Source of the DNA: Eledone cirrhosa
Lineage: Eukaryota
Assembly: GCA_964016885.1 (NCBI GenBank)
Contig: OZ024740.1
Location: forward strand, 259,160,001 to 259,224,000
DNA: 64,000 bases
Direction of reading: 5' to 3'
Part shown: positions 1 through 64,000 of the stretch, one piece after another
Numbering within the stretch: position 1 is the stretch's first letter
How the letters are laid out: each line of letters begins with the position of its first letter
The notes under the pieces: generated by a model
What the model saw: the letters and a program-made list of their open reading frames with translations, nothing else
The model's database searches: none
Told to the model about the DNA's origin: nothing
Program-made: the position numbers and the translations under genes

Positions 1-1017
1 GATAGGAAGACTAGGAAGCTATTGACTATCTACAACATGTTCCACAAGAGGAGTGATGTCGATAGACTCTACCTAAGGAGATCTGAGGGTGGAAGAGGTC
101 TTATCAGCATAGAGGACTGTGTTCAGATGGAGAAAAACAACCTATACAAATACGTGACCTATAGTAAGGAGCCAATGCTCAGAGCTGTACTGAAGGAGGG
201 GACAGTAGGCCAGGGGATACCCAAGGAGGAAATAACATCAAGGAGGAAGAGCAGCCTTAAGGGAAAATCCCTTCATAGTACCTTCTTTGAGAAAACTGAA
301 TTTAGAGATCCACAGACATGGAACTGGTTGAGAAGAGGAGACCTCAAAAAGGCTACAGAAGGAATGCTAATGGCTGCGCAGGAGCAGGCCCTCAAAACGA
401 AGTGGTTGAAGCACCATATCTACAAGGAGGAGGCTAGCCCACTGTGCAGGATCTGTGGAGAGAGAGAGGAGACTGTGGCTCACATTGTGTCCGAGTGTAA
501 ACACCTAGCCCAGACCCACTATAAGGGCTGGAGACACGATGTGATGGGCAGGGTGATCCACTGGCACCTGTGCAAAGTAAACAATCTACCACATTCTGAG
601 AAATGGTATGAGCATAGGCCAGAGGCGGTGATGGAGAACAGTCAGGTGAAGGTGCTGTGGGATTTTAGGATACAGACGGACAAAAAACTGGAACACAATA
701 GACCTGACCTGGTGGTTGTGGACAAAGAAAAAAGATCGTGCCTGATTGTGGATGTGGCCTGCCCGTTCGACACGAGAGTGCAAGAGAAGGAGAGGGAGAA
801 AATTAACCGATACCAGGACCTAAAGTGGGAGGTGAAAAGGATTTGGAACAGCCATGAAGTCAAAGTGATCCCGATTGTCATAGGCGCACTGGGGACTATC
901 TCCAAAGGTTTCCAGGGATGGTTAAAGAAAATCGTCCCCTTCACGCTTTTTGGAACGCTTCAAAAGGCATGCTTGCTTGGAACGGCAAGAACCCTCCGAT
1001 ACGTCGTGAATATCTGA
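1..1017 (+). CDS. C-terminal part of RT-RLE polyprotein (thumb, Zn knuckle, restriction-like endonuclease); begins upstream of the window
   Basis: The frame is open from position 1 to TGA at 1015-1017, with the motifs above. Confidence 0.85.
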   Translation, partial: DRKTRKLLTIYNMFHKRSDVDRLYLRRSEGGRGLISIEDCVQMEKNNLYKYVTYSKEPMLRAVLKEGTVGQGIPKEEITSRRKSSLKGKSLHSTFFEKTEFRDPQTWNWLRRGDLKKATEGMLMAAQEQALKTKWLKHHIYKEEASPLCRICGEREETVAHIVSECKHLAQTHYKGWRHDVMGRVIHWHLCKVNNLPHSEKWYEHRPEAVMENSQVKVLWDFRIQTDKKLEHNRPDLVVVDKEKRSCLIVDVACPFDTRVQEKEREKINRYQDLKWEVKRIWNSHEVKVIPIVIGALGTISKGFQGWLKKIVPFTLFGTLQKACLLGTARTLRYVVNI

Positions 1018-1090
1018 GGCTGCAGGTAGTGGCTTGATATTCAATCCAACGGACTTTCCAGTTAACCAACATCAATGACTGAGATTCAAG
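1..1090 (+). mobile_element. R4/Dong-like RLE non-LTR retrotransposon, 3' part (copy 1)
   Basis: Encodes a CCHC knuckle (CRICGEREETVAHIVSEC), RHD, and an RLE motif (RPDLVVVD...IVDVACP). A short 3' UTR is followed by (TAA)n. Confidence 0.9.
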
Positions 1091-1091
1091 G

Positions 1092-1103
1092 AATAACAAT
1101 AAC

Positions 1104-1134
<31 letters not shown>
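1092..1134. repeat. (TAA)n microsatellite between the two Dong-like copies
   Basis: Read directly. Confidence 0.95.
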
Positions 1135-1137
<3 letters not shown>

Positions 1138-2650
1138 TCCCTCCACCTGAAACTGACAACCATGTTCAATGACTGCTTGACGTCAGGTGAGGTACCAGAG
1201 TGGTTGACAAAAGGTACCACAGTTCTGATAATGAAAGACCGAATCAAGGGTAATGATGTTACCAACTATAGACCTATCACATGTCTGTCCGTAATGTGGA
1301 AACTGTTGACGAGCATTGTGTCTGAGGAAATCTACCATCACCTCCACACAAATAACTTGTTACCGGACGAACAGAAAGGATGCCGAAAGAAGTCACGTGG
1401 TACAAAGGACCAGTTACTTATTGATAAGATGGTAATGGGGAATTGCAGGAGGAGACACACTGATCTTGCCATGGGATGGATAGAATACAGAAAGGCATTT
1501 GACATGGTGCCTCATTCTTGGATCACCAAAAGCCTGGAGATCTTCAAGGTGGCAAATAACATCAGACAGTTGTTGGGCAAGAGTATGAGGTCCTGGGAAA
1601 CAGAGTTGACATCAACTGGAGAATCCTTGGGAAGCGTGAAGATCAAGAGAGGTATCTTCCAGGGAGATAGCCTGTCCCCTCTGTTGTTTGTCCTTGCCCT
1701 GGTGCCCCTGACCAGTGTACTGCGAAAAGTGAGAGCAGGATACGGGTTGGGAAAGGGAGGGATTACCATCAATCACCTCCTCTTCATGGACGATCATAAG
1801 CTCTTCGGGAAGAGTGAGAAGGAGTTGGATGTGCTTGTTGACACTGTCCGTATTTTCAGCAGTGATATATGTATGCAGTTTGGTATTAGTAAGTGTGGAG
1901 TCATTGTGATGAGGAGGGGTAGGTTGAGCAGAAGTAACGGAATCCAGATACCAACAGGTGAGATGATAAAGGAAATTGACTCTGAGGAAGGATACAAGTA
2001 TTTGGGCGTTCTGGAGGCTGATGGCATAAAGAACAAAAAAATGAAGGAATTGTTAAGAACTGAATACATTCGGAGAATAAGGAGCGTATTGAAGTCACAT
2101 CTGAACAGCAGAAATGCCATAAGCGCAGTAAATTCCCGAGCTGTGTCTATTATTAGGTACAGTGCGGGAATTCTGAGATGGAATGTTGCTGAACAAAAAG
2201 AAATGGATAGGAAGACTAGGAAGCTATTGACTATCTACAACATGTTCCACAAGAGGAGTGATGTCGATAGACTCTACCTAAGGAGATCTGAAGGTGGAAG
2301 ACGTCTTATCAACATAGAGGACTGTGTTCAGATGGAGAAAAACAACCTACACAAATACGTGACTGATAGTAAGGAGCCAATGCTCAGAATTGTACTGAAG
2401 GAGAGGACAATAGACCAGGAGATGTCCAAGGAGGAAATAACAACAAGGAGAAAGAGCAGCCTCCATGAAAAATCCCTTCATAGTACCTTCTTTGAGAAAA
2501 CTGAATTCAGAGATCCACAGACATGGAACTGGTTGAAAAGAGGAGACCTTAAAAAGGCCCTCAAAACGAAGTGGTTGAAACACCATATTTACAAGGAGGA
2601 GGCTAGCCCACTGTGCAGGATCTGTGGAGAGAGAGAGGAGACTGTGGCTA
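1135..2650 (+). mobile_element. R4/Dong-like retrotransposon copy 2, truncated at both ends, RT domain
   Basis: RT motifs NYRPITCL, KAFDMVPH, RGIFQGDSLSP, LFMDD, YKYLG. 2206-2650 is highly similar to 1-480 apart from a 36-bp in-frame deletion. Confidence 0.9.
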
Positions 2651-3129
2651 ACAACCAGACATCTACACAACATAGTAACCAGCAAGCAAACAACCAGATT
2701 AACTGTAACTCTAGAACAAATAGAACTTGCTCCTTAGGTAAAAATTGCTTAATCAAAGACATCATTTACTCGTGCACTTTCAACACAAACAACTCTTCTA
2801 AAACATATATCGGTTGAACATCGAACTGCTTCAAGACGAGATATAACTCGCATCTCCACACGTTCAAAAATCCCAATCTAGCCAACTCGACTTCTTTATC
2901 CAGCTACATATACTCTCTGAAAACTAGGAATAGAACATATACACTTCAATGGGAGATAGTAGATAGGGCTGCATCATATAAACCACCTAATAAATTATGT
3001 AACCTCTGTCTTCTAGAGATCCGAACAATAATCTATTCTAAGCTAGACCTAAATAGAAAATCAGAGGTTTTTTCGATGTGCCAGCACTACCACCGACACT
3101 CTTTTCATAGCTTTAAAACTAGCTGCTAA
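2651..3129 (+). pseudogene. PLE GIY-YIG endonuclease remnant (Cys-rich, Hydra-clade-like) with one in-frame TGA
   Basis: Reads CNSR..CSLGKNCL..IIY..YIG*TSNCFKTRY..H..STSLS..LQWEI..CNLCLLE..LNRKSE..CQH, ending at TAA 3127-3129. Confidence 0.8.
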
Positions 3130-3341
3130 TGTATAACAATGTCAGATCTGAATTCCTCACCACCATTAACACTTCACCTCTAGGTCTTATCAGCATATAA
3201 GTACCCCCACAGCATCACACTATGTGATCAGCTCATCACTCTACCTAACTCCTTTTTATCTCAAACTTTAAACTATACAATAACTATTAGGAATAAACAT
3301 AAACTAACACCATTTAATATAACCACTATATCTTGCTTATA

Positions 3342-3925
3342 TTATATTCAGGAATGGATAAATAATATGATGAGACACTAAATAAATTATATTTATAATT
3401 AAATATATAAATTAATAGCATTATATATATGAAATTCACTTATAATATAATATAATGTATATTAATAGCACAAGAGATTTAACTAGTTAGACCTGTAAAC
3501 AACTATACATTCTTACCAATTTCATATACATTATTCAGTAATGGATAGATAACAATATAATTGTTTCTACTTTTGGCACAAGGTCAGCAATTACCCAGTA
3601 CATTACTGGTACTTTATTTTATCGACCCCGTAAGGATGAAAGGCAAAGTTAACCTCGGCGGGATTTGAACTCAGAATGACAAGGGCCGTAACTCTATACG
3701 TCAAAGCATGGCGTCCGACCCTCTACCGATACTGCCAATCCACCGCCCTAATAGATAACAATATAATGAGACCTTTAATGTAAAATAGATTATATTTTAA
3801 ATTAAACACAAACAAATAGCATTATATGAAAGGATTCACTTATAACACAATATAATGTATAGCAACACAAAGAATTTAACTAATTGGAGCTGTAAACATC
3901 TTTACATTTTTCTAAATTCATTTAC
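3342..3925. repeat. Diverged ~190-bp tandem duplication; the second unit is interrupted by a SINE
   Basis: ttattcag-aatggata...ttcacttataa...ctgtaaaca occurs at ~3345-3530 and again at ~3531-3925. Confidence 0.7.
3562..3750 (-). mobile_element. tRNA-derived SINE with 17-bp TSD
   Basis: A box TGGCAGTATCGG and B box GAGTTCAAATCC on the minus strand. TSD atagataacaatataat at 3545-3561 and 3751-3767. Confidence 0.9.
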
Positions 3926-4816
3926 AATGTAATCGCTAGTTACCTCCTCTTTCGTATTAGCTCCCCTTAATATAGATCAATCTCACCCCCGGAAATTAAA
4001 CCGTTAGAGGAATCACTCCACAACAACTCCAACCCCGGATAACAATATATTAGGACCGGTATACAATCCATGGCTGTGACTGATTAAAAACATTCACTAA
4101 AATAAAACATAGCCAATGTGATGGAAAAGATAGCAATAACATTGATACTCTCCGCACATACACATTTGAACATTACAGAAACAATTATCACACTGCATCC
4201 ACTATAAACTAATAATTTTAATACAAAAACAGCTTTGCCTGCTTGTAAACATATCTTCTTTTATGTGATACCTTTGCCTCGCAGAAATTATATATGCCTA
4301 GTACCATTGCTTGTTGCCTTCCTGTATATGCCTATTGCATTTGCACTCTCTATACGCTTACATATGTACAGCTAGTGTCCTCGTTTCACGAATAACTTTC
4401 TACCTTAATGCCTCTCTAATTGTTATACTAATCTCTGTCGCATGCATTCCACTCTGTGCCTTTTTAACTTTTAACTTTTAATTTTTAATCTATGTCGCAT
4501 CCATTCCACTCTGTAAATATGAAACTGTTGTTGGCAACATTAATATCCATTATATGTATGTTCGCAACATTAATATCCATTATATGTACAAAAATTGCTA
4601 ATGCTCCGATGAATCCAAACGATAGTTTGGAAGAAACCATTGTCAGCAATAAAATGATTTGAACATAGCTTTGATTATTGTGTAATTTATATTCCGGCTC
4701 TGTAAAATATCTCATGTATTTACATTGAGTTATTTTTCTTACTGATAATAAGGTAGTAATTAATTACTGACTTTTCCTGTTTATAGTTGTATATGGTGTA
4801 TACATAACTATAAATA

Positions 4817-4869
<53 letters not shown>

Positions 4870-4974
4870 TTCTAAATCTGAATTATTGATACTCTGAAGT
4901 AAGGTCCATTGAACTTATTTATTGAGAAACATGATCATCATACTTATTAAATCTTTTGATACCTTAACATAATA

Positions 4975-5015
<41 letters not shown>

Positions 5016-5034
5016 CGCCTGATATAATTATGGG

Positions 5035-6590
5035 TGGGCCGTTGTGACATACTGTGCACCCTTATATTCCATCAGTCGCTGTCACGTGCCAGATCTCGTG
5101 TCTCTGCTAATGATTTGCCTGACCTCTCTTTAATGTTGTCTTTTTATCTCTTTCTTTGACTGTCGTCTCTTTCTCCTCCACCACAGTTTCGTGTAGAACA
5201 GTGTTTGCGAGGGCACTCTATCGTGTTAAATGGCCATATCATCTCTTCTTCCTTATCTTCACTAATATGAGAAAGTTTTCATGGGCAAGAAAAGGGCAGT
5301 GCGATACTGGATTGTTTTGCGGACCTACCCGTTTATGTATGAGATGTCTCAGATGTTGCCGTAGTATATCATTTCCTTCTCTGGAGCTGCAGTGAAGATC
5401 TATATCTTGCATACACTCGGGTCCCAAATAATAGAGGAGTCGGGAATCGGTAATTTTTCTAGGTTGTCTCTCTTGATTTTTTTTTTAAAACCAGAACTAC
5501 TCGTTTAGTTTATATGAGACCCCAACCCATCCTATTTATTTTATAACGTATGGAAATACTTGTATTTCTCTTTTCTTTTTCATGTACAATGTTTTTTTTG
5601 TTTTTTTTAATGTCTAAAGAAAATTAATTGAAGCAGGGATGCTACCACTTCGCTGGATATAGATTAACAACATTTAATAAGCGGGAAGTGGAAAAGAGAA
5701 ATTAATAAGCAGGGTTATTCGAGACCCGAGAGTAGGTACTGGTTGATGAGGAACACCAATACACTCAGAAGTCCGATCGTGTTGTTTTTCGTGATATTCT
5801 CTTTCTAGATTTCTTTAAGCCTGGTTAGTTTAGCCATTGACTGTGTGGTCCTTGTAAGGATTTCTAGTCTTGATCGTTTATCACTAGTGATTGCGTCTGG
5901 TTATTTAAACTGTTGCAATGTCTCTAGTTTTTGTCCTTGTACAGAGATGACTTCATTGGTGTTTGTCATGAGTTTGTTTTGTTTGTTTTTTACATTACTG
6001 ATTTAATCAATGTTATTAACTAAGTTGACCTCTTAATCCTCTTACTCTATAAAGCCATCAATGACGTCTGCAAATCTTAGGTATGTGATGTTCCAATCTC
6101 TAATGCTAACTATGCTCTCCGGATCTACAAGAGCATTGCTAATGATCTGCACCAGAAAGATGTTAAACAGATGCGGAGAAAGGAGGCAGTCTTGATGGAT
6201 GCCTATGGTGTTATTGTGCCTTGTTCAAAGTACTGCACTGGTTGTCTTGGTATAAGGTTTCTCTATGGTATGAGTCAACTTTTGCCCCAGGTTAAATTTC
6301 ATCATGGTGGCCCTTAGAGTATCATGCCAGACCCTGCCAAACCCCTTCTTCACGTTTATGATGACGTAATGCTGTTCTCCCTATTGTTGAAAATAGTTGC
6401 CACAGAGGGTACGGAGGCTGGGAATTTTCTCAGTATTACTTCTACCTTTACGCAAGCCTGCTTGTTTCTCAACTTAGATGGTTTCTGCCTGAGGTTTCCG
6501 TCTATTCTGAATAACTTTAAGTATTACTTTACTTGCATGGATGATCTTGTTGATGATACAGAATGTGTGACATAGCTAGAGGCTGCCTTT
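5035..6590 (-). pseudogene. Degenerate RTE-type LINE RT and 3' end, interrupted at about 5430-5800
   Basis: Minus-strand remnants GIHQDCLLSPHLFNIFL, LRFADVIDG and KR*YGHLTR..ANTVLHETV, with many stops. Confidence 0.65.
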
Positions 6591-6619
6591 CTTGAACAGT
6601 GACTGAGTCTAGCGTGTTA

Positions 6620-6768
6620 ACCATTCAACAGTCGGTTATACGAAACGGCGTGAGCTCAGCCGTCGAGGTCCTACCTGTTCCAATTACCCACTCTACTACC
6701 CTAAGTATTGAGTACTTTGGTGCGTTATGGTCCATCTGGTTCCTTACCACATTTCACATTTCTTCGTT
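6620..6768 (+). repeat. Unclassified repeat end abutting (TA)n; inverted homologues at 30566-30690 and 29445-29610
   Basis: Shared GAAACGG..GAGCTCAGCCGTC and a downstream ~110-bp match to the reverse complement of 30566-30690. Confidence 0.75.
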
Positions 6769-7545
<777 letters not shown>

Positions 7546-7843
7546 GCGTGGGTGAAAGGATACGTACACTTGAAAGAAAAATTTAAGTCTGAATGTTAAT
7601 TAAGTGCAAACACAAAACCAACCACGCATATCTTTACTATCTCTAATCCTTCTATAGATTTAGAAAAATAACCAATAATATATTCTATAAAAAATGTCAA
7701 AACAACAGATGGGAATCTAATTACTCACTGCCACCAAGAATTCTCACTGCTATCGAAAAACCACTCCTTCAACTATTCTTCTAACAACTTCACCCCTCCC
7801 TCCTAATATTCTCTATAAAAACTAAATAGGTCCTCAGTAATAT

Positions 7844-7888
7844 TATTCTGATGAAATGACAGTAAATAATAACATTGAAATATTGAAT
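7844..7888 (+). ncRNA. Minimal type I hammerhead-like motif (PLE pLTR type)
   Basis: CTGATGA, stem II AATG..CATT, GAAA, TATT. Stem I is weak. Confidence 0.55.
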
Positions 7889-7993
7889 GTCTGCATAACT
7901 AAAAGTTTGTAGATAGCTGTTTTAGGTTATGTAACTGTTATAGAAACACGTGTCAATAAATTCCTTTCAACTAAACTGTATCCATTCAAATCT

Positions 7994-8062
<69 letters not shown>

Positions 8063-8103
8063 TATATATACAGATATATATACACACATACACACACACA
8101 CAC

Positions 8104-8141
<38 letters not shown>

Positions 8142-8143
8142 CC

Positions 8144-8175
<32 letters not shown>

Positions 8176-8651
8176 AAGGGAGAGAGTCAGTGTGTGTGAG
8201 AGTGCGCATGTGTATTGAACAATGGAAATATGGAAATAAAACAAAAATCAAAGATAGGTTCTTAATTAGTGTGTTGTTTTACGATCATTTCAGAGGGTTG
8301 ATTGATCATGGAAGATCGATATGTTGTCTAGCAGAAAGTGGTATTGTTACTATCTATTTCTAGCCTCGAAATTCCTGATCCATCACACCGTCTTCCTCAG
8401 AAACAAACATATATGATTATTAACTGTGATTTAACGCATACTTAGAAACATAGGTTTATACCATAAACGTGGTTTTGTCTTTGCGTGTAATTGTTCTCCT
8501 CGCCCCACATAATGACGTATTATCTTCGCTTTTTTCCGTTCATTGTCAAAGTATCACAAACCATCACAAACCAAAGTATCGTCTTCCTGTCTTCCTTCGG
8601 TTGCAACGTTTTTTGAAATATTTACTTCTGCGGTCACAGATTGACTTTGTT

Positions 8652-8702
8652 AGTTTCAGAAGATCCCGTTAAGGGTGAAAGCAGCGATTCTTTGCTTAAA
8701 CT
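8652..8702 (+). ncRNA. Type I hammerhead motif with U4A core variant
   Basis: Stem I AGTTT/AAACT; core CAGAAGA; stem II CCC-GTTAA-GGG; GAAA; stem III AGCA/TGCT; CUU cleavage triplet. Confidence 0.65.
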
Positions 8703-8734
8703 TTAATCTGTTATTTTAATAAATATATATATGT

Positions 8735-8798
<64 letters not shown>

Positions 8799-8806
8799 AT
8801 GTGTGA

Positions 8807-8902
<96 letters not shown>

Positions 8903-8975
8903 ATATATATATTTATTAAAATAACAGATTAAAGTTTAAGCAAAGAATCGGTGCTTTCACCCTTAACGGGATCTT
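8660..8975. repeat. ~78-bp inverted repeat enclosing a (TA)n(TG)n tract
   Basis: 8660-8738 is the reverse complement of 8897-8975 with very few mismatches. Confidence 0.9.
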
Positions 8976-9077
8976 AAGAATAAAAGAATTATAGACACTG
9001 ATCACTGATCATTGATATCAATATTGATCTGTAGAACAACAAGTAGGAAAGAGAGGGGGAGAGAGAGAGGGGGAGAA

Positions 9078-9093
9078 ATAGATAGATAGATAA

Positions 9094-9164
<71 letters not shown>
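9078..9164. repeat. (GATA)n microsatellite at the 3' end of the Tx1-like element
   Basis: Read directly. Confidence 0.95.
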
Positions 9165-9165
<1 letters not shown>

Positions 9166-9428
9166 GTTTCTTTTATTTGCCACTAGGGCATCAAAAGTGG
9201 GACAAGTACAAAGGGGGGAGTTTACACAAAAAGGCGTCCTCAATAAGGAGGAGGCAATAACAAAATATAAAAATAAAATAAGATATAACAAAAAATAAAA
9301 TTTTTAACAAAATCCTCAATAGAGAGGAGGCGCCTTGGGGAGTCGCACACACCCCCGAAAAAAGTGTGCAACCCTTTTCCTCAGGAGCACAGAGAGGGGG
9401 TGCTCCCTCGTTCCTTCCTCTTTTCCAC

Positions 9429-12400
9429 CTACAGGCTTATGTAAAGAGAAGGCCCATTCACACGGGCCATTCTCGCCACTTTCACCCACCTTTCATAAAA
9501 ACGACTGGGGTGCAGCACCTCTCTCTCCATCCTGATCCTTCTTCCGAAATGATATCGGAAGAAACGGACCAGTTGTTGGCCAGAGAGAAAGGTGCCTGAC
9601 CTCAGTCCTTTCAGACGCGTCCACCATACAACCTCTTTCGCCATGGCTATTACGCACAGAAACACCGCCTCTGCTTCATCTTTGAAGGGGGGAGGCGGCT
9701 TGATCATTACAATAGACTCGGTGGTCAACCGGATCGGTCCCACCCTTGACAGCAGTTGTTCGACATAGCCCCACAGATCGGCTACGCCCGAGCAGTGTAC
9801 CAATGCGTGTGCAACGGTTTCCTCGTCGCACACGCATCTGGGACAGATCTTTTTGGCGGGGTCCCTACCCGGGCGCCCGTGTCTGTAGAGCCTTTCTCGA
9901 ACGGGTAAAGCCCCTCGGTAGCACTGCCAGGCCAGGGACTTCTGGAAGTTGTCCATAGGTCCCGGGCTGAATGTCCTACCGAACAGGCTGGCCAGTTCGT
10001 CCTCCTCCATGTCTAGGGCTTCTCCAAGGGCGTCGTCGCACCTGCTGCGTACCAGCCCTCTATAGAATGTTGCGGTGGAGTCTCCACTGATAACCGGATC
10101 CGCCTGCCAGAGGGCGGTGAGCGCCTGGGCACACTCAGTGTGCCAGGCGCCCAGTTTTCTCGGTCTCTGCTTGACCCAGGATTGCAGCTCGGTGAGTGAG
10201 ACGAGTCTGGGAAAGGTTCGTCTCACAAACGAGGCCCACACCGGTTGTCCGGTGAGGAATATGTAGAGGTGCCGTAGCCTTAATGCGTGTTTACGCATCA
10301 TTAGCCACGGCATCCCCAGCCCTCCTTTCGAAGGGTGTTGACAGCAGATGGATCTCCTCACCATAGGAGCCCGCCCCTTCCAAAGGAATTGGAAGAGCGC
10401 GCGCTCCATCTTGGTGAGGGTTTCCCTTGGGCAGGGCACTACGGTCAGGCGGTAGTAGATGACGGACGCTATATAAGTGTTCGCCACCTCCGCCCGACCT
10501 TTCAGGGATAGTTTGCAACTGGCCCACTTCTGGGTCAGTGCAAACACCCTGTTCGTAACCTCCGCCCAGTTTTTCTCCACCTGGAGGTCCGGTCCGAACC
10601 AGACCCCGAGCAACTTCACCGGGCCCTCCGTCCAGCGTCCGACGACGCCATCGGAGGGCATCGGTCTGCCCCTCCACGTGCCGAGTTGCAAACCGATCGA
10701 CTTGTCCCGGTTCAGCTTAGCCCCTGTGAACTTTTCGTACTCCTCCAGTAAGGTGCCGACCGCCTCGATTTCGGAGGCCGTCGACACCATTACTGTCACA
10801 TCATCGGCGTAGGCTGACACCGCTTTCCGCAATCCCGGTTCCAAAGGGATGCCCTGCAACAACTCCAACTTCCGCAGTAGTGGCTCGAGAGTCAACACAT
10901 ACAGAAGGGAGGAGAGAGGGCACCCTTGTCGGATGGACCGCGCGATTTTGAACGGCTCCGAGAGGTAGCCATTCACCTTGACCCTAGAGCAGATGCGGCT
11001 GCTGTGCATAGCAGTGATCCAGCCCCTGAAAACGGGTCCGAAGCCTGCCGCCGCTAGCACCGCATCCAGGTAACCATGGTCGACCCTATCGAACGCCTTA
11101 GATTGATCCAAGTTGATCAGAGCCCCACCAAAGCCGGGTTCGTTCCCAACCCTCTCTATGATGTATCGCATGAGGTGGAGGTTGTCATGGATGGACCTGG
11201 ACGGGATAGCGCATGTCTGCGCATCTCCCACCAGGTTGCCCACGACAAGCGCCAACCTCTTTGCTAGCACCTTGGCCAAAATCTGTAACTCTGTATTTAG
11301 CAGAGTTATGGGCCTGAAGTTACTTATTTCGTCCCCCTTGTTCTCGTCCTTCCTCACTAGCGTGACTACGCCCTTGGTCACAGTACAGGGAATTCTCCCG
11401 TTCTGTTGCCAGTTGCAGTAGACCGCCTCGAGGAGATCGGGGAACAAGTCCGGCATAGCTAGATATAATTCGTAAGGAAGACCATCGAGACCCGGGGATT
11501 TGCGTTTGCCGCATTGGCCCAGCACGTCCTCTATCTCAGCGGCCGAAATCGGCTCCTCGCAAGACTTCGCCTCCCTGTCCGAGAGGCGCGGCAGGCCGTC
11601 GAGGTATGGACCGAAGTCCACGTTTCCAACCGGCTCCCCACCCCTCCCGAACAGTCGGGCAAAGTGCCTTTGAAAGGCCTCACACATCTGCTTAGGCTCA
11701 AGAATCGCCCGTCCATCCAGGTCTCGCAAAGACCGGATGGTGGATTTAGTTCCACTGTTGGCCTCTGTCACGCGGGCCCAGCTAACAGCTTTGGCCCCCT
11801 CGTTCCCTAGAGCACGTATTTTACTTCGGACAACGCAGCCTTCGTGCTTCGCGTCGAAAAACTGGCTCAAAGCCGTTCTCGACGCTAGCACTCTGGCCAC
11901 GTCGCCGCTTCTAATTGCCTCTTCTACTCTATCTATTAGCTCCCTTTCCTTCCTATTCCTATCCGCAGCTAGAACCTTACTAAATTCAATCGAGACTACT
12001 CTAATCTCTCTCTTTAGAGATACCCACCACCTGCTGTTGACGATCGCTCCAGTCAACCGTTCCTTAACTAACGTACTAATCCGATTCCTGTAGGCTCTAC
12101 TTGCCGGCAAGGACAAGTTGAGCTTCCAGTAACCGGGGCCCTGTCTATGCGTTCTATCAAGGTTGACCATGCAGGTCACCAACTTGTGGTCTGAATAGCC
12201 AACCATGAGCATTTCTGGACAACTTAAAAAGTCCCTGTCCTTATTTCTAACTAAAAATCTATCTAGGTACGATCTAGATGATCCGCTGCGATTTGACCAA
12301 GACCAGGTTGGCACCGTCGGAAAATCTAGTCGAAATCTATCGGCCAGGTCAAATCGGCCGAGTAACCCCTTGAGGCTGTTGCACCCCTCTCTATCGGGAC

Positions 12401-12866
12401 ATGCCCCTGCATAGTCCCAACGTGCATCCAGGATACCATTCCAATCCCCCACTAAAAGCAGGGAACGGGACGTCCCTAGAAAAGACTCCAGACGCTGGAA
12501 AAAGTCGGGCCGCTCTGTCCCAAAAGGGGCATATGCGGCTATCAGCCTAAAGGCTCTACCTTCACCACTGCCAAGGTCCAGCACCACCAGTCGACCCCCT
12601 GGGTCCAAGTGAACTATCTGTGTTGCAAGGCCCATATGTTTTTGCAGCAGAACGACAACCCCACCCCCACCTCCGGGCTGACAGAGAGATGCGTGCATCT
12701 CAAAGTCGTCAAAGGTGGGGGCTAGCTGTCGCATGCTGCTGATCCGGGCCTCGCAGATAACCATCACATTTATAGATTGTGACCTGAGGTCATTTAGAAG
12801 CATTGCTTGCTTCCAAGACGAGCCCAGGCCACGCGCATTTAGACACCCTACTCTTAGCACAGCCAT
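9429..12866 (-). CDS. Tx1/L1 ORF2: AP endonuclease + reverse transcriptase + C-terminal zinc finger, intact
   Basis: Motifs LNARG, GDWN, YLDRF, SDH, KSPGLDG, FRPITLLN, DQSKAFDRV, RQGCPLS, AYADD and CPRC..ETVAHALVHC. ATG at 12866. Confidence 0.93.
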   Translation of the reverse strand: MAVLRVGCLNARGLGSSWKQAMLLNDLRSQSINVMVICEARISSMRQLAPTFDDFEMHASLCQPGGGGGVVVLLQKHMGLATQIVHLDPGGRLVVLDLGSGEGRAFRLIAAYAPFGTERPDFFQRLESFLGTSRSLLLVGDWNGILDARWDYAGACPDREGCNSLKGLLGRFDLADRFRLDFPTVPTWSWSNRSGSSRSYLDRFLVRNKDRDFLSCPEMLMVGYSDHKLVTCMVNLDRTHRQGPGYWKLNLSLPASRAYRNRISTLVKERLTGAIVNSRWWVSLKREIRVVSIEFSKVLAADRNRKERELIDRVEEAIRSGDVARVLASRTALSQFFDAKHEGCVVRSKIRALGNEGAKAVSWARVTEANSGTKSTIRSLRDLDGRAILEPKQMCEAFQRHFARLFGRGGEPVGNVDFGPYLDGLPRLSDREAKSCEEPISAAEIEDVLGQCGKRKSPGLDGLPYELYLAMPDLFPDLLEAVYCNWQQNGRIPCTVTKGVVTLVRKDENKGDEISNFRPITLLNTELQILAKVLAKRLALVVGNLVGDAQTCAIPSRSIHDNLHLMRYIIERVGNEPGFGGALINLDQSKAFDRVDHGYLDAVLAAAGFGPVFRGWITAMHSSRICSRVKVNGYLSEPFKIARSIRQGCPLSSLLYVLTLEPLLRKLELLQGIPLEPGLRKAVSAYADDVTVMVSTASEIEAVGTLLEEYEKFTGAKLNRDKSIGLQLGTWRGRPMPSDGVVGRWTEGPVKLLGVWFGPDLQVEKNWAEVTNRVFALTQKWASCKLSLKGRAEVANTYIASVIYYRLTVVPCPRETLTKMERALFQFLWKGRAPMVRRSICCQHPSKGGLGMPWLMMRKHALRLRHLYIFLTGQPVWASFVRRTFPRLVSLTELQSWVKQRPRKLGAWHTECAQALTALWQADPVISGDSTATFYRGLVRSRCDDALGEALDMEEDELASLFGRTFSPGPMDNFQKSLAWQCYRGALPVRERLYRHGRPGRDPAKKICPRCVCDEETVAHALVHCSGVADLWGYVEQLLSRVGPIRLTTESIVMIKPPPPFKDEAEAVFLCVIAMAKEVVWWTRLKGLRSGTFLSGQQLVRFFRYHFGRRIRMEREVLHPSRFYERWVKVARMARVNGPSLYISL

Positions 12867-12890
12867 GTTGGTGGTAAAGAGAAAAGGCAC

Positions 12891-14534
12891 TTACCTCTCT
12901 GCGTCCCGGGAAACGGGCCGCTCAATTTCCATGCTGGTTGGGGATGGGTTGTTGGGTGGGGTTGTGGTTTGTGGAAGTGAAGGGGCATCGGTGTGTTGTG
13001 GGGTTGGGGTGTTTGTCGTTGAGTGGGTGTCTGGGTGAGGTGGGGGGGTGAAATTTTTTAGGAGGACGCGGTTGATTGGTTTGGCGCAGGGGGGGCCCAC
13101 GTCCTCCGTGAAATTTATTTTCAGTGTTTTGTACAAGTGCATTGGGACTTTTATCATTTTCAAATGAGGTAGTCCCACAGCAGTTATAAAGTTTGGCCCT
13201 TCGGTTTGGACCGAAGGGTTTGCTGAAATTGTTTTCCGTAATTCTTTGTTGTCTGTGTTCATGTATGTGTATTGTAATGTCTTTTTTTTGTGTAGCAGTT
13301 AGTGTTGTGTGACAGGGAGGGGTGGTTTGTGTGTAGTTTGTGTTCTCTTGGGGGGGATTAAAGTTAACATGTGTGTCTGTGGTGAGTCTCCTCTTCTTTC
13401 TTTTTACTTGTTGGAAGGGATCTTTTTCGTCTTGCGACGAAAGAGGTTCGTCTTCCTTGTTGGGTGGGAGGGGTATGTTTTCTGGTAGTGTTTGCGGTGT
13501 GCGTGTTTTTGTATTTGTTTTGGGTGGGGAGGGATTGGGTGGGACAGTATTTTGTGTTATTTTTTCACGTGTTTGTTGTTGTTGTTGTTGTTGTGGTGGT
13601 GGTGGGGTTGTTGGTTTTTGTTGTTGTTGCGGTTGTTTTTGTTGTTGTAGTTGGGGTGGTGTTGGTGTTGGTAGCAGTGTTTTTTTCTGTGTGAGCTGGG
13701 GACAGGCAGCCCTCAGGTGACCTCTATTGCCACAGAGGTAACAGGAGGGACGCCTACCCTCCACAATAATGTTGAGGTGGGTACGGTCATCCAGCATGAC
13801 GCGCTCAGGGATTTGGGCGATGCGTTCTGGCCTTATTTGGGTCAGAACTTCGAGGCTCGTTCCACTGAACGCGTCGCCGGATGCCTTCCCTATTGAGATG
13901 AGGTTGTCCTCGTCTAAATTGAGGAAACCGGTTAGTAACCACCAGTAGTTTATGTTTGGGGTGATGGTGGTTATCCATATCCTCTGGGTTTTTTTACCCA
14001 TGTAGGTGGGGAAGAAGGTGTAGTGTGTGGACCGAATTGGCGACACAGAGTATTTTTTTGCCGCCAATTCGTCTTTCATCAATATGGATAAACTCCCATA
14101 GAGTTTATCCTTTTGTATGAAAGTGATGTCTCTCATCGCGTCTTTCAAGACTAACTGGATTTCCGCTTGAGATGGTTGCGCTGGTTTCTTTGTTTTATTT
14201 AAAATTGTTCGGAATACGACAGTTCGTAATTCCGTCTGTCTTTTTAGCTCCGGAGGTGAATGTATAGAAAACGAACCGTTTTCGCCAAAAGACACATATT
14301 TCTTGGCTTTTTCCAGCATTTCTTTTGCTTTTGAAATATCTTCCAGCACATAAGCGACTGATAATTTAGCCGTTTGTGCAAAAGATATTTTGTTTTCGTT
14401 TTGGATATTAGTATTGTTTTGTTTCTCGTCGTTTGAGTTGTTTTCATCTTTGTTGTTGTTGTTGTCTTTCTCGTTTCGTGTGTGGATACTTGTGACGTTT
14501 GTGCTGTTGTTGTTTTTGTTGTCTTTATTGTTGC

Positions 14535-14565
<31 letters not shown>

Positions 14566-14742
14566 GCTTTCAAATTCTTGTGTAGTTGTGGCTACATCTA
14601 GTGGTCGGTCAACAGGTGAAGACAATTCTTCCTCTCTCTGACCTCTGTCTTTGGCATCTGCTGCTGTGACAGTGGCAGGGGGAAGCTGTGAGTATGACTT
14701 CCCCTTTCCTTCTTTGATTGATGGTGAGGATGCTTCGGCCAT
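12891..14742 (-). CDS. Tx1 ORF1 (gag-like, CCHC knuckle) with a probable +1 frameshift in the A8 run at 13282-13289
   Basis: Contains CYLCGNRGHLRAAC. The 12891-13262 frame, not the annotated ORF1 frame, is the one conserved with the second Tx1 copy. Confidence 0.8.
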
Positions 14743-15431
14743 TTTTCTCAAAATAGGGTTTTTCGAAGTTTTTCGAAAGATAAAATGTTCACAATACTAT
14801 TTCGCCCAAAGGCGCAGAATATTTTGAGAGACCGACCAGATCAAAATTTGACCTGGCAGTCCCTCTACAAAATGGTACAAAAATGAAAGTTTACAGTTTA
14901 CAATTTCCGTATGAATTTAAACAAAAACTTACCGAGCGAGCTCAGCACATGTGTCCATAGATAGTTTGATTGATTGATTGATCGATTGATTGATTGACAG
15001 ACAGACAGACAGACAGACAGATACATAAAGAGAGAGAGAGAGAGAAAGATAGAGAGAGATAAAAACGTTGATATACCTCAGATACTTGCTGTTAACACAC
15101 AAGATATAAAGAAATAATTGATTAAAAAACTGAAATAATGGAGGTTTAAATTAGAGCATCATCCTTGTTATTAATTATATAGAAATCTGTTCCCTATTTC
15201 TCCACACACACACCATACGCGCCACACACGCACAACACATACCACACACAGTCGCCAAAAGCGTGGGCTCTCGTGCAATATGTCAACCATTAGATTCAAT
15301 CAGTACCTTAAAATCACAGATGATAGGGTGAGGAAAATGATACCTTTGTTATTCCAATATAATTTTAGCTATTAATACAATCTACATATGTACTGAATTG
15401 TTTTTAATGATTTGGTGCGCGTCTTACGGCC

Positions 15432-15900
<469 letters not shown>

Positions 15901-16418
15901 ATATGTTTGCATGTATGTGTTTGTGTCCTGCACATGCAGTCGACAGCAGTTGACATGGAACTCTACAATTACTTCGAATAAAGCATGTGTACTCCAAACA
16001 CCTTCAGTTATTTACCTCCCATGTGGTTGCCACGCCTACTCCATTAAAACTGACGGTACCGAGGAAAGGAGTGGAGAAAGAGGTGAGAGAGAGAGGTGGG
16101 AGATAGGAGGGGGGAGGGGGATGAGGGAGAGATAGAGGCGAGAGGGGGTGATGGGGGGAAGGGGTGAGAGAGAGAGAGAGAGGGGGGAGAAAGGGGGAGG
16201 AACAGGAGAGAGAAAGAGGAAATGGGTAGGGAGAGAAAAGGGGTGGGAGAGAGAGAGAGGAGAGAGATTGGGAGGAGAGAGAGAGGTGTGGAGGACAATT
16301 GCGGGTGGATGACAACCGACCCAAATAATTGGACACTTAGGGTGTTGTTTACAAAACAAACGCCGCAACGAAAACATTGCAGCAGCAACAATAACAGCAA
16401 CACCAGCATCAACAGCAG

Positions 16419-16449
<31 letters not shown>

Positions 16450-16624
16450 AACCATAATAACAATAGCAACAGCAACAACAACAAAAACAACAGCAAAAAC
16501 AATAGCAGCAATAACGACAACATCAACAGCAGCAGCAACAATAACAGTAATAACAATAGCAACAGCAACAACAACAGAGGCAACAATAACAATAGCTTCA
16601 ACAGCAGCAAGAGCAGCAGCATCA

Positions 16625-18382
16625 ACAACAAAAACATCAACAACAACAACACCAGCAGCAAGGTCAGCAACCGTAATTCTAACAACAACAAAAATATCAA
16701 CAACAACAACAACACCAGCAGCAAGGTCAGCAACCGTAATTCTAACAACAACAAAAACATCAACAACAACAACAACACCAGCAGCAAGGTCAGCAACCGT
16801 AATTCTAGCCACGACAAAAACATCAACAACAACAACAACACCAGGAGCAAGGTCAGCAACCGTAATTCTAGCCACGACAAAAACATCAACAACAACAACA
16901 ACACCAGCAGCAAGGTCAGCAACCGTAATTCTAGCCACGACAAAAACATCAACAACAACAACAACACCAGCAGCAAGGTCAGCAACAGTAATTCTAACAA
17001 CAACAAAAATATCAACAACAACAACAACACCAGCAGCAAGGTCAGCAACCGTAATTCTAACAACAACAAAAACATCAACAACAACAACAACACCAGCAGC
17101 AAGGTCAGCAACCGTAATTCTAACAACAAAAACATCAACAACAACAACAACACCAGCAGCAAGGTCAGCAACCGTAATTCTAACAACATGAAAACATCAA
17201 CAACAACAACAACACCAGCAGCAAGGTCAGCAACCGTAATTCTAACAACAACAAAAACATCAACAACAACAACAACACCAGCAGCAAGGTCAGCGACCGT
17301 AATTCTAACAACAAAAACATCAACAACAACAACAACACCAGCAGCAAGGTCAGCAACAGTAATTCTAACAACAACAAAAATATCAACAACAACAACAACA
17401 CCAGCAGCAAGGTCAGCAACCGTAATTCTAACAACATGAAAAACATCAACAACAACAACAACACCAGCAGCAAGGTCAGCAACAGTAATTCTAACAACAT
17501 GAAAAACATCAACAACAACAACAACACCAGCAGCAAGGTCAGCAACAGTAATTCTAACAACATGAAAAACATCAACAACAACACCAGCAGCAAGGTCAGC
17601 AACCGTAATTCTAACAACATGAAAAACATCAACAACAACAACAACACCAGCAGCAAGGTCAGCAACCGTAATTCTAACAACATGAAAAACATCAACAACA
17701 ACAACAACACCAGCAGCAAGGTCAGCAACCGTAATTCTAACAACAACAAAAATATCAACAACAACAACAACACCAGCAGCAAGGTCAGCAACAGTAATTC
17801 TAACAACATGAAAAACATCAACAACAACAACAACACCAGCAGCAAGGTCAGCAACCGTAATTCTAACAACATGAAAAACATCAACAACAACAACAACACC
17901 AGCAGCAAGGTCAGCAACCGTAATTCTAACAACAACAAAAACATCAACAACAACAACACCAGCAGCAAGGTCAGCAACCGTAATTCTAACAACTAAAAAA
18001 ATATCAACAACAACAACACCAGCAGCAAGGTCAGCAACCGTAATTCTAACAACTAAAAAAACATCAACAACAACAACAACACCAGCAGCAAGGTCAGCAA
18101 CCGTAATTCTAACAACAACAAAAATATCAACAACAACAACACCAGCAGCAAGGTCAGCAACCGTAATTCTAACAACAACAAAAATATCAACAACAACAAC
18201 ACCAGCAGCAAGGTCAGCAACCGTAATTCTAACAACAACAAAAATATCAACAACAACAACACCAGCAGCAAGGTCAGCAACCGTAATTCTAGCCACAACA
18301 AAAATATCAACAACAACAACAACACCAGCAGCAAGGTCAGCAACCGTAATTCTCACAACATGAAAAACATCAACAACAACAA
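16625..18382. repeat. ~57-61-bp minisatellite (about 28 units) embedded in (AAC)n-rich DNA
   Basis: Unit ..aacatcaacaacaacaacaacaccagcagcaaggtcagcaaccgtaattct.. Confidence 0.95.
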
Positions 18383-18397
18383 TAGCTCGCAATCACA

Positions 18398-18490
18398 ACT
18401 AGCAGAATCGGTAGTTACGTCCCTTTACATTCTAAGTTAAAACTCCTGATGAGGTTAGCTTTGCCTATCATCTTTTCGAGTCGATAAATG
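18398..18490 (+). mobile_element. Degenerate SINE fragment
   Basis: agcagaatcggtag...ttctaagttaaaa...ctttgcctatcatcttttcgagtcgataaa resembles the SINE at 63421. Confidence 0.6.
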
Positions 18491-18547
18491 ATAATGAACA
18501 CATAGCCGGCTGGTATGAAGCAAATCCGGCCCTGGTCGTCTGCTCTT

Positions 18548-18660
18548 TTGTTTATCAACCCCGAAAGGATGAAAATCAAAGTTGGCCATTGGCAGGATTT
18601 GAACTCTGAGCACAGAAACCCGGTACAAATACCAAGGTATTTAATCTGACGCTTTACCGA
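18548..18660 (-). mobile_element. Degenerate SINE fragment, facing the previous one
   Basis: tttatcaaccccgaaaggatgaaa...ggatttgaactc resembles 3562-3750. Confidence 0.7.
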
Positions 18661-19756
18661 TTAACCTCTTGCATAGAATATATACGCGTTCGTTAATTGT
18701 TCGTCTGATTAATATTTTCGAACGTCTGTCAAAAGTAATATCTCATTTGTATCACTACAATTCCGCTATTCTACTATACCATAAGACTAACTTCAGAAAT
18801 GTGCTAACGAAGGAGCCCTAATATGGTCACTCGACCTGCTAGAAATAGCAGCCTTACCACCCTTACATTACTCACTATTGTTTAAACAAAAAAGGAATAA
18901 TACATTAGATGATTTACTCCTACATACACTGTATCTAAAAGGAAAAAGAAAACAGATGAGGTTGGAAGTCTGGAACGCTTTAATAGCGGTTAGGGCTGAG
19001 CTGAGGCTAAACATCATCAACAACAACAAAAACATTAACAAAACATCGATAACAATAGCAACGGCTGAAGCAGCAGCAGCAGCAGCGACAACAATATAAT
19101 ATCAACAACAGCAACATCAACATCAACAACAACAGCAACAACAGTAGCAACAACAAAAACAAAAACATCAACATAACATCAATACTAACAATAACAGCAG
19201 CGACAACAAACGGCAACAACAGGAGCAACAACAACTGCTACAAAATCAACATAAGATCAGCAATAGAAACAACATCAATACCATCAACAACAGCAACCAC
19301 AACAGCATCAACAACAACAACAGCATCAACAACAACAACATCAACAACAACAAAACAACCATTAACAATAAATACATTAATGGGCAACAATGAGAAACAA
19401 TGTGGCGAAGTGAAGTACAACAATAAGATCCCCCAGTTGAAATACTGTGAATATTGTTCTTATTTAGAGAGGAAGTCACAAGATACATATCAGGGAATAT
19501 TCAGATAAAAATCAGAAAATTACCAGACTTAAAATTCAGTAGAAAAATAAGAGGAAAAAAACGAAAAAAAATAGAAACAAAATGTTTCTTAAACAGATTT
19601 CAGTGACCAACAAAGAGCCGAGGGACATAAGTGTACGTCCTGTTGTGAAAGTCTGTCAGTAAGAAGATTTCTAGTAGATATCTCCCACATCTGGTCTAAG
19701 AAGCGGGTTATATTAAATAATAAGAAAATATGAAGGACAAATATGTTGTATAAGAC

Positions 19757-19970
19757 CAAACCAATCCAATCCAGGACCTTCACATTCCTGTTGGAGGAAT
19801 CCCTCCTCCCTGGTTGACCTCGACCACTTTATGTTTGGTTTTGGTGACGTCTTCAGGGGTGTAGCCGTACTCACCACACTTAGCCAATTGCGAGTTGGGT
19901 GGGAGGTGGCTATTTAACCCATAGTTGAGGTGGAAGGCCGTTGACTCTGGGGAGTTAATCCGCCCTTTTT
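19757..19970 (-). mobile_element. Short non-autonomous retroelement with (ATTGG)n tail, possibly bipartite RTE-derived
   Basis: Tail ggagggattcctccaacaggaatg-gaaggtc plus ATTGG repeats is shared with ~37338-37400. ggtRgYtatttaacccata is shared with the RTE 5' UTR at 24815-24833. Confidence 0.5.
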
Positions 19971-20456
19971 AAACCAGGACTTCTAAAACAGTTTACTTGG
20001 TGCACCGCTTGTAACATAAATTATTTTATTCATTTCCAAAACAAATTAATCTAATATAAAATTACAAAAGTTAACTAACTTATCAATGTTTAATTTAATT
20101 TACATGTAAACAGAATCAGTAAACTGTAAATGTAAACACCAATGTATTGTTAGAAATAGTTTTTAATGGAAAGAAAGGGTTTGCTAGGTATGGAGAAGAA
20201 CATAAATATTAGGTTGTAGGTTGGTGATTTTGAGCAACACACCAGTGTTCTATTTTCAAGGGCTTTTTTGTAAATGAAAAAAATCAGTCAACTATAACAC
20301 ACAATGGTTGAATTATTTCCTAATGGGAAGGTTGGGTTTGGTAGATATGGAGATGATGAGTATTAGGTTGTAGGTTGGTGAGTTTAAGCCGCCAAACACA
20401 TAGTCTATATTTAAGGTGCTTTTTTGTTTGCTTAGTAAATAATGCACGATGAACAC

Positions 20457-20494
<38 letters not shown>

Positions 20495-21627
20495 GGAGGA
20501 GGAGGAGGAGGAGGAGGAGGAGGAGGAGGAGGAGGAGGAGGAGAAAGATGATGATGATGATTATGATAGGGAGGAGGAGAAGAAGGGGGAGGTTGTATTC
20601 TTTATATTCCATTATAACATAGAAAGGATGTCATTTTGTAAAAATATAGATTATATGGAAATATTAACTTTATTGGAAAATTGATTTTATGGAAATATCG
20701 ATTAAATTGAGGCTGGTGAGAGGGTGAAGTTATAAATAAAATATAATGAAATGGACCCACAAAGGAGAGTGGGGAGAAGGATTGATCCCAACTTAAGGTC
20801 AGTGGTTCCCTCCTCTCACCCTGTAACTTGAAAGAGGATGAAGGAAGTGATTGAGCGACCGGCTGGAAATACCATTAAATTTCCGTCGAATCACACCTAG
20901 TATTCTTCGAACAAAATAAAAAGAACGTATTAGATAATATTGTTGCTATTAAGATGGTGTGATCTCGATAGGAAAGCCTAAAAAGTTATAACTGCACTTG
21001 TTGTGGGAGATCTCCTCTACCAGAAAGCTCAGACACCGGAATACCATAACAAGAGACACTAGAATTGACAATAAAGACCTATAAACCTTCATGGGAAACT
21101 GATACTGTTGTCGTGAAGTTGTGCTTGCTGTCTCGTCTAAGAGACACTGGAATTGACAAGGAAGATCTACAAACCTTGATGGGAAACCGAGACTGTTGGG
21201 ATGAAGTTGTGTTTGCCTCGCCTAAGGGCGATAGATAAAAAAGATATAAATGTCTGCTCAATTAGGGCTGTATTGAGGGTATCTAAAATGGTGACAAATT
21301 ATGCAGTGAACTGAAGGGTAAAACTTATGTAAATTTCAGTGTCTTTGTATTAGTTTATTTACATTATCGACAAGAATCTACGCGTTTCTAAAATTTGGCA
21401 AATAGAAGGCAATGTAAGCGATTTCATCGAGTCTATTCAGAGAGACAAAACTGATCGATTTGAATCTCGATTCTAACTGCCGACAAACACGTTCTATTTC
21501 CAAAGTGAAACCAGACCTGCTTCTTTCCAGTTTTTTATATTTTAAATTTAAAAACGAAATTCTTTATATCATTTCGAATTTTGTTTATCGTGAACTCGTG
21601 CGCCGATTTTTCGATACTCGATTATTC

Positions 21628-21629
<2 letters not shown>

Positions 21630-21677
<48 letters not shown>

Positions 21678-24600
21678 CGGGTAAAATTCCCGAGATCCAC
21701 GGACGAGCTCTCTCCAGCGGTCTCTGTCCCTCATTATCGCTGCCATATCCTGCATCTCCAACAGACCAGTGTCTGTCCTTAGGGCATCAACATATGTTAA
21801 CCTTGGTCTTCCTCTTCTAGTGTGTCCATGTAGGGGCTCCCAAAGGAGCACTGAGTGCAATGTCAACTCTGGATGTCGGTGAGCATGTCCAGCCAACCTC
21901 AGTCTCCTCTGTGTCACTTTTGAGCTGACTTTTGGGATGCTCCCATACAGCTCTGAGTTTTTCATCCTCAGTGTATACTGATTAATGTTCAGAGCCATCC
22001 TCAGCATTCTCGTGTAGCACCCATCCACCATCTGAGTGAGTCTCTTGGTCAGTGTCCAAGTCTCAGACCCATACAGCAGCACAGACTCCACTACAGCAAT
22101 GAAGAGGCGGACTTTCAGGTCTCTACGAAGGTCCGACCTCCACACCGATCTCAAGCTGTGACACGCCGCCCAGGCCTTGCTCTTCCTCCCAACCACATCA
22201 TCTTCCGTATTCCCAATCTTTGCTCCCAAATACAGGAAGTCCTCAACCAATTCCAGCGGCTTCCCGCCTACATTAGTGATCCCCTCTGGCTTCTCAACAT
22301 TCTCCACCAGATATTTTGTTTTAGTCTCATTCATTCTCAGCCCCACACTCATCGACACAGTCTCAACCTCCCGCATCAAATCCTCTGCCTCCTTCACTGT
22401 ATTTGTCACCAAAACTATGTCGTCGGCAAATTCAGCATCCGATACCTTTTTCGCCCCAACTCTCCTGCTCTGAGCCGGTGCTACAGTAAAGCCAGTGTCC
22501 TGGTATTTCTCCAGTGCAAGGCGCATACAATAGTCCACTACGATGATACAAAGGTAGGGAGCCAATGTATCTCCCTGGAGCACTCCAGCCAGTATCTCAA
22601 AGAACTCTGTCATCCCATCAGGTGTAATGACTTGGGCTTTGGTGTTGGTGTAGAGCAGTGATATCAGGTCCACTATCCTCTTGGGGATTCCATAAGCCTG
22701 TAAGATCTTCATCAGGCAGTAACGGTCCACAGAATCAAAGGCCTTCCTAAAGTCAATGAAAACCATGACCGCAGGAAGGCACTTTGCTCTAGCTCCCTCT
22801 AATATCCTCCTCAGCATCAGGATGTGACTGGTGGTTGATCTACCCTCTCTGAAGCCGTTCTGGTTGTCCCTGAGCTTCTTCTCCATCTCAGGCTGGATCC
22901 TGTTAAGAATCATCCTGTTGAGGGTCTTTGCCACAAGTGACGTCAGTGAGATCCCCCGGTAGTTGTTGGTGTTAGAGAGATCTCCCTTCTTTGGCACTGG
23001 GACGATGTTACTGATCCTCCACTGATTCGGGGCAACTCCTTTCTCCAGTGCCCCGTTACAGAACCCCAGGATGATATCATCAAAATCACACCTCTTCATC
23101 ACCTCTGATGCCACTCCATCCTCTCCATGAGCCTTGCCCTCCTTGATCTTCTTCTTGGCTCTCTGAAGCTCCTCTCTGGTGAAGGGCTCTGTCTCAACAT
23201 CCAGTTCCCCAAACAGCCGCCTGATCTCCCCACTGCTCTGGGCTGTGGAGGGTGGCTCTCCTAGTAGGGTCCTAAAATGGTCTAGCCATTTCCTCTTCCT
23301 ATCCTCGGGCCCCGTTCCCTGGATCTGACTCGAACACCTTTTCTTCCTCCCTGTGATCTCGTTGATGATCATCCAGCTCTCCTTACATCCAGATCTGTCA
23401 ACCGCTCTCTCCACACTTCTGATCTTCTCTATCAGTGCCTCCTCTCTGACCTCAGTGTAAGCGGTACAGAGCTCTTCCCTCATCACCTCCACAGTCTCCA
23501 TCCTCTCCTCCGTAGGATCAGCATAGAATTGGTCCCTGGCAGCTTTCAGGTGTTCTCTGGCTGCACACACTTTTGGGTTTGCAGAGCTGACGTGCTTCCC
23601 TTTGTTCTCTTTCCTCGGCACCAGGGTTTCACTTGCTTTCGCCACTGCATTGGTGAAGTGCCCGTACCTCCTCGTCACACTCTCCTCAGTCCATCCAATC
23701 TCTCTCTCCTCTGACTCTCCACACAGAGCACTAAACCTGTTTCTCACTTCCACTGTGAACCTCTCCTGTAGCTTATCATCTTCCTTGAAAGCTCCCCAGT
23801 CATAGATTGTTCTCCGGGGCTGAGCCTTGCTCTTTCTTAAGCTCACGCGGACCTCACTCATAACAAGCCGGTGGTCACTACCCAGTGTACTGAAATAGCT
23901 GTATGGTTCCGTGTTCAGAACACTATTCCGCCACTTTTTCCTCACCAGAATGAAATCAATCTGGGACTTGGACAGGTGCATATCTGAGATGTAGGTCCAC
24001 ATCTTCCCCAGATTCTTCCTAAACCTTAGGTTGGTTGCCATCAAGTTCGCCTCCAGCAGGGTGTCTCTCAGTAGTCTTCCATTTCGGTTGGTGTTGTTAT
24101 GGAAGTACCAGCAAGGATCTTCACTGCCCTCCTTACTCAGATGTGCATTGAAGTCCCCCAAAACAAGCAGGATATTGTGTGCCTGAGTGGTGTTGACAGC
24201 CCCACACACCTCCTCATGGAACTCCTCGGCATTCACATCACTGTCCCCCTCGGTTGGACTATAGGCTGAGATGACTGTCAGTCTTGGGTTTCCATTGAAG
24301 GTCACCCTCAACACTCGCGGGGAGATAGGCATTATTTCCCTCACCAACAGATTGGTTTTTGCACTGAACACAAAACCCACTCCTCCTACTGCAGCATTTG
24401 TTGTGTTCTTCACTGCCGATGTAGTGATGAGCTGGCTCTTCCTCCCGATCATCACACTCCTCACGGGCTCATCGTGTAGAATCCTGTGTTCTTGGATCGC
24501 AAGTATCTGTATACCACTCTCCTCGAACAGATGTCCCAACTCCTCTCTCTTCTCCAGCGTCCGAATAGTCCTCACATTCAAAGTGCCCATTTTGATGGCT

Positions 24601-24767
24601 CTTCTGCAGGACAAAACTGCATTCTTTATATTTGTCTCAGAGACAGCTGATCCATCATCCACTGGCCCTCTCTGTGGCTCTAAGCCAGCAGAGTCATAAC
24701 GACCAGGCTGCTCCTTGACAGCGTAATTAGGGGCTCTAACCCTAGTGCTGTTAGATCGACTCTCCAT
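21630..24767 (-). CDS. RTE APE-RT polyprotein, uninterrupted; reads through the (TA)n tract to a TAG
   Basis: Motifs GTLNVRT, GDFNAH, QIDFIL, SDH, NYRGISL, QNGFR, FIDFRKAFDSV, GVLQGDTLAP, FADD, FLYLG and LLYGSETW. Confidence 0.9.
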
Positions 24768-24975
24768 ATTTCTTTTCAATGGCTGACAATACCTTACCGG
24801 CGCCACTCGAATAAGGTAGTTATTTAACCCATAAATGGAGCCCTAACAGGTACTACCACCCCGGGCCAGGGCAGACCTGGGAGTCATGACAACTAAGGGG
24901 TAACTCCACATTCCCCACATCTCCTGAACTCCCGAACTGGAGCCTTGCCACTGGATGTAGTTTAATGTCATACCC

Positions 24976-24981
<6 letters not shown>
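21675..24981 (-). mobile_element. RTE-clade non-LTR retrotransposon, apparently full length, flanked on both sides by (TA)n
   Basis: Single APE-RT ORF and a ~200-nt 5' UTR. (TA)n at 21631-21674 and 24982-25028. Confidence 0.92.
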
Positions 24982-25029
<48 letters not shown>

Positions 25030-25031
<2 letters not shown>

Positions 25032-25373
25032 CAAAAGGGATATTTAATTTGTAGGTAATTCACCAAATATATATGTTTATAACTGATTCGAAGCACTCAA
25101 CTAATATCTGGAGTATAATATCAATGATATTAAATAAATGGAAACTATATTTATAAAACCATATTTATTCTATTTCAAGGGTACCAAAACTTTGGTACAC
25201 TCTCATCAGGAAAAGCTTGAACCGTTAAGATCTTCTTTCTGGATATGTCAATATTTATAAAACAAACTTTGTATTTTATCTCATGAGAGCGTACCAAAAT
25301 TTGGGTACCCTTGAAATATATATAATAGAATAAATATGGTTTTATAAATATAGTTTCCATTTATTTAATATCA

Positions 25374-25378
<5 letters not shown>
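25030..25378. mobile_element. Solo PLE pLTR end with an inverted copy; two defective hammerheads
   Basis: 25123-25209 is the reverse complement of 25280-25377. The minus copy has CTGATGA..GTACCAAA/TTTGGTAC..GAAA but lacks stem III; the plus copy has core CTCATGA. Same family as 54920-55160 and 63800-63932. Confidence 0.75.
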
Positions 25379-25443
<65 letters not shown>

Positions 25444-25791
25444 GAGTTACACTATCATTGTTATTACCTAAGTCTATGTCTGCTTCTCAATCTCACAATA
25501 AACGGCAGCCATTTTTAGGGCATAAATAGCTCATTTTTCCTACTGCTGGCAACCATTTTGAATGTAGCATCTGCTAGCTTATATCTCAGTTATTTCCTCC
25601 TCTCTTTCGTATTTACTGAAAAACGTTGAACGATTACACTTTCTATGAATGTGAGACTTCCTGTAGGTAGTTTTTCATTGAAAAATGTCTGATCGTTTCA
25701 AGAAATCTGCTCCCCTGTTGTCATTTCTGTTTCACTATCTCACAGTCTCACATACCTTATCACACTTTATATATATATATATGTGTGTGTA

Positions 25792-25842
<51 letters not shown>

Positions 25843-26182
25843 CGGTATGGTGTTATAGTGTTCGGTAGCAGTTATCTCCTCTTATCAAATTCTAATCTAA
25901 ATCTGCAATTCTTCTAATCTACATCTCTCTTGTGTGTTTCTTCGCTCTATCACCCCTTGCTGTTTACACATACTGTTTACACATATAGGCATTTACATAC
26001 ATACAATACCTGCATATATATATATATAGTTATATACATACATACATGCATGCATACATACGTACATACATACATACAATACATTATATATATATACATG
26101 CGCACATACATACTTACATACACACATACATACATAGATATACGAACGGTGCTTTTTCCTACCTGCCGTTTTGTAATGTCTT

Positions 26183-26235
<53 letters not shown>

Positions 26236-26299
26236 GCACACGCGCACATACCAGTGTGAAAGATGATTTGTCCGGCGGTGTAGAAGCATTAATCTGTAT

Positions 26300-28270
<1,971 letters not shown>

Positions 28271-28597
28271 GGGGTCGCTGATGGTGCGAGAGGGTACTGG
28301 CAGATTCCTATTTAAAAGTTCATCAAAACCTCCTACGCGATTAATCCATGTCCATCGTTAAGTTGGTAGCATGTAGATCGAAAGAGATTAGGTTGCTATT
28401 TCTAATACGTCGAGCCACCAAATAGGTTTACCACCCACTAAAGAAGGATGCATACATGGGCCCTTAACTCCCGTAAAGGGCGCGATATACGGCGTATCTA
28501 GGGGATGGCGGAGCCCATAACCTCTCCAGGTCTGAATACAGTAGATTTCTTCCAGAGAAGAATAGAATTGAAGAGAAAATGAGATATAGAAAAGGAA

Positions 28598-28750
28598 TTG
28601 ACCCCAGTTCTTGACTGGTAATTTTTCTATCGACCATGAAAGGATGAAATGCAAAGGTAACCTCGTCGGGATTTGAACTCAGAGAGTAGAGAGCCCTAAC
28701 GAATACCGTAGTCTATCCAACGTTCTAACGACTCGGCCAATTCGCCACCT
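28598..28750 (-). mobile_element. Diverged tRNA-derived SINE
   Basis: actggta..tatcgacc..aaaggatgaaa..cctcgtcgggatttgaactcag..ggccaattcgcc matches the 3562-3750 family. Confidence 0.8.
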
Positions 28751-29272
28751 ACTATGGAAGGATAACTACACAATATCGGATATAAAGGAGCAGACCTCTA
28801 TTTAAAAGTCTATCAAAATCTCGTCCCGCGCCATTGTTCTGGAAACACTGAAATAGAAATCAGCACAAAAATATTTTCTTCCAAACGAGAAATAAAATTA
28901 ATCCGGTGTTTGTGCCTGCTATTTAATGGCTTTCAGTCCCGCTGTTTTCATGTCATATTTCTACATTTTTCACTCAATATGTATCTCATTATAGCCCCTC
29001 TTTCTGTCTTTATCGTCTATTCCTCTCCTTAACAGCTTTATGTAAGCAAACCAAAATAGGCGGAAGTATAAAAATTAATTAGTGAAGTTCTGTGTCAAGT
29101 AGAAATGCGGCCATTTTGTTTATTTTATTTTTGGGTTTTTTCGAAATGACAGTATTTCCGTTATGCATTAAATGACTATATGATAATAGTCTTACTCGGA
29201 GATATTTATATATAACAGCTATGTAGCAACACAGCAACACAAATATATATATATGGGGGGAGGGGTGTATGT

Positions 29273-29307
<35 letters not shown>

Positions 29308-29310
29308 TAC

Positions 29311-29396
<86 letters not shown>

Positions 29397-29608
29397 GTAT
29401 ACACACACACACATGCACACACACACACACATATATATATATATTAGTATAGAACCAGTTTAAAACTAGTTAGACCATTACTCAACAACAGAGTATTCCA
29501 TTCTTGGTATATTAGAGTATGGCTATATTAAAGAGTCGAGACCCGACGGCTGAGCTCTTCCCGTTTCAACACCTAGAACTAACTGTTGAAACACTAAGAG
29601 ATCAGCCG

Positions 29609-29646
<38 letters not shown>

Positions 29647-29650
<4 letters not shown>

Positions 29651-30358
29651 AAACTATTGAGCTCTCTGCCACACATGTCGAAGATTGTTTATCGTTATTT
29701 CGTGGGCCGAGATTCTGATTCTCGATTATTTACTTGTATTAATCTCCAGGCTTTAGCTATTGACCAGTTAATTTTATTGATTTTTTAGCTGATCTTATTG
29801 ACTGATGAATAGCTCTTGTTTATGTTAACACGTCTGTTGAGAACTCTTATTCGATATGTGATTTTTTGTATTCTTACAAAATTTACACTTTACTGAATTC
29901 TTTCGCCAAATATAGGGGTTCCCTCCCTTGCTGGACTACACGTGCGTTCAGTAACGGGTCCCCTTGTATTTTGTGAACGAAACATCCGCTGAGAAAGCAG
30001 TTTCCTCGTTCGGCTCTTTACTAGAAGTCAGATATATTTTTTTATGTGGGCTGACAGTAATTGATTAAGGAACTGCAGAAACCCAAAGAGCTAGAATTTA
30101 ACATCCTTCTAGCGGGTCCGGGTGAGTTTTTACATTCATTTAATTTATTAATTTATTAATTTATTATTTGAGTGACCCGAATTTTCCTGGTCGTTTTTTT
30201 CGGCTGTGCGAATGATTTTAGGCATCGTCTCTATGTGTTGGTATTTTAACGATAGTTATAGCTCTGGTTTATCCAAACTATTGAGCCCTTTGCCACACAT
30301 GTCGAAGATTGTTTATCGTTATTTCGTGGGCCGAGATTCTGATTCTCGAATATTTACT

Positions 30359-30359
<1 letters not shown>
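29647..30359 (+). mobile_element. Small non-coding element with 89-bp terminal direct repeats between (TA)n tracts
   Basis: 29647-29735 and 30271-30359 are near-identical direct repeats. A diverged copy of the repeat end lies at 21582-21630. Confidence 0.7.
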
Positions 30360-30394
<35 letters not shown>

Positions 30395-30714
30395 TACAAA
30401 TGAATATATATTATTTTAAATCGAGACAGGCAAACCATATTATGTTAAATTAGTATTTTTCAACCTAGCTAACTTGGTCATTTGCAATTCGAACACATGT
30501 ACAATTGTATAGGTGTTCATCCCTCATATATTCATTTGTATATATATATATATATATATATATATAACGAAGGAAATGTGGTAAGGAACCAGGTGGACCA
30601 TAACGTACCAAAGTACTCAATACTTAGGGTAGTAGAGTGGGTAATAGGAACAAGTAAGACCCCGACGGCTGAGCTCAAGCCGTTTCGACGGCTAATTCTG
30701 AATTAAGTAGAAGC

Positions 30715-31040
30715 TGCTAAATAGTCGGTCGTCCTCTTGTCTTTGATATTCTGCCGCATGGATTTTATCTGTTATATTCCTTTGTTATATTTCGAATACC
30801 AGATGATATCACCGGATTCATACCGAACTCGGTCATTGAAATGATCATAGTATAATAAACGTTTCAAGGATTTACACCAGTCCAGCCTATTTTATAATAA
30901 TTAACTCCGTACTCGCACCACCAACTACACAAGCGAAGACGGGTGAGTTGCATTACGTTTAGTACTCTCCATAATATTACATCGAAATTGACCATACGGA
31001 ATGACCAGTTCTATCCAGTGGGCAACTAACTAACCTAAAT
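30715..31040 (+). mobile_element. Diverged PLE pLTR, same family as 42714-43073; hammerhead at 30796-30853 has core CAGATGA
   Basis: Collinear similarity to 42745-43073. Confidence 0.8.
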
Positions 31041-31043
31041 ATG

Positions 31044-31134
<91 letters not shown>

Positions 31135-31135
31135 G

Positions 31136-31245
<110 letters not shown>

Positions 31246-31278
31246 TGTATGTATATATATATATATGTGTGTGTGTGC

Positions 31279-31307
<29 letters not shown>

Positions 31308-31314
<7 letters not shown>

Positions 31315-34300
31315 ATACTTTTGGGGGGTCATGTTGCCAATAAGAAACACACGCACCAGTTGTTTTCACTCCAATTTATTATAAATTAAATTAGAAATTT
31401 ATAAATTTATAAATTTCCGGTTGGTTGGCTGGTTCCACAACCGGACGGTTGTTCATATATTGTCAAAGTTCTTTCGTCACACATTCTGTGACCTCTTCAG
31501 TAACTGGGGATTCTTTTCTTTGTTTTGTGCCTCTCCTTTGTTCTATCCTACGCCATCTTGTTTTTGTGTGTCTTGTGTGCTTAGTTTGTGCATGTGTTAT
31601 ATCCGGGTATCTGTGTCTGTTTTTATTTGTTTATTTGTTTATTTACATGTTACTAGTTGGTTGTTTGTTCTATCTGTGTGTTTTTTCATTTTGTCCTAAA
31701 TTCTAAGTTGTGATGTTGCTATTCCATTCATGTTTTCTATTTAATTTTGGTTGGAGTTCATTTATGTTTATTGCCTCTGTCATTAGTCTAAACATTGCGT
31801 CTTTTCGGTGTGTAGATTTTATTTTTATTTCTATGTTCTCTAATTTTCCCTTATGATCTATTTTAGCATGTTGGTGGATGATTCTTTTCTATCTTGAAGC
31901 TCTCGCCAGTGTTCATTTAATCGTTCTCCTATACTACGAGCTGTCTCACCTATGTACACTATATTCTTATCTTTACATTGTCTTTCAGTACATCTTATGC
32001 TATATACTATGTTTCTAGTTTTACAGTTAATATGGGGGCTTAGTTTACAGATTATACATTTCTTATCTATACAGGGAGGTCTTTGAAAAGGGTATGTATT
32101 ACTAATAAGTGTTTTTATGGAGGTACCTGGTCTTTCTACTATCTTAATATTTAGTTTAAGTTTATCAAGGCCCTTCTAAATTTGTAAGCTAGTTCACCCC
32201 TAGGGGTTGTATTGATGAACATTACACTCTGGTATTTATTGCTATCGTACCATGAGTTTATTCTATTAACTTTATTCCTAGTTCTTTCTATTCTATTCCA
32301 ATATTTGCTCCTATACAAGGGGCAGGTCCCATTTGTATTATTATTTACCATTTTTCCCCATTTGGTTCTGGCTCCTCTATATACTCTGATTTTATCTCTC
32401 TGATTGTAACCAGAGAACTGCATACGGTGGATGAAGTGTTGTATGTGTCTCTCTAGTTCTTTGGGGTTTCACATGCGGGACACGTTTCCCATCACCCGTA
32501 CTAAATCCGCAATCAATATGTTGATTTTGGTGTGATCCGAAACAGCTGAGTTTCGGTGGATCAGATATTTGGAAGTCATGGGTTTGGCATAATGGGAATG
32601 GAGGATTTGTTTCTTGTTATTAATGGTTTCTAACCAGAGCTCTGTGTCTAGTACAGGTAATCGATGGTTGGGGTGTTTGCTTGGGTAGTCCATAGTAACT
32701 CTAATACTCTGGTGGATGGAGTTAGCTATTTGCTGGATGCTTTCCATGGTGTTTTTCTCTAATTCCTGACTGTTCTCTAGTGGGGGTGTTTTTACTACGA
32801 TGTTTATATCATCAACATAGCGGGAGTACATTATTAGGGTTAAGAGGTTGCTGTCTTCTAATTGTTCTTTAAGTTTATTGTCTCACCATACCATGAATAG
32901 GTTAGCTATGTCACCTGCAATGCTAACACCAATGGCTGCTCCCTCCTCTTGGGCATATGTTTTTCCATTAAATTTGAACATATGTTCCTTAAGGGTTAGT
33001 TTTATACTGGCCCCCACTGCATGTGCAATCATTTTCTTTGGTTCATCATGGTTTTCGGGGGTCCGTATGGTTCTGGTCCACCCGTTCCATCTTTCTGTGT
33101 GGGTTTTCTTGGCCCTTGAGGTAATGGTAGGTGGTCTTCCTCTTGCTGGCCTTGTGGGGCAGAGGTTGCTAAGGTCATACGTATATAGATAATCATTACT
33201 ATAAGTAAGTTTAATTAGGAGTCCCAGCTCACTGGTATCAATCCCACGGAATTCAACATTGCTCTCACTGATCATTTCTACGCATTTCTCCACAGCAAAA
33301 TCCACATCAATGGATGGGTATAGGGACACTACATCCATACTACCTATTATACAGTCTGTTAGGTCCCTAGATCGGTTATTTTCGCTTATTATGCTGAGGA
33401 GGTCCTCCGTGCTGTCACATATATCCGGGGACATTTCAATGATGGGACGTACGATCAGGGAGAGGAAGTAGGAAAGTCTGTAGCAATGTTAGCTCCACAG
33501 ACTGGCCGTGTTGGTGATCCTGTGACTGGGTCACTGTTCGTCGTATGGTCTTTTCGAAGCCCATACAACGCTGGCACGTCAATGTTCTAGGCCTGAAAGT
33601 TGTTGGCAGTCCGTTTATTGGGCTGCATTATGTTTGTCCACATCATCATATGAGCGTTGAGGGTTTTCTCCCTATCCTCATGCTCTTGTGGTGTGACTTC
33701 TCTTGTGTTAGTGATGTGGGGTTGCATTGTCTGTATGTAGTTTGACAGACTGTCAACCGACATTCTGCCAGACTTGTCTGTTGGAAAGCATGCAATCTCT
33801 CCATTACGTGAGCGCTGCATGAGCTTACGCAAGCCATTTGCAGATTTTTCTCCCAGTTGCTGGGCCCCATTCTATTTTGCTTCTTGCTATACTGTTCTAT
33901 AATATTTCTAAGTTTAGATCTAACTATATTAAATTGTGCTTCTGTTTGTTCATCGACCTGCGGCGGCAATTGCGTGCGTTTGTTAAAAGCTAAAGTCGTG
34001 GTGTGGACTCGTCGTAAGTCGAAGGACATATCGGAAGGGATATAAAAAGTAGAATTCCAGGCTGCTGCGTTGTGCGTTATATTGCTATTGTTAGTTGTGT
34101 TGTTGTTTCTATTTCTATTTCTATTTCCACCAACAGCCTCGTGGTTGTTTCTATGCCTCTCATTATTACTCCTGTCTCTTTCCTCTGGCTCATTGTTATT
34201 ATCTAGTCTATTTCGTGTGTCTGTGTGTTCTTCCTGGTTATTTTCTCTGTCAGTGTCAATAGTCACTCTCCTTCTTTCAATCCCATTACCGTTCCTTACC

Positions 34301-34932
34301 TCTGTGTTACTGTCATTATCTGTTTTCCCTGTCTGTGTGTCTGTTAAGTTTGTGGTGGTGGTGAGAGGCATAGGATGTTTGTGTGTTGTTGTTGTTGATG
34401 TATGTTGTTGTTGTTGTTATTGTTGTTGTCTCTGTGTATGTTGTTATTATTGTGTGTGTTGTTGTTGTCTCTGTGTATGTTGTTATTATTGTGTGTGTTG
34501 TTGTTGTTATTGTTATTTGTGTCTGTGTGTCTGTTGTTGTTGTTGTTATTGTTGTTGTCTCTGTGTATGTTGTTATTATTGTGTGTTGTATGTGTGTGTG
34601 TGCGTATGTTGTTCGTGTTGTTACTTTTGTTTTTGTTTTTGTTGTTGTTGTTTTTGAGGCTCCAGCGTAATTTTGTAAATGATTTTTCTATTTCTGACAA
34701 GCATCTTATCATATTTACCTTATTATATGTTGCATATTAAGGTGGTAGCTGTAATATGGGTAGTTCATCAGGGTCCACTGTAGTGTTGCCGTATATATTT
34801 GTGTTGTTGTTGTTGAATTCGTCCGTTAATGGTATGTCGGCCATGTTTATACCATCAATCCTATCTGGATATTTATGTCTATTCTCTGAAGTTTCTGGGT
34901 TTAGTTTCATCTGTTTGAGCTACGTTAAATCT
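31308..34932 (-). mobile_element. Neptune-type Penelope-like element, decayed (RT + Zn linker + GIY-YIG + pLTR with HHR)
   Basis: Fragments PTDKSGRM, SMDVVSLYPSI, GAAIG, YSRYVDD, LPVLD, CIDKKCIICK, IVY..C..YIGETARS..ERLNEH. HHR at 31462-31504. Confidence 0.9.
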
Positions 34933-35733
34933 AGGGCCCTAGATAAACTTAAACTAAATATTAAGATAGTAGAAAGACCAGGTACCTTCATAAAAACACT
35001 TATTAGTAATACATACCCTTTTCAAAGACCTCCCTGTATAGATAAGAAATGCATAATCTGTAAACTAAGCCCCATATTAACTGCAAAACAAGAAACATAG
35101 TATATAGATGTACTGAAGGACAATGTAAAGATAAGAATATAGTGTACATCGGTGAGACAGCTCGTAGTATAGGAGAACGATTAAATGAACACTGGCGAGA
35201 GCTTCAAGATAGAAAAGAATCATCCATCAACATGCTAAAATAGATCATAAGGGCAAATTAGAGAACATAGAAATAAAAATAAAATCTACACACAGAAAAG
35301 ACGCAATGTTTAGACAAATGACAGAGACAATAAACATAAATGAACTCCAACCAAAATTAAATAGAAAACATGAATGGAATAGCAACATCACAACTTAGAA
35401 TTTAGGACAAAATGAAAACACACACACATAGAACAAACAACCAACTAGTAACATGTAAATAAACAAATAAATAAACAAATAAAAACACACACAGATACCC
35501 GGATGTAACACATGCGCAAACTAAGCACACAACACACACAAAAACAAGATGGCGTAGGATAGAACAAAAGAGAGGCATAAAAACAAAGAAAAGAATCCCC
35601 AGTCACTGAAGAGGTCACAGAATGTGTGACGAAAGAACTTTGACAATATATGAACAACCGTCCGGTTGTGGAACCAACCAACCAACCGTAAATTTATAAA
35701 TTTTTTAATTTATAATTTAATTTATAATAAATT
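34933..35733 (+). mobile_element. Inverted copy of the 3' end (EN + pLTR) of the Neptune element
   Basis: Reverse complement of 31372-32174. Confidence 0.9.
35602..35644 (+). ncRNA. Type I hammerhead; copies at 31462-31504 (-), 37771-37813 (+), 47549-47591 (+)
   Basis: Stem I GTCA/TGAC; core CTGAAGA or CTGAGGA; stem II GTCAC/GTGAC; GAAA; minimal stem III. Confidence 0.8.
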
Positions 35734-35877
35734 GTAGTATATATATATATATATTTCGTTTCTGAATTTGTTTAGCAAGATTCTTTATCTGAAAACGTGT
35801 GTTGAAACCGATATTGTTATGCTTTGGGGGTCATGTTGCCAATAAGAAACACACGCACCAGTTGCTTTCACTCCAAT

Positions 35878-35946
<69 letters not shown>

Positions 35947-36084
35947 GTTATATACACATACAGATATACATAGCTAAATATAATAAGTGCAGACGATGTG
36001 TGGTTCAGGACATTACTCCCCAACCACTTAGTTCTGGGTTTATTCTCGCTGTGCGGGACATAGGGCAAGGGTTTTCTATTGTAG

Positions 36085-37000
36085 CTTCAGGTTGATCAGG
36101 AAGACAAACGGATACCAACATCCACAGTGAATTGTCTTTAGAATGGAAAACGCCGCAAGCATAAGACCTCCTCCAGCCCCTGCTTCATGAAAGAACCACA
36201 CTTCAGTGAAAGCATAACCACAGCTATCCGCAGAGTCATCTGAAAAGGACTGGACATACAATTCGCACACTCCGGCCCTTCAATGCGTGGATACCTGTCT
36301 AAAAAGCAATCCAGTGACAACAACAACCAATTCTCACTGACTAGAAGCCCTATCCGAGACACAAGTATGTGCCAGAGAACACATGTGATATACCGGATTG
36401 AATGCAACAAATGTAAGGAGCTCTGCATTGATAGCACAACTCGATAACTCCACACTCTCATTAAAGAACATTTCAACAGATACGCATCCTCTTTCAAAAA
36501 ACACATTGACAAATTCAGAACACCAACAAAATTATTACTCTCAATATTGTGGCCTGAGATAGAAATGTGGGCAAAATAAGAATTAAGAAACCTTGCTCAT
36601 ATGTAGACTCAACCCACATATAAGTAATAGATTAGAACTCAGCACACAATACTTAATATAAAAGACACACCCACACGCATATAACCTAAACATCTCATAC
36701 AAAAAGAAAATTGATTTCCTGAAATATTACATCGGCAATTGACATTATTCTTGAAATAACCATAAAAAAAACCCTTGAAAACGATTTAAGAAATTTCAAT
36801 CAAAATTTAATCCCAAAGAGAAGAATCCGGAACATTATTCTCTGTCAGTACTTTATACTCTGAAGAAGAGAATTATTTTAAGTCCCGAAATATTAGCTCG
36901 GAAGAAACAGCAACAACACAAAACAAAACAAAGATTACCAGGTAATTTACTTTCTTCCCGTCCATTTTGAATTGTTTAGCCCTATATCTCTTTCCATATT
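36085..37000 (+). pseudogene. Decayed PLE 3' fragment related to the 51323-54520 element; HHR-like motif at 36857-36897
   Basis: Reads PHFSESITTAIRRVI, FAHSGPSMR, VIYRIECNKCK..IKEH..ASSFKKHI. Motif CTGAAGA..CCCGAAATATT. Confidence 0.75.
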
Positions 37001-37580
37001 ATATATATATATATCGAAGATCGCTAAAAACACATCAGTCATTTTCGTAAACTGTGTATTTTTTAGTTCTATATTGGCGGGACTTCCCCCACCATAACGT
37101 GTTTTTTTCTCAAAGAATTGTGTTCCTCTACTTTTAGAAGTATAGCTAGATAGACGAAGATAGCGTGCAATTATGCAGACACTAATGACCTATGTGTCGA
37201 GTTGGACATTACCTGTTGAGGAAATGCACGATTGCGTAATAGCTGCAGATAATGTGCAATTTCTGCACCCTGCAGTTTTCATAGTTGTTGATGGATTCTA
37301 TTGCATAGAAACGGAATCCGTCCAGGTGGTCAACAAGGGAGGGATTCCTCCAACAGGAATGAGAAGGTCTCAGATTGGATTAGATTCGATAGGATTGGAT
37401 ACGTATTGGCTTGCAATGAAGAGGTTTGACTGTCTATCTGTCATGTTGTTTCCCCGTACACATTCAAACGTCGATTTGAGATGTTGATTGAAGTGAGTCT
37501 GTGTGTGTGTGTGTGCGTGGAGGTGACAGATACTGGCTCAGTGGGTGTAATCATAAAAACAATCACACAATATAATTGTT

Positions 37581-37617
<37 letters not shown>

Positions 37618-37671
37618 CTTAGTTTTTTTATTTCTTTTGCAAGATTTCGTATCTGAAAACGAGTGTTGAAA

Positions 37672-37932
37672 CATATAGTGTTGTACTTTGGGAGGGTCAT
37701 GCTGCCAATAAAAATACAAAAACAAGATGGTGTAGGACAGAACAAAGGAGAGACACAAAATATTATATCAGTCACTGAGGAGGTCACAGAATGTGTGACG
37801 AAAGAACTTTGACAATATATAAACAACCATCCGGTTATTGAATCAACCAGCCGGAAATTTATAATAAATTGAAGTGAAAACAAGAGGTGCGTGTATTTTT
37901 ATTGGCAGCATGACCCTCCAAAGTATAACACT
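37672..37932 (+). mobile_element. Miniature Neptune pLTR with HHR and a ~45-bp inverted tip (also at ~47460-47712)
   Basis: Homologous to 35540-35730. atatagtgttgtactttgggagggtcatgctgccaataaaaatac is the near reverse complement of its 3' end. Confidence 0.8.
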
Positions 37933-38074
37933 ATATATATATATATATTGAGTATATGTTGGTTGTTTACCGACACCTCAGTATGCAGATTAGAGCACTC
38001 GACGAAGTACGCAGGTTGGTTTGTTTACTCTGGAGTAATATATATATATATATATATTTATGTATGTGTGTATG

Positions 38075-38206
<132 letters not shown>

Positions 38207-38506
38207 ATATACATATGCATATATATATATATAAGATATGTATATGTAAATATATGTGTGTGTGTGTCAATATAATTGGTTCCTGAGAGATGTTTCCACC
38301 CTAAGAGACATATTTTTTCGTTCATGCTCCACCAACTCCCACACCACCACCATTATACACACCTCAATTTCATCTGAATAACCCACTTTTTTTCCATTTC
38401 TCTCTCTCACTTATTTTTTATTTGCCTAGGTTTGTTTATCTGTATATTAATCTATGTAGCTATATGTATGTATGTATGTATATATGTACGTATGTATGTA
38501 TATATG

Positions 38507-39398
38507 TTATCTCTTTCTCTTAATTTCGAGTATATTTTTTTGACCGGCCACCTTCCTGGTGGCAAGGTTGTAAAAATAAGAAATTGTCATCCCTTGAATC
38601 GCAAGAAGGTTTTGCAAATTTTGAAGGTGCCAGCTATCGCAGCCATTTATAGACTATGAATTAGGGAGCTGCGCTCTTTGCCCGCAAATCCAAGTTCAGT
38701 CATACTTTGGTCCAAGCGGGTTGGTATATAACCCGTAGCTCCAATAATGATGGGTATGAAGCTAAAGGCGTATCTTGGATACTAGATTTGTAAACTCCTC
38801 ATCAATGGTCCGTAGATGTCCTCCTTCTCCTGTATTTTTCTGACAACGTTTACATCAAGTGGGCAGCTGATCTCCACAACAGAACACGTTTTCAATGTGT
38901 GGTCCCAAACAACAATATCAGGCCGGTTGTGCTTTAATTTGGTGGCAGTTTTTTTTTTTCATGTTCCACCAGTATTCCTTAGTGCCATCTGTCTCAATAT
39001 ATTCTTCCTCGTTTGTTGTTAATTTTGTTTTCCGAAGTGCGTTCCAGATGGTTCTAGCTATCCCATCATGTCTCATGGGGAGGTAGTAGCGAGATGACAT
39101 TCTTTCGCAGCTGGCAACAATGTGGCTTACTTCCTCGATCTTTGTTTTACATAGCCTACATTTATTGTCAGCTGATGGCCCTCCCCTTTTGTGCAGCAGA
39201 TATTTGGTAGGGAGTTCTTGTTCCTGTATTGCATAGGGATATTCCTCAAGCTATGATGTCATAAACTTATCGGAACTCCATTCCAGGCTTTTTGCGTGGT
39301 TTATCCCAACTAAGGTCTGTGTTTTACGTCTCAAGTATCCATGCACAACTTTTTCTGTAAATTGGTCAATTTTTTCATCTTGTTTGAACATTGAATAG
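38507..39398 (-). mobile_element. 5'-truncated RLE (R4/NeSL-like) retrotransposon inserted in (TATG)n
   Basis: Reads CRLCKTKIEEVSHIVASC, MRHD, HNRPDIVVWD..VEISCP, FIPIIIGATG; stop at 38587-38589. Absent from duplicate copy B. Confidence 0.88.
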
Positions 39399-39864
39399 GT
39401 ATGTATGTATGTATGTATGTATGTATGTATGTATGTATGTATGTATGTATGTATGTATGTATGTATGTATGTATGTATGTGTGTGTGTGTGTGTATCTAT
39501 GCATGTATAACTACCTGACTCTCTATATAGCTATCCATTTGAGATATGTGTTATATTAATTACATTGCTGTGTTCATGTCTGACATGTGTCTCGTATTCG
39601 ATCCCACATGTGTCTCGTATTCGATCCCATTGGTTATCTGTATATTAATCTATGTAGTTATATGTATGTATGTATGTATATATGTACGTATGTATGTATG
39701 TATGTATGTATGTATGTATGTATGTATGTATGTATGTATGTATGTATGTATGTATGTATGTATGTGTGTATCTATGCATGTATAACTACCTGACTCTCTA
39801 TATAGCTATACAGTTGAGACATGTGTTATATTAATTACATTGCTGTGTTCGTGTCTGACATAGC

Positions 39865-40140
39865 TGTGTCTCGTATTCGATCCCACTGCGTGACACCATG
39901 GACAAGTGTCATTTACCATAACTTAAGGTTGGCCCGTGCCATGTGAGAGAAATTGTATAGCTAGAACATGTTTGACAGTCCATCAGATGGACTGTGCCTG
40001 TAATTCAAATGACCAGCCTGGTCCCACGTTGTGACACGCTGGATCTCCCTGAGAATTCCATGTGTCTATGGAATCCTCAGCTACTTACACGTTAATTTCA
40101 TGAGCAGGCTGTCCTTTTGGTTGAATAACTGGAACATTTA
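39865..40140 (+). mobile_element. Old SINE-like repeat (also at ~48400-48672)
   Basis: B-box-like tattcgatcc followed by CORE-like catggacaagtgtc; heavily diverged. Confidence 0.45.
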
Positions 40141-40659
40141 TCATTGAAACAGGCGGAAATCCATCAAATATGTTGTTGCGAAGACTTCATGTCGTAAATG
40201 CATGGTAAACCTACGAAAAGGTATCGTGCTTGTGTGAATCACGTTTCTCAAACGCTTACCATTCCCCAACACGACAACTAACGCACCAACACCACTAACA
40301 CTAGTAACAACACCACATCCACGAATATTAATATCATAACTAACAACACCAACACCACTACTTCCAATAACAACACTACCAACACCAAACAACAATACTA
40401 CCACCATCCCTACATTTATAAACACCACTATTGCCATTGATATAAGAACAATAACAACACTAACAACACCACCACTACCATCACCACCACCAACAACACC
40501 TCGAGCACCATCACAATAGTCAATACTATTACCAACACCCATGGCTATATATACATCACAACTGACGTTTTACAATATCTGGATTCCAGTTGACTGAATT
40601 TTGCTGCTTCCCTACATTTGCGGATGGCATTCATTAAACATATATTCTACACATAGCTT

Positions 40660-40752
<93 letters not shown>

Positions 40753-41438
40753 TAATGAAATGACAGGAGGCTGGATTTGTGTAAATCCTTGAAAGGTTTA
40801 TTATACTATGATCATTTCAATGACCGGGTTCCGTATGAATCCGGTGATATCATCAGGTATTCGAAATATAATACGTGAATGTAATAGGTAAAATCCATGG
40901 GGCTGAAAATCGAGACCCGAGGGCGACCGCTATTCTGTTCCTTCAACCTCAGCCGGTCGCCCTATATATTGATATGTTTATATATTTATACCTCTGCTGT
41001 ACCAATGTGCTCTTCCACGTATTCCACTTCTATGTATCCATGTATTTCTACCCCTCACATTGGGACCTGTACCCATTAGCTCTTCCACGTATTCCACTTC
41101 TATGTATCCATGTATTTCTACTCCTCACATTGGGACCTGTACCCATTAGCACACGACACTAGAATGTCTCCTCCTGAGAACAAAAATTAAACATTACACG
41201 ACTATATCCCGTACTCTACATCCCACTAGGATAAATTACAGATCTACATAATACAATTAACGTTTCTTCATAAAAGACTATTTAATTAAACCCCGCAACC
41301 CAAAACCTCATAGAAGTTATTTGAATGTCTAATCTTCAATTTTCTGTTTGTTCAATTCTCAATCCTCTTACTCCTTAGTTTCATAATGTTATTCTGAATT
41401 CTTTCAACTTCATCCGATAGAGTTAAGCAGAATTCTAA

Positions 41439-41628
41439 AGTTCCAACTTTCTGTCGGACCGTTGGGTGGGTTTTAGCGGCGGCGCGACCAGCTCCCTGGC
41501 GAACGGACTCACCTGGAGTGGTTGGAAAAATAAATTCCCCTTCTTTCAGTAAATGAAAATACTCGGCGTGGCTTAATTAGCCATGGGGCCCGGGGCGCGG
41601 CCGGTGTTTTAACCGCCAAATAGTACCT
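41439..41628. mobile_element. GC-rich 190-bp module bounded by (T)TAA-AG...CT-TTAA, possible Kolobok-type MITE (second copy at 41951-42141)
   Basis: Copy 2 has TTAA on both sides. Termini AGTTCCAAC and AGGTACTAT are imperfectly inverted. Composition changes sharply at the ends. Confidence 0.5.
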
Positions 41629-42816
41629 TTAAATTACAGAACAAATCGGAACTATTATATATATCAACCTGAAACTGTTGAGCTTTAAATTTTCTAACCT
41701 CTTTAATATGGAATATTGATTATTAATTTATTAATTTTTTAACTTCATCCTATAAGTCTAAACATTGTAACACACTGACCCCCAATATATTCACCTCTGC
41801 TAAGATGCGAGTCCCTGTGAAAATTTTGTCGCGCCACTCCTGGCCCGACTGTGGTGTGACATTAATATCGACCTTCCTTCCTCTCTCTTTCTATCTTCCT
41901 TCTTGTAGCTATCAACCATTACTCTTTTACTTCTCTAAGCTAAATTTTAAAGTTCCAACTTTCTGTCGGACTGTTGGGTGGGTTTTAATGGCGGCGCGAC
42001 CAGCTCCCTGGCGAACGAGCTCACCTGGAGTGCTTGGAAAAATAAATTTCCCCTTCTTTCAGTAAATGAAAATACTCGGCGTGGCTTAGTTCGCCATGGG
42101 GCCCGGGGCGCGGCCGTTGTTTTAACCGCCAGATAGTACCTTTAAATTACAGAACAAATCGGAACTATTATATAATTAATTGTTAAACTGTTGAACTTTA
42201 AATTTTCTAACCTCTTTAATATTGAATATTGATTATTAAATTTTTTTTAACTTCATCCTAGAAGTCTAAACACTGTAAAACACTGACTCCCAATATATTC
42301 ATCTCCGCTAAGATGCGGGTCCCTGTGAAAATTTTCTCGCGCCACTCCTGGCTTGACTGTGGTCTGACATTAATATCGACCTTTCTTCCTCTTCCTTTCT
42401 ATCTTCCTTCTTGTAGCCATCAACCCTTACTTTTCTACTTCTCTCTTCCCTTCCTTCTCTCCTCTCCTCCTCCCGCAGACTTATCTTCCTTCCCCCTCTT
42501 GCTTGCCTATATCTGACCAGTAGCAGTTACCTTCCTCTCTTAGCTGACATTAACCCTGACTTCTCTTCTTCTTTCTTCCCCCTTCTTCTCCTTCCTTTCT
42601 TTCTTTATTTTACCTTGTGTCATGGGATCGACGTTAACCTATGCTCCCATCTCTTTCTGTTTTCGCTCATCTGACCAGTAGTAGCATACTATAAAATTTA
42701 GCCACGTCACTCCAGGGCGACCGGCTGAGGTTGAAGGAACAGAATAGCGGTCGCCCTCGGGTCTCGATTTTCAGCCCCATGGATTTTACCTATTACATTC
42801 ACGTATTATATTTCGA

Positions 42817-42874
42817 ATACCTGATGATATCACCGGATTCATACGGAACCCGGTCATTGAAATGATCATAGTAT
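42817..42874 (+). ncRNA. Type I hammerhead with palindromic stem III (inverted copy at 40803-40860)
   Basis: Stem I ATAC/GTAT; CTGATGA; ACCGG..CCGGT stem II region; GAAA-TGATCA-TA. Confidence 0.85.
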
Positions 42875-43068
42875 AATAAACCTTTCAAGGATTTACACAA
42901 ATCCAGCCTCCTGTCATTTCATTATAATATTTAACTCCGTAATAGCACCACCAACTACAAAAACAAAGACGGTTGAACTGCTTTACGTTGAGTACTCTCT
43001 ATATTATTGCATTACGATTGACCATACGGAATAGACCAGCTCTATACAGTGGTGAACCTCAAACCTGA

Positions 43069-44185
<1,117 letters not shown>

Positions 44186-44994
44186 TGCTCTAAAAATCGG
44201 ACCAATCTAAAACTGCAACAAACAATCAAACATTTACAAGAGTTACCTCCCTCACACCCTACCTAATCCTTTTTCTTAAATAAATTAAATATCATCCAGC
44301 AAGAATTGCTTCCCCCTGCATATTAACTCTCTAAAAAGGGAAATCATAGTCCACGTGTCTGTACGTGTGTGGGGGATATTTTAACATGTTAAAAGATATT
44401 TTTCAGCTCTTGTCTTATACGGAGAAGTGTGTGTGTGTGTATATGTCTCTTTGTATGTTAGTATACGCGTGTGTATGTGTGTGTGTATATATGTGTGTGT
44501 GTGTGTGTGTATGTGTGTATGTGTGTGTGTGGGTGGACCAGTATTTTTGTGATACTGGTAAAAATGGTATACATTATTCGATATTTTCAGTAAAAACGAT
44601 TCTCTCAAAAGAACATCAAAAACCTTAATAATAAAAGGTGTGAAATGATATATAGTATTGTCATAACACCAAGGTGTGTGTGAGTGTCCAGATTGTACAT
44701 ACTGCAAGGGGAATCCATTAGGCTCTGCCGTATTGGAATACTTGTGTACAAATATGTATGTGCCCATCAGTGTGCAATGCATGTGTGCGTATATGTATGT
44801 GTGTGTCGGCACGTTTATATCTATAGAAATCAAAAGGTATACAAATGTGTGTATATTTGTGTTGCACCATAGAACATGTGTGTTTACGTATGTCATTGTG
44901 TTTATATGTGGATAGAGATGTATGTAGGATGTATGCTGATGTAGGTATGTATGTTGACGTGTGTATGTTGTGGGTTCGTCTTAGGGAAAAGTGT

Positions 44995-45367
44995 TTAGAC
45001 GGGGTCCGTATTTGTTAATAAAGTGAGATTCCTTGCTGATGCGCTAAGTGTGGGTGGCATTATCTTTAAATTTGTAGAGGGGAAAGATTCTGAAGTTGGG
45101 ATGATTTGGGCGGCACAGGTATCAATGTGTTCACTCAGTGGTATTTTCCTGTATTCCCGTATTTTAATTTGGGATCTATGGACAATCATGCGTTGGCGGA
45201 GGCTGTTTTGGTCTGGCCTATGTATTGTTCTCGACAACCTGAGCAAGTTAATACATATATTAGATTTTCTGATGCGCATGTGAAATTGTGTTTTACTATA
45301 AAACGTTGTCCTTCTTTCAAATAGAATTCCGAACCCTCTATAAGGTTGATGCATATGCCACAGTTGG

Positions 45368-45370
<3 letters not shown>
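44995..45370 (-). pseudogene. Related PLE GIY-YIG fragment, convergent with the previous one
   Basis: Minus strand PNCGICINLIEG and SLRQRMIVHRSQIKIREYRKIPLSEHIDTC. Confidence 0.8.
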
Positions 45371-45420
<50 letters not shown>

Positions 45421-45553
45421 AAGAATATTTTCGAAACAGCGAGTGGGTTTGAAAGTATTAGAAATGTAAGCTATCGCCGTATTTTGACTAAAGAAATTAA
45501 AGAAATTATTTACCCTGATAGTGGGGTTAGGAACCCTCGGAGACATAGAAAAA

Positions 45554-45626
45554 GATGAGTGCATGGGAGTCGAACCCACATCTTTGGTTATCCGGACCAC
45601 TGTGCTACCATTTACACCAACACATC
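45554..45626 (-). tRNA. tRNA-like Pol III unit (pseudo-tRNA; loop CCGGATA, nominal anticodon GGA) followed by T5
   Basis: Acceptor GATGTGT/ACTCATC, D arm GTGT/GCAC, anticodon stem TGGT/ACCA, T arm GTGGG-TTCGACT-CCCAT. Non-canonical C33 and T-arm spacing. Confidence 0.5.
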
Positions 45627-45657
45627 ACCCATCACCATTTACCCAAAACATCAGGGT

Positions 45658-45731
45658 GATGTGTTGGTGTAAATGGATATCACAGTGGTCCGGATAACCA
45701 AAGATGTGGGTTCGACTCCCATGTACTCATC
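45658..45731 (+). tRNA. Second tRNA-like unit, divergent (head-to-head) from the first, followed by T7
   Basis: A box TGGTGTAAATGG, B box GGTTCGACTCC, T7 at 45732-45738. Confidence 0.5.
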
Positions 45732-45822
45732 TTTTTTTCATTTCTCCGAGGGTTCTTAACCCCACTATCAGGCTAAATAATTTCTTTAATTTCTTTAGTC
45801 AAAATATATATATATATATATA

Positions 45823-46598
45823 TTAAATATTTTAAATTGGGAAGATACGGAAAAAACTCCAGTTTAATAGTTATTATGAGACCATTTTGTCAAAATAAGT
45901 TTAAATTTTAAAGATATAAATGTTGAAAGATATATTTAGCCTGAATTAGTTAGTGGTTATAAATCTAATAAAAGATATTAAAAAATGTTATTAAAAAATA
46001 TTAAAGAATATTAAAAATTCGGGAAAATTTAAAAAAATATATTTTATAAGAAATAAGTAGGTTTAAAAAAAAAATAAGTATTTTTTTTTAAATAAGTCAT
46101 TTTTAAAATATATGAAAGATTTAAGAAGTAAAAAATAAAAAATCTAAAGAATTAAAATACCTTAAAAACATATTTAAATTAAAGTTAAAATTAAAAATTA
46201 AAATTTAAAAATTTAGGATCATATATGTATATAATTTAAGAAATTTTAAGAAGTGAAATTATAAGAATTAAAATTATAGCAAACAATATATTAAAACAGA
46301 GTGGATAAGATTGTTATGGAAATAAGTAGAAATATTTTAAGTGTAATTATAATGTATATATAGTTGAATTTAAGCGATGTTTACATGAACTAAATAAATT
46401 TATTCGTACATTAATAGAGTTGCTACATTTAAGTATGAAGAAAATGTCCTCAACACACAATTTACAAAATCTAGCTAAAGCTGTGTTTCGGTAGGCAGGT
46501 GCTTTCTGAAATTATTTCCCAAGTTAAAGAATAGTCCGTATTTTTGGATTTTAAGTTTCATATCAGGTTTGATAGAAAGGTTTGTTCGTTTCTTGTTC

Positions 46599-46600
<2 letters not shown>
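45823..46600 (-). mobile_element. Hydra-like PLE 3' fragment, paralogous to 61638-62490
   Basis: Collinear identity with 61638-62490; LSNLI*NLKS..LTWEII..CKLC remnant. Confidence 0.8.
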
Positions 46601-46685
<85 letters not shown>

Positions 46686-46690
<5 letters not shown>

Positions 46691-46990
46691 ATACTTGGGG
46701 AGTGTCATATTGTTGTAATAATATTGCCAGAAATAATAACAGAAAACACTCACAGTTTGGTTGGTTTTCGCTTCTGTATCTTTTATATCTCCATAGTTAA
46801 TTCATTTGCCCATCAATGTTTATTATTGACTGACCAACAGTCAAAAGTACAGATATAAATATATATAGTCTAATAAAGTCTAACATATATATAGTCTAAC
46901 AAAGTTCTTTCGTTGCACATCTGCAACATCATCAATGGTACTATTATCATGTTTCCCCTGCTGTATTGCATGTATTGTAGTGTCTACGCC
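46686..46990 (-). mobile_element. Distant Neptune-family pLTR with hammerhead at 46898-46939 (core TTGATGA)
   Basis: End ttgttatacttgggg resembles 31310. Motif TTGATGA-T-GTTGC/GCAAC-GAAAGAACTT. Confidence 0.65.
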
Positions 46991-47239
46991 ATATATATAT
47001 ATATATATATATATAGTTGTAAGACTACAGAAAAATGGACAAAACAAAGGACAGTCTCTTAGTTAACCTTTCGAGGTCCTTGAGATTTCCTTAACGTACT
47101 GAAATCACAAGGACTTCCAGAGGTTGTCTGATGAGAAGGGATTGACCTGTTCGTCCGCTTTTCTTTTGTATTCACACAATTTTTTTCAATTAATTTTATA
47201 AGATCTTAGCTGCGCGGAGTCATTCTTTACAGTTGATTC

Positions 47240-47335
47240 GTGTGTGTGTGTGTGTGTGTGTGGTGACAGATACTGGCTCAGTGGGTGTAATCATAAAAAC
47301 AATCACACTATATAATTGTTACACACACACACATA

Positions 47336-47404
<69 letters not shown>

Positions 47405-47906
47405 TTAGTTTTTTTTTTTCTTTTGCAAGATTTCGTATCTGAAAACGAGTGTTGAAACATATAGTTTGGGAGGGTCATGCTGCCAATAAAAACACAAAAA
47501 CAAGATGGTGTAGGACAGAACAAAGGAGAGACACAAAATATTATATCAGTCACTGAGGAGGTCACAGAATGTGTGACGAAAGAACTTTGACAATATATAA
47601 ACAACCATCCGGTTATTGAATCAACCAGCCGGAAATTTATAATAAATTGAAGTGAAAACAAGAGGTGCGTGTATTTTTATTGGCAGCATGACCCTCCAAA
47701 GTATAACACTATATATATATATATATTGAGTATATGTTGGTTGTTTACCGACACCTCAGTATGCAGATTAGAGCACTCGACGAAGTACGCAGGTTGGTTT
47801 GTTTACTCTGGAGTAATATATATATATATATATTTATGTGTGTGTGTATGTATATATATATATATATGTGTGTATGTGTGTATGTGTGTGTGTGTATGTA
47901 TATATA

Positions 47907-47944
<38 letters not shown>

Positions 47945-49428
47945 CCATATACATATGCATATATATATAAGATATGTATATGTAAATATATGTGTGTGTG
48001 TGTCAATATAATTGGTTCCTGAGAGATGTTTCCACCCTAAGAGACATGTTTTTCGTCCATGCCCCACCAACCCCCACGCCACCACCATTATACACACCTC
48101 AATTTCATCTGAATAACCCACTTTTTTTCCATTTCTCTCCCTCACTTATTTTTTATTTGCCTAGGTTTGGTTATCTGTATATTAATCTATGTAGCTATAT
48201 GTATGTATGTATGTATATATGTACGTATGTATGTATGTATGTATGTATGTATGTATGTATGTATGTATGTATGTATGTATGTATGTATGTATGTATGTGT
48301 GTATCTATGCATATCTAACTACCTGACTCTCTATATAGCTATACAGTTGAGACATGTGTTATATTAATTACATTGCTGTGTTCGTGTCTGACATAGCTGT
48401 GTCTCGTATTCGATCCCACTGCGTGACACCATGGACAAGTGTCATTTACCATAACTTAAGGTTGGCCCGTGCCATGTGAGAGAAATTGTATAGCTAGAAC
48501 ATGTTTGACAGTCCATCAGATGGACTGTGCCTGTAATTCAAATGACCAGCCTGGTCCCACGTTGTGACACGCTGGATCTCCCTGAGAATTCCATGTGTCT
48601 ATAGAATTCTCAGCTACTTACACGTTAATTTCATGAGCAGGCTGTCCTTTTGGTTGAATAACTGGAACATTTATCATTGAAACTGGCGGAAATCCATCAA
48701 ATATGTTGTTGCGAAGACTTCATGTCGTAAATGCATGGTAAACCTACGAAAAGGTATCGTGCTTGTGTGAATCACTTTTCTCAAACGCTTACCATTCCCC
48801 AACACGACAACTAACGCACCAACACCACTAACACTAGTAACAACACCACATCCACGAATATTAATATCATAACTAACAACACCAACACCACTACTTCCAA
48901 TAACAACACTACCAACACCAAACAACAATACTACCACCATCCCTACATTTATAAACACCACTATTGCCATTGATATAAGAACAATAACAACCCTAACAAC
49001 AACACCACTACCAACAACACTATCACTAATACTACCATCAATAACAACAACACTACAAACATCATCACTACCATCAACACTACGTCCAATACCACTACAA
49101 CCACCAACAGCACCACCAGGAATACACCTACACTAGCCACACCACCACCATTATCATCAATAATAACAACACTACTAACACCAGTACAACCACAAACACT
49201 ACCCCCAAAACAACTATCACCACCACAAGCACCAGCACTACCCATCTCCCTCCAATAACCACCAACATTATCACAACCATCACTACCATCACCACCACCA
49301 ACAACACCTGGAGCACCATCACAACAGCCAATACTATTACCAACACCCATGGCTATATATACATCACAACTGACGTTTTACAATATCTGGATTCCAGTTG
49401 ACTGAATTTTGCTGCTTCCCTACATTTG

Positions 49429-49433
<5 letters not shown>
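47240..49433 (+). repeat. Copy B of the dispersed duplication
   Basis: See copy A. Confidence 0.92.
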
Positions 49434-49512
<79 letters not shown>

Positions 49513-49519
<7 letters not shown>

Positions 49520-51322
49520 CGTAGTTAAGAAAGCCACAACAATGCAGAGGGAAATCTCGAGGTAGGAAGTGAATGATAGATAGGAGAAACAGGTGAAAGT
49601 GAAAATTGAGAGAGACAAAGATGAAAACAAAACAACCGTAGAAGGGTTACCGTAGTGGAGATTTAATCCCAATATTTCGGGCTCACGCCCATCAACGGGG
49701 GAAAGTTCCAAAAGGGGGGGAACAGGCCAAGCGGAGAAAGTTGTGATGTCGTTAAGACAGGAATGCCGTTATGGGGAGAAAATTATTTAAAATTTAAACG
49801 AGGGAAAGAATGCGCGTGCGCATGATAGGCTGTGGCAAAAGCTACTGACCAAATGGGTTAAATCAAGAGGGTGCGCTAGCGTGTGAAGGCCGTAAGATAT
49901 GTGTGTGTAAATATATATGTGTGTGTAACTGTGTGTGTATAAGTGTAAGTGTGTATATGTGTGAGTGTGTGTGTGTGTGAAAGATAGTGGGCTGTAGAAG
50001 CTGGAAATCAAAGGGTGTGAAAGGTGGTAGGTTGTAAAACATGTGTACGAGTATAAATATAGATGTGTGTGTGTAAGCGTATGGGTATACATGTGTGTGT
50101 AACTGTGTGTGTATATGTGTGAGTGTATGTGTGTGTGAAAGATAGTGGGCTGTAGAAGCTGGAAATCAAAGGGTGTGAAAGGGGGTAGGTTGTAAAAACA
50201 TGTGTGCGTGTATAAATATAGATGTGTGTGTGTATGCGTATGGGTATGCATATACGTGCGTGTGTGTGAAGATAGCAGGCCGTAGGCTGTGAATGGTCAC
50301 TATGGTTAAGTTAGCCATGTCAGCTCATTTCTCTCAGCTCGGTTGTTAAGTGGGGGTCTGAGGTTCTTAATAACAAGTGCTTCCTTTATCCTTAAGGATC
50401 CGATGCTGCGTTCAGTCGCTAGGACTGTGACCAAGGGTCTACCCTGTGGGTTTCCGCATTTAAGGATGTGTTTACGGAAGGAAGATGCGTTGGTGTTGAT
50501 ATGTTCCTTGATACGAACATGTAGGGGTCGGATGGTGCTACCTATGTAAAACTTGTTACATTTATCGCATTGAATCTTATATACGACATAGGTGCGTAGG
50601 CAATCTGCCCCCCGTATCGGGCAGTTGCTGAGGGAACACATCCCATCTGACTCGTCGGGTTTGTTGGAGAGGCATCTTCGCAGCGAAGGTCCTGTGTGGG
50701 CCAAATGTATGTCAAGTCCCTCCGTCCGTATGGCCCTGCGGATGGCGTTCGTGGTATATTCACTCAGGTGGGGGATTTTAAAGAAGCACCTGCTTTTATA
50801 TAAGTTTCTAGTGGGTGTCTGTCTATTGGGTCTGGGGTCTCTAATTCCGTTAATCAGTCGCTAGGGATAACCATTAGATCTGAGTAGATTACGGAATTGC
50901 GTGGTATGGGTGAGACCACCCATCGGGTCGCTGCATCTGTTAGTGATCCGTGTCAGTTCATTTAGGACATAGCCTCTCTTAGCGTTGTTGGGGAGGGCTG
51001 AGTTATAATGCACAAATAAGTCCTTGCACGCTGCTTTGCGGTAGAAGGTGGTGTTTATGTCTCCTTCTTCCGAGATGTTGATACGGAAGTCGAGGAGGGC
51101 GAGTGACCCGTCTTCTCCTGGGTGTTCGATGGTGAAATCGACGTGATGGTCAGTATCGTTGAAATTTGGTGAATTTCATTCGCCATCTCCCGGGAAGAAG
51201 TAAGTATCAGTATGTCATCAACGTATCTGGAGTAGAAGGCGACGGCGTTGGGTTGGCAGGTATTGAGTGCCTTGCGTTCCAGGTGGTTCATGTACGAGAT
51301 CGCAAGTATGCCGGACAGACTA
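49513..51322 (-). mobile_element. 1.8-kb inverted copy of the 3' part of the adjacent PLE
   Basis: Reverse complement of 52683-54482 with few differences. Confidence 0.95.
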
Positions 51323-54300
51323 CAACCACCACCAACTGCGACTCCATATACAAACGCTTTCCGAGCACATAGATCGTATAGCTCCAACCCTCACCCCTGA
51401 CCACCAGGTCCAGGAAATACGCAAAGCTATAGATCAGTGTTACCACACCAGAGTCAAATATGATAAACAGCGCCTTATACGGAAATACGAATGGACTGTA
51501 AACAAATACTACAATGACAACATCCGCTCCCACAGACGGACCGACTACAACCACACCAGGGGCAACAGCTATACAACACCCTCCGCTACACCCCCCAACA
51601 TCGATCTACCTACCAACGATGCTTCACACCTCGTTACCGACTTAACCGGTACCCTCACCAACGACGAACTCGAACTTCTGCGCCTCGGACCCAAGTTCAT
51701 CATTACACAGCGTCTCGATGATAGACTGAAACTTGACATCGAAACCAACTTCTTTCGGACAGCATATCAACTGAAATGGCTAACCGCCATCCAAAACAAC
51801 ACCGAGATCGATTACAACCCCACAACCCACCCCACACTCCCCACGTATCACCTCGACAGCCCACTCCACCCCCCACCCACCAACCAGGAACTTGACACTA
51901 AACTACTCAGGTTGAAACATTCTATCTCTAACATCCTTTCCCAACACACACACACACAATAAACGCAACCTCACCAATGCACAATTTAATACTCTCACCA
52001 ACCTAAGATCCAGGAACCTTGTGTACCTTCCCTCTGACAAGGGGAAAGAATTCTGTGTCATCTCGAGAGAGACCTACAACAACTTAGCTCTCCAACATCT
52101 TAATGACCACAGCCTCTACTCGAAAGTCACAGGGACCTCCTCGACTCTAATCGAGGAAGGCATTAACACCATATGGACTAACATCTGTGTCCAACGAAAA
52201 CTGCCAAAGAAGGTAAAAAACAACATAATGACTCGAAACAGCAAATTACCCACCTTCTACCACCTGGTTAAAACACATAAACAAGGACCCGATTTGAAAA
52301 TCAGGCCCATTGTCTCTAGCGTGGAGGGCCCACTCTACAAAATATCGTGGCTGCTCTCCACACTACTGAAACCCATTCTACACACACTACCAGCCCACGT
52401 CTGCAGCTCAAAGGAGGTCTTGGAGCGACTACACCATCTGGCGCCCAACACCAGAAAGGACAACGGTTATGCCTTCAGTCTTGATGTGGTCGCCCTTTAT
52501 ACCTCCGTACCAGCATCCCCAGCTGTCGACCTGTTGACCGAACGAGTCCGAGCATCTAACTTACACTGCTTCGGACTCACACACACGGACATCCACCAAC
52601 TCCTCTCCTTCGTTGTGGATAATGCACTCTTCAATTTCCTCGGCCACACGTACAAACAAATCTCTGGGCTACCTATGGGCTCTAGTCTGTCCGGCATACT
52701 TGCGATCTCGTACATGGACCACCTGGAACGCAAGGCACTCAATACCTGCCAACCCAACGCCGTCGCCTTCTACTCCAGATACGTTGATGACATCCTGATA
52801 CTTACTTCTTCCCGGGAGATGGCGAATGAAATTCACCAAATTTCAACGATACTGACCATCACGTCGATTTCACCATCGAACACCCAGGAGAAGACGGGTC
52901 ACTCGCCCTCCTCGACTTCCGTATCAACATCTCGGAAGAAGGAGACATAAACACCACCTTCTACCGCAAAGCAGCGTGCAAGGACTTATTTGTGCATTAT
53001 AACTCAGCCCTCCCCAACAACGCTAAGAGAGGCTATGTCCTAAATGAACTGACACGGATCACTAACAGATGCAGCGACCCGATGGGTGGTCTCACCCATA
53101 CCACGCAATTCCGTAATCTACTCAGATCTAATGGTTATCCCAAGCGACTGATTAACGGAATTAGAGACCCCAGACCCAATAGACAGACACCCACTAGAAA
53201 CTTAAATAAAAGCAGGTGCTTCTTTAAAATCCCCCACCTGAGTGAATATACCACGAACGCCATCCGCAGGGCCATACGGACGGAGGGACTTGACATACAT
53301 TTGGCCCACACAGGACCTTCGCTGCGAAGATGCCTCTCCAACAAACCCGACGAGTCAGATGGGACGTGTTCCCTCAGCAACTGCCCGATACGGGGGGCAG
53401 ATTGCCTACGCACCTATGTCGTATATAAGATTCAATGCGATAAATGTAACAAGTTTTACATAGGTAGCACCATCCGACCCCTACATGTTCGTATCAAGGA
53501 ACATATCAACACCAACGCATCTTCCTTCCGTAAACACATCCTTAAATGCGGAAACCCACAGGGTAGACCCTTGGTCACAGTCCTAGCGACTGAACGCAGC
53601 ATCGGATCCTTAAGGATAAAGGAAGCACTTGTTATTAAGAACCTCAGACCCCCACTTAACAACCGGGCTGAGAGAAATGAGCTGACATGGCTAACTTAAC
53701 CATAGTGACCATTCACAGCCTACGGCCTGCTATCTTCACACACACGCACGTATATGCATACCCATACGCATACACACACACATCTATATTTATACACGCA
53801 CACATGTTTTTACAACCTACCACCTTTCACACCCTTTGATTTCCAGCTTCTACAGCCCACTATCTTTCACACACACATACACTCACACATATACACACAC
53901 AGTTACACACACATGTATACCCATACGCTTACACACACACATCTATATTTATACACGCACACATGTTTTACAACCTACCACCTTTCACACCCTTTGATTT
54001 CCAGCTTCTACAGCCCACTATCTTTCACACGCACACATATACACACTTACACTTATACACACACAGTTACACACACATATATATTTACACACACATATCT
54101 TACGGCTTTCACACGCTAGCGCACCCTCTTGATTTAACCCATTTGGTCAGTAGCTTTTGCCACAGCCTATCACGCGCACGCGCATTCTTTCCCTCGTTTA
54201 AATTTTAAATAATTTTCTCCCCATAACGGCATTCCTGTCTTAACGACATCACAACTTTCTCCGCTTGGCCTGTTCCCCCCCTTTTGGAACTTTCCCCCGT

Positions 54301-54517
54301 TGATGGGCGTGAGCCCGAAATATTGGGATTAAATCTCCACTACGGTAACCCTTCTACCTTTGTTTTGTTTTCATCTTTGTCTCTCTCAATTTTCACTTTC
54401 ACCTGTTTCTCCTATCTATCATTCACTTCCTACCTCGAGATTTCCCTCTGCATTGTTGTGGCTTTCTTAACTACGTATTTTACACATTTCACAATGCTTC
54501 AAGCAAACTTTAACACC

Positions 54518-54520
<3 letters not shown>
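51323..54520 (+). mobile_element. Young 5'-truncated Penelope-like element (RT + GIY-YIG, two frameshifts, long pLTR)
   Basis: Motifs LGPKF, PSDKG, KTHK..IRPIVS, SLDVVALYTSVP, GLPMGS, YSRYVDD, VVYKIQCDKC..YIGST..RIKEH; stop at 53699. Frameshifts at ~51955 and ~52840. Confidence 0.93.
54293..54328 (+). ncRNA. Hammerhead-like motif with variant core CCGTTGA (inverted copy at 49667-49702)
   Basis: Stem I TCCC/GGGA; stem II GGGC-GTGA-GCCC; GAAA-TATT. Confidence 0.6.
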
Positions 54521-54602
<82 letters not shown>

Positions 54603-54669
54603 GTATATATATCAGTCCTATCCGATGACTTCGTTTCAGTATTATTATTATTATTATTTTTCTTTTATT

Positions 54670-54719
<50 letters not shown>

Positions 54720-54759
54720 ATTAAATAAATGGAAAACTATATTTATAAAACCATATCTA

Positions 54760-54821
54760 TTTCATTATATATATTTCGGGGATATCATATTAACAATATG
54801 CTATGCCTTCATCAGACAAAA
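54760..54821 (-). ncRNA. Type I hammerhead in a pLTR fragment (54716-54900)
   Basis: Stem I TTTTGT/ATGAAA; CTGATGA; CATATT/AATATG hairpin; GAAA-TATATA-TA. Confidence 0.78.
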
Positions 54822-55455
54822 TACAATATAAACAGTTTTATAGATAAATATATTCGACATACCGTAATAAACATCAACTTCATTTGAAGAGGTTCACTCT
54901 ATATATATATATATATATGTAGAAGTTGTAGTTAATTTGTTGGAAGTCCGACAAACATAAATGTTTATAACTGATTTAGAGCACTCAACAGTTTACTGGA
55001 GTAAATATTCCATGATATTAAATAAATGGAAACTATATTTATAAAACCATATTTATTTTATTATATATATTTCAAGGCTATAAAACCATATTTATTTTAT
55101 TATATATATTCCAAGACACTATTAGTGCGCTTTCATCTGATAAAATACAAAGTTTGTTTTATAAATAGAGATGTAATCATGAAAATCATACCTGATCGGT
55201 TGGAAATTCACTGGATAGTGGAAACATATTAGGGATTATTCAAACTTATGTGTGAATATGCAAGTGAATGTGTAAATAATTGAAAAAACAACCGTTTATT
55301 TAAATGACATTGGAGAAAGATAGGGAAGAAAGAGAGAGAGAAAAAAGAGAGAGAGAAAAGATATTAATGTTACGAGATAGATAGAGAGAAGAAATTTACA
55401 GGAGGATGAATAGAACACATGTAACGTAAATATGGGGGACTAAATTTTAAGTATA

Positions 55456-55847
55456 TCTTTATTTTTATAAAAGCGAGGTGTGTGTGTGTACAACTTTGCA
55501 TGCATAAGGCTTTCACAATTACCAACTGAATTTGACCAAATTTTCTGTGCACGTTGCACAGGTCGCTAAGATTGTCACATTTCAAACATTTTTCAAATCG
55601 ACCCACGTTGAGCAATAAAAAATTGATATCAAATTTATCGCTAGAAAAATTGATATAAGGGAGATAACAAACTTTATTGACAATCCTTATAAAAAAGGGA
55701 GATAACCTCTTCGCCAAATATATTCGTTTGCATTAATTATTTAAGACTTCTGCTTATTTTGACAGGTTGGGGACAAATAATGTTCTTCTTTTACTTCCTA
55801 GCTGTATATTCTTTCAAACCCCGAGCAACGCCGGGTAAATCTGCTAG
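55456..55847 (+). mobile_element. Non-autonomous Helitron (392 bp)
   Basis: 5' TC; subterminal hairpin CCCGAGCAACGCCGGG; 3' CTAG; inserted at A|T with no TSD. The empty site is present in the opposite arm (~63362-63380). Confidence 0.88.
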
Positions 55848-56155
55848 TATCTACTAATGGTACGTATATTTACTATTATTTAGTTGTTAGAATTCTTTTC
55901 TAATATAATATTTACTGTTATAAGTAGATGGAAAAATAAATAGATATATATATAGAAAAATAAATATATATAAATATTAGATAGAAAAATAGATAGAAAA
56001 ATATATGGAAAAATAAATAGATAGAAAAATAGATAGGTAGAAAAATAAGTAGAAAAATAAATAGATAGAAAAATAGATAGGTAGAAAAATAAGTAGAAAA
56101 ATAAATAGATAGAAAAATAAATAGAAAAATAAAAGAATAAACCAATAAATAGATA

Positions 56156-59100
56156 TCTTTCTTTATTTGCCACAGGGGCGTACAAAAATAGGACATTACA
56201 AGACGTGACGGTGGGGGTTTTACATAAAAATAACTTTAACATTAATAAATAACAATAAAATATATATAATAAAATAACAATTGAAATCCCCAGTAGGGGG
56301 GAACGTTACTGCAGGGTTGTTTTACACCTCGTGCATAGAACAACCCTCCATACCAGGAACACGTTTTGTAGGTGTTCCTGTCTTCCCTCTGTGTATCTTC
56401 CTCAACTTACAGGTTTATATACAGAGAAGGCCCATTCACTCGGGCCATTTTTGCCACATTCACCCACCTTACAGCGAATTTACTGGGGTGTAGCACCTCT
56501 CTCTCCACTCTCACCTTCCTTCTGAAGTGGTACTTAAAGAAGGGATAAGTTGTCCGGAGAGAAAGGTGTTGGCTCTCAGTCCTTTTAACTTCGTCCACCA
56601 TATTATCTCTTTCGCCATAGCCACCAGACAGAGGAAAGCCGCCTCTCCTTCGTTCTTAATGAAGGCGGCGGGGTGATCCTCACGATGGACTCGGCTGACA
56701 ACTGGATGCGTCCCACACGTGACAGCAGCTGTTCGACATAATTTCACAGGTCGGTCACTACTGGGCACTGAACAATTGCGTGCAGAACGGTTTCATTGTC
56801 CTGCTCGCATCTTGGACAGCTCCTTTTGGCAGGATCTCTGCCAGGGCGTCCGTGTCTGTAGATTTTGTTTCGAACTGGTAGAGCTCCTCGGTAGCACTGC
56901 CAGGCCAGAGACCTCTGGAAGTTATCCATAGGCCCTAGACGGAAAGTCCTCCCGAACAGACTGGTCAGTTCGTCCTCCTTGATGCCTAGAGTTTCCCCGA
57001 GAACGTCGTCGCACTTATCCTCCACTAATCCCTTATAGAATGTCGAAGTGGAGTCTCCGCTGATTGCCGTTTCCGCTTGGTAGAGGGCTGTGAGCGCCTG
57101 TAGGCACTCGAGGTGCCAGGCACCCATTTCGGTCTTTGCTTGACACAGGACTGCAGCTCTGTTAGTGAGGCGAGTTGTGGAAGAGCTTGTCTCACAAACG
57201 ACAGCCACACCGGTTAACCGGTCAGGAATACCTGGAGATGGCGTAGCCTCAGCGCATGTTTGCGCATCATCAGCCACATCATGCCCAGCCCTCCGTTAAA
57301 AGGGTGTTGATAGCAGATGGATATCCTCACCAATGGAGCCTGTTTCTCTTCCAGGGGAACTTGAAGAGTAGGCGTTCCATTTTGGTAAGGTATTTGCGGG
57401 GGCAAGGCACGACTGTCAAGCGGTAGTAGATGACGGACGCTATGTAAGTGTTCGCCACCTCCGCTCGACCTTTCAAGGAGAGTTTGCACTCATTCCACTT
57501 CTGGGTGAGTGCAAACACCTTCACCGTGACCTCGTTCCAGTTCTTGTCCACCTGGAGGTCTGGACCGAACTAGACCCCGAGCAATTTCAACGGTACTTCC
57601 GTCTAGCGTTCAACGACACTGTCGGAAGGCATGGGTTTGCCTCTCCATGTGCCGAGTTGCAAACCGACAGACTTGTTTGGGTTTAGTCTTGCTCCTGTCA
57701 ACGTTTCGTATTACCCTGATTTCCGAGGTTTTCGACACCATTACGGTTATGTCGTCGGCATTGGCTGACGCTGCTTTCCGCAGTCCTGATTCGATCGGGA
57801 TGCCCTGCAACAGCTCCAATTTCCGCAGTAACGGCTCGAGAGTCAGTACATACAGAATGGGGGAGAGAGAGCATCCCTGACGGATGGAACGCATGATTTG
57901 GAATGGCTCTGATAGGTAGCCATTCACCTTGACTGCCGAGCAGATGCTGGTGTGTATGGCAGCGATCCAGCCTCTGAAGACGGGACCGAAGCCGGCCGCC
58001 TTGAGAACTGCTTCCAAGTATTGATGGTCGACCCAATCAAATGCCTTAGACTGATCTAAATTGATCAGAGCCCCACCAAAGCCAGATTTACACCCTACCC
58101 TCTATATGATGTATCGCATGAGGTGGAGGTTGTCGTGTATGGACCTGGTCGGGATTGCACACGTTTAGGCTTCCCCTACCAGGTTCTCGACGACAAGCGC
58201 CAGCCTTGCTGCTAACACCTTGGCCAATATCTTTAACTCTGTGTTGAGCAGAGTTATGGGCCTGAAATTGCTTACCCCATCCCCCTTGTCCTCATCTTTC
58301 CTAATCAGCGTTATTACGCCTCTGCCTACAGAACTGGGAATCATCCCGTTCTGCTGCCATTTGCAGTAGACCGCTTCGAGGACGCAAGAGAACAATTCTG
58401 GCATGCCTAAATAAAACTCATAGGGTAGCCCATCTAAACCGGGTGATTTGCGTTTCCCGCAGCGGCCTAGGGCATCTATTTCGCCCGCTGTGATCAGCCT
58501 TTCGCAGCTCTCCGCATCCGTGCTCGAGAGTCGCGGTACGCCGTCGAGGTAGGAGCTGAAGTCCATCACCTCGCTCGATGTACCGCTTTGCCCGAACACT
58601 TGTGCAAAATGCTGCTGGAAGGCCGTGCACATCTGCTTGGATTCAAGTATAATGCATCCATCTTTGTCTTGCAAAGACCGAATTGTGGATTTGCCACCTT
58701 TCACCTCTGCCACTCGGGCCCAGCTAACAGCTTTGGTTCCCTCGTTTCTTAGAGCACGTGTTCTACTTCTGACAATACAACCTTCGTGTTTCACGTTGAA
58801 GAACTGGTCTAGTGCCGTTCTCGCCACTAGCACGTCAGCTATACTGCCATTCCTAAGTGCCTCTTCTATTTTAGTTACCAGTTCCTTTTCAGTTTTGTTT
58901 TCTAAAGCTACTTCCTTGCTAAATGCTATCGATACTATTCTAATTGCTCTCTTGAGAGAACTCCACCACCTGTTGTTGACGATCGACCTCGTCAACTGGC
59001 ACTAATGTGCTAATCCATTTATTGTAGGCCTTACGCGCCGGGAGCGACATGTTTAGCTTCCAGTATCCGGGTCCCTGTCTATGTATTCTATCAAGGTTGA

Positions 59101-61405
59101 CTACGCAGGTGACTAATTTGTGGTCTGAATAAGCAACCATGTACATTTGTGGACAGCTTAATCTTCCCTTATCATTCTGTCTAATTAAAAATCTATCTAA
59201 ATACGATATACAAGACCTATTGCGGTTGTTCCACGTCAACAGTGGTGCACTTGGGAAGTCTAGTCGATATCTATCAGGCAGTTGGAATTGGCTGATGAGT
59301 TTTTTAGGGTATTACAGCCCCCTCTATTATCACAAGCTCCTACATAGTCCCAACGTGCGTCTAAGATGCCATTCCAGTCCCCCGCTAACACTAAGGAGCG
59401 AGACGTTCCTAGGAATGGCTCCAGTCGCTTGAAGAACTCTGGTCGCGATGTCTCAGTCGGGGCATATACGGCTACCAGTCTGAAAGCTCCACCTTCACTA
59501 CCATTCTCGTCCAGGACCACCAGGCTGCCCTCCGGGTCCAAGTGAATCGTCTGTATTTTGAGATCCAAGTTTTTTCGAAACAGAACAGCAACTCCCCCTC
59601 CACCTCCTGGCTAATAGAGAGATGCGTAGATCTGAAAATCATCGAACATGGGGGTTAGCTGCTGCTTGTCGTGAATCCTGGACTCGGTGATGTCTATCAC
59701 ATCTATACAATGTGACCTGAGATCATTTAAAAGCTGGCCCTGTTTCCAGGACATGCCCAGGAAACGTACATTCAAACATCCAGCTTGTATAGTCGCCATG
59801 TTGGTGAAGATGAGTTAAGGAGAGAAAAGGCAGGAACACTTACCTTTTCGTTTCCTGGAGGTTGTTCGATCTCCATGTCCATATTGGTGATGCTTGGGGA
59901 GGGAGGGAATCCTTTTAGAAGGACACGGTTAAGGGGCTTTTGGCAAAGGGGGCCCACATCATGTGGGAAATTCTCTTTTAAAGTTTCATACTGTAGGGTT
60001 GCTACCCTTATAAGTTTGAGGTTTGGGGGTGGGTCGTTGGTGGGGAAGGTTTTCTCTTCCGTTTGTATTGTGGGGTCCTTTCGGACAGTTTCCCCCAGTT
60101 CTTTGTTTCTTGTTTTTATTTATGTGTAGTGTGTTTTGTTTTTTATGTGTACTGTTTCTGTTTGTAGTTTTCTTTTTGTGGTTGGGGTTTGTGATTGTGG
60201 TGGTGTGGGTGTTTGTTTTGTTGGTGAAGTGTTTGGTTGTGTTGGTGGTGATTGTGTTGTTAGTGTGTTTGTCGTTTGTGGCGGTGTGTTTATGGAGGGG
60301 TTGGGTGTGTGCGTCTTTTCTGTAGATGTTTTTTGTGTCTTTTTTGTGTCTTTTGTTTTGGGGATTTTGGGGGTTCCTCTTCATTCTCACTTGGAGATGT
60401 AGAGGTTCCCGTATCTGAGACTTCTGAATCAGGGGTAGATGGGAGGGGTATGTTGTGTGGTGGAGTGTTTGTGCAGGTGTTTGTGGAAGTATTTGACAGG
60501 GGGGAGAGGCAATGGACGGTTTTTCAGTGGTATTTTGTGTGTGTTTGTTGTCTCTGGTCTGTGGTGGTGTGGGAGTGGATGATGCAGGTGTTTGTGTTGT
60601 GTTTGGTTTGGAGTGTTGAAGTTGGTGTTTTGGTATTGGTAATAACACTTTGTTTGTCCTCGGTTTGTTTAAGAGAGGGCAAAAGGCCTTTAAGTGTGTG
60701 GTTTTCCCACATTTATGGCACTGAGGTCTTTCCCCCTCCACTAAAATGGAGATGACATCTTCCTCAAGGACGATCCTGTCCGGTATTTTATCAACTCTCT
60801 CTGGCCTTGTTTGTAGCAGAACCTCTATGCAGGTTCCAAACCAGTTATGCCGGTCTGTCCTGTCTACAGATAGGAGGGTGTCCTCATCCTTCTTCAGGAT
60901 GCAGCGTAGGATCCATCATATGTTGACCTCTGCTGGGATCCTGGTTATTTTTATTTTGTAGGATCTTCTTCCCATGTATGTGGGGAAGATGTGTTGATCC
61001 GTTTTTATTGGGTGAACCGAGTGTTTTTGTGCCAGAGTTTCGCTCTTAAAGAGCACTGACACACTTCCATACTGTTTACCTCTTTGGAGGTATGACACGT
61101 CTGGCTTGATATCTTTTAGTGCATCTTCGATAGTGCTTGTTGGGAGCCTTATGGGTTTTTTGGTAGTGATGTCAACTGTTCTATAAATTATCTTGTTTTT
61201 CTGTGTCATTTCTCTTACTTGTGGGGGTATGTGTATGTGTGTGGTGTCTCCCTCAAACGTCACATAGTTGGAAGCCTCTTGCAAATATTGGGACTTTTGG
61301 GAAATGTAGTATTTAAAATCCTCTTCCTGCAAATGAAAATTTTGTTATTGTTGTTGGTGGTGGTGATGATGGTCTCATTCGTTGTGTTGCCACTGATTCC
61401 TTTTG
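56156..61405 (-). mobile_element. Decayed, 5'-truncated Tx1-like element (relative of 9165-14956) with 17-bp TSD
   Basis: Many frameshifted ORF2/ORF1 fragments homologous to copy 1. TSD aaaYcaataaatagata at 56139-56155 and 61406-61422. Empty site in the right arm. Confidence 0.92.
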
Positions 61406-61579
61406 AAATCAATAAATAGATAAATAGATAAATAGATAGATAAATGGATAGATGGGTATATCATGTTATAGATAATTGTTTTAATGAGTTATGAGGGATA
61501 TTGGTTTATATTTAATGTAAGTAATTAAGTTAACTGAGTTAATAAGAATATTTATATATATATATATATATACATATAT

Positions 61580-61640
<61 letters not shown>

Positions 61641-62865
61641 AAATATTTTAAATTGGGAAGATACGGAAAAGCTCCAATTTTGTTTATTTAATAGTTATTA
61701 TGAGACCATTTTGTCAAAATAAGTTTAAATTTTAAAGATATATTTAGTTGAAAGATATATTTAGCCTGAATTAGTTAGTGGTTATAAATCTAATAAAAGA
61801 TATTAAAAAATGTTATTAAAAAATATTAAAGAATATGAAAAGTTCTGGAAAATCTTTTAAAATTTTTTATAAAAAATAAAAAAATTTAAAAATTAAAAAA
61901 AAAAAGATTTATTTTTTAATTTTGAAAAGAATTTTTAAAATTTTAAGAAACCTTAAAAAATATTTTATAAGAGATAAGTAGATTTTTTAAAAAAATAAGT
62001 AATTTTTTTTAAATAAGTCATTTTTAAAATATATGAAAGATTTAAGAAGTAAAAAATAAAAAATATAAAGAATTAAAAAACCTTAAAAACATATTAAAAT
62101 TAAAGTTAAAATTAAAATTTAGGATCATATATGTATATAATTTAAGAAATTTTACGAAGTGAAAATATAAGAAGTGAAATTATAGCAAACAATATATTAA
62201 AACAGAGTGGATAAGATTGTTATGGAAATAAGTAGAAATATTATAAATGTAATTATAATTTATATATAGTTGAATTTAGGCGATGTTTACAAGAACTAAA
62301 TAAATTCATTTGTACATTAATAAAGTTCCTACATTTAAGTATGAAGAAAATTTCCTCAAAACACAATTTGCAAAATCTAGATAAAGCTGTGTTTCAGTAG
62401 GCAGGTGCTTTCTGAAATGATTTCCCAAGTTAAAGAATCGTCCGTATTTTTGGATTTTAAGTTCCATATCAGGTTTGAGAGAGAAGTTGAAGATTTTTTT
62501 TAAATTACTTATTTTTTAAAAATTAATGATTTTTTTTTAAATCTACTTATCTCTTATAAAATATTTTTTAAGGGTTCTTAAAATTTTTTTTAATTTTTTA
62601 GAAATTTAAAAAAATGTTTTTATTTTTTTTTTATAAATTTTTTTTTAAGATTTTCCCGACTTTTTAATATTGTTTAATATTTTTTAATAAAATACTTTAA
62701 TATCTTTTATTAGATTTATAATCACTAACTAATTCAGGCTAAATATATCTTTCAACATTTATATCTTTAAAATTTAAACTTATTTTGACAAAATGGTCTC
62801 ATAATAACTATTAAATAAACAAAACTGGAGCTTTTTCCGTATCTTCCCAATTTTAAATATTTAAA

Positions 62866-62954
<89 letters not shown>

Positions 62955-63420
62955 AATATAAATATTCTTATTAACTCAGTTAACTTAATTACTTACATTA
63001 AATATAAACCAATATCCCTCATAACTCATTAAAACAATTATCTATAACACGATATACCCATCTATCTATTTATCTATTTATCTATTTATTGATTTATTCT
63101 TTTATTTTTTCTATTTATTTTTCTATAAATTTATTTTTCTATCTATTTATTTTTCTACTTATTTTTAAATCTATCTATTTTTCTATCTATTTATTCTTCT
63201 ATTGACCTATTTTTTTATCTATTTATTTCTCCATATATTTTTCTATCTATTTTTCTAACTAATTTTTATATTTATTTTTCTATATATATCTATTTATTTT
63301 TCCATCTACTTATAACAGTAAATATTTCTAACAACTAAATAATAGTAAATATACGTACCATTAGTAGGTATATACTTAAAATGTGTTCTATTCATCCTCT
63401 TGTAATATTAATATCTTTTC

Positions 63421-63598
63421 GGTGGCAGTATCGGTAGAGGGTCAGACGCCATGCTTTGACGCATAGAGTTACGGTCCTTGCCATTCTGAGTTCAAATCCC
63501 GCCGAGGTTTACTTTGCCTTTCATCCTTACGGGGTCGATAAAATAAAGTACCAGTAATGCACTGGGTAATTGCTGGCCTTGTGCCAAAAGTAGAAACA
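63421..63598 (+). mobile_element. tRNA-derived SINE with 17-bp TSD
   Basis: Same family as 3562-3750. TSD aatattaatat[c/a]ttttc at 63404-63420 and 63599-63615. Absent from the left arm. Confidence 0.9.
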
Positions 63599-63824
63599 AA
63601 TATTAATATATTTTCTCTCTCTCTTTTTTTTCTCTCTCTTTCTTCCCTATCTTTCTCCAATGTCATTTAAATAAACGGTTGTTTTTTCAATTATTTACAC
63701 ATTCACTTGCATATTCACACATAAGTTTGAATAATCCCTAATATGTTTCCACTATCCAGTGAATTTCCAACCGATCAGGTATGATTTTCATGGGTACGTC
63801 TCTATTTATAAAACAAACTTTGTA

Positions 63825-63887
63825 TTTTATCTGATGAGAAAGCGCACTAATAGTGTCTTGGTTGCCCTTGAAATATATATAATAAAA
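63825..63887 (+). ncRNA. Type I hammerhead with canonical core
   Basis: Stem I TTTTAT/ATAAAA; CTGATGA; irregular stem II; GAAA-TATATA-TA with palindromic stem III. Confidence 0.78.
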
Positions 63888-63957
63888 TATATATTGTTTT
63901 ATAAATATAGTTTCCATTTATTTAATATCATGTTGTATATATATATATATGTATGTA

Positions 63958-64000
<43 letters not shown>

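Follow-up and report, generated by a model that had tools for sequence, protein, structure and literature searches.

The schistosome repeats Sm-alpha and Sj-alpha have a tRNA-related head, lie in tandem at high copy number, give rise to multimeric transcripts and carry a hammerhead ribozyme, and Sm-alpha is apparently transcribed by RNA polymerase III (Pol III) (PMC6765202, PMC2770079; here and below, published systems are described as in the accessible portions of the sources). The non-LTR retrozymes of animals, short non-coding tandem repeats of 170-400 nt whose defining feature is a type I hammerhead and which are related to pLTRs, have been proposed to be non-autonomous derivatives of Penelope-like elements, or PLEs (PMC7229834; bioRxiv 10.64898/2026.07.22.740005). 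PLEs themselves are recognised by partial tandems, inverted 5'-truncated copies and a 30-40-bp tail (PMC8557442), and two reverse transcriptase (RT) start sites with extension of both target strands have been described for a PLE protein (PMC11167929). Endonuclease-positive (EN+) PLEs target (TA)n and, together with the non-autonomous Chlamys passenger MRC1, display these insertion features with the tail on one side only; Naiads lack a hammerhead (PMC8557442, PMC11167929). The tRNA SINEs are short, non-autonomous and equipped with a tRNA-derived internal promoter, and by definition depend on a LINE RT and follow a head-body-tail order (SINEBase, PMC3531059). Finally, the TRIMp3 elements Helenus, Ajax and Cassandra have a small-RNA-derived Pol III promoter in a passenger of LTR type (PMC10886601). 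The comparison also drew on the accessible portion of PMC6962438.

The 272-nt repeat described here resembles each of these systems in part. As in Sm-alpha and Sj-alpha, it is tandem, tRNA-related, abundant and likely Pol III-transcribed, but no hammerhead was found in it; data on a PLE tail or on inverted arms are not given for the schistosome repeats in the accessible portions of PMC6765202 and PMC2770079. Its period of 270-272 nt lies within the range of the retrozymes, whereas a tRNA module stands in place of their hammerhead and no pLTR homology was detected. With the EN+ PLEs it shares insertion into (TA)n, inverted 5'-truncated copies next to tandem ones and a one-sided tail, and with Naiads the lack of a hammerhead; unlike EN+ PLEs it has no ORF, and no partner was found of the kind whose 3' sequence non-autonomous Chlamys elements generally match. 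No tRNA module is described for Chlamys elements or MRC1 in the accessible portions of PMC8557442 and PMC11167929. A and B boxes, a length below 700 bp and the absence of coding capacity are as in a tRNA SINE, but the unit is permuted and tandem, so that there is no 5' head, it has no tail of its own, and its ends are of PLE rather than LINE type. Beside TRIMp3 it would be the PLE counterpart. The unit works like a non-autonomous PLE and has a SINE-like promoter; it is neither a retrozyme or Sm-alpha element nor a strict SINE. A search of the open literature (Repbase, Dfam, subscription papers and supplements such as File S1 of PMC8557442 lay outside it) returned no paper on a tRNA-bearing, ribozyme-free PLE passenger; within that literature the remark of a preliminary description that such a structure was not recognised as described holds for the exact combination, while Sm-alpha and the non-LTR retrozymes are near precedents.

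The preliminary description had drawn attention to a palindrome of two divergent tRNA-like units in a 64,000-nt stretch of the Eledone cirrhosa genome (hereafter, the window). Its palindrome, boxes and flanks were confirmed, its unit size and terminator were not, and its interpretation received support in part. We consider it probable that the locus is a damaged, ordinary back-to-back pair of truncated copies of the 272-nt tRNA-bearing repeat, transcribed by Pol III and mobilised in trans by a PLE, likely of the endonuclease-positive type. Features are listed in Table 1, where q1-q272 number a reference monomer (L006:1451-1722).

Table 1. Features of the palindromic locus, in window coordinates.
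Feature	Position	Strand	Remarks
Left target microsatellite, (TA)23	45371..45416	.	
Left arm, unit q51-q272	45418..45630	-	Extends to the long 3' end
36-nt PLE-type tail, q237-q272	45418..45453	-	Left arm only; placed from the family's 3'-end positions
Small GGGTT/AACCC body hairpin	45523..45538	-	
T5 run	45549..45553	-	Putative leaky Pol III terminator; in intact tandem copies, 3' strand of the predicted 18-bp stalk
Left tRNA-like unit	45556..45626	-	RF00005, 33.7 bits; 8-nt deletion in the acceptor 3' strand
Left A box	45619-45608	-	
Left B box	45576-45566	-	
Spacer at the arm junction, abortive error-laden third copy of q54-q74	45631..45653	-	19/21 positions match, by eye
Right arm, unit q51-q210	45654..45806	+	Early end at an AT-rich site running into the TA repeat
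Right tRNA-like unit	45658..45729	+	Under the RF00005 cut-off at 26.8 bits; shares the 8-nt deletion and has, in the D arm, a 1-nt insertion and a substitution
Right A box	45665-45676	+	
Right B box	45709-45719	+	
T7 run	45732..45738	+	
Small GGGTT/AACCC hairpin	45748..45763	+	
Right target microsatellite, (TA)n	45805..45823	.	

The inverted arms, originally placed at 45480-45630 and 45654-45806, are real and 94.8% identical over 153 alignment columns. The hairpin after each T-run, the (TA)n on both sides and the derivation of the 23-bp spacer from an arm, specifically from its start, were likewise borne out. A one-sided extension of 65 bp had been reported; the left arm is indeed the longer, by 62 nt, an asymmetry made up of the family's usual 36-nt tail and the atypically early end of the right arm. 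Both arms contain A and B boxes as claimed, but only the left unit passes the RF00005 cut-off of 29 bits, and ARAGORN at default settings reported 0 tRNAs at the locus. Eight nucleotides of the acceptor 3' strand are missing from both arms, leaving 4/7 acceptor pairs in the left arm against 7/7 in an intact copy. The same deletion is present at two other loci, at one of them on just one of two arms, so that it likely recurs by slippage. It is because of this deletion that a T-run stands directly behind the tRNA-like unit in the window; in the family at large the run lies 9 nt further downstream, and the immediate oligo-T terminator of the preliminary description is thus a product of local damage. 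Since the window arms have no leader, most of the 18-bp stalk cannot form there. Across the (TA)23, the left neighbour of the palindrome consists of Neptune-like PLE fragments in inverted arrangement (43186-45371). On the right lies an AT-rich repeat (45824-46582) whose copies at 61638-62865 form another fold-back.

The unit of about 150 bp first proposed proved to be part of a monomer of 271-272 nt, repeated head to tail (with a period of 270-272 nt in L006) and containing 50 nt more before the tRNA leader. A search of the species' own genome (3.0 Gb) gave 1,360 candidates, 40 of which were scored. That the repeat is multi-copy, a point on which its standing as a dispersed element had been made to depend, is clear from 2,050 exact matches to a 25-mer of the body, 511 exact matches to a pattern from the tRNA 5' half and 2,519 matches, with up to 2 mismatches, to a tail pattern; the reversed controls gave 0 in every case. 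A sibling family with a unit of about 259-260 nt accounted for 1,137 pattern matches (reversed control, 0). As 55 of 150 arms carry the exact body 25-mer, we estimate the number of arms at about 5,600. At least two further subfamilies were seen, one with a reshuffled acceptor stem and one more diverged, with a changed T-run (L302, L303, L314, L316, L041; L306, L313, L323). The 64-aa frame of the monomer had no Pfam match. Rfam matches to miRNA families stayed below cut-off and were set aside as generic hairpin matches.

In an intact copy the tRNA-like part (q55-q126) scores 42.4 bits against RF00005, above cut-off, and the family retains a complete cloverleaf in which the anticodon loop is non-canonical, which fits the earlier designation as a tRNA mimic. 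Scores of this kind, together with the finding that the tRNA part is the least diverged (3.3%, against 5.6-6.8% for body and tail, in a sample drawn in part by tRNA patterns and with sibling copies in it) and that pieces of relatives occur in sequencing runs of other organisms (4/4, two with the circularly permuted joint), might be taken to indicate a passively spreading family of functional tRNA or small-RNA genes. Against this stand C33, U37, a 27-43 mismatch and a GGA on a short variable arm, which by the canonical rules make decoding unlikely. Neither a canonical loop nor, in the window arms, an unbroken acceptor stem is present, and the 5' two-thirds of the tRNA are absent from most arms of the family. 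A gene family of this sort is therefore very improbable, and the tRNA-like part is better regarded as a promoter that is unlikely to decode. No source tRNA was identified: the 16 genome tRNA matches found agree at 35-44 of 72 positions (63 of 552,091 candidates scored). In the D arm, q76 (tRNA G22) varies to three bases in 10/61 arms. Within an insertion the two arms usually disagree at this position (14 vs 3), in the manner of a second misreading hot spot, and it is in the q76 region (45678-45680) that the right arm of the window has its insertion and substitution.

The mode of insertion was analysed in 63 of the first 65 exact-anchored insertions on one contig (C1); as the two left out are long copies, the sample exaggerates truncation slightly, and the exact anchor biases it towards young copies. 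Divergent pairs made up 41 of the 63 insertions and convergent pairs none; the remainder were single arms (20), one tandem only and one complex arrangement, and a head-to-tail junction occurred within 7/63. TA flanked both sides of 36/41 pairs, and (TA)3 directly followed 65/72 arm 3' ends. These ends fall into two modes: among 77 arms, 35 end at q221-238, 37 at q263-278 and none in between, while 5 run into the next monomer. The distance between the modes, about 36 nt, amounts to a one-sided tail within the PLE range of 30-40 bp. In 32 of the 41 pairs one arm is long and the other short; 6 are long/other, 2 other/other and 1 short/other, and no pair is long/long or short/short. Such strict pairing supports, in vivo, the view that the two RT start sites known from in vitro work are used one on each target strand. 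A subfamily marker at q222 is common to both arms in 52 of 62 informative pairs; since inverted arms usually have the same markers, both come from one source. An internal control was provided by a near-perfect fold-back with RT and GIY-YIG in the window itself (49515-54480), an autonomous PLE with a one-sided 39-nt tail. Of the ten largest nearby end clusters that bear a hammerhead, most have bimodal ends as well.

Because this architecture matches the PLE hallmarks, mobilisation by Penelope-type rather than LINE enzymes is likely, and the earlier attribution to Penelope machinery is well supported by the family as a whole, with no partner element identified among the loci searched. What had been read as a pair of stand-alone small-RNA genes proved to be two truncated copies of a tandem unit, the divergent pairing being a by-product of insertion. 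The same data bear on two disfavoured explanations. A tRNA SINE of the ordinary, LINE-dependent kind, duplicated secondarily in inverted orientation, would account for the tRNA-derived head with A and B boxes, the length below 700 bp and the lack of any ORF family match; the described octopus SINEs are OK, OR1 and OR2. It would not account for a tRNA placed inside a circularly permuted tandem unit, for the lack of a poly(A) or simple-repeat tail of the unit's own, for two fixed 3' ends distributed one per arm in 32/41 pairs, or for pairs that are divergent and never convergent, and we hold it highly unlikely. Still less credible, although the locus resembles terminal inverted repeats inserted at TA, are a fold-back DNA element or MITE and an error of assembly: arm ends are asymmetric and fall at RNA-like positions, the centres are variable, single arms and tandems are common, and the two arms in the window differ by 5%. 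No public contig crosses the spacer, which is not informative on the point.

Traces of the RNA template were sought in a second sample of 73 arms, anchored on the tRNA 5' half (L131-L200), from which seven insertions already sampled were left out. The 5' ends of 26 arms lie at q47-59 and those of 8 at q1-46, while 39 lie in the upstream monomer. Thus, 26 of the 34 arms that begin in their own monomer do so at q47-59 (P = 2e-11 against a uniform distribution). The commonest single end is q51 (6 arms), where both window arms begin; 9 arms begin at q54-56, flanking tRNA position 1 (q55). The purine that immediately precedes the tRNA is consistent with initiation by Pol III. Apart from the T-run, the sense strand of the monomer, as read from the sequence, has no stretch of T as long as four nucleotides, so that templates must arise by read-through. 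The copied RNA must in fact reach 100-145 nt beyond this run, contrary to the initial picture of a small-RNA gene that, unlike a SINE, ends at its oligo-T. For the 39 arms that reach the upstream monomer, transcription must have passed two T-runs, unless the template was a circle or a Pol II read-through product.

Most arms do not get as far as the presumed RNA 5' end. Of those that reach q124, 37/48 stop at q108-124, in the T arm, where the stop rate is 4.5% per nt as compared to 0.5% and 0.2% on either side; in the sibling family 13/19 arms stop at the T arm. This barrier is real. Mutations are also two to three times as frequent at A58 of the tRNA (q111) as at two control adenines of its 27-mer: alongside 1,298 intact copies, the genome-wide count gave 45 variants at A58 and 23 and 15 at the controls (P = 7e-5), with a pattern that would miss a subfamily differing elsewhere in the 27-mer as well. 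The variants are spread over three bases and several subfamilies (30 of 45 variant loci examined), and, in a count enriched by loci retrieved for the variant, they are common to both inverted arms in 1/22 informative pairs, against 52/62 for the q222 marker. As m1A causes arrest and misincorporation (PMC4787781), m1A58 is a plausible, unproven cause of the barrier, to which we would give an even chance. Arrest at m1A58 should leave arms that end exactly at q112, and there are none. The stop peak at q116-117 (18/37) overlaps three 4-nt palindromes and a TA-like microhomology site, so that it is shaped by preferences in joining. Among 61 arms selected independently of any tRNA pattern, 2 have a changed A58, exactly as many as are changed at either control adenine. 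Nor does the base spectrum discriminate, since the second control is as rich in T (9/15) as A58 (22/45). Taken together, the 5'-end cluster, the T-arm stops and the A58 excess suggest a Pol III transcript that would be handled like a tRNA.

It is conceivable, though rather unlikely, that the repeat is a PLE passenger whose template is a multimer, a circular RNA or a product of Pol II read-through. In that case the tRNA part would act at the RNA level, replacing the hammerhead in processing or stability, and the ends at q51-56 would be RNase P-like cuts or structure stops. Such a reading would accommodate the 39/73 arms that cross into the previous monomer and the 9 arms whose ends flank tRNA position 1. 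It also draws on folding. An 18-bp stalk with the T-run in it is predicted between leader and trailer of tandem copies; about 91.5-93.5% of its cells are paired in the 49 of 112 copies aligned, subfamily changes in it are mostly A/G opposite U (16 and 25 of 49 rows), and the sense strand folds better than the antisense strand in 112/112 copies. However, the commonest 5' end, q51, lies 4 nt upstream of the cloverleaf, inside the stalk, and a paired leader is expected to hinder RNase P. Covariation across copies, named in the preliminary description as a check, did not rise above that of shuffled alignments: one pair showed a two-sided change and 406 of 500 shuffles scored as high. Folding also tells against the preferred reading: in the isolated unit the cloverleaf is predicted at -14.4 kcal/mol, against -17.5 kcal/mol for the minimum-energy fold, and two whole-unit folds gave z = -0.22 and -0.69.

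Under the preferred reading, Pol III transcription of a trans-mobilised PLE passenger, events might proceed as follows. Pol III would start at q51, some 4 nt ahead of the tRNA, and would sometimes read through the only T-run, yielding a tRNA-body-tail RNA or, from tandem copies, multimers. By analogy with published PLE biochemistry, the PLE protein would cut both strands in (TA)n and reverse transcription would begin from two internal sites separated by 36 nt, usually a different one for each strand. The outcome, evident in the DNA, is two arms with their 3' ends outward, one long and one short. Most arms halt at the T arm, presumably on account of the tRNA fold and probably of m1A58; those that pass it tend to halt where the RNA 5' end would lie. 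The inner ends might be joined by microhomology or short template jumps, as exemplified by the 23-nt spacer.

Searches for a partner covered 50 GIY-YIG loci of 10,597 candidates, with Naiads not among the queries: an autonomous PLE with the same 3' end was found neither in 30 loci and the window nor in 20 loci of 10 kb. When the unit's 3' end was compared with 52 3' ends the best P was 0.04, uncorrected, and with 23 hammerhead-bearing end clusters 0.07; all extra tail matches (9/9) were copies of the family. A likeness to a Neptune-like 3' UTR (16/18 nt) was judged to be chance (P 0.04-0.15, uncorrected), as it does not lie at that element's end. At one locus (L192) the unit's 5' end (q51) is joined without TA, through short microhomology, to the 3' region of a Hydra-like PLE, possibly by template switching. 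It was not retained as evidence for a partner, being 1 of 45 non-self, non-TA junctions, which involve many kinds of repeat. A trimer of the unit matched no Rfam ribozyme family to E=10, and the hammerhead core CTGANGA is absent from both strands of a dimer. The possibility of a degenerate antisense hammerhead was weighed and rejected.

By definition SINEs parasitise LINEs, and it is only recently that the Pol III passengers of LTR elements, the TRIMp3, received a name; a ribozyme-free PLE passenger with a tRNA promoter would fill a third slot beside them. The 272-nt unit would serve as a minimal template for studies of PLE transposition, and units of this kind inflate tRNA and miRNA annotations. 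One may go further and propose a class of ribozyme-free Pol III "SINEs" that parasitise PLEs, in which a tRNA mimic has replaced the hammerhead and the RNA is started and methylated like a tRNA, a tentative idea that we would sooner doubt than endorse. If it were true, the T-arm stops, the A58 misreadings and the 5' ends at a Pol III start would constitute, across thousands of genomic copies, an in vivo record, in DNA, of PLE reverse transcription and RNA modification.

Other repeats were noted in passing. A different dispersed repeat, of at least about 1 kb, contains a tRNA of 53-72 bits (L283, L285-L293, e.g. G000:C5:99222941) with a mostly GGC anticodon (variants GAC, AGC, GGT and GTC), so that G34 is mostly present, as in the 272-nt unit; its flanks are conserved and its fixed upstream end often lies at (TA)n. 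Genes resembling tRNA-Thr form a tandem array accompanied by decayed copies (L282, L284; G000:C1:243.65-243.68 Mb). Elsewhere in the window, two long retrotransposon-like ORFs, of 1,153 and 1,070 aa, and a degenerate relative of the former occupy positions 9432-12890, 21633-24842 and 56402-59806, and a 63-bp minisatellite (16386-18382) of about 28 copies has long open frames on both strands.
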